From the NCBI RefSeq assembly GCF_006345805.1, contig NC_042997.1, positions 169,074,001 to 169,138,000 of the forward strand: a stretch of 64,000 nt of DNA, in the 5' to 3' direction. Of the stretch, positions 1-64,000 are shown piece after piece. Made by a program: the position numbers and the translations under genes. The DNA comes from Octopus sinensis (Eukaryota). The notes beneath the pieces are model-generated. The model saw only the letters and a list, made by a program, of their open reading frames with translations, did not search any database and was not told the DNA's origin. How positions within the stretch are numbered: position 1 is the stretch's first letter; each line of letters opens with the position of its first letter.

Positions 1-201
1 GTCCAGAAGAGTTGCAGGAGATTCTGAAGTCGTCTGGAGGATGTGGTTGAAGCCAATGGCGATTCTATTGAATGAATTTACTCTTTCATATTTCAAGATA
101 TTGTTATGTAATTTTGGTTTATATACATCTGTTAAAATGAGATGTCAGTGTTATTTTCCTTTTTGTGTAATTTAGACAACAGTTTATTAACTGCAGCCTG
201 T
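1..201 (+). mobile_element. 3' end of a Tc1/mariner-type DNA transposon (degenerate)
   Basis: Frame 1 reads VQKSCRRF*SRLEDVVEANGDSIE*, a typical Tc1/mariner transposase C-terminus, followed by a 3' UTR ending in ...GCAGCCTG|TA. Confidence 0.6.
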
Positions 202-1196
202 ATATGCATACACACACACACATACATATACATGTGTGTGTGTATACACATATATATATGAGTGTGCTCACATATAAACACACACAGAAAGACCCTAACT
301 TTTATATGCTAGTGCAAAAATCAGATTTTCGTTAATGCACATAAAATAAGCTGCAGTTGTATGTCAAAGGAGTAAATGATTTGGTGTGTGTACTGTATTA
401 TTAGTGCCATCCACCAATCATGAGATAGTTCTTTTAAATATTGCTCTCTTGGGATTCTTTTTTACTTTCTTTCATTTTTTTCATCTCTGGGGAATACAAA
501 CAGATTATGTGTCAATTGAATAACTGTTCATGTACATTGATATTACATTCATTAGATAAATGAGCATAAGATACAGTGATTCCTTATTGCAAAAGATATA
601 AATGTACATATGTGTGTTCGTATTTCATGTGTTTGTGTGTGTGTGTGTGCATGTACTTTCATAAGCGTGGGCTTATGTACAAATGTGTGTATCTATGTGG
701 CTATATGTGTGTGTGTGTATGTATTTGTGTATGCATGCGTGTGTGTGTGCACATGTGTGTACACATGTATTTGTGAAATTGTTATCTGATAGGTTAATAT
801 ATTATTTAAACAGCAGACAAAGTGATGTACTACTATGTTGTAATAAACGCTGGAAAATGAGGTGTTAGAAAATAGACATATAAAGCCAAATGTGTTATAT
901 TTATACATTAATGTACAGCTGAATATGATAGGCAGCTTGATATGATTGTATGTTTTCAATAAATTAAATACACAACATGGTCTCAGTTCGCAACCAATTG
1001 CAGCCATATCACTTACTTTCTTATGTCTTTTTTTGCAAAACATTAAATGTGTCCATTTTCTCTCTTTTTCTATAAACGTAAGACTTGTTACATAATTAAG
1101 AATTATTGCACAGTCAATTAACTAAGTCCAAAAAATGTTGTGAGCTGGTAGTGTTAGATACATGTGGTAGAAAATATCTAAAGAACATAAAAGAGC

Positions 1197-2486
1197 AATC
1201 AGGTCATCAAGTATGAAATTTGTAGAAAAGGGGAAAAAGTTTGCTAATGTTTTATAAATACAAGGAATAGTTTTATTCATCGAAGTATGCACCCATATTG
1301 TCAATACGCTTTTGTTATTTCAGCGGTAGCTTTTCTAGCCTGGCACGTAAAAGCCTGGCAATTTAGAGTCAATAAAATCTTGGAAGGCCTGTTTTACAGC
1401 ATTGTTGGAATTAAATTTTTTCCCTATTGAAAAGTTATCCAAATTGTGGAAGAAGTGGTAGTCAGTGGAGGCAAGATCAGGTGAGTATGGTAGATGATGC
1501 AGAACTTCCAACTCCAACTTCTGTAGTTTCGCCAAAGTCATTTTTGTGATGTGTGATCTGGTGTTGCCTTGCAGTAAAATAGGAGTGGATCTGTTGACTA
1601 ATCTAGGTTGGTCTTTTTTTTTGTAAGTTTCTGCATCATTTGGTCCAGTTGGTAGTAGTATACTTCAGCCATGATTGATGAGCCAGGTTTAATGAAATCA
1701 TAATAGATCAAATCTCTGTCAGATCACCAAACACACCATCGGTTTCTTTTGATGAATTTTGCATTTTGGACTGTGTTTTGGTGACCCATCTTTGTCCAAC
1801 CATTGTGCTGAATGTTTACAGTTATTGTATTGGATCCATTTCTCATCACATGTTGCAATTCAATTCAAAAATGATTCATTTTTGTGATGAGAAATAAAAG
1901 CATAAGGCAAGCTTCCAAATGTTGCTGTTTCAGATCTTTATTGAGTTCATGTTGAACCCACTTATCCAGCTTTTTCACTTTACTAGGTGAATCAATATTG
2001 ATTGCTTGCTAACAGCAAACAACAACGATAATTCATGGGCACGCTGAGATGGATCTGACTCGACTGTGGCTTTCAGTTTGTCATTATACACCTTTGTTTC
2101 TGGTCGACCACGTTGCTCATTTGTGAGGTCAAAGTTACCTGAACAAAATTTTGCAAACCAATTTGATACTGTCTGCTGTGTAATAACATTAGAGTGAAAT
2201 ACTCCATTAATATTCCGAGCTGTCTGTGATGCTGTATTTCCAAGAAAGAACTCATATTTCAAAACTGTACGAATTTCCAACTTATCCATCTCTAAACAAA
2301 AATAGCAAAAAAAAAAAACATTTATAAATACTTTATAAAGTGCAAAATGAGTTAGAATAATGAAATAGATGTGTCAGCTTTCTAACCAAAAATAAAGATT
2401 GTCAAAATATATTAATGGCACAAAATGAGCAGCTGTCAAAGTTTACCTTATACCTTACTACAAATTTCATACTTGATGACCTAATA
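1197..2486 (-). mobile_element. Full-length but disrupted mariner element
   Basis: Perfect 25-bp inverted repeats AGGTCATCAAGTATGAAATTTGTAG (1201-1225) and 2458-2482; about 1.29 kb; HTH N-terminus (2289-1975), WVQHEL (WVPHEL-like) and PYSPDLASTDYH motifs; ORF broken. Confidence 0.93.
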
Positions 2487-2559
2487 GTAGAGTTGACTGA
2501 TGTGACAACATTGAGCTTCAGAGATGAGATGATGCAAGATTGTAACATTGTATTGCAGA

Positions 2560-2900
2560 TCAAGCCAATTGATGATGATGGGGTGGAGGTGATGGTGGTG
2601 GTGGTGACGGTTGCAGCAGCAGGGTGGGGTGGGGTTGGTTGATGGCAGTGGTGGGTGGTGGTGATGGAGGTGGTGGGTGGGGTGTGAAAACAGTGGTGGC
2701 AGTAGCAACAGTAGTGGTGATGGTGGTGGTGATTTTGACAGAAAGTGTAACAGTTGTGGTGACAGCAACATTGACATTGGGTGTTGTAGTGATGGTAGTG
2801 CAACTGCTAGTGATGGTGCTAGAGACCTTTGTAGTGGTTATTGGTTGTGGTGTTTGTGTTAGCAGTGATGATGATGATGGTGGTGGTGGTGATGATGTAA
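2560..2900. repeat. GGT/GTA/GAT-rich low-complexity tract
   Basis: Degenerate trinucleotide repeats; overlapping ORFs on both strands are poly-V/T/H/G. Confidence 0.8.
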
Positions 2901-3894
2901 TGACTATATTAAGAATGGTAGACTGAGACATAATTGACTGACTATTTTGTAATAATCTTAACTACATTTATTTAGTGAAGTTACTTATGTGAGTAATCAT
3001 GGGACTTATTTACCAGGTCACAGATTTATAGGAGAAATTAATGAGATTCTATAATATTTATGCCTCTTTCAAAAGCATTTATACCATTAGAAATTAAAAG
3101 TTGCTTACAGAATGAGTCTCCCAGACACTTACCTGTAATCAACTTATTTCTAATTTCACACTATTGTGAATATTAGTTTCTCAAGAATACACAGAAATCT
3201 GAGACTATTGAAGACTTGACTGGGCAGGGAAAATTTTATAAGTGTCTAAAAGATAGAAAAAGATGTTTGAATAAATAATTTCATTGCAGACAGATTTAGC
3301 CATAATTATGTAAATTAATTTCAGCAACAAGATTAAAATTTGTCAGGAAGTGTACAGTCATTTGGTTTAATATGCCCAGAGGTCATTTTTGGAAACATTA
3401 TAGCCAATTCCATAATTTAGTATTTCTTTTAAAATTCCTGTCAGGTTTAGTAATATGATGAGATGTCAGGCGCTGGATTGCTAGAAGCAAACTAGACAAA
3501 ACAAAAGAAATGTGTACATTCTACAACTCTTTTGGTTGTAGTTTAGTCCCAGTTTCCTCAAACTGAGGAAACCTAGGGCCAAAAGCATCTTGTGACTAAG
3601 CTCTCATTTAGTCACAGGTCCATCCCATTTGAGCAAACCTATGATCAGAAGTGCTATAATTAAGACTTCTTTTTAAATCAATGTATCTAATACTGCATTA
3701 TTCAGTACAATATTTGATATCATTTTCAAGATGGAAAAGGGCAATGTAAAAAAAATTTGACTGTTATTTTTTGCAGCTTCAGTAATCACATAGTCACCCC
3801 TTTGTTGGCTTATAACTTTCTCTCTTGCTGTACGAACCCTTACCAGTAGATATAACGAGCAAGTACATTTTATTTAATTTATATACTCAAATGT

Positions 3895-4125
3895 TCCACT
3901 GGCAATCATGAGATCATGGATTCAAGTGGGCGGTGCACTGTATTTTTGATCAAAACATATCATCTCACATTGCTCAGTGATCGCTTCAATATCTGATGTA
4001 TGACATACTGTGCACTTGTTCAGGCAAAATCGATTTGATGGAGAGAGTGAACAAATGTACGGCCTTTGTTCACTATAAACAAATCATTTGTGCAGGTTGT
4101 TAAGCAAGAAACTGCAGAACTGTCT
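3895..4125 (+). mobile_element. Degenerate tRNA-type SINE
   Basis: B-box-like GGATTCAAGT followed by a body resembling the head family of the 45517-45850 element. Confidence 0.45.
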
Positions 4126-4771
4126 TTCTTTGACTTAAGAGACTATCATCAAATATACTCAAACATGTTATATTATTAGTCATGGTATTTGATATCCAAA
4201 TATAATGTTGGAAGAAGTCCAGCTTTTGGTTTAATGTTAAAAGTTGAGGATATACATATCAGCTTGAAAATTTCATAAGGTTTCTCAAATACTTTAAATC
4301 ATTATTTCATTATTTCTTTCAATTTACTCAGTAATTAAATCCTGGATTAAGAAATTAGACAATTTAAAAGATAGAAAAGGTAATTTTGTTTACCTGACCA
4401 ACACCAAGTTATAGTTCTCTTGTGATGATCAACTTTGCGAATAATATTCATCTACATATGATATTTTAATTTTTCAGTTATTAGATTTAGTTTTTAATGA
4501 AGTAGACTGAGACATCTTTTAGCTCTTTCAGTCACTGGACTATGGTCATGCTGGGGCATTACTTTGAAGAGTTTAGTCAAATAAATCTAACCCAGTACTT
4601 ATTTTTTAAGTTTGGTACATATACTATGGGTTTTGTTTGATAACTTATAGGAAGAAAAACAACACCAGTTATCAAGTGGGGCACAGGGTGATAAACAATA
4701 AAGACAAAGATACACACACATGCATATGCATACATATACATACATACAACATACATACATACATACATACA

Positions 4772-5250
4772 CCAAAGAAGACTTGGGATGAGGTAGCACA
4801 GCTTGATCTTCAAACCTTGGGTTCATGGAAGCAATAACTAGTGACTGAGACCTTCGGCAATATGCCATACTTCAGAAGACCCATCAAGCCCAGTGAAATC
4901 ATAATCGTGGCCATTGTCAGTGTCATGTAACTGGCACCCGTGCTGGTGACACATAAAAAGCATCTTTCGAGCATTGGGCCTCACAGAGACAATGACAGAT
5001 GACAGAGACCTTTGGCAAAATGCCAAGGGAAATCATAGTCATGGCAAGTACTGGTGTCACGTAACTGGCATCCATGCTGGTAGCACATAAAAGCACCCAT
5101 TACACTCTCAGAATGGTTAGCATTAGGAAGGGTATCCAGCCATGGAAACCATGCCAAATCAAACTGGAGTCTAGTGCAGCCCCTCAGCTTACCAGCCCAT
5201 GCCATCCAACCCATACCAGCATGGACAACAGATGTTAAATGATGATGATG
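4772..5250 (+). mobile_element. 5'-truncated RTE LINE 3' end
   Basis: PKKTWDEVAQLDLQTLG remnant, shared 3' UTR and (GAT)n tail. Confidence 0.8.
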
Positions 5251-6482
5251 ACACACTACAGGCTTCCTCACAGTTTCTGTCAACCAAATTCACTCAGAAA
5301 GCATTGGTCAGTCTTGTCTATAGTAGAAAGCACTTACTCATTGTCATCTTGGTGCATAAATCAACCTACTTTTTCGACTAAACTTTTATCTGAAAAAAAT
5401 TGACTTCTATGCTAGAAAATATGGAAGTAGTCCATTAAACTGAGTACAGAGCTCAACATAGGTAGTATGCAGAATTTATTTCTTATGACATTAGCGTATA
5501 TTAGATTTCCTATAAGTGTTAACCTTAAATATATATAAATGAATATTTTAAAATTATTTTCTGGCTCACAGTCATGCCATCTTCTGTCCCACAGAGAAAC
5601 AGTTACCATATTCAGTGAGTAACCAGAGTGAAATTGTAATGTCTTTCTTAATGCAACTCACATGCTTAGTATTATGTTTTCTAGAGAGCAATGTGCAAAT
5701 CTGTGGATTAAACATATCTTAGTGTATGTTTTATTATTTTGTCTGAAGAATGAGTCATCAAAACACTTACATCCTCATTTCACCAAAATTAAGTTCCTTC
5801 TAAATGCAGTGGAAATATCAATTTCAAATTTTGGCACAAAGCCAGAAATTTCAGAGGAAGGATAATTTAGTTACTTCAATCCCAGTGCTGAACTAGTACC
5901 TATTTTTATTGACCTCCTAAAAGGATGAAGGACAAAGTAAATTCAATGGAATTTCGAACTCAAAATGTAAAAACTAACAAAATGCCATTTTAAATGTAGT
6001 GGAAATATTATTTTAAACTTATGTAATTGTTCATTAGTACCTGTTTCCCATCTTGAACAGACATTTTAGTAGTTTGACTGAAAAAGAATGGCAGCGCGTA
6101 TCTTTTCCAGCTCTTTCTAGCATATCTTTAGCGTGTAGCTATTGTCTAGTTTGAACCATCTAAATCTTGTAACTGTAACAAACAGTAGTTTGAATTACTA
6201 TAAGTTGGTTACAAGATTTAGAAAGAAAAACAGATTTAAAGACAGCTTAACAGAAAAAGGATTATGTAAGCTAGGTGTTCAAGTGAGTTAGGGTCATAAA
6301 GGGAGGAGGGAGTAATGGTATTAGTTGGAGATGAGTTCAGAGAGAAAACACAGAGAAACATCAGTTGCTTAGTAACTGTATAAGAACAAGAAATGATATT
6401 ACTGAATGTTGCCTATTAACAAACAACCATTTTAAGAGGATAGCATCTTATCTATGTTACTTGAATCAGAGTTTTATATGGC

Positions 6483-6999
6483 ATATACATATATATATAT
6501 GCATTTATATTTACACACACACATACAAATATATATATATTTATATATATATATATATATATATATCTGTGTGTGTATTACATATATATAAATGCATATA
6601 TATTTACATACATATATATCTATATATATCTATATATCAGCATGGCTGCAGCTAAAAGTGGTACATCAGCATGGTCGCAGCTTAACAGCGGTGCATCAGC
6701 ATGGCTGCAGTTCTGAGCTGGAACTACAGAAAAAAATATATATATATGTGTCTATGTGTGTGTGTGTGTGTGTGTTACATGCATACATATATATATTTCT
6801 ACATACATACACATTTATATATATATATATCTTTATATATGTATATCTGTATGTATACGTATATATATATATATATATATATATTACGTTTATTGGCTAA
6901 ACTGGCAAAATGACCATTCCAAAACACAACAATATATATATATACATATATAATATACTCAGAAATGGATGCGTGGGTATTCAATCATATAATAATATA

Positions 7000-7044
<45 letters not shown>

Positions 7045-7065
7045 CATATATGTACATATATACAT
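6483..7065. repeat. (TA)n/(TG)n microsatellite complex with a short central CAGCATGG repeat
   Basis: Directly visible; source of the YIYI-type ORFs. Confidence 0.9.
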
Positions 7066-7283
7066 CATCATCATCATCGTTTAATGTCCGTTTTCCGTGC
7101 TAGCACAGGTTGGACAGTATATATATATATATGCATATATGGGCACAGGGTGTCACAAAACATGAAATACGAAATATGAAGACAAACTTGGGAATGTGAA
7201 CAACAAGAGAAACAATTGGAAAACCAGACAAGTAACATAAAGAATGACTCTTTATCAGTTGTTGTCTGTCCATCTAATCCTCA

Positions 7284-7613
7284 TTTCGAGCAATTAATGA
7301 CAATATGAGACTTCAAAAAGGCAGTTGCTCCTGTGAACCAAAATAAATTTGGGATTTGTGGAGGGTCAAAGTTGGTAACAAAAACAGGATAGTGGAGACA
7401 TACAACAAACCAAACGAAAACAAGGTAGCATTTGCTACCTTACCTCGTCTGGCCTAATGTTTGTTTTTGTTTGTTTACGTTTGGTTAGTTGTATGTCTCC
7501 ACTGTCCTGTTTTTTGTTACCAGCTTTGACCCTCCACAAATCCAAAATTTTTATTTTGGTTCATGGGAGCAACCACCTTTTCGAAGCCTCATATTGTTGT
7601 TAATTGCTTGAAA
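7284..7613. repeat. Long inverted repeat (about 140-bp arms, 47-bp spacer)
   Basis: 7284-7423 is the approximate reverse complement of 7471-7613. Confidence 0.92.
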
Positions 7614-9689
7614 TTAAAACTGAGAATAAACTAAAACTCAGTTTTAGTTTATACACAACTAGACTCAACAACATTCTTTAGTATGCTCTCAATTTTTGAT
7701 AAGGATAAAATATGCATATCCCAGTTTCGTTATCTGCTATTTCCTTCATCAATTCTTCTATAATAATAATAATTCCTGTTGTATGCTTTTTGCACTGAGA
7801 ACAGTGATATGTAATTAATTTAATTTAATCAAATTAATTTTAATTATTCTATCATGTTATTTACATGTTAATATCACTGTTCGAAATGATTGTATGCATG
7901 TATTAAAATTCTTTTATATTTCAACATCTTCTCTTTTCCATCTTTTAACATACTTGTTGGTTTCTATGGGATACCTTTCCATAAATTTTCATAACACACC
8001 ATATAGATGTAATAATAATTTCCTATTCACAAAAATCTTATGCCAGTAAGCTACCAGCAAAATATGAAGACTCTTTGCTAGAAATTACCCTTTGGAACCC
8101 TCCAAAGTAAAGGATGAAATACATACATACATACATACATACATACATACATACAGAAATACACACAAACTCACACATATGCATGAACACAGGCATATAC
8201 AATGATATATATTTGCAATATACCTAGCCAGTGATGTGATTTGGTCATGGTGATATACAGAATGTATAGTTGATGTGAAAGCCAATCAGAGAATGAGATG
8301 TCTAAAGAAAAACAAAAGATGGGAAGAAGTTTCAAAGTACTGTTATTCTTGAGAAGAACTTTCCAAAATGTTTTGGAAAAATAGAGTGAGGAGACAGAAA
8401 GTAATGAATATAGAGTACATCTATCAAATTTTCATAGAATCAAGGGTTGAAGGTAGAAAATCTGAAGGAAGAGCACTGAACATGCAAAGACAAGAGATTG
8501 GAAGAGATGAATCACACATAAAAAAGATAATGTTAGTTCAGTAAAGCTGTAACAAATTTTTTTAAAAATCAATATTATTTTTAAAATGTTAAATACAAGA
8601 AAGATTTTGTATCAAATGGCTCTTGTAAAATGAGACAATCCCAGATTTTGCATGTTATGTTATGTTAAATTAATAATTGCCAATCCAGATGAAGTGAAAT
8701 CCTAGACTGGTTATTAACTAAACCTTCATGAAATAGATAGTTTTGCATTACATTGTACAGCATGAAGATTGAGATGTGATTAGTGGTATTTTGGCAGCTC
8801 ACATTAACAAAAATGTAGCCTAGTTTATTATGACACATACTAGTATTAACTGCAGTAACTGCAAGGTTAGATTATTTAGCACAATTATGATTTCAAACCT
8901 CATCACATCAGAGATGAAGAGTAAAATGAACCTTAATGTGATTTGAATGAAAAACAATAATATACCACAAGTGGATAGAGTTGAGGATTTGTTCTGTCAC
9001 TCAAGTGTACTTCTCTGAAAAGTATATTGAGACTGTAAATTATTCATCCTAGCATTTTACAGACTTAGCTATTTACACTCTTATGGAAAAATATTGTGAT
9101 AAACAGACTCCTCAAAAATGAATCTTACCAAAATGAAAAGTTTTCAACCTATCTGTGAATTTCAAGAAAATAATACATTTAGAACAGCACATTATTGAGC
9201 TTTGACTGCTTGGCAGTAATTTACAGTGCACAGGTACAGTTGTAAATGTTTATATAACAGTTACTCAAATTTACACCCAACCTTTGCCTTTAAGAAACAT
9301 GATAACCAACATTCAAAGCCCCTTGCCTGGTAAACAAGCTATTGATAGAGCTGGAATACAATAGAATTCCAGCTACCACAGAGTAGCAGAAGATTCACTG
9401 AATTAGTTATCCTCTATGTAAACAACTTTTATTTATGAATGTACACATATGAACATGTGTGTTGTGCGTATCTGTATGCTTTTATGTTTGTAACACTAGT
9501 GTACCATGACACTTATTTCTTTAATTATCTTTGCATATATAAACATATGTAAATGTTTATATATCACTATATCAGTAATATTTATATGCACATATTGTGT
9601 GTGTGTGTGTGTGTGTGTGATTTGATGTTATATCATCAGTGGTGAAATAAAATAGCAAGAACATAGTAAGTAGAATAGTACAATGGTAT

Positions 9690-9865
9690 TATATGAAGAA
9701 CAATATACTGACATTATGTAAAGAGCAATATACTGATTTAATAAAAGAAAATCATGTTAAAATGACATTGTATAAAGAATAATATCTGGCATTATAGTAA
9801 AGAACAATATAATGATGTTATAGAAAGAACAACATAATGGTATTATATAAAGAAAATATAATAGC
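9690..9865. repeat. Degenerate AT-rich minisatellite (about 23-25-bp unit, AAGAACAATATAATGACATTAT-like)
   Basis: About 7 diverged copies of AAGA(A/G)CAATATA...ATTAT. Confidence 0.6.
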
Positions 9866-11433
9866 TTTATTACTGAATTCAGAATCTTTTATACAGAAAT
9901 CATACGAAAAGATTATGTAGCTCAATAACCCAGCTGTTAAAATTTTGGCAGCTCACCATTGCATGTATGTATGCTTGAGTATTTATGTTTTTATATGTAA
10001 GTATTCATGTATGCATATACATGTGTGAGTATAAAACTACACACGTGTTCAGTTGCTACAAAATTTTTCGTTTATATTCATGTGTATATAAATGTAAAAT
10101 GTTTGTGTATATTAGTGATATGTTTTTGATAAGGATGGTAAAACAGTGCGTGTTGAATATCAAGGTATGTTAAACTTGTATGTTTCTGTTTTTTTTTTTT
10201 CTCCCTTTTTTCATTCTTTCATTTTGCATACAAAAGTAGGTTAGCTGAATGGATAAGAGGTGAGACCACCTGCTCATAAATCTAAAGTTCTCTCCTTTGG
10301 CACCCTTATTAAGAATAATCATTAATGCTAATGACTGATCTTCTCATTACAGCTGTAATTTTAATGTATTAAGCATTATTTTGCTTCACTACATATTAAT
10401 CCACACTTAACAATATGTTCTTCATGAAGCTGGTACTCCTGGGAAATTTTCTACTACTTTACCTGTTCATAGGTTGTAAGTTCAAATCTAAGACAGGCAT
10501 TTCAAAGTACTTTTGAATGAAACATTATATGCTATATTTCTCCTGACAATGTATTTGTTTGGTTATATATATATACATATATATATACCAGATCAATCTG
10601 GTATCTGTTACCTATGATAGAATTATGACATAGCCAAAGGAAGACTTATCTCTACTGCTTCACATAGTGAAGCCAAAGTTAAGCACCGATTCTCAAAAGC
10701 TCTTTTGATTTGGAAATATTCACTATTTTATATCTATTTTCAATACTAAACATGAGAAAATTAATTTCTTTGTTTGAGCAATGTGATACTAGATTTAAAG
10801 CAAAGTATCATTTGTATTGATAATTTTTCTACTGTGAAGAAGAAGAAAAATTCATCTTGGATAGTCCAGCAAACTGGAGTCACTAAACACATGGGTGTTG
10901 GCTAGAAGTACAGCATGGTAGTTGTTATAAAATTTGGACATATAACCACACGACCTGTAGGCCAGCACATTAACATTACTACAATTACTTTTGCCGGGGA
11001 AAATTAATTTGTCTTATAAGGTGTTAAAAGCCCAGTTCAATCAGCCTTATTGATTAAACTAGCTGTATAACTATACAGAATCTTGTATGTATGTATGTAT
11101 GTATGTATGCATGTATGCATGTATGTATGTATGTATGCATGCATGTATGCATGCATGTGTGTGTGTGCATGAAATGCGTATGCATGTGTGTGTTTGTGTG
11201 TGTGCCTGTATATTTGTATGTGTGTAATTAAAATTTCAAAACTCAGATAAAGAATTCGTGTAACTAACTTCAAAATGAGGTGAGGGCGACTGCCAATACA
11301 TTATAATGATCTGTTTTTACAATAAACTGGTCTTTATAATGTATATGTATGTGGTTATGTTTGTGTATGAGAATGTATTAGTATGTGTGTGTGTGTTTAT
11401 ATATATATATATATATATATAAACATACATTCA

Positions 11434-11590
11434 TAGGCATTGCTGTGTGGTAAGAATGTTGCTTCTCAAGCACATGGTTCTAGCTTCAGTCCCACTGTGT
11501 GGTACCTTGGGAAAATATCTTCTACTATAGCCTCAGGCCAATCAAAACCTTGTGAGAGGATTTAGCAGACAAAAACGGAAAGAAGCCCAT
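11434..11590 (+). mobile_element. tRNA-derived SINE 5' half
   Basis: GCTGTGTGGTAAG...CAGTCCCACTG..GG.ACCTTGGG head shared with 28661, 54289 and 59076. Confidence 0.75.
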
Positions 11591-12008
11591 CATATAACTG
11601 TGTATGTGTGTGTCTATCTATGATGTATAATTTATAAATTTTAATTCTTAATATTACAAAGTAAAGAGTTTTATTCTTAATTTTTCATTCGTAATTTTTA
11701 ATCTTTAATGCTTAATTGTATTGCTTATTTTTAAAGGGATGTAAAATTAGATATATATTATTTTGAAATAGGACCTGAAGATGTGTTGGAATAGTGGTGG
11801 TTTAATAAAGTATGTGATTGAGTATTATCTGGTAATTGAAATTTGATTTAGATGTATTTCTCCATTTTCTTATTAGTAATTTGTGGTAAATCATTTTACC
11901 TTCGCCCATATAATACAGTAAATGAATTGATTGCATTGCAATCCTTAACATTTATGTATTAACTTTGTTGGGTACTTCACTAGCAGTATATTGGATATAT
12001 GTTATCCC

Positions 12009-12064
<56 letters not shown>

Positions 12065-12479
12065 ATACAGTTGTGTATATGTATATATATTGTAATCTTC
12101 CAATACTGAAACATGTGTAGTTCCTTCATATTTAATAGATATAAGTATTAACTAAAGTATGATATAATTAATGAAGTGTATTATATACTCAGCTGGTAAT
12201 TTTGGTTATAGCCTTAAAGTATCATTTTGTGTTGTGCAAACTGATACCATGAGATTACTGTTAAACATACTCATTATATTATTATTGTATTGTCTGAAAT
12301 AGAATACCTGCATATCGATTAATCCCCCAAAATTGAATATTGACTTTTATCAGATAATTTTGTATATTTTTAGAAAATATATATAAATATACGATAAATA
12401 AGACCCCAAAGTATGATATGTAGATGCATATAATGCTGCAGTGTTACACCTGATTGATTTGGAAATTTGTTTTCCCAAA

Positions 12480-12584
<105 letters not shown>

Positions 12585-13879
12585 TTTATTCATAAACATG
12601 TATACACACACACACATATATATGTGTGTGTATGTATGCATACTTACTTCATGATATTCAATTTATATATTCCATGGAATACTGAAATTGTTTTCTATTT
12701 CTCTACAATTCAGATATACACCAGTGTATTTATATGTATACCAGTGGTATACTTTTGTCTACTGAAAAACAAAGTTCTGAACATTATATAAAGGTAAGAT
12801 TGCATTGTATTTTATAAATCAATTTTCAGATATACTGTATATGTATGTATGTACATACAACAATTAATTATACATGACACATCACAACATATCACAGAAT
12901 ATATACTTTTTTCTACATGTAACCATACTTGTGTCTGACTTAGAGTTTGGATTAAAACTCACTTTCATGAGAACATGCAATTAGTAACTGAAATACCACA
13001 ATTAAATTTTGAATTTCCTCATGATATCACCCATTTATTAGCTGTAATATAAGTGGAATAGTAATTAACCACTGCTCTTACTGCCTCTTCTCTTTTGACG
13101 TTGCGCCCTCTCTAAATATTTCTGTCTTTTTCAATCTATAGTCTCTCCCTGTAGATATCTCTCCCTCTCTCTCTCTCTCACACTTGCTCACTCTCTCATA
13201 CTCTCTCTCTCTCTTTCTTTTCTTTCTTTCTCACTCTCTTGTATTCTCTCTCTTTCTTTCTCTCTCTCTCTCTTACTTTTTCTCTCTCTTTGTTGTTTTT
13301 ACATGTCTGACATTGTCATTTTGACCTGGCTCTTCATGTTTGACACTGCATTATCAAATTGTCCATTATAGCCTTGGTGCCCTTTGAGTTGAGTGACCAC
13401 AAAGAGATTCCTCATTGAGGGGTGAGTGGAGTAGGCACATTACACAACTTTCAGGCCTATGTGCACCTTTAGAAGAATTTGATCTGTTGAAAGCATTTGG
13501 ACTGGTACTGGGTCAAAAACAGGCTGAGACTATTACAAACAATAAAAGCATGTGCATAAAGTACCGAGAGAAGAAAGACAACACAAAGATTTTTCAACAC
13601 TTACCTAAACTAATTTTCTAACAAAATTACATCAATTTGGAGGAACATAGGATTAGGCTAATACTGTAGTAGTAATAAATTTATTTAAAGGTTTCAAAAA
13701 TAAAAGATATTTTAAATTTATACTAATAGGTATTTCTAGCTACTACTCCTCTGTTAAATTTATTCTTCTCAATAGATCTCTAATTATCACAATGTAAAAC
13801 TCTAAATTATCTAGACAAGAAGTAGATACTATATTAGCAACTATGGAAACTATTATTGAACTCAAAGGTAATTCTGAAC

Positions 13880-15020
13880 TTGAAAAGACAGACCTAATAA
13901 TTTTGATATAACCATGGGTTTGAGTGACTTGGCAAAGGCTACTGATTTAGTTGGTATATAGATATTATACAACATTAAAAAGGAGTTCCTGGAAATAGCG
14001 GGTGATGTATATAGGATCAATGAAGCTTTACCTTTTATAACTGCAGTTACATGAAACTCAAGAGGAATAGAAACAAACTAAACACTTTCTTCAAAAACAT
14101 AAGACTATCTATAAATTAAGAAATATCTGTAAGGTAATTAATTTCTTAGATATAACATTAGAACTTAAAGCTGACCAGCAAGAATCCAGAATTCATTAAC
14201 AAAAATTTCAGCCAAGCTGGATCAGTAATTAAGTCTATTATTAGAAGGATCTCATCTTAAATATCCAAGTTAATGACATTTTCTTCAAAAATGTGGAATG
14301 CTATAATGTAACTTTATCAAGCACTGGATATACTGAAATTATTCAATATATCCCAGGTAACAAGGATTTAGAAATGTGCAAAGATTACGGGTCATATTCA
14401 CAAATGTATACACATTGTAATACATCCAGTGTGGGAAATTTTAATTACAATAGCAACAACAATTGCAAGTATACTATTAATCTACTGCTTGAATATGGAC
14501 TAAAACTAATATAAAGCATTGAAAACAACACAAAGAATCAATAATCCCTGTGGACAGTACCAAAACTTTTTTTCGAATTAGTGGTACCAACCTGCTAAAA
14601 AATTTTATATCTTTCCTTAGAAGCCCTAAGCATGATTTGGATGACATAGGTAATAGGCTTCAATTTAGCAGAAGTAGTAAATATACATAGTACAAGCTAT
14701 ATTCGAATATAATGACCATACCTCATATGACTGCAGGGGACAGGGCAATTGAATTTAAAGTGAACTCAACAACACTCAATAACAATAAAACAAGTGAATG
14801 CAGGTTATGTAAGAGAAATATTATGTGGTTCCACTCTCACCTTTGGACTTCATATAGCCTTAGATATTCCAGGAATTTTCTTTAAGGTATTGGAGAAGCA
14901 CTTTTCCCCTCACTAATGGATATAGCAATATCTCTATTAGACATACAGAAAAATTTGCATACTCCATCACACCTAATTTAGCTGGTAATACAGCAGCAAA
15001 TAACAATAAAAAAATGTATG
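13880..15020 (+). mobile_element. Degenerate Penelope-like retroelement (RT C-terminal half)
   Basis: Frame-broken remnants VINFLDITLEL, KSIIRRISS, YNVTLSSTGYTEIIQY, KRNIMWF, LEKHF and RHTEKFAYSITPNL, collinear with Penelope RT/thumb. Confidence 0.65.
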
Positions 15021-15159
15021 TATGTATAAAGCAACCCAACTTTATCATTAACACCAACACCTTCTTAATGATAAACAACAACAACTGTATTTACAAAATA
15101 AGCAACGTTATCAAAAATAGTTTACAATGACTTAAATTAATGTGGTACTCTATTGCACT

Positions 15160-15545
15160 TTAAAAGTTGAATGAGGATTGATTTAGGACTAAACAGCAAC
15201 GCATTTAAGAACATTTATATGACAATTTGCTTAGAAGGAAAGGTGGAACTTCTAGCAAAAAATACCCTTTCTTATTTGTAAAGCTTGGTTTGAAAGTTTG
15301 AAGTACTTAAACTTGCATAACATAAAAGTGACCAGTGAAGCTGCCACAGCTGACATAGAGGCTGTTGCTAATTATCCTGAGCAGCTGAGGAAAATGATTG
15401 CTGAAAGGAAGTTAATTACCAGAGCATGTGCAATATACAATGCTGATGAAATTGCAATTTTCTGCAAGTGCATACCTGCAAGGAATTAAATTTCTCGAAA
15501 AGAAAAATTAACACAGAGATTTAAAGCTTCCAAAAATCCTCTTTT
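15160..15545 (+). mobile_element. Tigger/pogo transposase fragment
   Basis: WFE..LHNIKVTSEAATADIEAVANYPEQLRKMI...IYNADE.AIFCKCIPAR...FKASK (Tigger NxDETG region). Confidence 0.85.
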
Positions 15546-18308
15546 ACAATGAACTCAGTTCCTACACTGATCTGTACAAAAGGAAGATGTGCCATAAACA
15601 TCAAACCAGCTTGAACAAGTTCATCATCCTTCAAACAGATATTGATGATGATGATGATAAACTTCTCACTATTTCACATTTCACCACCATCCCTCACAGA
15701 GTTGTGAACATCTTTTGTGGCTAGAATATACCTAATTATGATATTGCAATTCTTATTTATTCTTTAACATATTTCTTTTCAAATGTTTGTATATATATAC
15801 ATCATACTATACTTGTTTTGAAATTGTTATTTTCATACTTAAAATTGGTTGCATTACTAATTTTGCTATTGCTGTTGCTTTCCAAAAAAAATCCATTGGA
15901 ACACATCTTGCTTTATCACATGAAAATCAGTGGCAGAATTAATTTTGTATTAACAGATTTCACATTACTTGAAAATTTTCAGGAAAGTATTACTTTTAAA
16001 ACATGAGGGACACACACACACACATACACATACACAAATACATGCATGTACGCATGCATGCATGCATGCATACATACATACATACATACATACATACATA
16101 CATACATACATACATACATACATACATACATGCATGAAAGTTCAAAGAATTCTATATTATCAAATGGTTAATTATAAAAATTTAAATTTGTTACCAAAGA
16201 ATCTTTTGAAAGAAATTATTATTGTTTAGCATTTGTGTGAACAAAGAATATATAGCATACCATGTATATATAATTGTTTCTATGTATACAGCAATGCTCT
16301 ACCTTCTTTATTTAATAGTTTAGCATATGATTTAAAGATAATTTGCCTGCTTTTTCTTGCAAATTGAGTGACTATGTAATGTTTCTTTCTAAACAATGTT
16401 GAAAATGTGTAGAATATAAAACGCTGTAAAAGATACTTAAAATACGAATACTTGAAAATGTGTGTCAATAGTAATATTCATTTTGTTGCAAATATTGAAT
16501 ACTCAACATCTGATTAGTTTTACATAACAAGGCTGCATTTATTGCAAAATATAAAACTATGATTTATTGTTTCTTTACATGCTCTCAAAACACTAACAGT
16601 ATTGAAATTATATAAGTTTCATTTTAAAATGATTTGATTCTTTTTTCTAAAATAAATTAAAACTGGAATTTAGAGAAAATATTTTCTCTATTTCTAATTA
16701 ATTGTCAATAATTTTGAAGACAAGTACAGGTAAGTAGCTTCAATTGCCAGTGTGACATCTAATATTGGAAACATTGTATATGAGAATTTAGCAGCTACAT
16801 TAAGAAAAGGATGTGGAATGAGTATAGGAAACTGCTGTCTGTTGACTGGAGAGATTTTATCTCTCTAAATTAAAGGCAGAAAATATGGAACTTATGTAAG
16901 TGTAATGCTACACTTAGTAAGTCATGAAAATAAATATCCTAGATCTGTAGATAGTGGATGGAAATGAAGTACTTATAATGATTGGGGTGTATGATAATAA
17001 CTTGCATTATAAAATGAAAATAGATTAAAGATTGGATGGCTATTAAAGACATTGACCAATGTATACTGAAGAGATAACTGCATTGGTGTAAATGATGTAA
17101 ATGGATGATAAGTGCAGGATCAAAATATACTATAAACTGACAATGAAAGGTACCTTTAGTAGAGGAAGACAGTCTCCTTTACTGTAGGCTCCTTTCTTTG
17201 CCTCACAGATGAAATAGCAAAGTATCAAAAAGAGAGATGATATGATACATGGAAAACAATGATAATAACAAGGAATATGTCAAGAATGAATGAATGATGA
17301 TGATGACGATGATGATCATCATCATCACTATGGCAGTTGAGAAATTGAGGATCAGGGAGAAGGAGAGGATGATGGTGTTGAAGAAGAAAGGGACAAGAGT
17401 GATAAAGGAGATGAATAATGATGATGAATACATCCTCATGACTCTCACACATTTCCACACTAATATTGCTGGTGCTGAGACCAAATCGTGTATCAATCTG
17501 AATTGACTGCACAAGTTAGTCTTCTCAGCTACTCTGACAAATACATTAACACACCAAATATTCATGACCTCTTTCTAACCTCTAGATTCAATCTCTGGTC
17601 AGCTATGATTATCAGTAATGCCTGCTACTTTCAATCATCATTGTTGTCTTAACCCATCGTTTAAAAATTAATTTCTTCAATTTCACCTTCTATTCCAAAC
17701 ACAAAGGAATTGATGATTGAATCTAAGGCACCAATAGAAAATAAAGTATACCTCACCTAATATTTAATAATTTGGCTACACCATATTCTAGAAGTATATT
17801 TTTGTGATACTCTATCCATTTATCCCATACCACATCATCTTAGAGTGAATATAAGTGTGTATGCGTGCACACACACACACACACACACACAAACATATAC
17901 AGGTAATAATGTTTGTTTTTAAACTTTAGCATTGAAACCTGTTGTATCCAGCCCAAATATTCTACCTGTTTTATGCTCAAACAGGCCAGATCTAGCCTTT
18001 CACACCTAGCCATTTTACAAAATAAACAACCACATCATCAAAATCTCAAAGCTATGAAATAATGCATAATTAATGTAAAATGAGGTGAATACATAAGCAT
18101 TACATTTGACAGAGTAATCTGAATCCTTAAGAGATAAGCGAAGTTATACTTAAAAACAATTTAGCATGAAATTGAAGACTCACTGAATACTTGTTAGCAG
18201 AGTACTTGTTAATTTTTTTCTCGATAAAGGGTGACAGTAACTTCAAATGTTTCGTTGTACTAGTTGTCATCATTTTTTGTTTGTTTTTATGTTAATTTTC
18301 TATACTAA

Positions 18309-18641
18309 CACAGGTTCTCAAAGTGGACACTACCCCCACCCCCACCCCCAGTGGGCGTTGAGACAGTCCAGGTAGGCACTGGTGCCTAAGGGGACGGGGG
18401 CGGTAGAGAAAAAGGAGGCATTGGGAGGAAGGCAGTTGATTGGGGGACACTATGAATTTATTATAATATTATTATAGTATTGAATACAAATTATATAATA
18501 TTATATTAAATATTAAATGATCCATAGTATATATAAATTAGTAAAATATAAAATATTTATTTATGTATAAAATTAGGAGGGGGTGCTGAAGGTATTATGT
18601 GGTTATGAGTGGTGGGGAGCCCAAAAGTTTGAGAACCTCTT
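18309..18641. mobile_element. hAT/Charlie-like MITE
   Basis: Terminal inverted repeats AGGTTCTCAAA (18312-18322) and TTTGAGAACCT (18628-18638); 8-bp TSD not recognisable. Confidence 0.55.
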
Positions 18642-19218
18642 GATTAGACCAATGTGTGGCTGAGGCATTGTTTTGCAGATGGATGTCCTTCCTGCCACTA
18701 AACCTTATTTGTTTTCTTAGTAAGGCATCTCTTATTTCACTCCTCATCAAAGGTGCAAAGCTAGCAGATGATTTGCTGACAGGAGAATTGGAAGCAGTAT
18801 CATCACTCGTAGCTCATGAAATCCAGAGAATATGTAAATAAACACATAGGCACAGGTGCACATACGCACACACCCATACACACATACATACACATGTAAA
18901 CATACACACAAGCACAAACACACATACACAAACACACACACACACAGATGCATATAAATATATGTATACTCACTTGTATAGATGCTTTCTTATTACTCTC
19001 AGCAGATTTTTTTTATTTAGTAAGTAAACTATTTAGCAATCATCATGCCATTTTATTTTCCAAGCAATAATGATAATTATTCTAAAAGTCTGCTGATCAA
19101 CTATTACACCTGTCTCATGAACATAATAGTTAATTTATTAATCTTTTAGTAAATAACAAATTTGTACATTTGTATGTATGTGTAAGTGTGTGTGTATGTG
19201 TCTGTATGTATGTATGTA

Positions 19219-19252
<34 letters not shown>

Positions 19253-19260
<8 letters not shown>

Positions 19261-19598
19261 GAAATAAGGTACTCAGAAAATCGGATGGTTTATATTTACA
19301 GATATTTATTTGTATATTACATTTTTTATATATATCATATAACTTAGATCATGTATTAGCGCTTTCTCCCATTCTAGTGGGGTTTTCAAATCAAACTAAG
19401 TCCCTGTGTGAGGAGTGACTATAAAATGGTCAAAACTCCTCACACAGGAACTTAGTTTGATTTGAAAACCCCATTAGAATGGGAGAAAGTGCTAATACAT
19501 GATCTAAGTTATATGATATATATAAAAAATGTAATATACAAATAAATATCTGTAAATATAAACCATCCGATTTTCTGAGTACCTCATTTCTTCTAATA
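19253..19598. mobile_element. Foldback MITE-like palindrome (164-bp arms, 18-nt loop)
   Basis: 19253-19416 vs 19435-19598 differ at 4 positions by my alignment; TA dinucleotides at both ends; ORF-track entries 19170(+) and 19430(-) give near-identical translations. Confidence 0.85.
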
Positions 19599-19628
19599 TG
19601 ATAATACCTGTACATCATCTCCAAACCT

Positions 19629-19662
<34 letters not shown>

Positions 19663-19665
<3 letters not shown>

Positions 19666-20488
19666 ACAGAGCATTAGTACCTTGAGAGAAATGTTGTACC
19701 TAAGAAGCATCAGTTGTGGTGTGCAAGAAAGACGATTACGCTAGTATGGTCATGTGGCGAGAATGGATGAAGATAGGTGTGTGAAAAAGTGCCAATCCCT
19801 AGCAGTGGAGGGAACCCGTGGAAGAGGTAGACCCAGGAAAACCTGGGACGAGGTGGTGAAGCACGACCTTCGAACTTTAGGCCTCACTGAGGAAATGACC
19901 AGCGACCGAGACCATTGGAAATATGCTGTACATGAGAAGACCAGGCAGGACAAGTGAGCCCAGCCCACTTATGCATGCCTTTCCCCCCTTGAACACAAAG
20001 ACCTGTCGAGGCAAGCGAAGTCGATATCGAACCTCATCTGACGACAGGCACCCATGCCAACCCCCTTTGCTTGCGAAGACATATTGGGGCAAGTGAAATC
20101 GAAATCGAAATTGAACCAATCCTATGACTGGCACCCGGCAGATGCCAGGACCCCTGGACTGGTGGTACGTAAAAAGCACTATCTGAATCGTGGCCGATGC
20201 CAGCGCCGCCTCAACTGGCTTCCGTGCTGGTGGCACGTAAAATGCACCAATCCGACCGTGGCCGTTGCCAGCCTCGCCTGGCACCTGTGCGGGTGGCACA
20301 TAAAAAGCACCCACTACACTCATGGAGTGGTTGGCGTTAGGAAGGGCATCCAGCTGTAGAAACATTGCCAGATAAGACTGGAGCCTGGTGCAGCCTTGTG
20401 GCTTCCCAGATCCCCGGTCAAACCGTCCAACCCATGCTAGCATGGAGAACGGACGTTAAACGATGATGATGATGATGATGATGATGAT
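19663..20488 (+). mobile_element. 5'-truncated RTE LINE
   Basis: GHVARMDEDRCVKKCQSLAVEGTRGRGRPRKTWDEVVKHDLRTLGL...EKTRQDK*, then the 3' UTR and (GAT)n tail. Confidence 0.93.
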
Positions 20489-21601
20489 ATATAGGGGAGA
20501 ATTCACAAAAAAACATAAGACGAAGACAGGTAGTGTAGACAACAAACAGATGTATTAGTATAACACTTGGGAAGGGAAAAAGTCTTTAATGATTCGAGCC
20601 TACACTCTTCTACAGAAAGGAACACAGAAAGAAACAAGGAGAGAAAATAAAGAATGTGTAGTGGCTAGAGATCTATCATGGTGAAATATATTTGTGAATT
20701 TTCAGACTACCTTAGGTTTCATGCATTTACAGTTTGCAATCTTCAAGTGTTCCATTTAAAAGATAATGGTTAAACCATCTCTGTTTTAGAATTGGCTACA
20801 TGAGATTTCATGAGACATCAAATATTATTAGGTGGAGCAAAAGTAAAATCAAAATACCCAGGTAATAGGAGGTAAATATTCAGAGACTTTGGCAGTTTAT
20901 ACTTTCTTTACACTTATATTGATTTTGAAAGTGGTAGTAAAATGCTAATATATATTCTTCTCTGTTATTAGCAGTTTATGGCATACATAATCTTGCAGTA
21001 AGTGTGCATGTCCAAGCAAAACTAAAAGAAATATTCATTTACATGGGATGTGTATTTCGGATTTCGCTTTGTACCATCTGATAACATTTGAAATCTTGTG
21101 AAATCTCACATAACCAAACCAGAATAGAGAGAAAGATTACCATCGTTTTGTAAGTGGAACACTTGAAAGTTGTAAATCTTATGTACTTGAAACCAAAGGT
21201 GGCATAAAAAAAAATGCACAGGTAAAGGAGGCATTTATCCAGCAGTGCAATGTTGTGTACTTCTCAAGGTTAGCTGGTAACATATATAGGTATATATGTG
21301 AATGCGTGTGTGTGTAGATTCAAATGAATATGGTACTTAAGTTAGGGCACCAGACTTTAGTAACTTCTATGCTGAAGTAGAGACAACATGTTCTTTGTCT
21401 ATCTACTTAACTTCTTGGAGATTTTAGGTATTATTATACTAATGTGTCCATCTGTTCTATTTTAATTAAATTCTATGTCTTTGTGCAGCTGAAGATTGCT
21501 CTACATTTTCAATTGATGTAATGATTGCATTGTCCAATTAAATGGAGTTGCATGAAACGATTGTACTGCATTACCTCTGGATATCCTTGTTTCTTATTTT
21601 G

Positions 21602-21653
<52 letters not shown>

Positions 21654-22019
21654 CAAAGTAGAGGAAAATTAAAGTGCAAATCCTAGGCAGTCAACCAAAT
21701 TCCCAAAAGCATAAATGAAGATATTCAATCAATGTAATTGAATCATATATATTTATACACATCAACATAAATAATGCATGTATAGGTGTAAAGATTCTCC
21801 AAGGGTATAAAGAACAAAACCAAACACATAAAAATACAGGAGAGATATAAAACATATAAAAATACATATAAAATCACATATAAATAAGGATTACATGTAA
21901 AAAGTTAAGCATGATACAGGTTGACTGCCAAGGATTTGTGTTTTCATTTTCTTCTACTTTGTATTATTTTGTTTTAGCTCTCTATGGGCACTCCATAAAT
22001 AGCCCATACTTTCTATAAC

Positions 22020-22102
<83 letters not shown>

Positions 22103-22255
22103 GTATATATGTAAGTATAAATATGTATGTATGTGTATATGTATATATATATATATATATATACAGGCATATATATATGTATATGTAAACATACATTCAT
22201 ATATATGTACAAACATATATGCATACATATATATATATATATATATATGTATATT

Positions 22256-22300
<45 letters not shown>

Positions 22301-22302
<2 letters not shown>

Positions 22303-23000
22303 CATTATCATCATCGTTTAACATCCATTTTCCATGCTGGCATGAGTTGGACGGTTCAACTGGGGTCTGGGAAGCCAGGAGTCTGCACCAGGCTTCAGTC
22401 TTATCTAGCAGTGTTTCTATAGCTGGATGCCCTTCCTAATGCCAACCACTCCAAGAATGTAGTGGGTGCTTTTTTACACGCCACTAGCACAGGAGCCAGA
22501 GGGGGTAGGCATCAACCACAATCGGATGGTGCTTTATATGTGCCACTGGCACAGAAGCCAGTCAAGGTGGTGCTGCATCGTCCACATTCGGATGGTGCTT
22601 TCAACATTCCACCAGCATGGGTATCACAATTACAATTTCCATTTGAATGTGATTTTATTTGATTTTGATGTACTTGACTCAATAGGTCTCCTCAAGCACA
22701 GCATGTTGTCCTACGATCCAAGGAACTTTGGGTGGGCTGGTTATGCGACACTGGTGTGGGTTACAGCTGTGAACTCACTTTATTTACCAGGTCTTCTCAG
22801 TCACAGCATATCTCCAGAGGTCTCAGTGTTTTGTCATTGTGAGGCCCAACATTTGAAGCTCATGCTTCAGCACCTCATCGCAAGTCCTCCTGGGTCTTCC
22901 TCTACTCCGGATTTCTTCCTGTGTGTGGGAGTGGCACTTCTTCACACAGCTCTCCTCATCCACCTGTAGTACATGACCATACTAACACAAATGTCTCTCT
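22301..23000 (-). mobile_element. RTE LINE 3' fragment
   Basis: (CAT)n tail on the plus strand, shared 3' UTR and a degenerate GRPR...W ORF end. Confidence 0.8.
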
Positions 23001-23950
23001 TGCTGACATTGAAAACATGTAAAATGATGATGATGATGATATAAACATGCATTCTTACATACATACAGTGTAAAAATATACCTCGTACAGATATGTTCAA
23101 GCATAAGATGTATTGAGTTACCAAACTAGTTTCCTTCAAATAAATTATCTACTTGAATAACAACTTTCCTAATGAAAGCCATGTAATTACTGCTTCAGGT
23201 TTAACAAAATAAACATGTTCCTCAGAGTTTTATTCTTTAGAATTCGGTTTACTATTTGTTTATCTTGTAATTGCTGCATTTTAATTGTTCAAGTTATAAT
23301 TTGTGTTTACACTTTAGTTCAGTTCAGAATATATGCATGAGTGTAAGTATATTTGCATGTTCCCATGCAAACACACACACTCAGAAATATGCATTTGTGT
23401 GTGAATATATGTATTTAAATTAATATGTATATATATCATAATATATAAATTTGAAAATACACAAAATCTTGTGTAAATGATGTGTGTGTGTGTGCGCTTG
23501 TGGCTATGTGTATGTGTGTGTGTGTTTGTGGCTATGTGTGTGTGTGTCTGTACGTCTGTCAGTCTGTTTGTCCGTCTGTTTGTCTGTCTGTCCACATGTG
23601 TGTGTATAGTAAGCAAGCATGTATATAAACAAAGATGAACCAAAAGAAAGAAAATTGTCAAATGCAATTGGTGATCAAATTGCAATCCTTAGCCAATGTT
23701 TGTTCATGTTTACAATTAAACTTCCTCTTTGATACCAAATATTCCAAAAGTAAATATTGTAACAATCAATCAACATATATATATATATATATATATATAT
23801 TTGTATAAATATGCATATTTAAATATTTGTGCATATGTGTATGCACATATACAGATACATGCATGCACACACACATACACACACACATATATATGTATAT
23901 ACGATATACTTAGGTATTTAAATATATATGTACATATATGTATGCATATG

Positions 23951-24000
<50 letters not shown>

Positions 24001-24404
24001 CATATATATGTGTGTGTGTGTATATATACATACATACATATATACATATATATATGTGTGTCTATATATATATATAAACACATACACTCACACACACAAA
24101 TACACACATATGCAATCTATAATTTATCTACCACCCTCACTCTCTCATTCTCTCTCACTTTCTATATTGTTGTCTCTGTCTGCCTATGTACTTGTAGTGT
24201 ACATGTACAACCATATCAGTATAGACATATGCCTTCATAATCATACTCAAAACATGTTCTATGGCTTTGTCTGGGAAGTAAGAAATAAGTTTCATTGCTT
24301 TAGATAGAGTTTATTTAGTACATTTTAGTTGAAAGAACACAATAATTCCACACATGCATACTCATATACAAATGTGTGTGTATGTGTATATATTTGTACA
24401 TATA

Positions 24405-24630
24405 CAGTAAACCCTCGACTTTACATTCCGAAACCCCTGCGATAGGTGAAAATTGGCAAAGTAGAAACAGTACTGTACTGTATATTTTCTTAATTTATTT
24501 TTATAATTTGTACATATTTATCTTATTATAAATGCAAAACAACACCACAGAGGAATCAACATAAACTTAAATAATAAACTGTGATAGGTGAACCATGGCA
24601 GGTGAACCGTGATATGGCGAGGAATTACTG
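24405..24630. mobile_element. Tigger-like MITE
   Basis: TA|CAGTAAACCCTCG ... CGAGGAATTACTG imperfect terminal inverted repeats; 226 bp. Confidence 0.65.
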
Positions 24631-27600
24631 AGCCATATATATATGAACTATTGTACATGTTTTAATGGCATTTGGGTAAATGTCTTCTACTATAGCCCTT
24701 GGCTGACCAAAGCCTTCTGAGTGGATTTGTTAGATGGAAACTGAAAGAAACCCAATTCTATATAAATCTAATATATAAATCCCATTCTGTCTGTCTGTTT
24801 TTTGTGCATTTATAACTCGAGTACTGTTCATCTGATCGTGCTGAAACTTTAAGCATGGATACATGAGAGAGCAGGACATTCCATAATTTAAAAAGATTTC
24901 AAAATTGTCAGTTTCAAAGTGAGAATCGCTAGTTTTGTAATATTTTTGTCCTGTTTCTTCCACCATCTTGTTCATTAACTGACGTTCTAAACAATTCATT
25001 TCTACTTTTTCACATTTATATGACAGATATATACAAATAAAGCTTACTATTTGTAAATACAGTCTCATTTTGATTTAAATATTAGACCACGAACAACTGT
25101 ATTCATTTCTGCGTTTTCACATGTTTGTAAGCAGCTAAAAAATTTATATCACTCTAACTTTAATTAACTGTAATCAACCACGAGCATTCGCAGTCTTACA
25201 GCTGTTTTTCATACAATAAACCACCTGACATGAAAATCTACAAGGAAAAGGCAGTTACCTTAAATGAGCAAAAAAGTGAAAATAAAGCAAATAAATAACT
25301 GGTGATTACTCAATTTTCTGAAGATATTCTCAACAAAATTCAATTGAAAGTAGAAAAGACTAATTGATTACTTTATAACATGTGAAAAATTAAGGGGGCA
25401 GGGTTACATCTAAAACCTTGCCTAAAGTTTCTCATCCAACTTTAAAAAATAAGTAGTATTGTTCAATTTTTGAGATGAAATTGATTTGCAAAGAATATGC
25501 CTTATGTTATTTTATTGCACATTGTGTTATTTCACCCCCAAGTTTCAACTCTTTTTGTGTCAGTTTTTGAGAGAAGAGAGACTTCCCTAAGCATTTTTGC
25601 ACCTTTATTGAATAGCAGTTTCTATTTGCCTGTCCATCGAGTGATTTTTTTATTTGAAATTAATGTTACTTATCTCATATTTCTAACCACTACGCTAGTG
25701 AAATTTGAAATAAAATACATAAAGCAACAGTCATCAAATGCAAAAGCTAGAGAACTGTTTATTGCTTAAATATTACTTGCAATATTCACTTTGGAGATAA
25801 AACAGTGTTCAGTCTGACGTAAAGGTGTCAACATGAGGTATGTACTATGGAAGAGTATATTGTGCTTATCCTAATGTGAAACTGCTTGAGTGCAAAAACT
25901 TTAAGGTTAATTATGATGTCTGACTCCACTGGACGTTGTATATATTGTGGGCTGAATAGCTTTCCTTCATTTTATTAGCCTCATGACAATTTTGAAAAGG
26001 TTCACTGCGTTAAGATTCACTATCAATCAATTTTCCATATTTAGAAGAAACAGTCAACAGTTTTAACGTCTCAGGAATCTTTAATTCCCTAACCAAAAGT
26101 AACAACTCCATACAAACACCAAACATCTCCACAACTTAACACGGTCCAAGTTAACCCCTTCACCTATACAAACTGTCTAAATGATGCGGGGGGAGGCGTT
26201 TGCTAGTATATACATAATATGTGTTTGTGTGTGTGTGTGCACGCACACATACACACACACAAGTATCTATATGTGAGTGTATCTTTGTGTTTGTTCCCAA
26301 CCACAGCTTGACAACTAGTGTTGGTTTGTCTTCATCCCTATAACTTAGCACTTCAGCTAAAAAGACCCATAAAATAAATACCAGACTTTAAAAAAAAAAT
26401 TTCTGAGGTTGACTCAGCTAACTAAATCCCTTCAAGGCAGAACCCCAACATGGCCACAGTCGAATGACTGAAACAAGTAAAAGATGCCTTCTCCTCATGA
26501 TTTTCCTTCTCAAACTAATCCAGTTCACTTTACCTATTAAAAATATTTCGTTTTTATTATTGAAATTTCAAGTTGTATCCCTTGTTTTCCTTCACCAGAA
26601 TTAGCCATTGAAGATAACAATTCTTTTTTTCCTCATATGAGTGTACTTTCAACAGATCAAACATTATTTTGGTTCACTAAATTAAGCTACTAATAGCCCT
26701 ACTATATTTAACTTTACTTTAAAAACTTGGATTGATATTTTCTAGGGGCTAGAACCCATATAAACCTAGTATGATTTTAAACTAATGTATCTATCACTAA
26801 TTAAAATATATTTGAATACCCCATTGTTCATGGCATAATAGCAGTGGAGGTGTATACTAAGTAATAGTTGATGAGTTAAGTCTGTATAGATACACATGGT
26901 CACCAAGAGCAACAAATTGATTAGATGTCAAAATATGAGATGTGTTGTTGTTATTACAGTTATGATTTTTAGGAGCATTAACCTTGTCACTGGATACAAA
27001 ATAATATTTAGTATTTACTATGGTTTGATCTATATTGTACTGTTGCTATGCTGACTGCTATTTTTTGTGTTAGTGATCCACAGTTGTACATTGAAGAAGA
27101 CAATGAAATCTATTGAGACTTTTGACAAACAAACTTTTATTCTTTTTATACGCAAGCAAAAGTGAAATACTGTTGTTATTATGAACGACAGATATTGAGA
27201 GAGAGTTGTTATGTTATTGTTCTTGGTGTAATTCTAATAGTATTCAAAAAGGTAACTGCTAATTGTTGTGTTGCTGTGGTTGGTAGTTCATTATGCTAAT
27301 GTCAGCTTGGTTCAGCCACTGCCTGCATCTGTTCACTGTCCATCTGCCATGTTATTTCATGCTTTTTCCTCTACTTCCCAAAGCTCTGTCTGGTAGTCAT
27401 GGTTTGTCACTTTTATACAGATTGATGGCACAGAAAGAGGCATGCCAGAAGTTGAAATTGTTACAGGAGCCTATTCCAAATGAGGTTATGCTTGGTCAGA
27501 TTTTGTTGATCATGTGGGTAATATTCTAGTGAATCACAACATCAAGTAATTGCAGAATATTCCTGCTACATTTTCATCACCAGTTGTCATGAGATTCGTA

Positions 27601-28660
27601 TTCTTGGTTATGTAGATGATACAGGCATCAAAGGCTTAGTGAATAAGAAAATCATTACTCTTATTTTAGAAATAATGGTTCGTAATTCAATTCCAGACTG
27701 GTACTATGTACACATTCAGGAATAAAACATATAATGAAGATTGGAGAGCAAAATGATGAAAGTGTCATGCAATGTAAATACTGAATAAAAAAAATATTCT
27801 TTTCTAAAGATGAGGTGAACATACAAAAATGATTATTGAATCAATAGAAGAGATGATTTTTTTTCCTCAATACTTGATAAGAATAAATTTGAAAAGTATA
27901 GAGATATATTTCCTTATGTGTTATATATGGAAGATCTTAATCCATAAACAGGTTTCACTTTTTTGAGCAAGATAACTGTGTAAAACTCAGATATAGAATG
28001 ACATCTTGACATATGAAAAGATTTTTAGATTCTACATACTTTTACTAAAGTTGAATTTTGAACAGTCTTGTGTTTTTGCATCAACAGATTAAAAACATTG
28101 TATATGCATACATACAATACATATATATTTTACACCGATTTTCCTATGCTGGCATACAAAGAACAGATACTTGAGGCAGTATTGTTGCATACTCATACTT
28201 GATTTTGAAGTAAGGGTTTTCTTTTTATTTCACAAAACATTAAAACAGTACAGTTACAGAATGTAGTGTTCACTGGGAATATAAACATGGTAAAACCATT
28301 TTTAGCTGAGGTGGTTTCATGTGAGGAAGTGAAAATGACAACTTCATGCACACACACACATATACACATGCTTATAGATACATACAAACAAGCACACACA
28401 CACATATCATACTCTTCCTCATCATCAACATTTTAACATCTATTTTTCCATACTCGTATGGCTGGATCGTATGTGTGTGCATGTGTGTATGCATGTGTGT
28501 GCGTGTGTGTGTGTGTGTCTGCATGCATGCATGTGAGTATAGGTGGGTGTATGTGTGTACAGAAAACATTTCTAAATATCTATAGGAATTGTTCTTTAAA
28601 ATTGTTCTTTAAATATCTATAGGAATTGTTCTTTAAATGTGTTTTAAAGTAAATGTTTTT

Positions 28661-29069
28661 AGGCATAGGAGGGGCTGTGTGGTAAGTAGCTTACTTACCA
28701 ACCACATGGTTCCGGGTTCAGTCCCACTGCGTGGCACCTTGGGCAAGTGTCTTCTGCTATAGCCTTGGACCCACCAAAGTCTTGTGAGTGGATTTGTAGA
28801 CGGAAATTGAAAGAAGCCCGTTGTATATATGTATATATATATATGTGTGTGTGTATATGTTTGTGTGTCTGTGTTTGCTCCCTCAACATCGCTTGACAGC
28901 AGATGCTGGTGTGTTTATGTCCCCGTAACTTAGTGGTTCAGCAAAAGATACCGATAGATTAAGTACTAGGCTTACAAAGAATAAGTCCTGGGGGCGATTT
29001 GCTCGACTAAAGGGTGGTCTCCAGCATGGCCGCAGTCAAATGACTGAAACGAGTAAAAGAGTAAAAGAG
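28661..29069 (+). mobile_element. Full-length tRNA-derived SINE
   Basis: Head GGCTGTGTGGTAAGTAGC...GGGTTCAGTCCC, internal (TA)(TG) tract and (GAGTAAAA)n tail; same family as 54289 and 59076. Confidence 0.88.
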
Positions 29070-30255
29070 AGCCAACACTGAGATTACTAACAAAAATAAA
29101 CAAAATATATCTTGTAGATATTTCTTCCAGAAGCAAAATAGAAGGAGTTGACATGATATAGCTTGAACCTTTTTTGGTTCTCTCAGGAAGCCATAAAACA
29201 CAAATTAAGTACTATAATGAACACATTTCAACTGTATACAAACAAGGATGGTCACTGCTTGAAAGTTTTTGATTACAGGTCCACTCCTTCAGGATAAAAA
29301 CAACAACCAGGGCGTCATCATCTTACCAGCCATTTATTGCCGGCAGAGGTCATGAGAACTGCATCCATTACTGGACCTGAGTTAAACTAATAAAGATACT
29401 GGTGATACAGCACATGGTTAGAATCAATATCATGGAAATAATAAGGATCTATTATTTGATCGTAGACAAATCTATACTCAAGAGTTATGTAAAACCTCTT
29501 CACATATAATTGTTAGTTTCAAATCTTGGCACAAGGCCAGCCATTTGGGGGAGGGGTTAAGTCATTTACATCAATCCCATTGTTCAACTGGTACTTATTT
29601 TATGGACCATGAAAGGATGAAAGGCAAAGTGCACATTGGTGAAATTTGAACTCAGAATGTACAGACAGACGAAATGCCACTAAGCCTTTTATCCAGCATG
29701 CTAATGATTTTGCCAGCTCATCACTTTAGTCACATACAGTTATTAAGGACAAGTCACATGATCTTACCAGACAGCCAGTAGAAAGCTTAATTTTTTTTTT
29801 TTAGAATAGAGGTCTAATCTGCTTCAACTCACACTATAGATATGCTTCATGAAGATTGAACTGGGATTAAATAGCAAGAACCATACAGCTAATACGAATA
29901 ATAACAAGAATCATACAGATTGAAAGCATTTGAAATTCATGAGGTCATCTCCAATCACTAAAAAAATTGTAGAATCTGAAATCAGTCCCAGAATTTTGGG
30001 CTTTAAGATTTTAGAAAGATTAGCACTCAAATTGTTAACCTATACTAAAATTCAAGAATTCTATAGAAACTCAGGTTATCAAATTCTGTACTTATGGAAG
30101 CTGTAAAGTAAAAACAACTTATTTTAGGGTTGGCCTGCAATTTCACCGCATAGAAACTCAGGGATGAATTATAATTATTCTAACACAATTTCAAGAATAT
30201 TTAGAAGCTAAAATCAACATGTGTGTGTGTGACTGTGTGTGCATGCATAAATGTA

Positions 30256-33200
30256 TCATCATCATCATCATCATCATTTAGCGTCCGTTTTCCATGCTAG
30301 CATGGGTGGACGGTTCAACTGGGGTCTGGGGAGCCCGAAGGCTGCACCAGGCCAGTCAGATCTGGCAGTGTTTCTACAGCTGGATGCCCTTCCTAACGCC
30401 AACCACTCCGAGAGTGTAGTGGGTGATTTTATGTGCCACCGACACAGGTGCCAGACGAGGCTGGCGAACGGCCACGCTCGGATGTGTGTTTTTATGTGCC
30501 ACCGACACAGGTGCCAGACGAGGCTGGCAGACGGCCACGCTCGGATGGTGTTTTTATGTGCCACCGACACAGGTGCCAGATGAGGCTGGCGGACGGCCAC
30601 GATCGATCGGATGGTGTTTGTTACGTCCCCAAAGCACGGAGGCCAGTCTATGCGGTACTGGCTACGGCCACGTTCGGATGATTTTCTTGTGTGCCACCGG
30701 CACTGGTACCACAAAGATACAAATTCCATTTATGTTCATCTATTTTGATTTGTTTTGATTTGATTTTGATTTGATTTGATTTGATTTTCACTTGCCTCAA
30801 CAGGTCTTCACAAGTGTCACAAGAAGGAAGGTATGCATAGGTGGACTGTCTACGTCGCCGGGTCTTCGGATGGTGTCTTTATGTGCCACCGACAAGGTGC
30901 CAGATGTGGCTGGCGAACGGCCACGATCGGATGGTTTTCTTGTGTGCCACCGGTACTGGAACCACAAAGATACAAATTCCATTGATGTTCATCTATTTTG
31001 ATTTGGTTTGATTTCACTTGCCTCAACAGGTCTTCACAAGTGTCACGCGTGTCACACACTTGCCTCAACAGGTCTCCACACAAAGATACCAATTCCATTT
31101 ATGTTCATCTATTTGATTTGTTTTGATTTGATTTGATTTGATTTGATTTTCACTTGCCCTCAACAGGTCTTCACAAGTGTCACAAAAGGAAGTGGCATAG
31201 GTGGACTGTCTACGTCGCCGGGTCTTCGGATGGTGTCTTTATGTGCCACCCGACACAGGTGCCAGATGTGGCTGGCGAACGGCCACGATCGGATGGTTTT
31301 CTTGTGTGCCACCGGGACTAGGAACCACAAAGATACAAATTCCATTGATGTTCATCTATTTTGATTTGGTTTGATTTCACTTGCCTCAACAGGTCTTCAC
31401 AAGTGTCACGCGTGTCACACACTTGCCTCAACAGGTCTCCACAAGTGTCACACCACTTGCCTCTGCCTCAACAGGTCTTCACAAGTGTCACACACTTGCC
31501 TCAACAGGTCTTCACAAGTGTCATAAGAGGGAAGGTATCACATGTGGACTGACTACGTCGCCGGGTCGTCGGATGGGTCTTTATGTGCCCCGGCACAGGG
31601 CCAGATGAGGTGGCGAACGGCCACGATCGGGGTGTTGTTGTGCCCACAGCACGGAGGCCAGTCGATGCGGTACTGGTTACGGCCACGTTTGGGTGGTTTT
31701 CTTGTGTGCCACCGGCACTGGTACCGAACAAAAATATACAATTCCACTGATGTTCATCTATTTTGATTTGTTTTGATTTGATTTGATTTCACTTGCCTCA
31801 ACAGGTCTTCATAAGTGTCACAAGAAGGAAGGTATGCACAGGACTGACTACGTCCCCGGGCGGGGCCACGGGTTATGGCCTGACTAGTCTTGCCGGGTCT
31901 TCTCATGCACAGCATACTTCCATATGGTCTCGGTCTCTAGACATTTCCTTAGTGAGACCTAAAGTTCGAAGGTCGTGCTTCACCACCTCGTCCCAGGTTT
32001 TCCTGGGTCTACCTCTTCCACAGGTTCCCTCCACTGCTAGGGTGTAGCACTTTTGCACACAACTATCTTCAGCCTTTCTGTCACATGACCATACCAGCGC
32101 AGCCGTCTCTCTTGCACGCCACACTGACCTTCTTAGGTTCAACTTTTCTCTCAAGGAACTTACACTCTGACGATTATGAACACTGACATTACACATCCAT
32201 CGGAGCATACTGGCTTCATTTCTTGCGAGCTTACGCATATCCTCAGCAGTCACGGCCCCTGTTTCACTACCATGTAGCATGGCTGTACGTACACATGCAT
32301 CATACATTCTGCCTTTTACTCTGAGCGAGAGGCCTTTGTCACCAGCAGGGTAAGAGCTCTCTAAACTTTGCCCAGGCTATTCTTACTCTAGCAGTTACAC
32401 TTTCAGCACCCCACCCCCGCTACTGACTTGGTCTCCTAGGTAGCGGAAGCTATCAACTACTTCTAGTTTGTCTCCCTGGAACGTGGCAGAAGTTGGTCTC
32501 TGCATATTTCCAGTGTTTATTGCTCCTGAGCATTTGCCACAGACAAAAACTATTTTCCTAGTTAGCCTTCCTTTGACATTGCTGCACCTCTTATGTGTCC
32601 ATAGCTTACACTTGGTGCATCTTATAGAGTTTCTACCTACACCTTTTTTACAGATCGAGCAGGGCCATCTACCTGAAGGCGTTTGTGATTGATCTACCTT
32701 CCTACTTATTAGAACTTTGGTTTTTGGCTAGGTTGATTCTAAGGCCCTTCGATTCTAATCCTTGTTTCCACACCTGAAACTTCTCCTCCAGTTCTGATAG
32801 TGACTCAGCAATTAGAGCAAGGTCCTCAGCATAGAGGGGCTCCCAGGGGCAACTGTCTTGAATTCCTCCGTTATTGCCTGGAGGACTATGATAAATAGGA
32901 GGGGACTGAGGACTGAACCTTGGTGGACCCCAACCTCTACCCGGAATTCTTCACTGTACTCGTTGCCAACCCTCACCTTACTAGCAGCGTCTCTGTACAT
33001 GGCTTGAACAGCTCTCACCAACCATTCTTCTATCCTAGTTTCCTCATTGACCACCAGATAAGGGACCGGGGACCCTGTCAAAGGCTTTCTCCAAGTCAAC
33101 AAAAGCCAGGTACAAGGGCTTATCTTTGGCTAGGTATTCTCCTGCAGCTGTCTTACCAGGAATATAGCATCAGTAGTACTTTTCCCTGGCACGAACCCAA

Positions 33201-33650
33201 ACTGCATATCATCTAAGGTAACTCTCTCTCTAATTAGTTGGGCTACAACCCTCTCCGTACCTTCATTACCTGATCCAGCAGCTTGATGCCCCTGTAGTTA
33301 TTTGTCTCTAGGGCGTCGCCTTTACCTTGTAGCAGTTGACTATTATGCTGCTACACCAGTCATTGGGTATGACCCCCTCGTGTATCACCTGGTTAACTAT
33401 ACGGGTGACTAAGCTATAGCCGACACCACCAGATATTTTGAGCATCTCTGCAGTAATTCCTGATGGGCCTGGGCTTTCCCTGTTTTTCATGCTTCTAATT
33501 GCCTTATCTACTAAGGAACTGTTAACTCGGATTGCTGGTCCCTCTGTTGGGTCGACATTCGGCAGACTCTCTTTATCCCATTCATTTTCCTCATTCAGCA
33601 ACCTTTCATAGTGGCGTCTCCAGCTTCTCTCTTTGCATCCTCATTTAACG
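30256..33650 (-). mobile_element. RTE-clade LINE, 5'-truncated (RT region, expanded 3' UTR, tail)
   Basis: PGPSGI.AE, NYRGIKLL, QFGF.PGKST.DAIF, FVDLEKAFDRVP, GVHQGSVLSPLLF, YAED (YADD), FRYLG and RGRPRKTW; several single-base frameshifts; (CAT)n tail at 30256-30276. Confidence 0.96.
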
Positions 33651-33654
33651 CAAG

Positions 33655-33871
<217 letters not shown>

Positions 33872-35001
33872 GTGCAGACATGATTGAATGGCTCAGAAGT
33901 TTTACTTCACAACAGTGAGGTCTTGAAGATAATCCTACAGTGCAGTCATATCCATAAATCAACCCAAACCTTGTGAATGAAACTGAATACATGAAAAGTG
34001 TGGAAGCCTGTTAGATGAACTACTTTGATTATTGAATACATTTACCAGGTACTATTCGATGTGTTACATACTAGTCAAGCTATAGGTTATATGATAAATA
34101 AAATACGTTTCATTAAAAATTAAAATAATCAAGTACAAAAAAAAGAAAGCAATACAATTTTTTTCAAATTTCTTTTAACGGTTTTAATAGATGTAAAATC
34201 AAGACAATGGGGGGAAAAAAGGGTTTTGCCGAGTCATTAACACATTTTTAGTTCAAAAGTAAAAGATTAATGACTTATTTATTTTCAAAATTATAAAAAC
34301 CATTACCAATTTCCTTAAAAAGTATACCAGAATGTATCTCCTTTTCAGCTAAACAATATAGCACCATGGAAGACAACTTTGTCCTCAGACTATTCCAATA
34401 AAACTCCTAACTCCTACAACATTTATGCCCAGCAGTCAAAGACTGCCACTGTCCACCCCTGGGTAGTTAAATCTCTTCCTATATTAAGGAAATGCATAAA
34501 CTCCCAAACACAGTAAGGATGTCTCTGCTTACAGCAGTGAAGACTCTGGACAGTAGTAGCTCTGAATAAATAAAGACCAACAGAGGGTAGAAGTGATATT
34601 TTAGTTGTCATAGATAACCTCTCTAGTGCCAGTGGCATGATCAAATACACCAATTCTACATTGTGAAGTGGTTGATGACAGGAAAGGCTTCTAGCTGTTT
34701 AAAAAAATGGCCAAAATATTGAGATGCACACAAAAGAATTAGCCAGTTTTTCTTTATAGCTACGTGTGCCAGATGAAAAGGGTCATACCAAGTGGAACCA
34801 GCTAACTCATGCCAGCATGGAAAATTTGGACATATATGATTTACATTTGTTAACTTTCTTCATAAAAATTTTATATTGTATTTCACTTAAGCTTTAAAAA
34901 AGTCAAATAATCATTTCTAATTTTCTAAATGGTCTCAACTTACATATTTTCTTGCTGATTTGATATCATATAGATCTGGAAATGGAAAATACAAAACTCA
35001 C

Positions 35002-35112
35002 CCATCTTGGCAAGAAGAGCTGCAATGGCTTGCTGGTCAGCTCCTGCATGGACTGCACTCAGTTCAGTAGTTACTGGCAAACACAGCGTATGAACTCTTA
35101 TCCGTCGTTCCC
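35002..35112 (-). CDS. SEC24A/B: Sec24A/B-like exon (last one found; beta-sandwich end / helical domain start)
   Basis: poly-T-AAG acceptor and G|GTGAGT donor; 111 nt; (G)[36 protein letters not shown]; ends in phase 1 with no downstream Sec24 exon identified. Confidence 0.97.
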
Positions 35113-35240
35113 CTTTAAAAAAAAAAAAAGGCAAAAATAATGCATATCCAGGACAGAAAGTTAGTTAGTTAATTTTTGGGCTCAAAAAGCAAAAAAGCAA
35201 GGCCATGTAGGGGGACATGGAGTTATGTACAGGGTAGTGT

Positions 35241-35420
35241 TCATGTAAAGAGTTCAGGCCACTCGTGGTCAAGGGAGACTTTGAACCGAGCAGTCGTCAG
35301 CATCTTCACCATCTCGTCCGGCAGCTTATTCCACGAATCCGCAACCCGGACGGAGAAAGCCCCTCTCCTTCGATTGAGATGAAATCGTCGCAGATAGAGC
35401 TTTTCGGAATGACCCCGCAG
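35241..35420 (-). mobile_element. CR1-type LINE 3' fragment
   Basis: LRGHSEKLYLRRFHLNRRRGAFSVRVADSWNKLP...FKVSLD, a CR1 ORF2 C-terminus. Confidence 0.8.
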
Positions 35421-35507
35421 CCGACAAGATATGTAATTTAAAATCAGCAAAACAACAGGTGTAGTTGTGTAGCAAGATGTTTGCCAGTGACGAGCTGGCA
35501 AAATCGA

Positions 35508-35877
35508 TATTTCACCTGTCTTTACGTTCTGAGTTCAAATTCCGCCGAGGTCGACTTTGCCTTTCATCCTTTCAGGCTCGATTAAATAAGTACCAATTAC
35601 GTACTGGGGTCGATATAATCAACTTAATCCGTTTGTCTGTCCTTGTTTGTCCCCTCTGTGTTTAGCCCCTTGTGGGTAGTAAAGAAATAGGTATTTCGCC
35701 TGTCTTTACGTTCTGAGTTCAAATTCTGCCGAGGTCGACTTTGCCTTTCATCTTTTCGGGGTTGATTAAATAAGTACCAGTTACACACTGGGGTCGATAT
35801 AATCGACTTAATCTGTTTATCTGTCCTTGTTTTGTCCCCTATGTATGTAGCCCCTTGTGGGTAGTAAAAGAAATAAG
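35508..35877 (+). repeat. Head-to-tail duplication of an approximately 184-bp SINE body
   Basis: 35508-35691 and 35692-35877 are near-identical. Confidence 0.88.
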
Positions 35878-36245
35878 ATGTTTGCTTCCCAACCACACAG
35901 TTCCTGCTTCAGTACCACTGCGTGGCAACTCGGGCAAGTGTTTTCTTGTATATATATTTATGTTTGTGTCTGTGTTTTTCCTCCACCACCACCACCACTT
36001 GACAACTGGTGTTGATGTATTTACATCCCTGTAACCTAGCAATTCAGCAAAAGTGACTAATAGAATAAGTACCAGGCTTTAAAAAAATGGCCTAGGGTTG
36101 ATTTGTTCAACTAAAACCCTTCATGGCAGTGCCCCAGCAAGGCCACAGTCAAATGATTGAAACAAGGAAAGATAAAAGATCAAAAGAAGTTTAAGCTATA
36201 GTCAAATGCACATTCAGAAATTGAATAATGAAGAGAAATATTTAC

Positions 36246-36419
36246 CTTTACTTGATGTATATAAAAGGGCAGCTTGAAAACAAGCAGTATTGCTTTCATT
36301 TAAGGATTCCTCAATGGACATCTGCATTCCAAACCCAGCATCAGGATTGATATTTGGCAGTGAAAGAAGATCTGTTGAGCGAACGAAGAAGTTTCCATGG
36401 AAAGTATGGATACTGAGAC
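36246..36419 (-). CDS. SEC24A/B: Sec24A/B-like exon, beta-sandwich
   Basis: TTTGCAG acceptor and G|GTAAAT donor; 174 nt; LSIHTFHGNFFVRSTDLLSLPNINPDAGFGMQMSIEESLNESNTACFQAALLYTSSK. Confidence 0.97.
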
Positions 36420-37052
36420 CTGCAAATGAAAAGGCAAAAAATTATTATAAATATTATCAAAAGACTAATTTTAATTCTAGCAGCATATCTAAAAAAAATT
36501 TTTTTTAAATATGTATCTATTATAAAATACTATAAAATACTTTTCTTAAATATCTAAGATATGTAAAATACGTTTAACCATCTTGGGACACCCAGGCCCA
36601 AGTGATTGGCCCAAGTGATACAAGCTGAAAAGACTTTGAAGTCAATCCATCGGCCCAATGAAACAAATGTTGGAATGGGAGTTTTGAAGTACAGTAACCA
36701 ATCAGAGATTGACTTTCAGTACATTTTTTTTTTTTTTTCACAGAAACATTTATACTTATTATTCTATATATTTACATGTATTGTGTTGTTTTAGGTTTTC
36801 TTTTTGTGATAGATGTATTGTACTGTTTATAAGCTTTCATAATATATATATTATATATATAGTTTTACATACTAATAAAGTAGTTTTGGGTGCTTTAACT
36901 TTGTTTTCCACAGTGCACCCATTAATTTCAATCTCAACAGAAGAAAATTTTAGTCTTCTTGGCTACACAAACCAAAACACTGCATGTCTCAAAAAGATTA
37001 AAATATTTTTTTTTAAATTAAAATTTGAAAGAGAAAACTGCCTTTAACCTAC

Positions 37053-37211
37053 CTCTAGTGCAACGGATTCTCATCACAGCCTCAAAGCCTATTTTACGGT
37101 AAAGGTAACGTGCAAAATCAGACTCAAATTTATCAGTCATAGGAGGACTCCTGACAGTATGGAATGATGGGTAATGGTACACACAGCCACCTGAATATTT
37201 GGATGCACAGG
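37053..37211 (-). CDS. SEC24A/B: Sec24A/B-like exon
   Basis: TTTGCAG acceptor and G|GTAGGT donor; 159 nt; (A)CASKYSGGCVYHYPSFH...YLYRKIGFEAVMRIRCTR(G). Confidence 0.97.
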
Positions 37212-37542
37212 CTGCAAATAAAACAAACAATTGTGTTAAAATAGAGTGCATAACAATACAAATTCCTAACAATTTTATGCGTATTATTATCACCATCATT
37301 ATTATTATTTGATGAAAACTCTTAGCTTATTTTGCTGGGAATGATGAAAAAGGGTCAGCTATCCACAGCCAGCAGACAAAGGTGACATTTGTTTACTAAT
37401 CATGCTTCAAGAGCCCTGCAGAGAACACTTGCAGTTCCAAGCAATGATGATTTTTGTAGGTGTTCTATCTTTACATTTGTAGCAATCTTTTTGAGCCATG
37501 TTGTTAGTTGAGTGCAGATACTTCCAATGTTATTATGATTAT

Positions 37543-38570
37543 TCATCATCATCATTTAACATCTGTTGTCCATGCTGGCATGGGTTGGACGGTTTGACTG
37601 GGCTGGCACACTGGAAGGCTGCACCAGACTCCAGTCTGATTTGGCATGGTTTTCTACAGCTGGATGCTCTGCCTAGCACCAACCACTCCAAGAGTGTAAT
37701 GAGTGCTTTTATGTGCCACTGGCAGGGGTGCCATTTGCGTGACACCAGGATGCATTTACGTGCACTGGTATGAGTGCCAATTTGTGTGTCACCGGTATCT
37801 GTCACGACTGATTTTTCTTGGCTTGATGGGTCTTCTTCTCAAGCATGACATAATGCCAATGGTCTTGGTCACTGCCTCAATGAGGCCCAAAGCTTGAAAG
37901 GAACTCCACCACTTCGCCTCCGTCAGGCCCAACACTTGAGAGGAACTCAGCCACTCTGCCTCCGTGAAGCCCAAAGTTTATAAGATGTTCTTCATGTGCC
38001 ACCAACATGGGTGCAATTGGTTTGACAGGTCCTCTCAAGCACAGCATATTGCCAAAGGTATCAGTCACCTGTCATTGCCTCTGTGAGGCCCAAAGTTCGA
38101 AGATCGTGCTTCACCAACTAATCCCATGTCTTCCTGGGTCAACCTCCACCACAGGTTCCCTCCACAGCTGTCCATGTCCATATGCATCACATGACCATAC
38201 CAGCACAATCATCTCTCTTGCACACCACATCTGATTCCTCTTATGCCTAACTTTTCTCTCAAGATGCTTACACTCTGTTGAACATGCACACTGACATTGT
38301 ACATCCAGCAAAGCATACTAGCTTCATTTCTTTCAAGCCTACACATGTCCTCAGCTGTCATAGCACAAGTTTCATTGCCATGCAGCATGGCTGTTCGTAC
38401 ACAGACAACAAACAATCTGCCTTTCTCTCTGAGAGAGAGGCCTTTTGTTGCCAGCAGGGGTAGGAGCTCTCTGAACTTTGCACAACCTAATCTTATTCTC
38501 ACAGCTATGCCCTTGGTACATCCACCTCCACTACTAACTTGGTCACCTAGATAACAGAAGCTATCTACTA
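37543..38570 (-). mobile_element. Degenerate RTE LINE 3' part within a Sec24 intron
   Basis: AKFRELLPLLATKGLSLR...RTAMLHGNET...NEASML remnant, 3' UTR and (CAT)n tail. Confidence 0.88.
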
Positions 38571-38644
38571 TTATTATTATTATTATTATTAAACAAATGT
38601 GGGGGGAAAAAACATACTAAATAAGAAATTCAAAATATACTCAC

Positions 38645-38768
38645 CAACAGTGGCAATGTCAGCATACTGAGTATTTAACATGAATAAATCAATAGCAACT
38701 TGTTGAGCAGAACAGTCCAAGGCAAGCTTTTTGTAAAAATCTGTTGCTGGGCCAAGATTTGGAATATT
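38645..38768 (-). CDS. SEC24A/B: Sec24A/B-like exon, trunk domain
   Basis: CATTTTAG acceptor and G|GTGAGT donor; 124 nt; NIPNLGPATDFYKKLALDCSAQQVAIDLFMLNTQYADIATV. Confidence 0.96.
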
Positions 38769-39097
38769 CTAAAATGCATTAAAACAAATAGTAGTTAATA
38801 CAACTATCAAATATGATAAAATAATGCTTTCTTACAATGGTATAAGACTACACATTTATAAAGAAGAATTGATTGATCTGAACCCAAGTACATTACTGGC
38901 ACTCAAATAGATGAAAGGCGAAGTTAATCCAGACTGGATTACAGAGACAAACAAACACCACAAAATATTTTATTCAATGAACTACCAAATCCATAATTTA
39001 ATGCTTTGATCAGATAAGAAAGAAACAATAATATCAAATTTTAGCACAAGACCAAGAATTTTATGAAAAGGGTTTAGTTGAATACATTGACTGGTAC

Positions 39098-39414
39098 AAG
39101 AAATGGCAACAAAGAGGTTAAGATAATTAATGATAAAACAGCAGTAAAATACTCAGCTGTTGTAATGTAACTGCTAATGTTAATATGAAAGAAAAGCTAA
39201 GAGAAAGGCAAACAACTAGTTTAACTACTTAAATAATACAAAAGAGGTCATATGTAATAGGATTGAAATTTCAATATCTTAGAACCAATAGTGAATTGAA
39301 ATAAACACTATAAGTAAATACAATAATAAAATGAAGGTCAAAATACTTGACAAGAAAAAAAATTATTAGATTTTGTATACATCTATCCTTACTTTACACT
39401 GACCTGGGATAACA
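39098..39414. repeat. 317-bp direct repeat, copy 1
   Basis: Highly similar to 40227-40542. Confidence 0.92.
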
Positions 39415-40226
39415 AAAGGCAATGTTGATCTCAGTGGAATTTGAATTCAGAACATAATGAGCCAGAAAAAATACCACTAAGCATTTTGTCCAATTTACTT
39501 ATGTCCATCATTAGGACATAAGTAATGTGTGTGTAAAGTTTGGTGAAGATCAGTTGAGAATTGTGATAATGTATACGTTAGTCATTATACACACACATAC
39601 TCCGATTTATATATTACTAGACTAGATAATAATATCAATTGAAAGAAAACCAATTTTTCCAGTATAGAAATTAATACCTATTCATCTATTGATTACTTTT
39701 TGCTAGGTGAAATTAATTTCAATCAAGAAGCAAAAGAATGTAAAAGAACCAGAACATTCATTTGAAACAGACTAAAGTAGAATTCAAATAAAATGAAAGT
39801 AATAGATATTAAAGAAAATAGGCAAACAGTTGATAAAGAGTACAAGCGCTGTATTCTATGAAGATGAAATGTATAATTAAAAAGGAATCCACACATTTTT
39901 CTATTTAAAAAATTGGAAATAGCTGATTTTTAAAATTTAACATTCCATAACTTGTGTGATAGCAGATAAGTAATTTGTATCTCATTGAAGAGTATTAAAT
40001 GAAAGTGATACAGAATATAAATTGTGTGATGTGTAAAAGAGAATACAAGTGTTTGAGAGCATAGGAGTTTGAAAAATAAATTACAATGTTAATTAGAGAA
40101 AATTAAAAGATGCAGTGAAAGTATTAACAACAAAAGTTTTGATGAACTTTTTCATATTTAACATGTAAAGCAAGTTAAATATGAAAAGAACAAAGAAAAT
40201 ATTTGAAAAACTTCAATAAAAAAAAA

Positions 40227-40542
40227 AAGAAATGGCAACAAAGAGGATAAGATAATTAATGATAAAACAGCAGTAAAATACTCAGCTGTTGTAATATAAC
40301 TGGTAATGTTAATATGAAAGAAAAGCTAAGATAAAGGCAAACAACTAGTTTAACTACTTAGATAATAGAAAAGAGGCCAAATGTAATAGGAATGAAATTT
40401 TAATATCCTAGAACCAATAGAGAATTGAAATAAACACTATAAGTAAATACAATATAAAATGAAGGTCAAAATACTTGACAAGAAAAAAAATTATTAGATT
40501 TTGTATACATCTATCTTTACTTTACACTGACCTAGGATAACA
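40227..40542. repeat. 316-bp direct repeat, copy 2
   Basis: Highly similar to 39098-39414. Confidence 0.92.
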
Positions 40543-41600
40543 TGGTATGCTCACTGTGAACCATGTTGTTGCACTTATCATGAATAGATCTGTGATAACA
40601 CAAGTTGGTGATCAGTCAAAGATTCTGCTTGGACCACAAAAATATAGCTCGGCAACCATCTATATGCTCAGAACAACTTGGGGTCTTGGAACAAAACCAA
40701 TTTCTCCCATATGATCTATTATTCATTTAACATTATTTTTTGTAACAAAACACTAATGAGAAATGCAGACAGATATATCTAGAAATGTTCCAGGTTATCA
40801 TATTTTAATTTTCATGTAAGATGATATGAAATTGAAAAAGTGTAGACATACAATAAATTTCCTACATCAACAGCATTTACTCAAAAAAGCTTTTATTTCT
40901 CCATTTCATTTTAAAATCAAATGTTTGCTACATCCACTTTTTGTAATTTCTTTACTCTCCTCTCCCTTCATCAGTCTACATGTTGAAAATGCTCAACAAG
41001 TATTCCCAAAAAATGCTTATCTAACTTATTTCAATCAAATGAAATCTCATCTAATGTCTGTTTTACAATCATTTAACATCTGCTTTCCATGTTGGCATGG
41101 GTTGACGGCTTGGCAGGAGTTAGTGAACCAGAGGACTGCACCTAACTCAAATGTCTGCTCTGACATGATTTCTATGGTTGGATACCATTCCTAATACCAA
41201 CATCTTTATAGTGTACAGGATGCTTTTTACGTGGCACTAGTCAAGAAAGCAAGTGTTAAGCAAAGGAGATTTGGCTGCTATTTCTAGCATATCAAGCAAC
41301 CATGCATTGGCTCTCTTTTTTGGCTTGAGTAAAAGTATGTTACAGTTAAGTGTACATATTTATCAACAACTTGCTGTCTGTTGCCATCAGCTAGAACTTT
41401 TACATGTTATACACTTCTATCTCTTTTCTAATCTAATTCTGTAGTAATATTATCTAATTTATATCGCCATGCTTCTCACAAAAACCATTGAATATTCAAT
41501 CATTTATTTGGCTCACTTCAATGTTTTAATCTCAGTTACTATCCAAGGTTCCTGGGTCTTATATTTTGATAGAATTTGAAAATTATAAGTCACAACATAC

Positions 41601-41857
41601 CTTGTTTGATTTAGAAATGTCTTCTCTAACTTGAAGTGCTCCAGGTCCTGCTGAAGGCAAGCATGTTTGAAACACAGTTATTCTTCCTCCAGTTGGACTA
41701 AGAAGTTTATATGAAGCTTCTAAAGTGGCTCCTAGTGCATTTCCGGTTTCCATGTTGTTTGCAAAAAGCTGAGGAAGTTGTTGCAACAGGTCTTGCACAA
41801 GGTCATGGCTTTCATGTAAATTCACTAGCAAACTGTCAGGTAATGGAAGGAAAATAT
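41601..41857 (-). CDS. SEC24A/B: Sec24A/B-like exon, trunk domain
   Basis: TTTTTGTAG acceptor and AAG|GTATGT donor; 257 nt; (D)IFLPLPDSLLVNLHESHDLVQDLL...SPTGGRITVFQTCLPSAGPGALQVREDISKSNK. Confidence 0.96.
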
Positions 41858-42022
41858 CTACAAAAAAAAGTCAAAATAGTCAATTATAACCTTTAAGACA
41901 TTTTCATTTACATTGAAGTTTCTCAATCATTTTTTACCAATGGATCCCTTTGATTCCTATTTTACTTGGATAGACCCTCCTAACCATTTGATGTGTTATT
42001 AAATCATATTACATTATATTAT

Positions 42023-42178
42023 TAGGAATTATTCTTTTACTTGTTTCAGCCATGCGGCTACAGTCATGTTGGAGCACAAAAAAATTTTTAATATTTTGCA
42101 TATTGTAAAAGCATAACCGATTTATTGCAGATAAATTCCAACAGCAAAATTTTATATGGACCTCCAAGGACCATACAG
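42023..42178. repeat. Intronic segment duplicated in inverted orientation at 56790-56948
   Basis: Base-by-base reverse-complement alignment shows about 7 substitutions plus an A-run length difference. Confidence 0.92.
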
Positions 42179-43667
42179 ATACCAGTTGAGACCCAATAAT
42201 ACAAGTTGTAAAAATTTTTTTAACAAGTACATTTTGTCAATCAGAAATATCTTTATTATGTTAGATGAATTTACATTTTCTTCCTGATGAAAAATTTTCT
42301 AATTTTTACTTAGTGGAAAGAATGTAGATATTTGAAATACTGATAGACTGAAAACTTGAGTAATTAAGTTAAAACTGTTCATCATAGTTTGAACTATGAC
42401 CAACCAGGATTTCAAATCTCAATCCCCTTCTAAAGCCAGTCTAAAGAATGTTATCCCATCTTCCAACTAGATTTACTGAAGCATGTAGACTAACATAATT
42501 TGCTTAAAAGGACAAAACAATGTTTATTTAGCCCTTTCATTATCATATTTCTGTTGAAATACACTGCTTTGATTCAATAAATTTTAAAAATAAGGAAAGA
42601 TTTAGTAAAACAGGTGTTGTTTTTAATCTGGTATTTAGAACAAAATTGCCATAGAATTTTGAGAAAAGGCTTTAGTTTAGATCACTTTACAACAAGAGGT
42701 TTGTATCATAAGATCAGAGGTAGTCTTAGGTGGGTTGGTATCAAAAGGGTTAAACTTCTAAAAGGCAGAAACTATGAAGTGCCAGTTATGTTTTCAATAT
42801 CTCTCTGTTCTGAGTTCAATTTAAATCTTTTAAAGGTCAACTCTGCATCCATGTGTCCTATCAATAAAATACCAGTCATGTATGAGGGTTGATTCAGCCA
42901 AATTACCTCTATATAACATAACTTCATAACTGTGGCAAATAAGAAATCAATATTTGATGATGATGATGATGGTGCTAACATCTTAATACTTCAAACAATA
43001 CATTCAAGATGAAATAAGATATATTCAAATGGATGGTGAAATTAGTACAACTAGTAACAAATTCTGAACAAATGATCCTATGATTTAAATGGTCTCTATA
43101 TTAGTAACAAATCAACTAAAAAAGAATCACAATTCATACTAGGAGTGCCAATCTAACTTGCTTTTACTTATAGTAGTTGCAGGTGGGGAAGAGTCACAGA
43201 TTTGGGTGCAATCTCTGTCGGAACAATATGAGAAATAGGTCAAGAAGAAAGACAGTTTGAAAAAAAGACTTTCTATTTCTTTACTGAGAGGCATCAGCAC
43301 TTAAGACAGATGTAAAGAGATAATGTAAAGTAAATATTGAGGCATGAATGATAGCCTGGTAAAGGCAAGAAGAACAAGAAGATTGTTCACATCTAACAAT
43401 GTTATATAAGAATAATATAGAACAGTGTTCTGCAACCTTTTTTTCACTTGTGGTACACTTATATTTTTTTCAAATTTCAGCAGCACACCTAAACTAAAAA
43501 TATAACTAAAAGTATAGTGAAAAAAATTATTTTCAGGTTACATTACACTGCTGCACACCTAGCATCGTCTCATGACACACCAGTGTGGAGCAATGATGTG
43601 GAATGCATTAAGAGGTAACTATAAAACCACAGAATCTAGAATAAATATTAGCAACATGTAAACTTAC

Positions 43668-43832
43668 CATCTATGTCAGAGACAGTCAGCATTTGAGGCT
43701 GAGACAGACCTTCAGCTAAATTGAAAAAATGGATTGCTCTATCAAAAGCTATAAAACCTATCTGTGTACGTGAATCACCAGGTAATTTTTCTAGTTCTGC
43801 CAGTAAGGTTTTACATACAACTGTAAGATAAC
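43668..43832 (-). CDS. SEC24A/B: Sec24A/B-like exon, trunk domain
   Basis: TTTTTCAG acceptor and G|GTAAGT donor; 165 nt; YLTVVCKTLLAELEKLPGDSRTQIGFIAFDRAIHFFNLAEGLSQPQMLTVSDID. Confidence 0.96.
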
Positions 43833-44676
43833 CTGAAAAATATAAATAAGATATTTAGAAAATTTCATTTATGATTTTCAAAATGATTTTACCAATTACA
43901 AAAATATTTATGATGTATGAAACATTAATTAAAAGAAACAATTTATTTTAATTGTAACCTTTAAAACAAGTGTTCGTTGTATTCCTCCCAAATACTGGAG
44001 AGAGTCAAATTGCAGTAAAAACCTAATTCCTTCTCAATGATCTCAAAATTTTGTTTTAAAATTAATTCAAAAATTAATATTTTGATATTAGCCAACAAAA
44101 ATTAAACTAAATCTTCATATCCTAAATAAAAATCACTATAACAACTAAGAGAACAGGAATAATGTCAATTTAAATTCTTTGAATCACTCCCATTCTGTTA
44201 TGCAATGATACTGGAATAGCACACATGTGATTGCTATAAATTGACACTTTTACATGAACTATTTAAATAAGATTTTCACAAAGGATTTTTTCCAGTGTCA
44301 TTCAAGACAGTAATTGCTTCTAAGGTAAGTCAGATCAAAAGTTTTGCTTCAGAATAAACAGCAACCTATGTGAGAACATTGTTGGTGCGAACAAACTAAG
44401 AGCTAAAAACTGAGGTAGATTTTCTATGGTTGGATGCCTTTCCTGCTGCTAACCTTCCATTATACACTAAGCATAATAGCTTTTTACCACTACAAGTAGT
44501 GTTATATTATTGAAGGGTTTTATATTGATGCTAAAGTTTACATTTACTAATGAGTGCTGAATGCTGTAGTACTAATGTAACTATCTATTCCAATAATTTG
44601 TAATAAAGATACGAGTGAAAATCACAATGATAAGAGAAAGCAATTTTCAAAATTAAGTAAATAGCCTCATACACAC

Positions 44677-44743
44677 CAGTTTCTATTGCATTATATGTTA
44701 CATCCAAAACAAAGAGGTACACAGCTGGCTGAGGAGGTCGCAA
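44677..44743 (-). CDS. SEC24A/B: Sec24A/B-like exon, start of trunk domain
   Basis: TTTCCAG acceptor and G|GTGTGT donor; 67 nt; LRPPQPAVYLFVLDVTYNAIET(G). Confidence 0.95.
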
Positions 44744-45469
44744 CTGGAAATAAATATAAAAAATGAGTGAATGGATGAAAGACAAATTCAAGAGATTCAT
44801 GACAAAATCCAAGAATGAACTACCTTCACAGAAATAAGCCTCTTGTCAGTAGATTTAAAAGAATGATTAAATCTACTGAATTTTTACTTTAATACATTGC
44901 ATATACTATCAAAATAAAATTAATGTTCAAAGAAATCATTTCTTTCTTTGCAAATAAAAGCTTTTGAATCTAGAACAGTTAAAAGTTCTGTTGTTTGTGC
45001 TGCACAATAAGAATATTTCAAAGTGCATAGTTACTGAATATTGTAAGAATATTGAAAAATAGTAAGCAATACTACAATTCTTCAAGACCCAAGTTGCCAA
45101 TATCAAAGCCTGCATATATAACACTATAACTATGGAACAAAATCAAAGACAACATTTATCGTATACAGAGCATTTATATTATTTATAAAACAACTGACTG
45201 ATGAACAAATACATTGATCACTGTTATTCTCATTTAATGTCTACTTTTTCAATGGGTCACACAAAATTTCTTGAAGCAGATTTTCTATGGATGGATGCCA
45301 TCCCTGTCAACAATCCTCACCTGTTTCCAAACAACAACATATTTCCCATAGCCAGACTTGTTTCTCACAGGAGACTAAAAAACAAAGAGCGTCACTTGTG
45401 TGATGGTGATGCTCATTTACAACTATTATGGTTGAGAAGTAAGCTTCTTAACCACACAGCCATACATAC

Positions 45470-45516
<47 letters not shown>

Positions 45517-45519
<3 letters not shown>

Positions 45520-45848
45520 TGAGACCCCCACCTTCAGTCATGACTGACCAAGGGACTGCACCTAGAAAGTTACCCTCCCAGGCACAAGTCCGGGCAAAGT
45601 TGTTTATGGAAGACCAGCAGTCGCCCATGCATACCAGCCTCCACACCACCAGTGTTATCCAAGGAAAAGGCAAAGACCAATACAGCTTGGCACCTGTGAT
45701 ATCGCAACTCATTTCTACAGCTGAGTGAACTGTAGCTACATGAAATAAAGTGTCTTGCTCAAGAACACAACATGCAGCCCAGTCCAGGATTCAAACTCAC
45801 AACCTCACGATCGTAAGTTCAATGCCCTAACCACTGAGCCATGCATCT

Positions 45849-45850
<2 letters not shown>
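45517..45850 (-). mobile_element. tRNA-derived SINE inserted in a (TA)n tract
   Basis: Minus strand carries A-box TGGCTCAGTGG and B-box-like GTTTGAATCC; (TA)n on both sides. Confidence 0.78.
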
Positions 45851-45900
<50 letters not shown>

Positions 45901-46259
45901 AATCTATAGCTCAATGAACCAGCTCTGTACTTTATTCACTGGGACTGTGGTTTCAAGTTCAGCAATATGCAATTTCCTCTGATATGAAAGTAAAGATATA
46001 ATTCACTATATTAAAATTTGTTGAAGCTTTACCAAAGCAGATCACAAGATAATATTAGACATTGAAATAAAAGATTCATTTTGCAAAAATCAAAATGTTA
46101 AAAATATAACCAATGGTTTAAATTAAAGATAAATTTACTCAATTTCATTTAAAACTATTTCTCAGTTGGAGCAAGAATATTCAGCCTTCAGTAGCCCACA
46201 TAACATGAATATTATAATAGAAAATTATTATTCAGAAAAAATTTCTTTTAAAGACGTAC

Positions 46260-46369
46260 CATGTATTCAGAAGGTGCAATGAACTCAATTGTAGAAGATC
46301 TCACTTCAGGTCTGCGTTGTGGATCTCCATATGTTCTTGATACGGGATCAAAAGAAAATTCTTCTGGTA
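46260..46369 (-). CDS. SEC24A/B: Sec24A/B-like exon
   Basis: CTTTACAG acceptor and ATG|GTACGT donor; 110 nt; (L)PEEFSFDPVSRTYGDPQRRPEVRSSTIEFIAPSEYM. Confidence 0.96.
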
Positions 46370-47560
46370 CTGTAAAGAATTGTAAAAATAAGGGTTATGA
46401 AATTTGACTGTAAACCTCTTCAACATATAGATTATAAAAATAATTCATTAAAAAGAAAAAGAGTTAATATAGCAACTACATCACAATTATTTCATACTAT
46501 TGAAACATTACACAGAAGAAATGTCAGATTATACCAACAAAATAAAGTAAATAAATACTAAATTAACCTTGGGTTAAAAAAGATTAATTAAACCTCATAC
46601 GAATAAACAAAATTGATTGTGTTATGATCAGAAACATAAAAGTGTAAAGTTCTTTACTCTTTGTAAACATTACAAAGCAAAATTTCATTTTAACGAACAG
46701 TGCTAAATAAAGCTTCAATATTTACACATATTTCTAAAAGTCATTGAAAATTATACATAACCTAACCAGATAGAAAAAGGAAAAAAAAAAACAAAAAAAC
46801 CTAGTATGAAATTTTACTCCTACTTTTTGATTAAAATAAACTCATATGCTACATAATCATGAATTGCTTTCTTTCTGATATTTCATTAGAAATATTGAAA
46901 TACTTAGGCAAAAATTTTGATATACTGCTCATGAATAAAAAAAAAATGCTAAATTTAGTAAATGCCTCTATGCACAGATATTGCAACAAATCTAAAAATA
47001 TGTGTGTATGTTGATATATGCACTAATATAATTTTGATATTTGTGAAAGTACACTTATTAAGAAGATAGCTTGCAGACAAGTCACTCACTTGAAAGCCCC
47101 AAACAACAAGTAATACTTATACAAAGCAGACAATGTAACACTGAGGACACATATACTTAACCTTAATGACAGTGAATCAATATTGATCATGAGTACTGGT
47201 TCTAGCACTAGAAACGGAGGAAGGTGCTCAGTGTGCATGTGCATAAAATATAGATTGCACTCACCTGCTTCTCCTCCATCAGAGCCACTATGATCATCAC
47301 CTAAATACCATATTGGGAGTATACTATCAGAGCAGTAAGGGAATGAGCAGTGCTTATTCCAAAGCAATATTTATAATGCACTTAAATGCAAAATTTGACA
47401 AAAGTATGCATAACTGCACATATCTAATTGAACTTGTGAGGCTAGTGAAAGAAAACTCACTATTGTTAAATAGATCTCTAAGCAGAAAAAAATATACAAG
47501 CAACCTGATTGAAAAGAAGTTAAAGCCTTCTTCCGTGTGTGTGTGTGTAAGTACATGAAG

Positions 47561-47594
<34 letters not shown>

Positions 47595-47679
47595 GGGGGG
47601 TGTATTCTTTTATTTGTTTTAGTCATTTGAGTGCGGCCATGATGGAACAACACCTTGTAGGGTTTTAGTCGAACAAATC

Positions 47680-47953
47680 ATCGCCTTACTGACACCTGTG
47701 CCGTTGGCATGTGTAAAAACTTCGAGCGAGGTTGCTGCCAGTACCGCCTGACTGGACCCCATGCCGGTAGCACGTCAACGCACCCACTACACTCTCAGAG
47801 TGGTTGGCGTTAGGAAGGGCATCCAGCTGTAGAAACTCTGCCAGATCAAGACTGGAGCCTGGTGCAGCCATCTGGTTCGCCAGCCCACAGTCAAACCGTC
47901 AAATCCATGCCAGCATGGAAAGCGGACGTTAAACGACGATGATGATGATGATG
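47680..47953 (+). mobile_element. RTE 3' end inserted into a SINE
   Basis: (GAT)n tail; AAATC direct repeats at 47675-47679 and 47954-47958; SINE halves at about 47597-47679 and 47954-48175. Confidence 0.82.
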
Positions 47954-49149
47954 AAATCTACCTCAAGACTTATTTTTTTAAGCCTAGTACTTATTCTATC
48001 AGTCTCTCTTGCCAAACAGCTAAGTTACAGGGATATAAACAAACCAACACTGGTCATCAAGTGGTGATGGTGTGGGGGTGGGGGGCAAATACACACAAAC
48101 ACATATATATACAATGGGCTTCTGAACCTAGAACCACGTGGTTGGTAAGCAAGCTACTTACCACACAGCCACACCTTATATATTAAAGTTAATATATAAG
48201 TTCAGTCTGATGAATTATTGTTGATGATTATCAAATACATCACACTTTTCAAAATTTTGATAGTTTTTCATTTTGTTATTGTTGTTCTATTTTCAAACCA
48301 TTTTTATTTCAATTGTAGCTGTTTACTTATAAAACTAACATATTTCAGAAAGGCAAAGTTTCATAACTTTTCATCCTATCCACTAAAAACCAAAATTTTC
48401 TCAATTTTTCTTAAGTAAACTCTATTTCTTTCAATAATATAGAAGCTGAATAGAGAAACAGAATATTTGCTACATCAGATGTAAAATGAAATGAAAAATT
48501 TTAAAACAGGACAATCTAAGACAATTTTTGAAGAATACAATATTAAATCTTACTAATTTCTGTATGTTGTATGTACTGCTTAAGATAACTGAACAATCAA
48601 ATAATTAAAAACTGAGACATTTACTGAAAGACCTAATGAAAACACTTGTTTACTCATCAACTAGTGTTAGTGAGGTTAAAAGCAAAATTTTACATATATA
48701 CTGAATTTTTTTAAGATAATTCATATAAGATCAATTTCATGTTCAAAAATCACAGAAGATAAATGTTAACATAGGAAATTCCTTGCATCTTATCTTGTCC
48801 TCACATTTAGCATTAACTTTCGATTTTTAACATCTAACTTCAAATAATAAGAAAGGGCCATTTATCATTATTTCATAGTGATTTTATAACTTGTAGAAAA
48901 GGTTTTAGGAGGCATTTATTTACAAAATTAAATAATTACTAACAAATAAATAGCTAGAAAGATAATCAGTAAAGAAAAAAATTAATTATACTGGTAATAA
49001 AAATTTTTAGAGAATATATTAAGTTTCAAATAATCAAAAATTCACAAAAAAGATAATCTGTATTTTATCCAAAGAATACTAGAATATACAATTTGTGTTG
49101 ATTTTTTAATATTTTATTTCATACTGATGATATCAAAGCAGTCAGTTAA

Positions 49150-51170
49150 TGTTCTTGAACACTTGTAAGTTAACTGTTGCAGGAAAAATATGGAAAGGGA
49201 AAGAATTTCATATAGGTGATGTTCTGAGGAGTAGGGCTAGGCAAAATAGTGCAAAGCTTAAGCAAGAAGGGAAGAGTGAGGTCAGAGTACATGAAAGGAA
49301 GTGATACAAAACTAGCAAGTTTAGAAAAGCAGATGCCACAGCTGTAGCAGTAGAAAATGCAGAAGAGATAGCACATCTATGATCTAATTTCATTGGGTTT
49401 TGGCAAGCAACATCTTGCCAATCAAGAGGATTGCCTCCTTTTCTGTTGTGTGTGGTCTAGGATGTCTGCAGCACTGTCCTTGTGATGGAAGTAATGCAAC
49501 ATTCTAGATCTCACTTTGTGAAAGGTTAGTAATTGTTGGATGCTGAGGTATTTCTTGGTCCTGACGAAGAAGAAGGCCAGTCTTTGTGATGCAATCATTG
49601 ATATGCTGAAAATATGGAACTGCCAGAAAAGATTCCCACTGATTGTGAGATCTAAAATTTGTAACCTTGAGAGCTCTAGCTGATTATTGTTCAAGTTTAA
49701 GGAGAACAGGCCAAGATACTGCTTTCCAGATATATGTAGTGATTGTGTCTGTGGGCTGTTGAAGCATAAAGAACAGTAAGATCTCATTGGAGATTTTATT
49801 TTCTAGGCTTCTATTCAATGAGTCAATGCAAATTTGACATGAGGTGCCAGGGTTGCATGCAGATGACACTTTGGTATGAAAGGTTAGAGAGGAATGAAGG
49901 ACAGTAACATTTGCACATCCACATAAGAATAGGCATTGATGGTGGTGATTGTTGATCTATATAAGAGGAAGACTGGGTGGGAGAAGCCAAACATTAGGTA
50001 TCTCAGAGTTAATAAAGGCTGAATCAGAGAGAGAGCTGCATCAGAATGTTTTAATAGTGCATCTCACAGGAAACCTCCAATCCATGAGACAAGAAACACA
50101 GTTTCATCAAATTTCTCAAGTGTGAAAATATACTGGCAAGACAGGAGACTAGCTCTTGGTAGGTCTCTACAAAAGCCATACTAGTAGTCATTTAGTTGGA
50201 GAGAGAAATTCAAGGAAATGGAGAAGGTAATTATTAATGATTCGCTCTATCATCTTTGAAATGCTGAAAGTGAAGGCAATAAATCACTATGTGGCAGAGC
50301 CAGAGGAATTGCCCCTCTTGGGAATGGAACACACTTGAGAGAGAGATAGAGACTGAAGAGATTGGTAAGGAAAAGAGTGAGCCTTGAATGTAATGTTTGA
50401 GGGCAATGCAAAGAACATAGTCAGACCCAGTGGACTTATTGGTTTGAAGCAATGTGGGGTATTTTTGCATTTGGCATGTATCTAAAAATAGTGGTGGGCC
50501 TGGAAGAATATAGAGATAGAGTTTTCGGAGGTAATTTATCTCGTACTTGCAATGTGAAAATGGATGTAAATTGGTTAACGAATAAAGGGTTTTCTTTGAA
50601 TTAGTACTGCTTACAGACCAACATGGTTGAGAAGTAGAGAAAAGGTAGAGTCCGCAAAGTTGGTAGAGATCTTTTGGCAAGGAACCAAAATGATCAGTTA
50701 TAGTTTGGGAGAAAGAACTTGTAGGCTGTGAGATGCATAAAAGCATCCTTCATTGTTCCTAGTGATGGTCTTACAGGTGTTGCAGTAGTAAGGTTTCTAC
50801 TGGGTAGTAAGGTTTCTCTAGGCCTTGTAGGCCATATTCTTTGCTTGAACTGCAGGAATGCAGTTAGTGAAATACTTGAGCGATTTTGAGTTATGAAACT
50901 TTTGTTTTTATTATGCATGAGATGCCTATTTTAAGTCAAGGGTGAAGCACATGCAATATGACAAATAGTAAGCACAGAACTGGAACTCAGGTGACCTGAA
51001 GTGCCAGAGGGTCCAAGAGAGGTGAAATTGTTGTGGATGAGTAGCTAATGAGGATAAGACAGTAGTCAGGTGACCTGATGGGTGCAGAAACAGTGACAGT
51101 ATGACAGAAGCTGGCTTTGGAAGTGAGAAAAGAGAACAAGGGTGTTTAATGTGCCAGTGTATTGATAAGA
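49150..51170 (-). mobile_element. Old CR1/Jockey-like LINE RT remnant
   Basis: Frame-broken FNSPQTQ.L.IS, ILDLTISGNLFWQFHIFSISMIASQRLAFF..TKKYL and PVFLLY...SYVD (YADD-like) remnants. Confidence 0.65.
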
Positions 51171-52051
51171 CAAGCATGCAGCAAATGAAATTTATTGTTG
51201 TATTTTATATTGTTTAGCAACATTAAACTGTTTGAGAAAATCATCATCATTTAACGCCTGTTTTCCATGCTGGCATGGGTTGGACAGATTGACTGAAAAC
51301 TGGTAAGCTGGAGAACTGCACCGGGTTCCAATCTGATTATAATTAAGTGAAAATTTTGCTAATGGTTTAGCAGCATTTTCAAAACAATTTGATCTTGATT
51401 TCTTGTATAACAATGAGAAAAATGAAATTTTAACAACAGAAAAGTGAAGCCACTTTCCCTGACTTTACTATAGTATTGAGAGTTTGAAATTGGCTTCTGT
51501 TTTTTCATTCCCTTACTAACAAAGGAAAAATTTTCTTCTACACATTATTTTGGAGCTATACTTGTTTGACTCAATCAGAGATCATGTGGTTAACTTGAAT
51601 CAATTACAATAGTGTCAGTGACCAGCTCAAAGATATACAGCAGGGTTTCTCTGTTTGCCTATCTCTACATAAAGCAATATAAACAATATATTGTAAAGCA
51701 GTGAAATATAGACAGCAAATATGAAAGATCTGCACTGTCAGCAGTGATTTATTGGATGTGCAATATTGCAAGGTGGTGTGTAAATGAGTTAAGAAATAGT
51801 TGGGAAAGTGATGTATCCTCATTAATGTTGTGTTCAACAATCAGAAACATCATAGGGCCTAGAATTGTGCCATTTCTTTTTTTATTGTTTAACTCTAATA
51901 TTCTATTCTAATATTCTATTGTAAATTGCTGAGTATAGCATTTACATATAGAAAAAAAATAACTAATTAAAAAATAACTAATTAAAAAAAATTATTTATA
52001 TAATTTTATAAAATGACTAATGCTTTACAATTCACAATGATAAACACTTAC

Positions 52052-52178
52052 AGTCATTGATTCTATAACACAGGTTGCACTTCCATCGAGTACGATCCAC
52101 AAAACTTATAAAAGGATTGATGTATGTGCGACAGGAACGACAACGTACAATCACAGTGGATGTTATCACAGGCAGCTG
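52052..52178 (-). CDS. SEC24A/B: Sec24A/B-like exon, zinc finger
   Basis: TTTTGCAG acceptor and T|GTAAGT donor; 127 nt; QLPVITSTVIVRCRSCRTYINPFISFVDRTRWKCNLCYRIND (Sec23/24 zinc finger, CxxC...CxxC). Confidence 0.97.
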
Positions 52179-54288
52179 CTGCAAAATGCATAACAAAAAC
52201 AACAGTTATAGGAAAAAGACCCACACACATGTAAAATAAATGCCTTAATTTTCAATGCATTAAGTAACAAGCTGAAACAGTATTTTTTAATTACATTTAA
52301 CTCTAATAAATTTAACAGATAAATAAATGGGATGGAAATGGTAAAAATGGATTAAAAATTTCTATAATCTTTCACCAGAAATGATAAAAACAAGGTTAAC
52401 CTCATATAAAATATAGCAATCAAGAATTCACTACATCAAATGAATGGGGAAAAGATGTGGAGAATCCTTTAAAGTAAAAAGAGAATACTCTGATTTTCAC
52501 CTACTTAACAATCAGTAGGAACTTGTGAATCTAGCAAAAATCACACCAAATCTGCAAATCATGAAACCAATTATACTTCTTTCTATCAAACAAGGAAAAG
52601 ACTACATCATTTTTAGGATACATACAACTGTCTGAGAAACAGTCTCATACAATCTAGTCATCATTCTTGCCATTTTAACAAATATTTTTTCCATGTAGAA
52701 ATGGATTGAGTAGATCATCGTATAATTTCCATTCACCATCTCAATCCTTGTTAAATTGGGACTTTAAAGATTAAGGTCTTAAAAGCTGACCTTAACTCAT
52801 TTCTACTCATGACTTCCTGAATCTTCTACTACAAATATATTCCACTGTCAGCAAGCAGCACCTTTTCATTCATTGTCTATATCAGAGAAGTTGTTTCCTA
52901 AATGCATTAGATTCAACTGTTCACTCAATTTACCTCTTCCATGTTAAAGATACACATTAAACAGCCCACTCTTGACTTATTTTTCTCTGCCTTGACAAAT
53001 TTTCTACAATTAATACCTGAATTTCAAAACAATGCAGTGCAACAAGCCTTACACAAACTTCATATCTACTTTTACATCAAGGAAAAAATAACCCTTTGTT
53101 GTTAACAAAGGTGATAGCACCCCACATTTCTTTCCTACATGTCTTAAGTCATCTAGGTTGTTAATGTGCATCACTCCACGGGTATTCTGAACAGTTTACT
53201 TTTCTGTCACAGAAGTCCTGGTCCTCAGTTAATCTGTCAGAGATTCTGTTGTAATCTTTGTACTTGAGGTTAGTTAAGACTAGGAATTTTATATTTTTAC
53301 AGAGGGTACTCATCACCCCAAGTAATTTCCAACTATTAAATGCTCCCTATATCAACTCTAAATAATATTTAATGGTTGTTTATTCACATTTCACACTGGC
53401 ATTGGAAATGCTAAAAAGAAGTTATGGTCCCGTGGTCTGTCAATATCAGAGGGTAGTGAGTAGTCAGAATCATTTGGTATTTGGCTACAGCCTTATATGT
53501 TATGAGTTCAAATCTTACTAAGATCAACTTTGCCTTTTATTTTTCAAGAGTTCCCAAAATAAAATACCAGTCCAGTGCTGGGGGTAATTTTATCTGGCTA
53601 TCTACACCCCAAATACCTGGCCTTGCACCAATATTAAAAATTAGTATTGTAGTAAAGTAACTTTCAACAAACTCTTCACTATATTTAAAATGGTTGCTAT
53701 ACTTCATACCCAAAATCTTAGGTCAAATATCTCATAATTGAATTATGAAATTTAACCCAAACCATCACATTGAACAACTTATGTCTTATCAGGTATCTCT
53801 GTAATATTGCTCAAAAAGGGGCAACTGGAGCAACTCAATAACTAATCCAGCACCAACACAGAAACTCAAAAGGCAATTATGGCTGGCATAAATTTCACAT
53901 TTTAAAATATAAATTTTGTCCCCCACTACTACAGGACAAATAGTGTTGGTGTGTTTACATCCTTCTAACTTAGAGTTTTGGTAAAGGAGACCAATAGAAC
54001 ATGTACCAGGCTTAACATAAAATAAGTACTAGGGTTTAATTAATTCAACTAATAACTGAAACGAGTAGAAGATAAAAGTAAAAAGATAATCATCAATGCT
54101 GTTCACAAACATTTAATTAAAATTTTAAAAACACCCTTTCATCGCTACAAATAATTGTGACAATAGGCAAATACAGTTGAGTGATTAACATGCTGAACTT
54201 CTGGATCATAATGGTCGTAAAGTCAAACCCTGATAGGAATAATGAGTTTGGTGAAGTACATTACAATCTATCTAAGAGAAAATGGTAA

Positions 54289-54680
54289 CTCTCTTTTTTA
54301 CTCATTTCAGTCATTTGACGGTGGCCATGCTGGAGCACTACCTTTAGTTGAGCAAAGTGACCCCAGGACTTATTCTTTGCATGCCTAGTACTTATTCTAT
54401 CGGTCTTTTATGCTGAACCGCTAAGTTATGGGGACGTAAACACACCACTATCGGTTGTCAAGCGATGTTAGGGGGACAAACAGACACACACACACACACA
54501 TATATATATATACATATATACGACGGGCTTCTTTCAGTTTCCGACTACCAAATCTACTCACAAGGCTTTGGTTGGACCGAGGCTATAGTAGAAGACACTT
54601 GTCCAAGGTGCCACGTAGTGGGACTGAACCCGGAACCACGTGGTTCGTAAGCAAGCTACTTACCACACAGCCACACCTAC
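54289..54680 (-). mobile_element. Full-length tRNA-derived SINE
   Basis: Reverse complement of the 28661/59076 family. Confidence 0.88.
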
Positions 54681-55384
54681 TTGACTAAAATTTAATAAAC
54701 TGGAAAAAAATAGTTAATAAAAATAAATTTCTGAGAAGATTTTAATTTAAATTGGTAAGTATATCAGTAAGAGTGAAGGTGAAACAGATGTTTAGCATAG
54801 CCAACAACTGTCTATCAATCTACAACAATTATCTAGAAACCAATGACGAAACTGCTGGAGATTATGATACATAAACAACAACTCATTATTCTAAGTTCAT
54901 TTAGCAGATTAAACAACAACAACAACAATAATAATAAGGCTGTAAAGTGCTGAAAAATGTTTGACAAAAACAAAATAATACATGTAATCAGTCCAATGAA
55001 TACAAAGGTCAGCTTATCTCATGATACAATAATAACATTTTACAATAGAACTATTGTTAATATAGAGCAGAAGCATCAAACTGGATCATCAAATTTCCAA
55101 GTTCAAATCCCACTAATATATACTGACTTTCATCACCCAGAAACAACAAAAACAACAACAACAACGCCACCACCATCTCGAAGATCTATGATCAAAAATA
55201 TTTCAATTATTACTATGTCATCAGGTTGTTATTTCTAGCAAGGTGAGCAACCATAAAAGCTCCCCACTTATTGGCTCAATAAATACTAATACAATAATAG
55301 CATACTGAAGTTTGTTTCAGTTGACAATAATCTTCTCTTCACACTCGAAGAGCTAGTAAAACTAATAAAGAAAATACTACGTAC

Positions 55385-55487
55385 CGTAAGATCTTTAAAT
55401 GGATGGATAATTACTCCTAATGGTAATCGAGATTTGGTCAATAACGCTGAAGTCTGGGGTACAGCATTTAACGTACAACGGAATATT
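55385..55487 (-). CDS. SEC24A/B: Sec24A/B-like exon
   Basis: TTTCCAG acceptor and ACG|GTACGT donor; 103 nt; [34 protein letters not shown] (conserved Sec24 FRCTL...LPLG...HPF). Confidence 0.96.
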
Positions 55488-55529
55488 CTGGAAATAAAAA
55501 GGTTAAATAACTGAAACATCTAGTAGCAA

Positions 55530-55930
55530 TGAATTACAGTAGATAACATGTTATAATAATAATAATGAAATTATTGTATAGTGCTCAGGTGCACCACAAC
55601 TTGTCAGAAAGTGCATATAAAGTGTATGCAGTAATGTACAAATGACTGGAAAGCGAACAATGTATGAGTCAGATACATGCTTGCATGTGTATGGAGGGAA
55701 GAAAATCAGGTGTAGTGTTGGCGAATCTAAGAAAGCATGGAAGTTTTGAAGGATGCAGTGCTCCGACAACTAACAACTGATGCCGGCAGTTTGTTCCATG
55801 CTTCAGCAACTCTCAGCGTGAAAAAATGTTTCCTAAAGTCATGGGAGCTGTGCTGTTTTCTGACTTTGTAAATATGTCCACGGGTGTTAGGCAGGTGGAG
55901 TTTGAAAAGGTGCTCAGAGTTGTTGATAAA
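55530..55930 (-). mobile_element. CR1-type LINE 3' fragment
   Basis: NTRGHIYKVRKQHSSHDFRKHFFTLRVAEAWNKLPASVV...FKTSM. Confidence 0.8.
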
Positions 55931-56092
55931 GTAAGACTCAGATATCCAATAAGTTTCAGAGATACAGATTATTATAGTATAGATTTCATCCATTAGACAA
56001 TAAGAAGCTGTTAAAAATACTTGCAAAGGTATATGTGCTTATAGTTTTAGCTAAAAAAGTGTTGCAGTATACTGTTCTTTTTATACTTTCTT

Positions 56093-56610
56093 CATCACCA
56101 TCATTTAATGTCCGTTGTCTATACTGCCAGCCATGGCTTGGATGGCTTGACCAGAGCGGGCAAGCTGGGGAGCTGCATCAGACTCCAGTCTGATTTGGCA
56201 TGGTTTCTACAACTAGATGCCCTTCCTAAAACCAGCCACTTTACAGAGTGTGCTGGATGTTTTTACACTGCACCACACAGGCGTTTTTACACAGCACCGC
56301 ACAGGTGCTTTTACATGGAACTGCCATGAGCGCTTTTCACCACCAGAGGGACCAGTCTTAACACTTCTACTATGGAGCATTGGTCTTCTTGATTACAGCA
56401 AGGCACCTGACATCTCAGTCCTTTGTCATCTCACCTGAAAGGTTCAGCATCCTGAGGTTATTCTTCAGTACTTTATCTCATGTCTTCCTGGGTTTCCTAC
56501 TTCCCATGTGTTCCATCTACTTTGAGAGATTGGCACTTCGTTATGGAGCTGTTGGCATCCATCCAAATCACATGACCAAACTAGTGCAGTCTTCTCTCTT
56601 GCACACAGCA
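56093..56610 (-). mobile_element. Degenerate RTE 3' fragment
   Basis: (CAT)n-like tail, shared 3' UTR and a degenerate ORF end. Confidence 0.72.
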
Positions 56611-56789
56611 ATTAATCCCTTTTATGCCTAACTCCTTTCTCAATGATTAATGCTATAATTCTTCACCATGACCTAAGAAATCTTATATGTATCATATGAA
56701 AGACTGTGAAGGAAAGATAAAAGTAAAGTGAAAAAAATGAAGTTAGTTTGGTTCATTTCCAGCATACTTAAATATTCTTTTATTGTAAC

Positions 56790-57189
56790 TGTATGGCCCT
56801 TGGAGGTCCATGTAAAATTTTGCTGTTGGAATTTATCTGCAATAAATTGGTTATGCTTTTACAATATGCAAAATATAAATTTTTTTTTTTTTTGTGCTCC
56901 AACATGACTGCAGCCGCATAGTTGAAACAAGTAATAGAATAATTCCTAGTGGCACGTAAAAAGCACCAACTGCTAGTGGCCACTGCCAGCCTCCCCTGGC
57001 ACCTGTGCTGGTGGCACGTAAAAAGCACCCACTACACTCACGGAGTGGTTGGCGTTAGGAAGGGCATCCAACTGTAGAAACACTGTCAGATCAGACTGGA
57101 GCCTGGTGCAGCCTCCTGGATTCCCAGACCCCGGTCGAACTGTCCAACCCATACTAGCATGGGAAACGGACGTTAAATGATGATGATGA
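56790..57189 (+). mobile_element. Chimeric insertion: intron-derived 5' part plus RTE 3' end
   Basis: 56790-56948 is the reverse complement of 42023-42177; 56949-57189 is RTE 3' UTR with (GAT)n; TGTAAC direct repeats at 56784-56789 and 57190-57195. Confidence 0.8.
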
Positions 57190-57773
57190 TGTAACAACAG
57201 AGCATATACACACAAACAGCTGTGTAGAGATGGAGTTTGCTTCATAACCCCACAGCATCTTGGATAAGTATCTTCTACTAAAACCCAAGACCAACCAATG
57301 TTTTGTGAGGGAAATGATAGACAAAAACCCTATAGAGGACTGTCCCGATTCCATTTATGGAATAGTCTGTTATGTCTGACTCAAGTTGAAAATTCTAAAA
57401 ATTGTGCATCTTTTCTAAGCATAGTAGTTTATGCATGTGTGTGTGTGCATGAACATATCAATCTTGAACCAACTTGACACTGTCATTTTGAAATTTGATT
57501 TAAGCTTGTGCTTGCTGAATGTTTTGCTATAAACTCTTAGTAGAAGAAGGCTGATTTGATTTCACAGAAACCTACTCCATATTATTTATGGATGCTCTAT
57601 GTTTTTCCAAGTACAGAAATCCATTATTACAATCCACAGTAGTTGACATAAGAACAAGCTTTTGTCTACATGTATTCCACTTGAATGAGATGGGATAAAT
57701 AAAAACCATATCCACAAACTATATTTTCTACAAAATCTTTGGAGGTAAAATATAAATATCAAGTGCTACTCAC

Positions 57774-57892
57774 TCTGGACTTGCATTTGTTTTACTAAAT
57801 TCATATGGTAAACAGTTAATAGGTGTCTCAACTCCTTCTGGGCCGATGAGTTTTCGTTGCTGTATCAAATCAACGACATCACTAATAGTGTC
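57774..57892 (-). CDS. SEC24A/B: Sec24A/B-like exon
   Basis: TTTTATAG acceptor and GA|GTGAGT donor; 119 nt; DTISDVVDLIQQRKLIGPEGVETPINCLPYEFSKTNASP(E), matching the position of V-N-L-L-Q-E-R...NCNPE in Sec24A; phase fits both neighbours. Confidence 0.88.
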
Positions 57893-58509
57893 CTATAAAA
57901 TAAATAGAAATGTAACCAATTAATACAAAATAACAATTATCTTCTATTTTTTTATTTGTTTCAGTCACTTGACTGTAGCCATTCTGGGGCACTGCTTGAA
58001 GGGTTTTACTTGAACAAATTGACCCCAGGACATTTTTTTCAGCTTACTATTTATTCTTTCAATCTCTTTTGCCCAACTGCTAAGTCACAGAGACATAAAT
58101 ACACCAGCACAAAGACACACATATACACATTAAACAATGATGATGATGGTAAAGTCTAGATCAGTAGGAAATTTGTCATTCATATATATATATATGTATG
58201 TATAAAAAATATATATAAAAATACAAAATGGGACAAGAACGCAAAACATTCAAACAGACGACACAAAAACCAGACGGGTCATTCGAAGTCTCTAATCTTC
58301 AGTCAAGAACTGGATCATCCTCGCAATTTCAGCTGATTAATCTTGAGATCGCTCTGATCCGGCCAGCCCCAAGGAAAAACTAAGCTACAAGCATTAGATT
58401 TCTTGGAAAAAGGATTGAATGTATACGAAACAAGGACATACACACACACATAAATACATACAACTACAAGTGAAATAGCTATTACTAACATACCAATCCG
58501 AGATAATAT

Positions 58510-59060
58510 TATTTGACAAATTAGAGTTATAGCAAACCTTACTCAATGGATATGTAGTGACACCATCACCACTGAATTGTTTAAGGAAATCAATGACAAA
58601 TCCAACTTCAAATTTATCCAGTTTGACATTGTGCTGTTTTACCTATCGATGCCCCAAATTTTCCTCCAACAAGCACTTGAGTTCAGTAAAGTATAGACAA
58701 CTACAACTGATACTGCCATTGCGATCATAATGAATTCAAGAAGATCGTTACTCATCCATAATTTCTATTGAATAAAAGGGAACAATGATGAGCTCTTTGA
58801 TGTTGCTATGGGGAGCCATCATGGGGTGGAAGTAGCGGATCAGGTTAGCCTTTACATCGAGCATAAATTCAGCAATTAAATAAAGGAGGCTAACATAGGG
58901 TTGTATAAGGACAACAGTCCAGCAGTAGTGCACAATAAGAATGGCCACAAAATGGATAAGATAAAGAAATAAAATTATTCAAGATATTTAGTCAGCTTAA
59001 TTTACAGAATACAGTTGGCACTAACCCTGAAAAAGTCAACAACCTAGATATCAATAAAGC
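58510..59060 (+). mobile_element. Penelope-like RT core remnant
   Basis: One frame with stops: QWI...FKEINDKSNFKFIQFDIVLFYLS...FDVAMGSHHGVEVAD...NIGLYKDN (FDI..FYPS, MGS.DG.E, GLYRDD motifs). Confidence 0.85.
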
Positions 59061-59075
59061 AAATATAAAACTTTT

Positions 59076-59435
59076 CATAGGAATGGCTGTGTGGTAAGTA
59101 GCTTGCTTACAAACCACATGCTTCCGGGTTCAGTCCCACTGCGTGGCACCTTGGGCAAGTGTCTTCTACTATAGCCTCGGGTCGACCAAAGCTTTGTGAG
59201 TGGATTTGGTAGACGGAAACTGAAAGAAGCCCGTTGTATATGCGTGTGTGTTTGTCCCCCCAACATCGCTTGACAACCGATGCTGGTGTGTCCCCATAAC
59301 TTAGCAGTTCGGCAAAAGATACTGATAGAATAAGTACTAGGCTTACAAAGAATAAGTCCTGGGGTCAATTTGCTCGACTAAAAGGTGGTGCTCCAGTATG
59401 GACACAGTCAAAATGACTGAAACAAGTAAAAGAGT
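59076..59435 (+). mobile_element. Full-length tRNA-derived SINE
   Basis: Same family as 28661 and 54289. Confidence 0.88.
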
Positions 59436-60045
59436 AATCCTGATAAAGAAACCTCTTATATAAATAAATGTTCCAACCATCCACCACCAATCAGTAATCA
59501 ATATACTCACTCATATGACACAATCCTTTCTTATTCTTAAATTAGACGATATTTTTGTCAGAACAACAATAAAAGATGGTTCCAACATCATGTTGTTCCA
59601 CAACATATTGCTATTAGTGTGATGAATTATAATTGGAACCTTTCAAGGAAGAGGAATTAGGCTATCAGGTCCAGATCTCCAAACCTGACACCTCTCCACT
59701 TATTTTTTTCCTGTAGGTCATCTGAAGTCTACATGAATCACCCAAAACTATCTGCTCATCAAAAGAAGCAGTCGTTATTCACTTGAGATAACATCAGAAC
59801 AGATGTGCTAAAAAATGGGTTCAAAGTTCATGTAAATAACAAAGTCAAAATTATATGTTGAAAGTCACCAATCTGAGCTTCTGTTGCTGCAACTTCAGAC
59901 ATTTAAATAAATTATCTAAGTTCCCTTTATATGAACCAGGCTACAATATCTAAACAAACATGGGTGTATGTTGGGTTCACTCGATATATTCCAACCATGA
60001 TGGAGCACACTACTGATTTCAATCTGGTACTCGTTTTATTGATCT

Positions 60046-60430
60046 CATCATCATCATCGTTTAACGTCCGTTCTCCATGCTAGCATGGGTTGGACGGTTC
60101 GACCGGGGATCTGGGAAGCCAGAAGGCTGCATCAGGCTCCAGTCTTATCTGGCAATGTTCCTACAGCTGGATGCCCTTCCTAACGCCAACCACTCCGTGA
60201 GTGTAGTGGGTGCTTTTTACGTGCCACCCGCACAGGTGCCAGGCGAGGCTGGCAACAGCCACGGTCGGATTGGTGCATTTTACGTGCCACCGGCACGGAA
60301 GCCAGTCGAGGCGGCACTGGCTTCGGCCACGATTCGGATAGTGCTTTTTACGTACCACCAGTCCAGGGGTCCTGGCATCTGCCGGGTGCCAGTCATAGGA
60401 TTGGTTCAATTTCGATTTCACTTGCCCCAA
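60046..60430 (-). mobile_element. Young RTE 3' end
   Basis: (CAT)n tail; near-identical to 20090-20470 in the opposite orientation. Confidence 0.9.
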
Positions 60431-60712
60431 CAAATCTATTTGTTTTCAACAAAATGTTATGTCTTTCAACACACAGAGTCTAACAAAGAAATATGCATAT
60501 ATGTGCACGTGCGCACACACACACACATGAAATTTTTACAACATATTGGTCAACCTGAGGCTAGAGTAGAAAAACTTGCCCAAGCTCACACAATATGGGA
60601 CCGAAACTGAGATCACACAGTTGCAAAGCAAATTCCTTAACCATGTGTCTGTGCATGTATATGTATGTGAGTGGGGGTGTATGTTTGAATGTGTATGCAT
60701 ACATTCTATTTA

Positions 60713-60714
<2 letters not shown>

Positions 60715-60744
<30 letters not shown>

Positions 60745-60767
60745 CACATAGAGAGAGAGATACGGAT

Positions 60768-60837
<70 letters not shown>
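60715..60837. repeat. (TA)n(GA)n(CA)n(TA)n microsatellite
   Basis: Directly visible. Confidence 0.9.
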
Positions 60838-60838
<1 letters not shown>

Positions 60839-61121
60839 TCACTTAGAAAAAAATAATTCTTCCCTAAACATAATTAGAAATAATAATTATTAATTTATTT
60901 ACAGGTATTGGCAAACTAAATATCTTTGCTGAGCATTTATGTACCAAATATCTGTCCAATGATCACGGCCTATAAGGGAGTAGTGTGTCCTACAAAAATA
61001 TGAGCAACACTTATATTGACCATACTGTAATAGAATTTAACAAGGTTTAGGAATTCAATGTAAAACTGAAAGCAGCTTGTATACAGAAGGAAGAGACAAA
61101 TGAAAACTCAGATCACAATAC

Positions 61122-61409
61122 CTTTGTACTAAGATTGCTCATTCCTCCAGTAATACCAGCCATTCCTCCACTTGTAGAATATTGAGAACTTTGTTGTTGT
61201 TGCTGGGGTTGATATTGTTGTGGTTGTTGAGGATGTATTGACTGTTGCAATTGTTGTGGAGGTTGCTGCATCTGTTGTGGAGGTTGCTGCATCTGTTGTG
61301 GGGGTTGTTGCAACTGTTGTGGCGCATGCATTGGACTTCCTGAATAAACTGGAGGCATTCCTGAAGTTGACATGCTTGCTGGGTGAGCTGGAGATTGCAT
61401 CTGAGAAGG
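61122..61409 (-). CDS. SEC24A/B: Sec24A/B-like exon (first visible): P/Q-rich low-complexity N-terminal region
   Basis: TTTCATTTCAG acceptor and AAG|GTATTG donor; 288 nt, phase 0/0; PSQMQSPAHP...QQPPQQM...GMSNLSTK joins in frame to the next exon. Sec24 proteins have P/Q-rich N-termini. Confidence 0.8.
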
Positions 61410-61571
61410 CTGAAATGAAAAACAAATTTTAATAAAGATTCTCAACTAAAAACTAGATACAACAAAAGGATTCTATCTGTATCAATAACAAATGACATTT
61501 CATTCTTGGTAATTCAAGCCTACATGCGGCAAAGTAGGCTTTAGAATTAATAAGAGCTTCTGTAGGCTCAA

Positions 61572-61791
61572 CCCTTTCGTTACTGTATTTATTTTGAGAT
61601 GCTTTGTGTTTCTTTCAATTACTTGAAATATAAGAAAGAATTTAGTAAAATAACTTAGTTATCATTCAGCTAGTGTTAGGAACATAAATTGTGACTAAGG
61701 TTTGGTGGAAGATTTTAATTCAAAACTTATGAAAACAAGACATTTGTACTCAGAGCCAGAGCCGGTTTCAGCCGGGTTGGTAACGAAAGGG
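61572..61791. mobile_element. piggyBac-like MITE
   Basis: 12-bp perfect TIRs CCCTTTCGTTAC / GTAACGAAAGGG, flanked by TCAA (left) and TTAA (right). Confidence 0.8.
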
Positions 61792-63218
61792 TTAATGCTA
61801 TTATAAACTGACTAATCCTGTACAAAACAGCAATAGGTAATAGAAGGTACACAGTCTAGGAGTTCTGTCTCAAACCTCTAGCTAAGTAGTGTAATGGGAT
61901 ACATTTCAAATGTGTTAAAACAGCATACCACAGGTTTGGTGGTTCAGTAAATGTTAAGTATCAAAATATATGAGTACACTGTACTGCAAATTCAATCAAC
62001 TACATGTCAGAATAGAACAGCAGACAAAATATATGATGATGATGATGGTAAACATGAAAGTGATTGTTATAAAAGCACAACAGGTGTACTGAAGACGCAA
62101 AACCATGGCAGTACTGCAGGGCACTGAACTGTTAGACTGGTTAAACTAACCTCCAAGTGGACCAGAACTGGTATGAAATAATGAGTGGAGTGGCCAGCTT
62201 TACCTAGTAATTGGCTGAGAAGGAGCTATTTCTGAAGTCAGGCAAAAGTAGCAAACACATCACCATTGTACTTTATTCTAATTACAATTTGATTATATCA
62301 CTCTTCAGTTGCCTATGGAAAGGGTGCATGGCATGGCTGCTGATACACCAACATGTGCATGCGCTGCATCACTTATAGAGAATCCATGATGATTCTTATG
62401 TGGATGTTGTTTCTGAGGCACATCTTTCTGCACCTCATTTTGTCAATAGGTCTGCAATCCTGGGTGGGCACCTGACATCTTGACTATCAACAGATGCTCA
62501 CTACCTACTACCATGCAAGCATTGAGATTGGTGGAAATTCCACTCTAGCAAACCTTCCTGGAGAAACTGGGTAATGACAAAAGTGAACTGGCTAGTCTGT
62601 TCTGAACTGGAGATTACCGTGAATAATTACCAGAAATCCTTAGCCTGACAGTACTTCCAAGGAACACTGCTGGATTAAAATAAACTCTACAAGCATAGAA
62701 ATGCTGTCAGAGAGGCACTCAGAGGAATAAAATTGTTCTGCATACACTTGTTCAATGTTCAAGCATTGCTGTCACATGTGGGATAGATCTGGCTATCAGT
62801 CAAGTCCATCATGATGATTCTCTCCATTCCTGCCTGCCTCTAACCAGACAGGGAAGGCAGTCTTCCTCTGTCTGGTAGCTATAGTGAAAAAGGTTGTGTG
62901 GCTGGAAGGTCTGAGGATAGACAATCTCTCTTTGGTAGAACCCACCTTGACACAATCAAGGTTTACTTGAAAAGCAATATGAGGTTAGGGAGGGAGATGT
63001 TACACCCAAGTGAATTTATACTAAGATGGGTGAGAATTGCATAAAAGGCAAGAATGGATAAGACTGATCTAAATTTACACCTGTAGACAAAAAAAAGAGA
63101 GATGGCGAGAACATTTGCCCTAGGTGTTCTGAGTGATCTGTGAGGAGGTTCCTTGATTGGCCATAGATGTATCAGAGGGACTGTATCATCATCATCATTC
63201 TTCATTATTTATATACTA

Positions 63219-64000
63219 CTAGCAGTATCGCCCGGCGTTGCTCGGGTTTGCTTCAACCCGCTGGAATTGTAATTTTGAAAAGTAAAAATTTTGTGAACAT
63301 TTTTCTGGTCGAAATACACCGAAAAGTGGCGACACAGCAGTGAAAAAATCGTAAAAAATAGGGATTTTCATAGAAAAATGCATCTTTTTGATGTAAATAA
63401 TTTTTGGTGTTAACATGGTCTGATTTGAATTTTATGTTCTACGGAAGGAAGAGCAACCCTTCTTCTACCATACTCTCAATTTTGGTCAACTTGCGCCGCA
63501 GGGTCTCGGAGGAGATAGTGTTAGTTGAAGGTTACCATTCTAGGTGCCTGAGTAACAACCTCGCGGATTTACAGATAAATGAATTAATTACTATTTTACA
63601 GAATAAAATTAAATAATTCTTGAAAATTAATTAATATTAATATTTTTTGAACAAAGTAAATAATTTTTAAAACTTAAATAATAATTTTTTTTACACAAAC
63701 GCGAACGGGGAAAAGGGGGTGGCGAATTCGATTTACATACCTAAATTTTTTCTTTTTCATGACATTGTAGCAAAATAGTAGTGAATTATATAAATACCAG
63801 CAGTACATTTTTTTTCTGGGGTATTTTTTTTCAACTTCGTCACATATTTGCCCCTTTCAATTTAAACAAAGTCTTAATTAAGCAATTACGGCAGCTTAGC
63901 AATGGTTTCAATACAGGCGTGACATCTGTATCTCAATTGTTCAAAACCCTTCGAATTTTTTCGCACGTGATGATATCATAGTGAAAACTTTCAATTACGC
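63219..64000 (-). mobile_element. Helitron-like element 3' end (other end not determined)
   Basis: Minus strand reads CCCGAGCAACGCCGGG (GC hairpin, 63231-63246), then CGATACTG, then CTAG|T, the canonical Helitron 3' terminus. Confidence 0.62.

What the first reader, a model, noticed from the sequence alone, without database searches (positions are those of the whole stretch)
56784..57195. Chimeric retro-insertion: an RTE tail fused to about 160 nt of the host gene's own intron, bounded by a TSD
Seen in the sequence: 56790-56948 is the reverse complement of 42023-42177, 14.6 kb away in another Sec24 intron, with about 7 substitutions and an A-run length change. It is joined, with a 2-nt CT overlap, to an RTE 3' UTR and (GAT)n tail. 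The whole unit is flanked by the 6-bp direct repeat TGTAAC. The 42-kb copy continues naturally on both sides while this copy stops abruptly, so the 42-kb locus looks like the donor. Relative to the RTE, the captured piece is in Sec24 sense orientation. Established: non-LTR reverse transcriptases can switch templates (U6/L1-type chimeras). Inference: during target-primed reverse transcription inside the transcribed gene, the RT jumped from RTE RNA onto the local Sec24 pre-mRNA. This would be in-cis capture of host intron RNA, and it also creates a long-range complementary pair within one pre-mRNA.
Basis: partly seen in the sequence, partly recalled or inferred. Interest (0 to 1): 0.75.

Follow-up and report, generated by a model that had tools for sequence, protein, structure and literature searches.

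The report
Retroelement tail fused to intron copy
In an intron of an octopus Sec24 gene, a shortened copy of a common jumping-element tail is joined to a 160-base copy of another intron of the same gene; this most likely records one event in which the element's copying enzyme moved onto host RNA, a process already known from mammals and fungi and not proven for this single case.

Summary
The sequence features are real. Window 56785-56948 (+) is the reverse complement of 42182-42023: 149/165 identical, E 2e-57, K2P 0.066, and the only two copies in the window. It abuts a 5'-truncated copy (56949-57191) of the 3' tail of an RT-encoding LINE/SINE family that ends in (ATG)n. This family has at least 30 copies in 145 kb of octopus DNA. 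TGTAAC flanks the composite. Both copies lie in introns of a minus-strand Sec24 gene, and the copied piece has gene-sense orientation relative to the tail.

New points:
- The 6-bp repeat is weak evidence (chance about 0.05). It overlaps the microsatellite on one side and donor homology on the other.
- The last ~50 nt of the piece is the antisense 5' head of a very abundant ~200-bp octopus SINE. Homology runs ~10 bp and ~105 bp past this fragment on its two sides, which favours copying of a locus over transposition.
- The two parts have compatible ages.

Best reading (about 0.45): one target-primed reverse-transcription event with a template switch onto RNA carrying this intron sequence. DNA-templated patching, a low-copy repeat family, RNA ligation and heterologous twin priming are not excluded. 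No whole octopus genome or orthologous locus could be reached, so uniqueness and the empty site remain untested. I rate it a new member of a known kind, of moderate interest.

The parts
56784..56789 (.). Left copy of the 6-bp direct repeat TGTAAC (putative target-site duplication). Bases 56785-56789 also match the donor (GTAaC vs GTAtC).
   Evidence: Sequence read; alignments; chance estimate about 0.05.
56785..56948 (+). Copied piece. It is the reverse complement of 42182-42023, which is the sense of the minus-strand Sec24 transcript at the donor site.
   Evidence: blastn 90.2% identity, E 2e-57; 10 substitutions in 159 bases, K2P 0.066; no Rfam match and no fold signal.
56894..56942 (-). Fragment of the 5' head of an abundant ~200-bp octopus SINE, lying inside the copied piece and antisense to the tail and to the gene.
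   Evidence: Alignment with 29 SINE copies from the window and O. vulgaris loci; blast at 77.8% over 45 bp.
56949..57176 (+). 5'-truncated 3' tail (3' UTR type sequence with one and a bit 62-bp units) of an RT-LINE/SINE family.
   Evidence: Ten full-span copies at 82-91% identity in the window and O. vulgaris loci; 6.1% from a rough consensus. Closest to the 379-bp SINE-like copies c60/c20 and to L003 copies.
57177..57191 (+). (ATG)5, equivalent to (GAT)n: the microsatellite terminus of the element. It overlaps the first two bases of the right TGTAAC.
   Evidence: Sequence read; other copies end in the same microsatellite.
57190..57195 (.). Right copy of the direct repeat TGTAAC.
42023..42182 (-). 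Presumed donor: 160 bp of the Sec24 intron 41859-43665, 165 bp upstream of the 3' splice site at 41858.
   Evidence: No Rfam match; RNA fold z-score -1.8.
42029..42077 (+). SINE-head fragment at the donor (81.6% to the head consensus), followed by A7T5 and not by the SINE body.
55385..55486 (-). Sec24 exon immediately downstream (in gene sense) of the recipient intron.
   Evidence: tblastn with Sec24 homologues P0036 and P0034.
61116..61445 (-). Open frame holding the Q/P-rich N-terminal Sec24 exon, upstream of the recipient intron. Exact exon limits were not determined.
   Evidence: ORF translations; identified by eye, not by tblastn.
43666..43836 (-). Sec24 exon upstream of the donor intron.
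   Evidence: Pfam Sec23_trunk on the joined exons.
41619..41858 (-). Sec24 exon downstream of the donor intron.
30263..33640 (-). Reference copy of the autonomous element: frameshifted RT ORF, 62-63-bp tandem units in the 3' UTR, and the same tail. It shows that the tail belongs to an RT-encoding non-LTR element.
   Evidence: RVT_1 at 8e-21; ORF coordinates; Tandem Repeats Finder result; tail alignment.

Best explanation
The feature is a single target-primed reverse-transcription event in the first long intron of a transcribed Sec24 gene.

Inferred steps:
1. The endonuclease/RT of an RTE-type LINE nicked the site ...TTTTAT/TGTAAC/AACAG.
2. The bottom-strand end primed on the (AUG)n terminus of a tail-bearing LINE or SINE RNA.
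3. The RT copied about 240 nt of that RNA.
4. It then continued on a second RNA that carried the sequence of the intron 14.6 kb downstream. This was a template switch with 0-3 nt of microhomology, and the most likely second RNA is Sec24 pre-mRNA made at the same locus.
5. It copied about 160 nt of that RNA.
6. The new end was joined to the upstream target DNA through the GTA.C microhomology.

Shown: the product, which is a 5'-truncated tail fused head-on to a gene-sense copy of intron sequence and bounded by TGTAAC; and the position of both copies in introns of one minus-strand gene.

Inferred: the RNA nature of the template, the identity of the donor and the order of events.

A side effect is a 160-bp intronic inverted repeat that flanks five exons.
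For: - The homology is far beyond chance and confined to 160 bp.
- It ends exactly where the tail family homology begins, and other family copies continue 5' of that point.
- No direct repeat flanks the tail alone, whereas a 6-bp repeat flanks the composite.
- The piece has the orientation of the Sec24 transcript relative to the tail. This is the orientation expected from template switching (bioRxiv 10.1101/2025.02.02.635956, read).
- The piece crosses both ends of an old SINE-head fragment (about 10 bp on one side, about 105 bp on the other) and carries that head antisense. It is therefore a copy of a locus or read-through transcript, not a SINE transposition.
- In the SINE-head part, with the SINE consensus as outgroup, each copy has 2 derived changes (sequences). 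This fits two neutrally drifting copies.
- The ages agree roughly: about 3.3% per copy against 6.1% for the CpG-rich tail relative to a rough consensus.
- The 6.6% divergence rules out a recent assembly duplication.
- Among 30 tail copies in 145 kb, only this one has a 5' flank that matches exactly one other place.
- The junction is unique in the window and in 81 kb of O. vulgaris.
- Intronic sequences are documented templates of LINE-mediated insertions in humans (PMC5110952).
Against: - The target-site duplication is only 6 bp, with chance about 0.05, and both copies have another reading.
- Nothing in the piece marks it as RNA-derived: no splice junction, no poly(A), no known RNA family.
- Genome-wide copy number is unknown. 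The protein-based and DNA scans had no power for octopus DNA.
- O. vulgaris is reported to hold hundreds of small SINE families (PMC13282606).
- A second local duplication 2 kb away (39098-39414 / 40227-40542) shows that DNA-level duplication also happens in this gene.
- Sense orientation has a prior of one half.
- Intron RNA is scarce compared with the small RNAs usually found in such chimeras.
Confidence: 0.45

Rival explanations
1. DNA-templated patch. During resolution of the 5' end of the insertion, or in an unrelated break repair or replication template switch, a DNA polymerase copied about 160 bp from nearby DNA of the same gene. A single-stranded coding strand in a transcription bubble or R-loop is one possible source. 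No host RNA served as template.
For: The donor lies only 14.6 kb away in cis and in inverted orientation, which is typical of local template-switch duplications. There is microhomology at both junctions. Another local duplication lies in the neighbouring intron. Nothing in the piece is RNA-specific.
Against: The piece sits exactly at the 5' end of a truncated retroelement copy and inside the putative target-site duplication. That position is expected if the same polymerase run made both parts. Patches made by end-joining polymerases are usually much shorter and come from within hundreds of bases (established knowledge, not tested here).
Confidence: 0.17
2. The 160-bp unit is a member of a low-copy repeat family, for example a small SINE-like family sharing the common SINE head. 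The two copies are independent insertions, and one happens to abut the 5' end of a truncated tail copy.
For: About a third of the unit is a SINE head. O. vulgaris is reported to have about 900 SINE families with recent activity (PMC13282606). Only 145 kb of octopus DNA could be searched.
Against: No third copy occurs in the window or in 81 kb of O. vulgaris, where the tail has more than 40 hits and the SINE head 20. Homology extends about 10 bp beyond the SINE 5' end. The unit has no 3' tail, no terminal repeats and no flanking duplication at 42 kb. It would need an insertion exactly at the tail's truncation point. Two copies of a rare family within 15 kb would be a coincidence.
Confidence: 0.15
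3. A chimeric RNA was formed first, by RNA ligation of an intron fragment to a broken tail RNA (RtcB-type, as shown for U6/L1) or by aberrant splicing. It was then reverse-transcribed in one run.
For: The product has the same orientation and junction structure as template switching. This route is shown experimentally for U6/L1 (PMC6789731, listed; discussed).
Against: There are no splice-site dinucleotides at the junction: the donor continues with AT, not GT. Nothing suggests that this intron fragment has a defined, ligatable 3' end.
Confidence: 0.08
4. Heterologous twin priming. The upstream target end (...TGTAAC-3') primed on an antisense transcript that starts near the SINE head at the 42-kb locus. 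The piece would then be the complement of an RNA antisense to Sec24.
For: The right-hand end of the piece lies about 10 bp outside the 5' end of the SINE head fragment (6 bp outside the first base that BLAST aligned to the head). A SINE-driven transcript would start there. The primer end GTAAC matches the RNA site (GAUAC complement) at 4 of 5 positions.
Against: The fragment keeps only the first ~49 nt of the SINE. A TTTTT run, a polymerase III stop, follows about 60 nt from the start, yet 100 nt more are copied. No evidence of an antisense transcript exists. The closeness of the two ends has a chance of roughly 10-15% (my estimate).
Confidence: 0.07
5. Assembly artefact: a mis-joined or duplicated stretch.
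For: None found. Reads were not available.
Against: The two copies differ by 10 substitutions and an indel, and the junction lies in otherwise ordinary sequence.
Confidence: 0.02

Closest known systems
U6/L1 and other bipartite LINE-1 chimeric retrocopies of mammals (template switching or RtcB ligation; PMC4476161, PMC6789731, bioRxiv 10.1101/2025.02.02.635956)
   Same: A 5'-truncated LINE part with an intact 3' end is fused directly to a second transcript in the same orientation. The whole is bounded by a target-site duplication, and the junction has little or no homology.
   Different: Here the enzyme family is RTE-type with a microsatellite tail, not L1 with poly(A). The partner is not an abundant small RNA copied end to end but 160 nt from the middle of an intron. 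The presumed donor lies in the same gene as the insertion.
Class 1 templated sequence insertion polymorphisms in humans (PMC5110952)
   Same: LINE machinery inserts copies of intronic or intergenic sequences from elsewhere in the genome, with target-site duplications.
   Different: Those pieces are polyadenylated and inserted on their own in trans. Here the piece rides on the 5' end of a retroelement tail and has no tail of its own.
MINE / WEIRD chimeric retro-pseudogenes of Magnaporthe (PMC2104539)
   Same: Template jumps during LINE reverse transcription outside mammals give bi- and tripartite chimeras.
   Different: The partner there is one highly expressed non-coding RNA used recurrently. 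Here a single event involves host intron sequence.
Birth of SINEs from RTE tails (Malik and Eickbush 1998, cited in PMC9115989)
   Same: An RTE 3' tail is joined to an unrelated 5' module. The window itself holds 379-bp SINE-like elements (60042-60419, 20101-20479) built this way.
   Different: This chimera shows no sign of having been amplified, and its 5' module has no evident promoter.

Membership tests
LINE template-switch chimeric retrocopy (U6/L1 type) | 3' component is a 5'-truncated LINE/SINE copy with an intact 3' terminus | tested here: met
   56949-57191 aligns to the family through to the (ATG)n end. Other copies continue 5' of the truncation point.
LINE template-switch chimeric retrocopy (U6/L1 type) | 5' component fused directly, in the sense orientation of a cellular transcript | tested here: met
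   The junction is at 56948/56949 with 0-3 nt overlap. The piece equals the minus-strand (Sec24-sense) sequence of 42182-42023.
LINE template-switch chimeric retrocopy (U6/L1 type) | Target-site duplication flanks the whole chimera and not its parts | tested here: inconclusive
   TGTAAC is on both sides, and there is no repeat of 5 bp or more around the tail alone. However, chance is about 0.05 and both copies are ambiguous. Full-length family copies in the window also show only short, unclear duplications.
LINE template-switch chimeric retrocopy (U6/L1 type) | 5' component demonstrably RNA-derived (complete small RNA, spliced exons, or RNA ends) | tested here: inconclusive
   No Rfam family and no fold signal. 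The piece is unspliced intron sequence, so sequence alone cannot show an RNA origin.
LINE template-switch chimeric retrocopy (U6/L1 type) | Empty site in an allele or related species | not testable with these tools
   No route to an orthologous octopus locus. The metagenome and viral collections hold no octopus DNA.
RTE clade of non-LTR retrotransposons | Single ORF with apurinic-type endonuclease plus reverse transcriptase; placement in the RTE clade | tested here: inconclusive
   RVT_1 (8e-21) was found in the copy that carries the same tail. That copy is 5'-truncated, no endonuclease part was seen, and no phylogeny was done.
RTE clade of non-LTR retrotransposons | Short-tandem-repeat (microsatellite) 3' terminus instead of poly(A) | tested here: met
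   (ATG)n/(GAT)n ends all copies. The literature describes microsatellite 3' UTRs for octopus RTE-2_OV (PMC9115989).
Dispersed repeat family (SINE/MITE) as origin of the 160-bp unit | Further copies with the same ends elsewhere | tested here: not met
   There are 0 further copies in the 64-kb window and in 81 kb of O. vulgaris. Power is low, so only very high copy numbers are excluded.
Dispersed repeat family (SINE/MITE) as origin of the 160-bp unit | Terminal hallmarks (3' tail, terminal inverted repeats, own target-site duplication) | tested here: not met
   None at 42023/42182 or at 56785/56948.
Intron-encoded small RNA (snoRNA type) as donor | Match to a known RNA family or a stable conserved fold | tested here: not met
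   Best Rfam E-value is 0.18, far below the gathering score. Fold z-scores are -1.8 and +1.1.
Sec24 (COPII coat) host gene | Zinc finger, trunk and beta-sandwich domains in order on one strand | tested here: met
   PF04810, PF04811 (2.8e-75) and PF08033 on the joined minus-strand exons. Ten colinear exons found by tblastn.

The most novel reading that the evidence does not exclude
RTE-type reverse transcriptases working inside a transcribed gene may preferentially jump onto the nascent pre-mRNA of that same gene. This in-cis capture would seed gene-specific intronic inverted repeats. Here the result is a 160-bp, about 94% complementary pair flanking five Sec24 exons (591 nt), which could drive back-splicing or ADAR hyper-editing in an animal known for heavy RNA editing. 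The same process may feed the unusual diversity of octopus SINE families.
Probability: 0.1. Interest if true: 0.65.

Novelty: new member of a known kind. Interest (0 to 1): 0.35.

Why it matters
If confirmed, this would be a clean example outside mammals and fungi of a non-LTR reverse transcriptase joining host RNA to its own tail, and it would involve an RTE-type element. It would also be a rare case in which the donor is intron sequence of the gene being invaded. That points to local, co-transcriptional RNA as a substrate and to a route by which new SINE-like modules and intronic inverted repeats arise in the repeat-rich octopus genome. As a single, roughly 9-million-year-old, unverified case it changes nothing on its own. 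Its value is as a seed for a genome-wide survey whose strand bias would separate RNA from DNA templating.

Tried and rejected
Checks that led nowhere:
1. Hidden small-RNA gene as donor. Rfam on both copies and on the whole window found nothing, and RNA folds were no better than shuffles. Rejected.
2. Protein-space searches for further copies. The junction ORF and the ORFs inside the piece are not on record, and the translated piece has no homologue. The control with the very abundant tail returned only four O. vulgaris proteins, so these negatives carry almost no weight.
3. Route to the orthologous Sec24 locus. The exon query found no octopus Sec24. Ten long window ORFs are not in the collection. 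The representative search gave at best 65% identity. This failed.
4. DNA scans of metagenome and viral collections. A 26-mer of the piece gave nothing, but the SINE-head positive control also gave nothing. Uninformative.

Ideas considered and rejected:
5. The neighbouring sense-oriented tail copies as source of the tail. c41 (41068-41237) is only 74% identical, and c56 shares none of the c60-specific changes. Rejected.
6. Cis- or trans-splicing at the junction. There is no GT after the donor end. Rejected.
7. The remainder of the SINE body near the donor or the recipient. It is absent, so the head fragment was already truncated before the duplication.
8. ADAR-type A-to-G excess in the copy relative to the donor. 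Only 1 of 10 differences fits. No signal.

Full report
**What is in the sequence**

Window 56785-56948 on the plus strand is the reverse complement of 42182-42023. BLASTN gives 149 of 165 columns identical and E 2e-57, and this is the only other hit in the 64-kb window. A global alignment shows 10 substitutions (6 transitions, 4 transversions) in 159 aligned bases, plus six gap columns that all lie in an A/T homopolymer. K2P is 0.066. The count is 10 rather than about 7 differences, and homology may begin five bases earlier (GTAaC against GTAtC).

**The element next to it**

Immediately 3' of the piece, 56949-57176 followed by (ATG)5 at 57177-57191 belongs to a family with more than ten copies in the window. 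The family also has dozens of hits in four Octopus vulgaris loci that I fetched (L001-L004).
- Other copies run on further 5' at the point where this one stops, so this copy is 5'-truncated.
- One copy (30502-30263, minus strand) is the 3' end of an element whose frameshifted ORF matches RVT_1 at 8e-21. Its 3' UTR holds 62-63-bp tandem units.
- Two 379-bp copies (60042-60419 and 20101-20479) are 96.6% identical and share a 5' end. They look like a SINE riding on this tail.
- The copy under study is nearer to these SINE-like copies (about 90%) than to the RT-bearing copy (85%).

The tail therefore really is the tail of an RT-encoding non-LTR element. Microsatellite 3' ends are what the literature describes for octopus RTE elements (PMC9115989). 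I did not test clade membership. The shared repeat families identify the source as an octopus; the species is not established.

**Gene context**

- Joined minus-strand exons match the Sec23/Sec24 zinc finger, trunk (2.8e-75) and beta-sandwich domains.
- tblastn with a Sec24 homologue places ten colinear minus-strand exons between 55486 and 35003.
- A Q/P-rich N-terminal exon lies at about 61.1-61.4 kb.
- The insertion lies in intron 55487-61115. The other copy lies in intron 41859-43665, 165 bp upstream of a 3' splice site.
Five exons (591 nt) lie between the two copies.

**The target-site duplication is weaker than it looks**

TGTAAC is present on both sides. A shared 6-mer within eight bases of two such boundaries occurs in about 5% of random pairs of positions in this window. 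The TG of the right copy can be read as the end of (ATG)n. GTA.C of the left copy matches the donor at four of five positions.

These ambiguities fit microhomology-guided priming and end joining, but they leave very little unambiguous duplicated target. In favour of the composite, no repeat longer than 4 bp flanks the tail alone. Full-length family copies in the window also have only short, unclear duplications.

On the opposite strand, 42029-42077 (= 56942-56894) is the first ~49 nt of a very abundant ~200-bp octopus SINE with a (CA)-rich end.
- There are 13 copies in the 20 kb of L001, 5 in L003 and 9 in the window.
- At the donor it is only 81.6% like the consensus. It is followed by A7T5 and unrelated sequence, and no SINE body lies nearby.
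- The duplicated segment runs about 10 bp beyond the SINE 5' end on one side and about 105 bp beyond the fragment on the other.
- That remaining ~105 bp has no other match in 145 kb of octopus DNA.

The pair is therefore a copy of a particular locus that happens to contain an old SINE fragment, not two SINE insertions. Because the head is antisense in the captured orientation, a SINE transcript cannot be the template for a template-switch product, whereas a host read-through transcript can. With the SINE consensus as outgroup, each copy has two derived changes in the head. This matches two neutrally drifting copies.

**Age**

The pair differs by K2P 0.066, about 3.3% per copy. The CpG-rich tail is 6.1% from a rough ten-copy consensus that mixes subfamilies. 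These values are compatible with one event but do not prove it.

Using the calibration in PMC13282606, the event is of the order of 9 million years old. That is younger than the reported O. vulgaris / O. bimaculoides split. The divergence also rules out a recent assembly duplication.

**Tests of uniqueness and their limits**

- Of 30 tail copies in 145 kb, only this one has a 5' flank that matches exactly one other place.
- The junction is unique in the window at up to three mismatches and absent from the O. vulgaris loci.
- Beyond that, nothing could be tested. The translated piece has no hit in the protein collection. The control with the hugely abundant tail returned only four annotated O. 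vulgaris proteins, so that negative has no power.
- Exact look-ups of local ORFs failed.
- The metagenome and viral DNA collections contain no octopus DNA, shown by the SINE-head control.
- No octopus Sec24 protein could be obtained to reach the orthologous locus.

**Mechanism**

The anatomy is that of the bipartite LINE chimeras known from mammals and fungi: a truncated element with an intact 3' end, a second sequence fused head-on in transcript sense, and a duplication around the whole (PMC2104539). LINE-mediated insertion of intronic sequence is documented in humans (PMC5110952).

I therefore favour, at about 0.45, one target-primed reverse-transcription event with a template switch onto RNA carrying this intron sequence. 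Sec24 pre-mRNA from the same locus is the most economical donor.

Four readings give the same final sequence and cannot be excluded:
- A DNA-templated patch copied from nearby DNA (0.17). A second local duplication 2 kb away, 39098-39414 against 40227-40542, raises its plausibility.
- A low-copy repeat family with a chance juxtaposition (0.15). O. vulgaris is reported to hold about 900 small SINE families.
- Ligation of the two RNAs before reverse transcription (0.08).
- Twin priming on an antisense transcript starting at the SINE head (0.07). This would explain why one end of the piece lies within 10 bp of the head's start, but it conflicts with a T5 stop 60 nt in.

**Consequence for the transcript**

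In the pre-mRNA the two copies are complementary. The predicted duplex is -235 kcal/mol, and it is the only substantial complementary pair between these two introns. Whether this affects splicing, circular RNA formation or editing is speculation.

**Verdict**

This is most likely a further example of a known kind of event, in a new host and element family, with an unusual in-cis intronic donor. The decisive tests are whole-genome copy number, the orthologous empty site and the strand bias of similar chimeras genome-wide. They are simple but were out of reach here.

Noticed in passing
window 39098-39414 and 40227-40542: A second local two-copy duplication: 317 bp, 95.3% identical, direct orientation, 1.13 kb apart, in the Sec24 intron next to the donor intron. 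There are no other copies in 145 kb. The second copy is preceded by A11, and the spacer starts with a repeat seen in O. vulgaris loci. It could be a partial tandem duplication or a small terminal-repeat element.
   Followed up: partly
window 29064(-), 59437(-), 54293(+), 26484(-), 47603(+), 36170(-), 57950(+), 4515(+); L001 (13 copies), L003 (5 copies): A very abundant ~200-bp SINE with head TTACTCTTTTACTTGTTTCAGTCATTTGACTGCGGCCATGCTGGAGCACCGCC and a (CA)-rich tail. Several O. vulgaris copies match this head query exactly (100% over 46-48 nt), which suggests recent activity.
   Followed up: partly
window 60042-60419 (-) and 20101-20479 (+): Two 379-bp elements, 96.6% identical, with the same 5' end. 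They consist of about 60 bp of non-LINE head joined to the LINE 3' tail, so they look like a SINE-like non-autonomous family built on the same tail.
   Followed up: partly
window 30263-33640 (-) and 38022-38616 (-): A 5'-truncated, frameshifted RT-encoding non-LTR element in sense orientation inside a Sec24 intron. It has RVT_1, a weak PHD-like finger and a 3' UTR with 62-63-bp and 363-bp tandem units. A second, 76% identical fragment of its C-terminal region lies at 38 kb.
   Followed up: partly
L001 3684-4596 (O. vulgaris OX597840.1): The last ~128 bp of the tail occurs as a head-to-tail array with a period of about 137 bp (at least six units). The LINE 3' end has been amplified there as a small satellite.
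   Followed up: no
window 1338-2373 (-): Remnant of a mariner/Mos1-type transposase: HTH_48 at 1e-14 on 1978-2373, and a 'HHLPYSPDLASTDYHFF' motif in 1338-1664 seen by eye.
   Followed up: partly
window 41068-41237 (-): An old (74% identical) tail copy lies 786 bp downstream of the donor piece in gene-sense orientation. Several other tail copies (c60, c56b, c51, c37, c30, c22) are also gene-sense, so the Sec24 pre-mRNA itself carries several LINE 3' tails.
   Followed up: partly
window 1-35002: No exon for the C-terminal fifth of Sec24 (helical and gelsolin domains, residues beyond about 985 of the homologue) was found below 35003. The gene probably continues beyond the window through a very long intron.
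   Followed up: partly
P0029-P0032; L001-L004 positions 10001-10363: The public O. vulgaris annotation calls short single-exon ORFs inside copies of this LINE tail 'hypothetical predicted protein'. They are most likely repeat-derived false genes.
   Followed up: no
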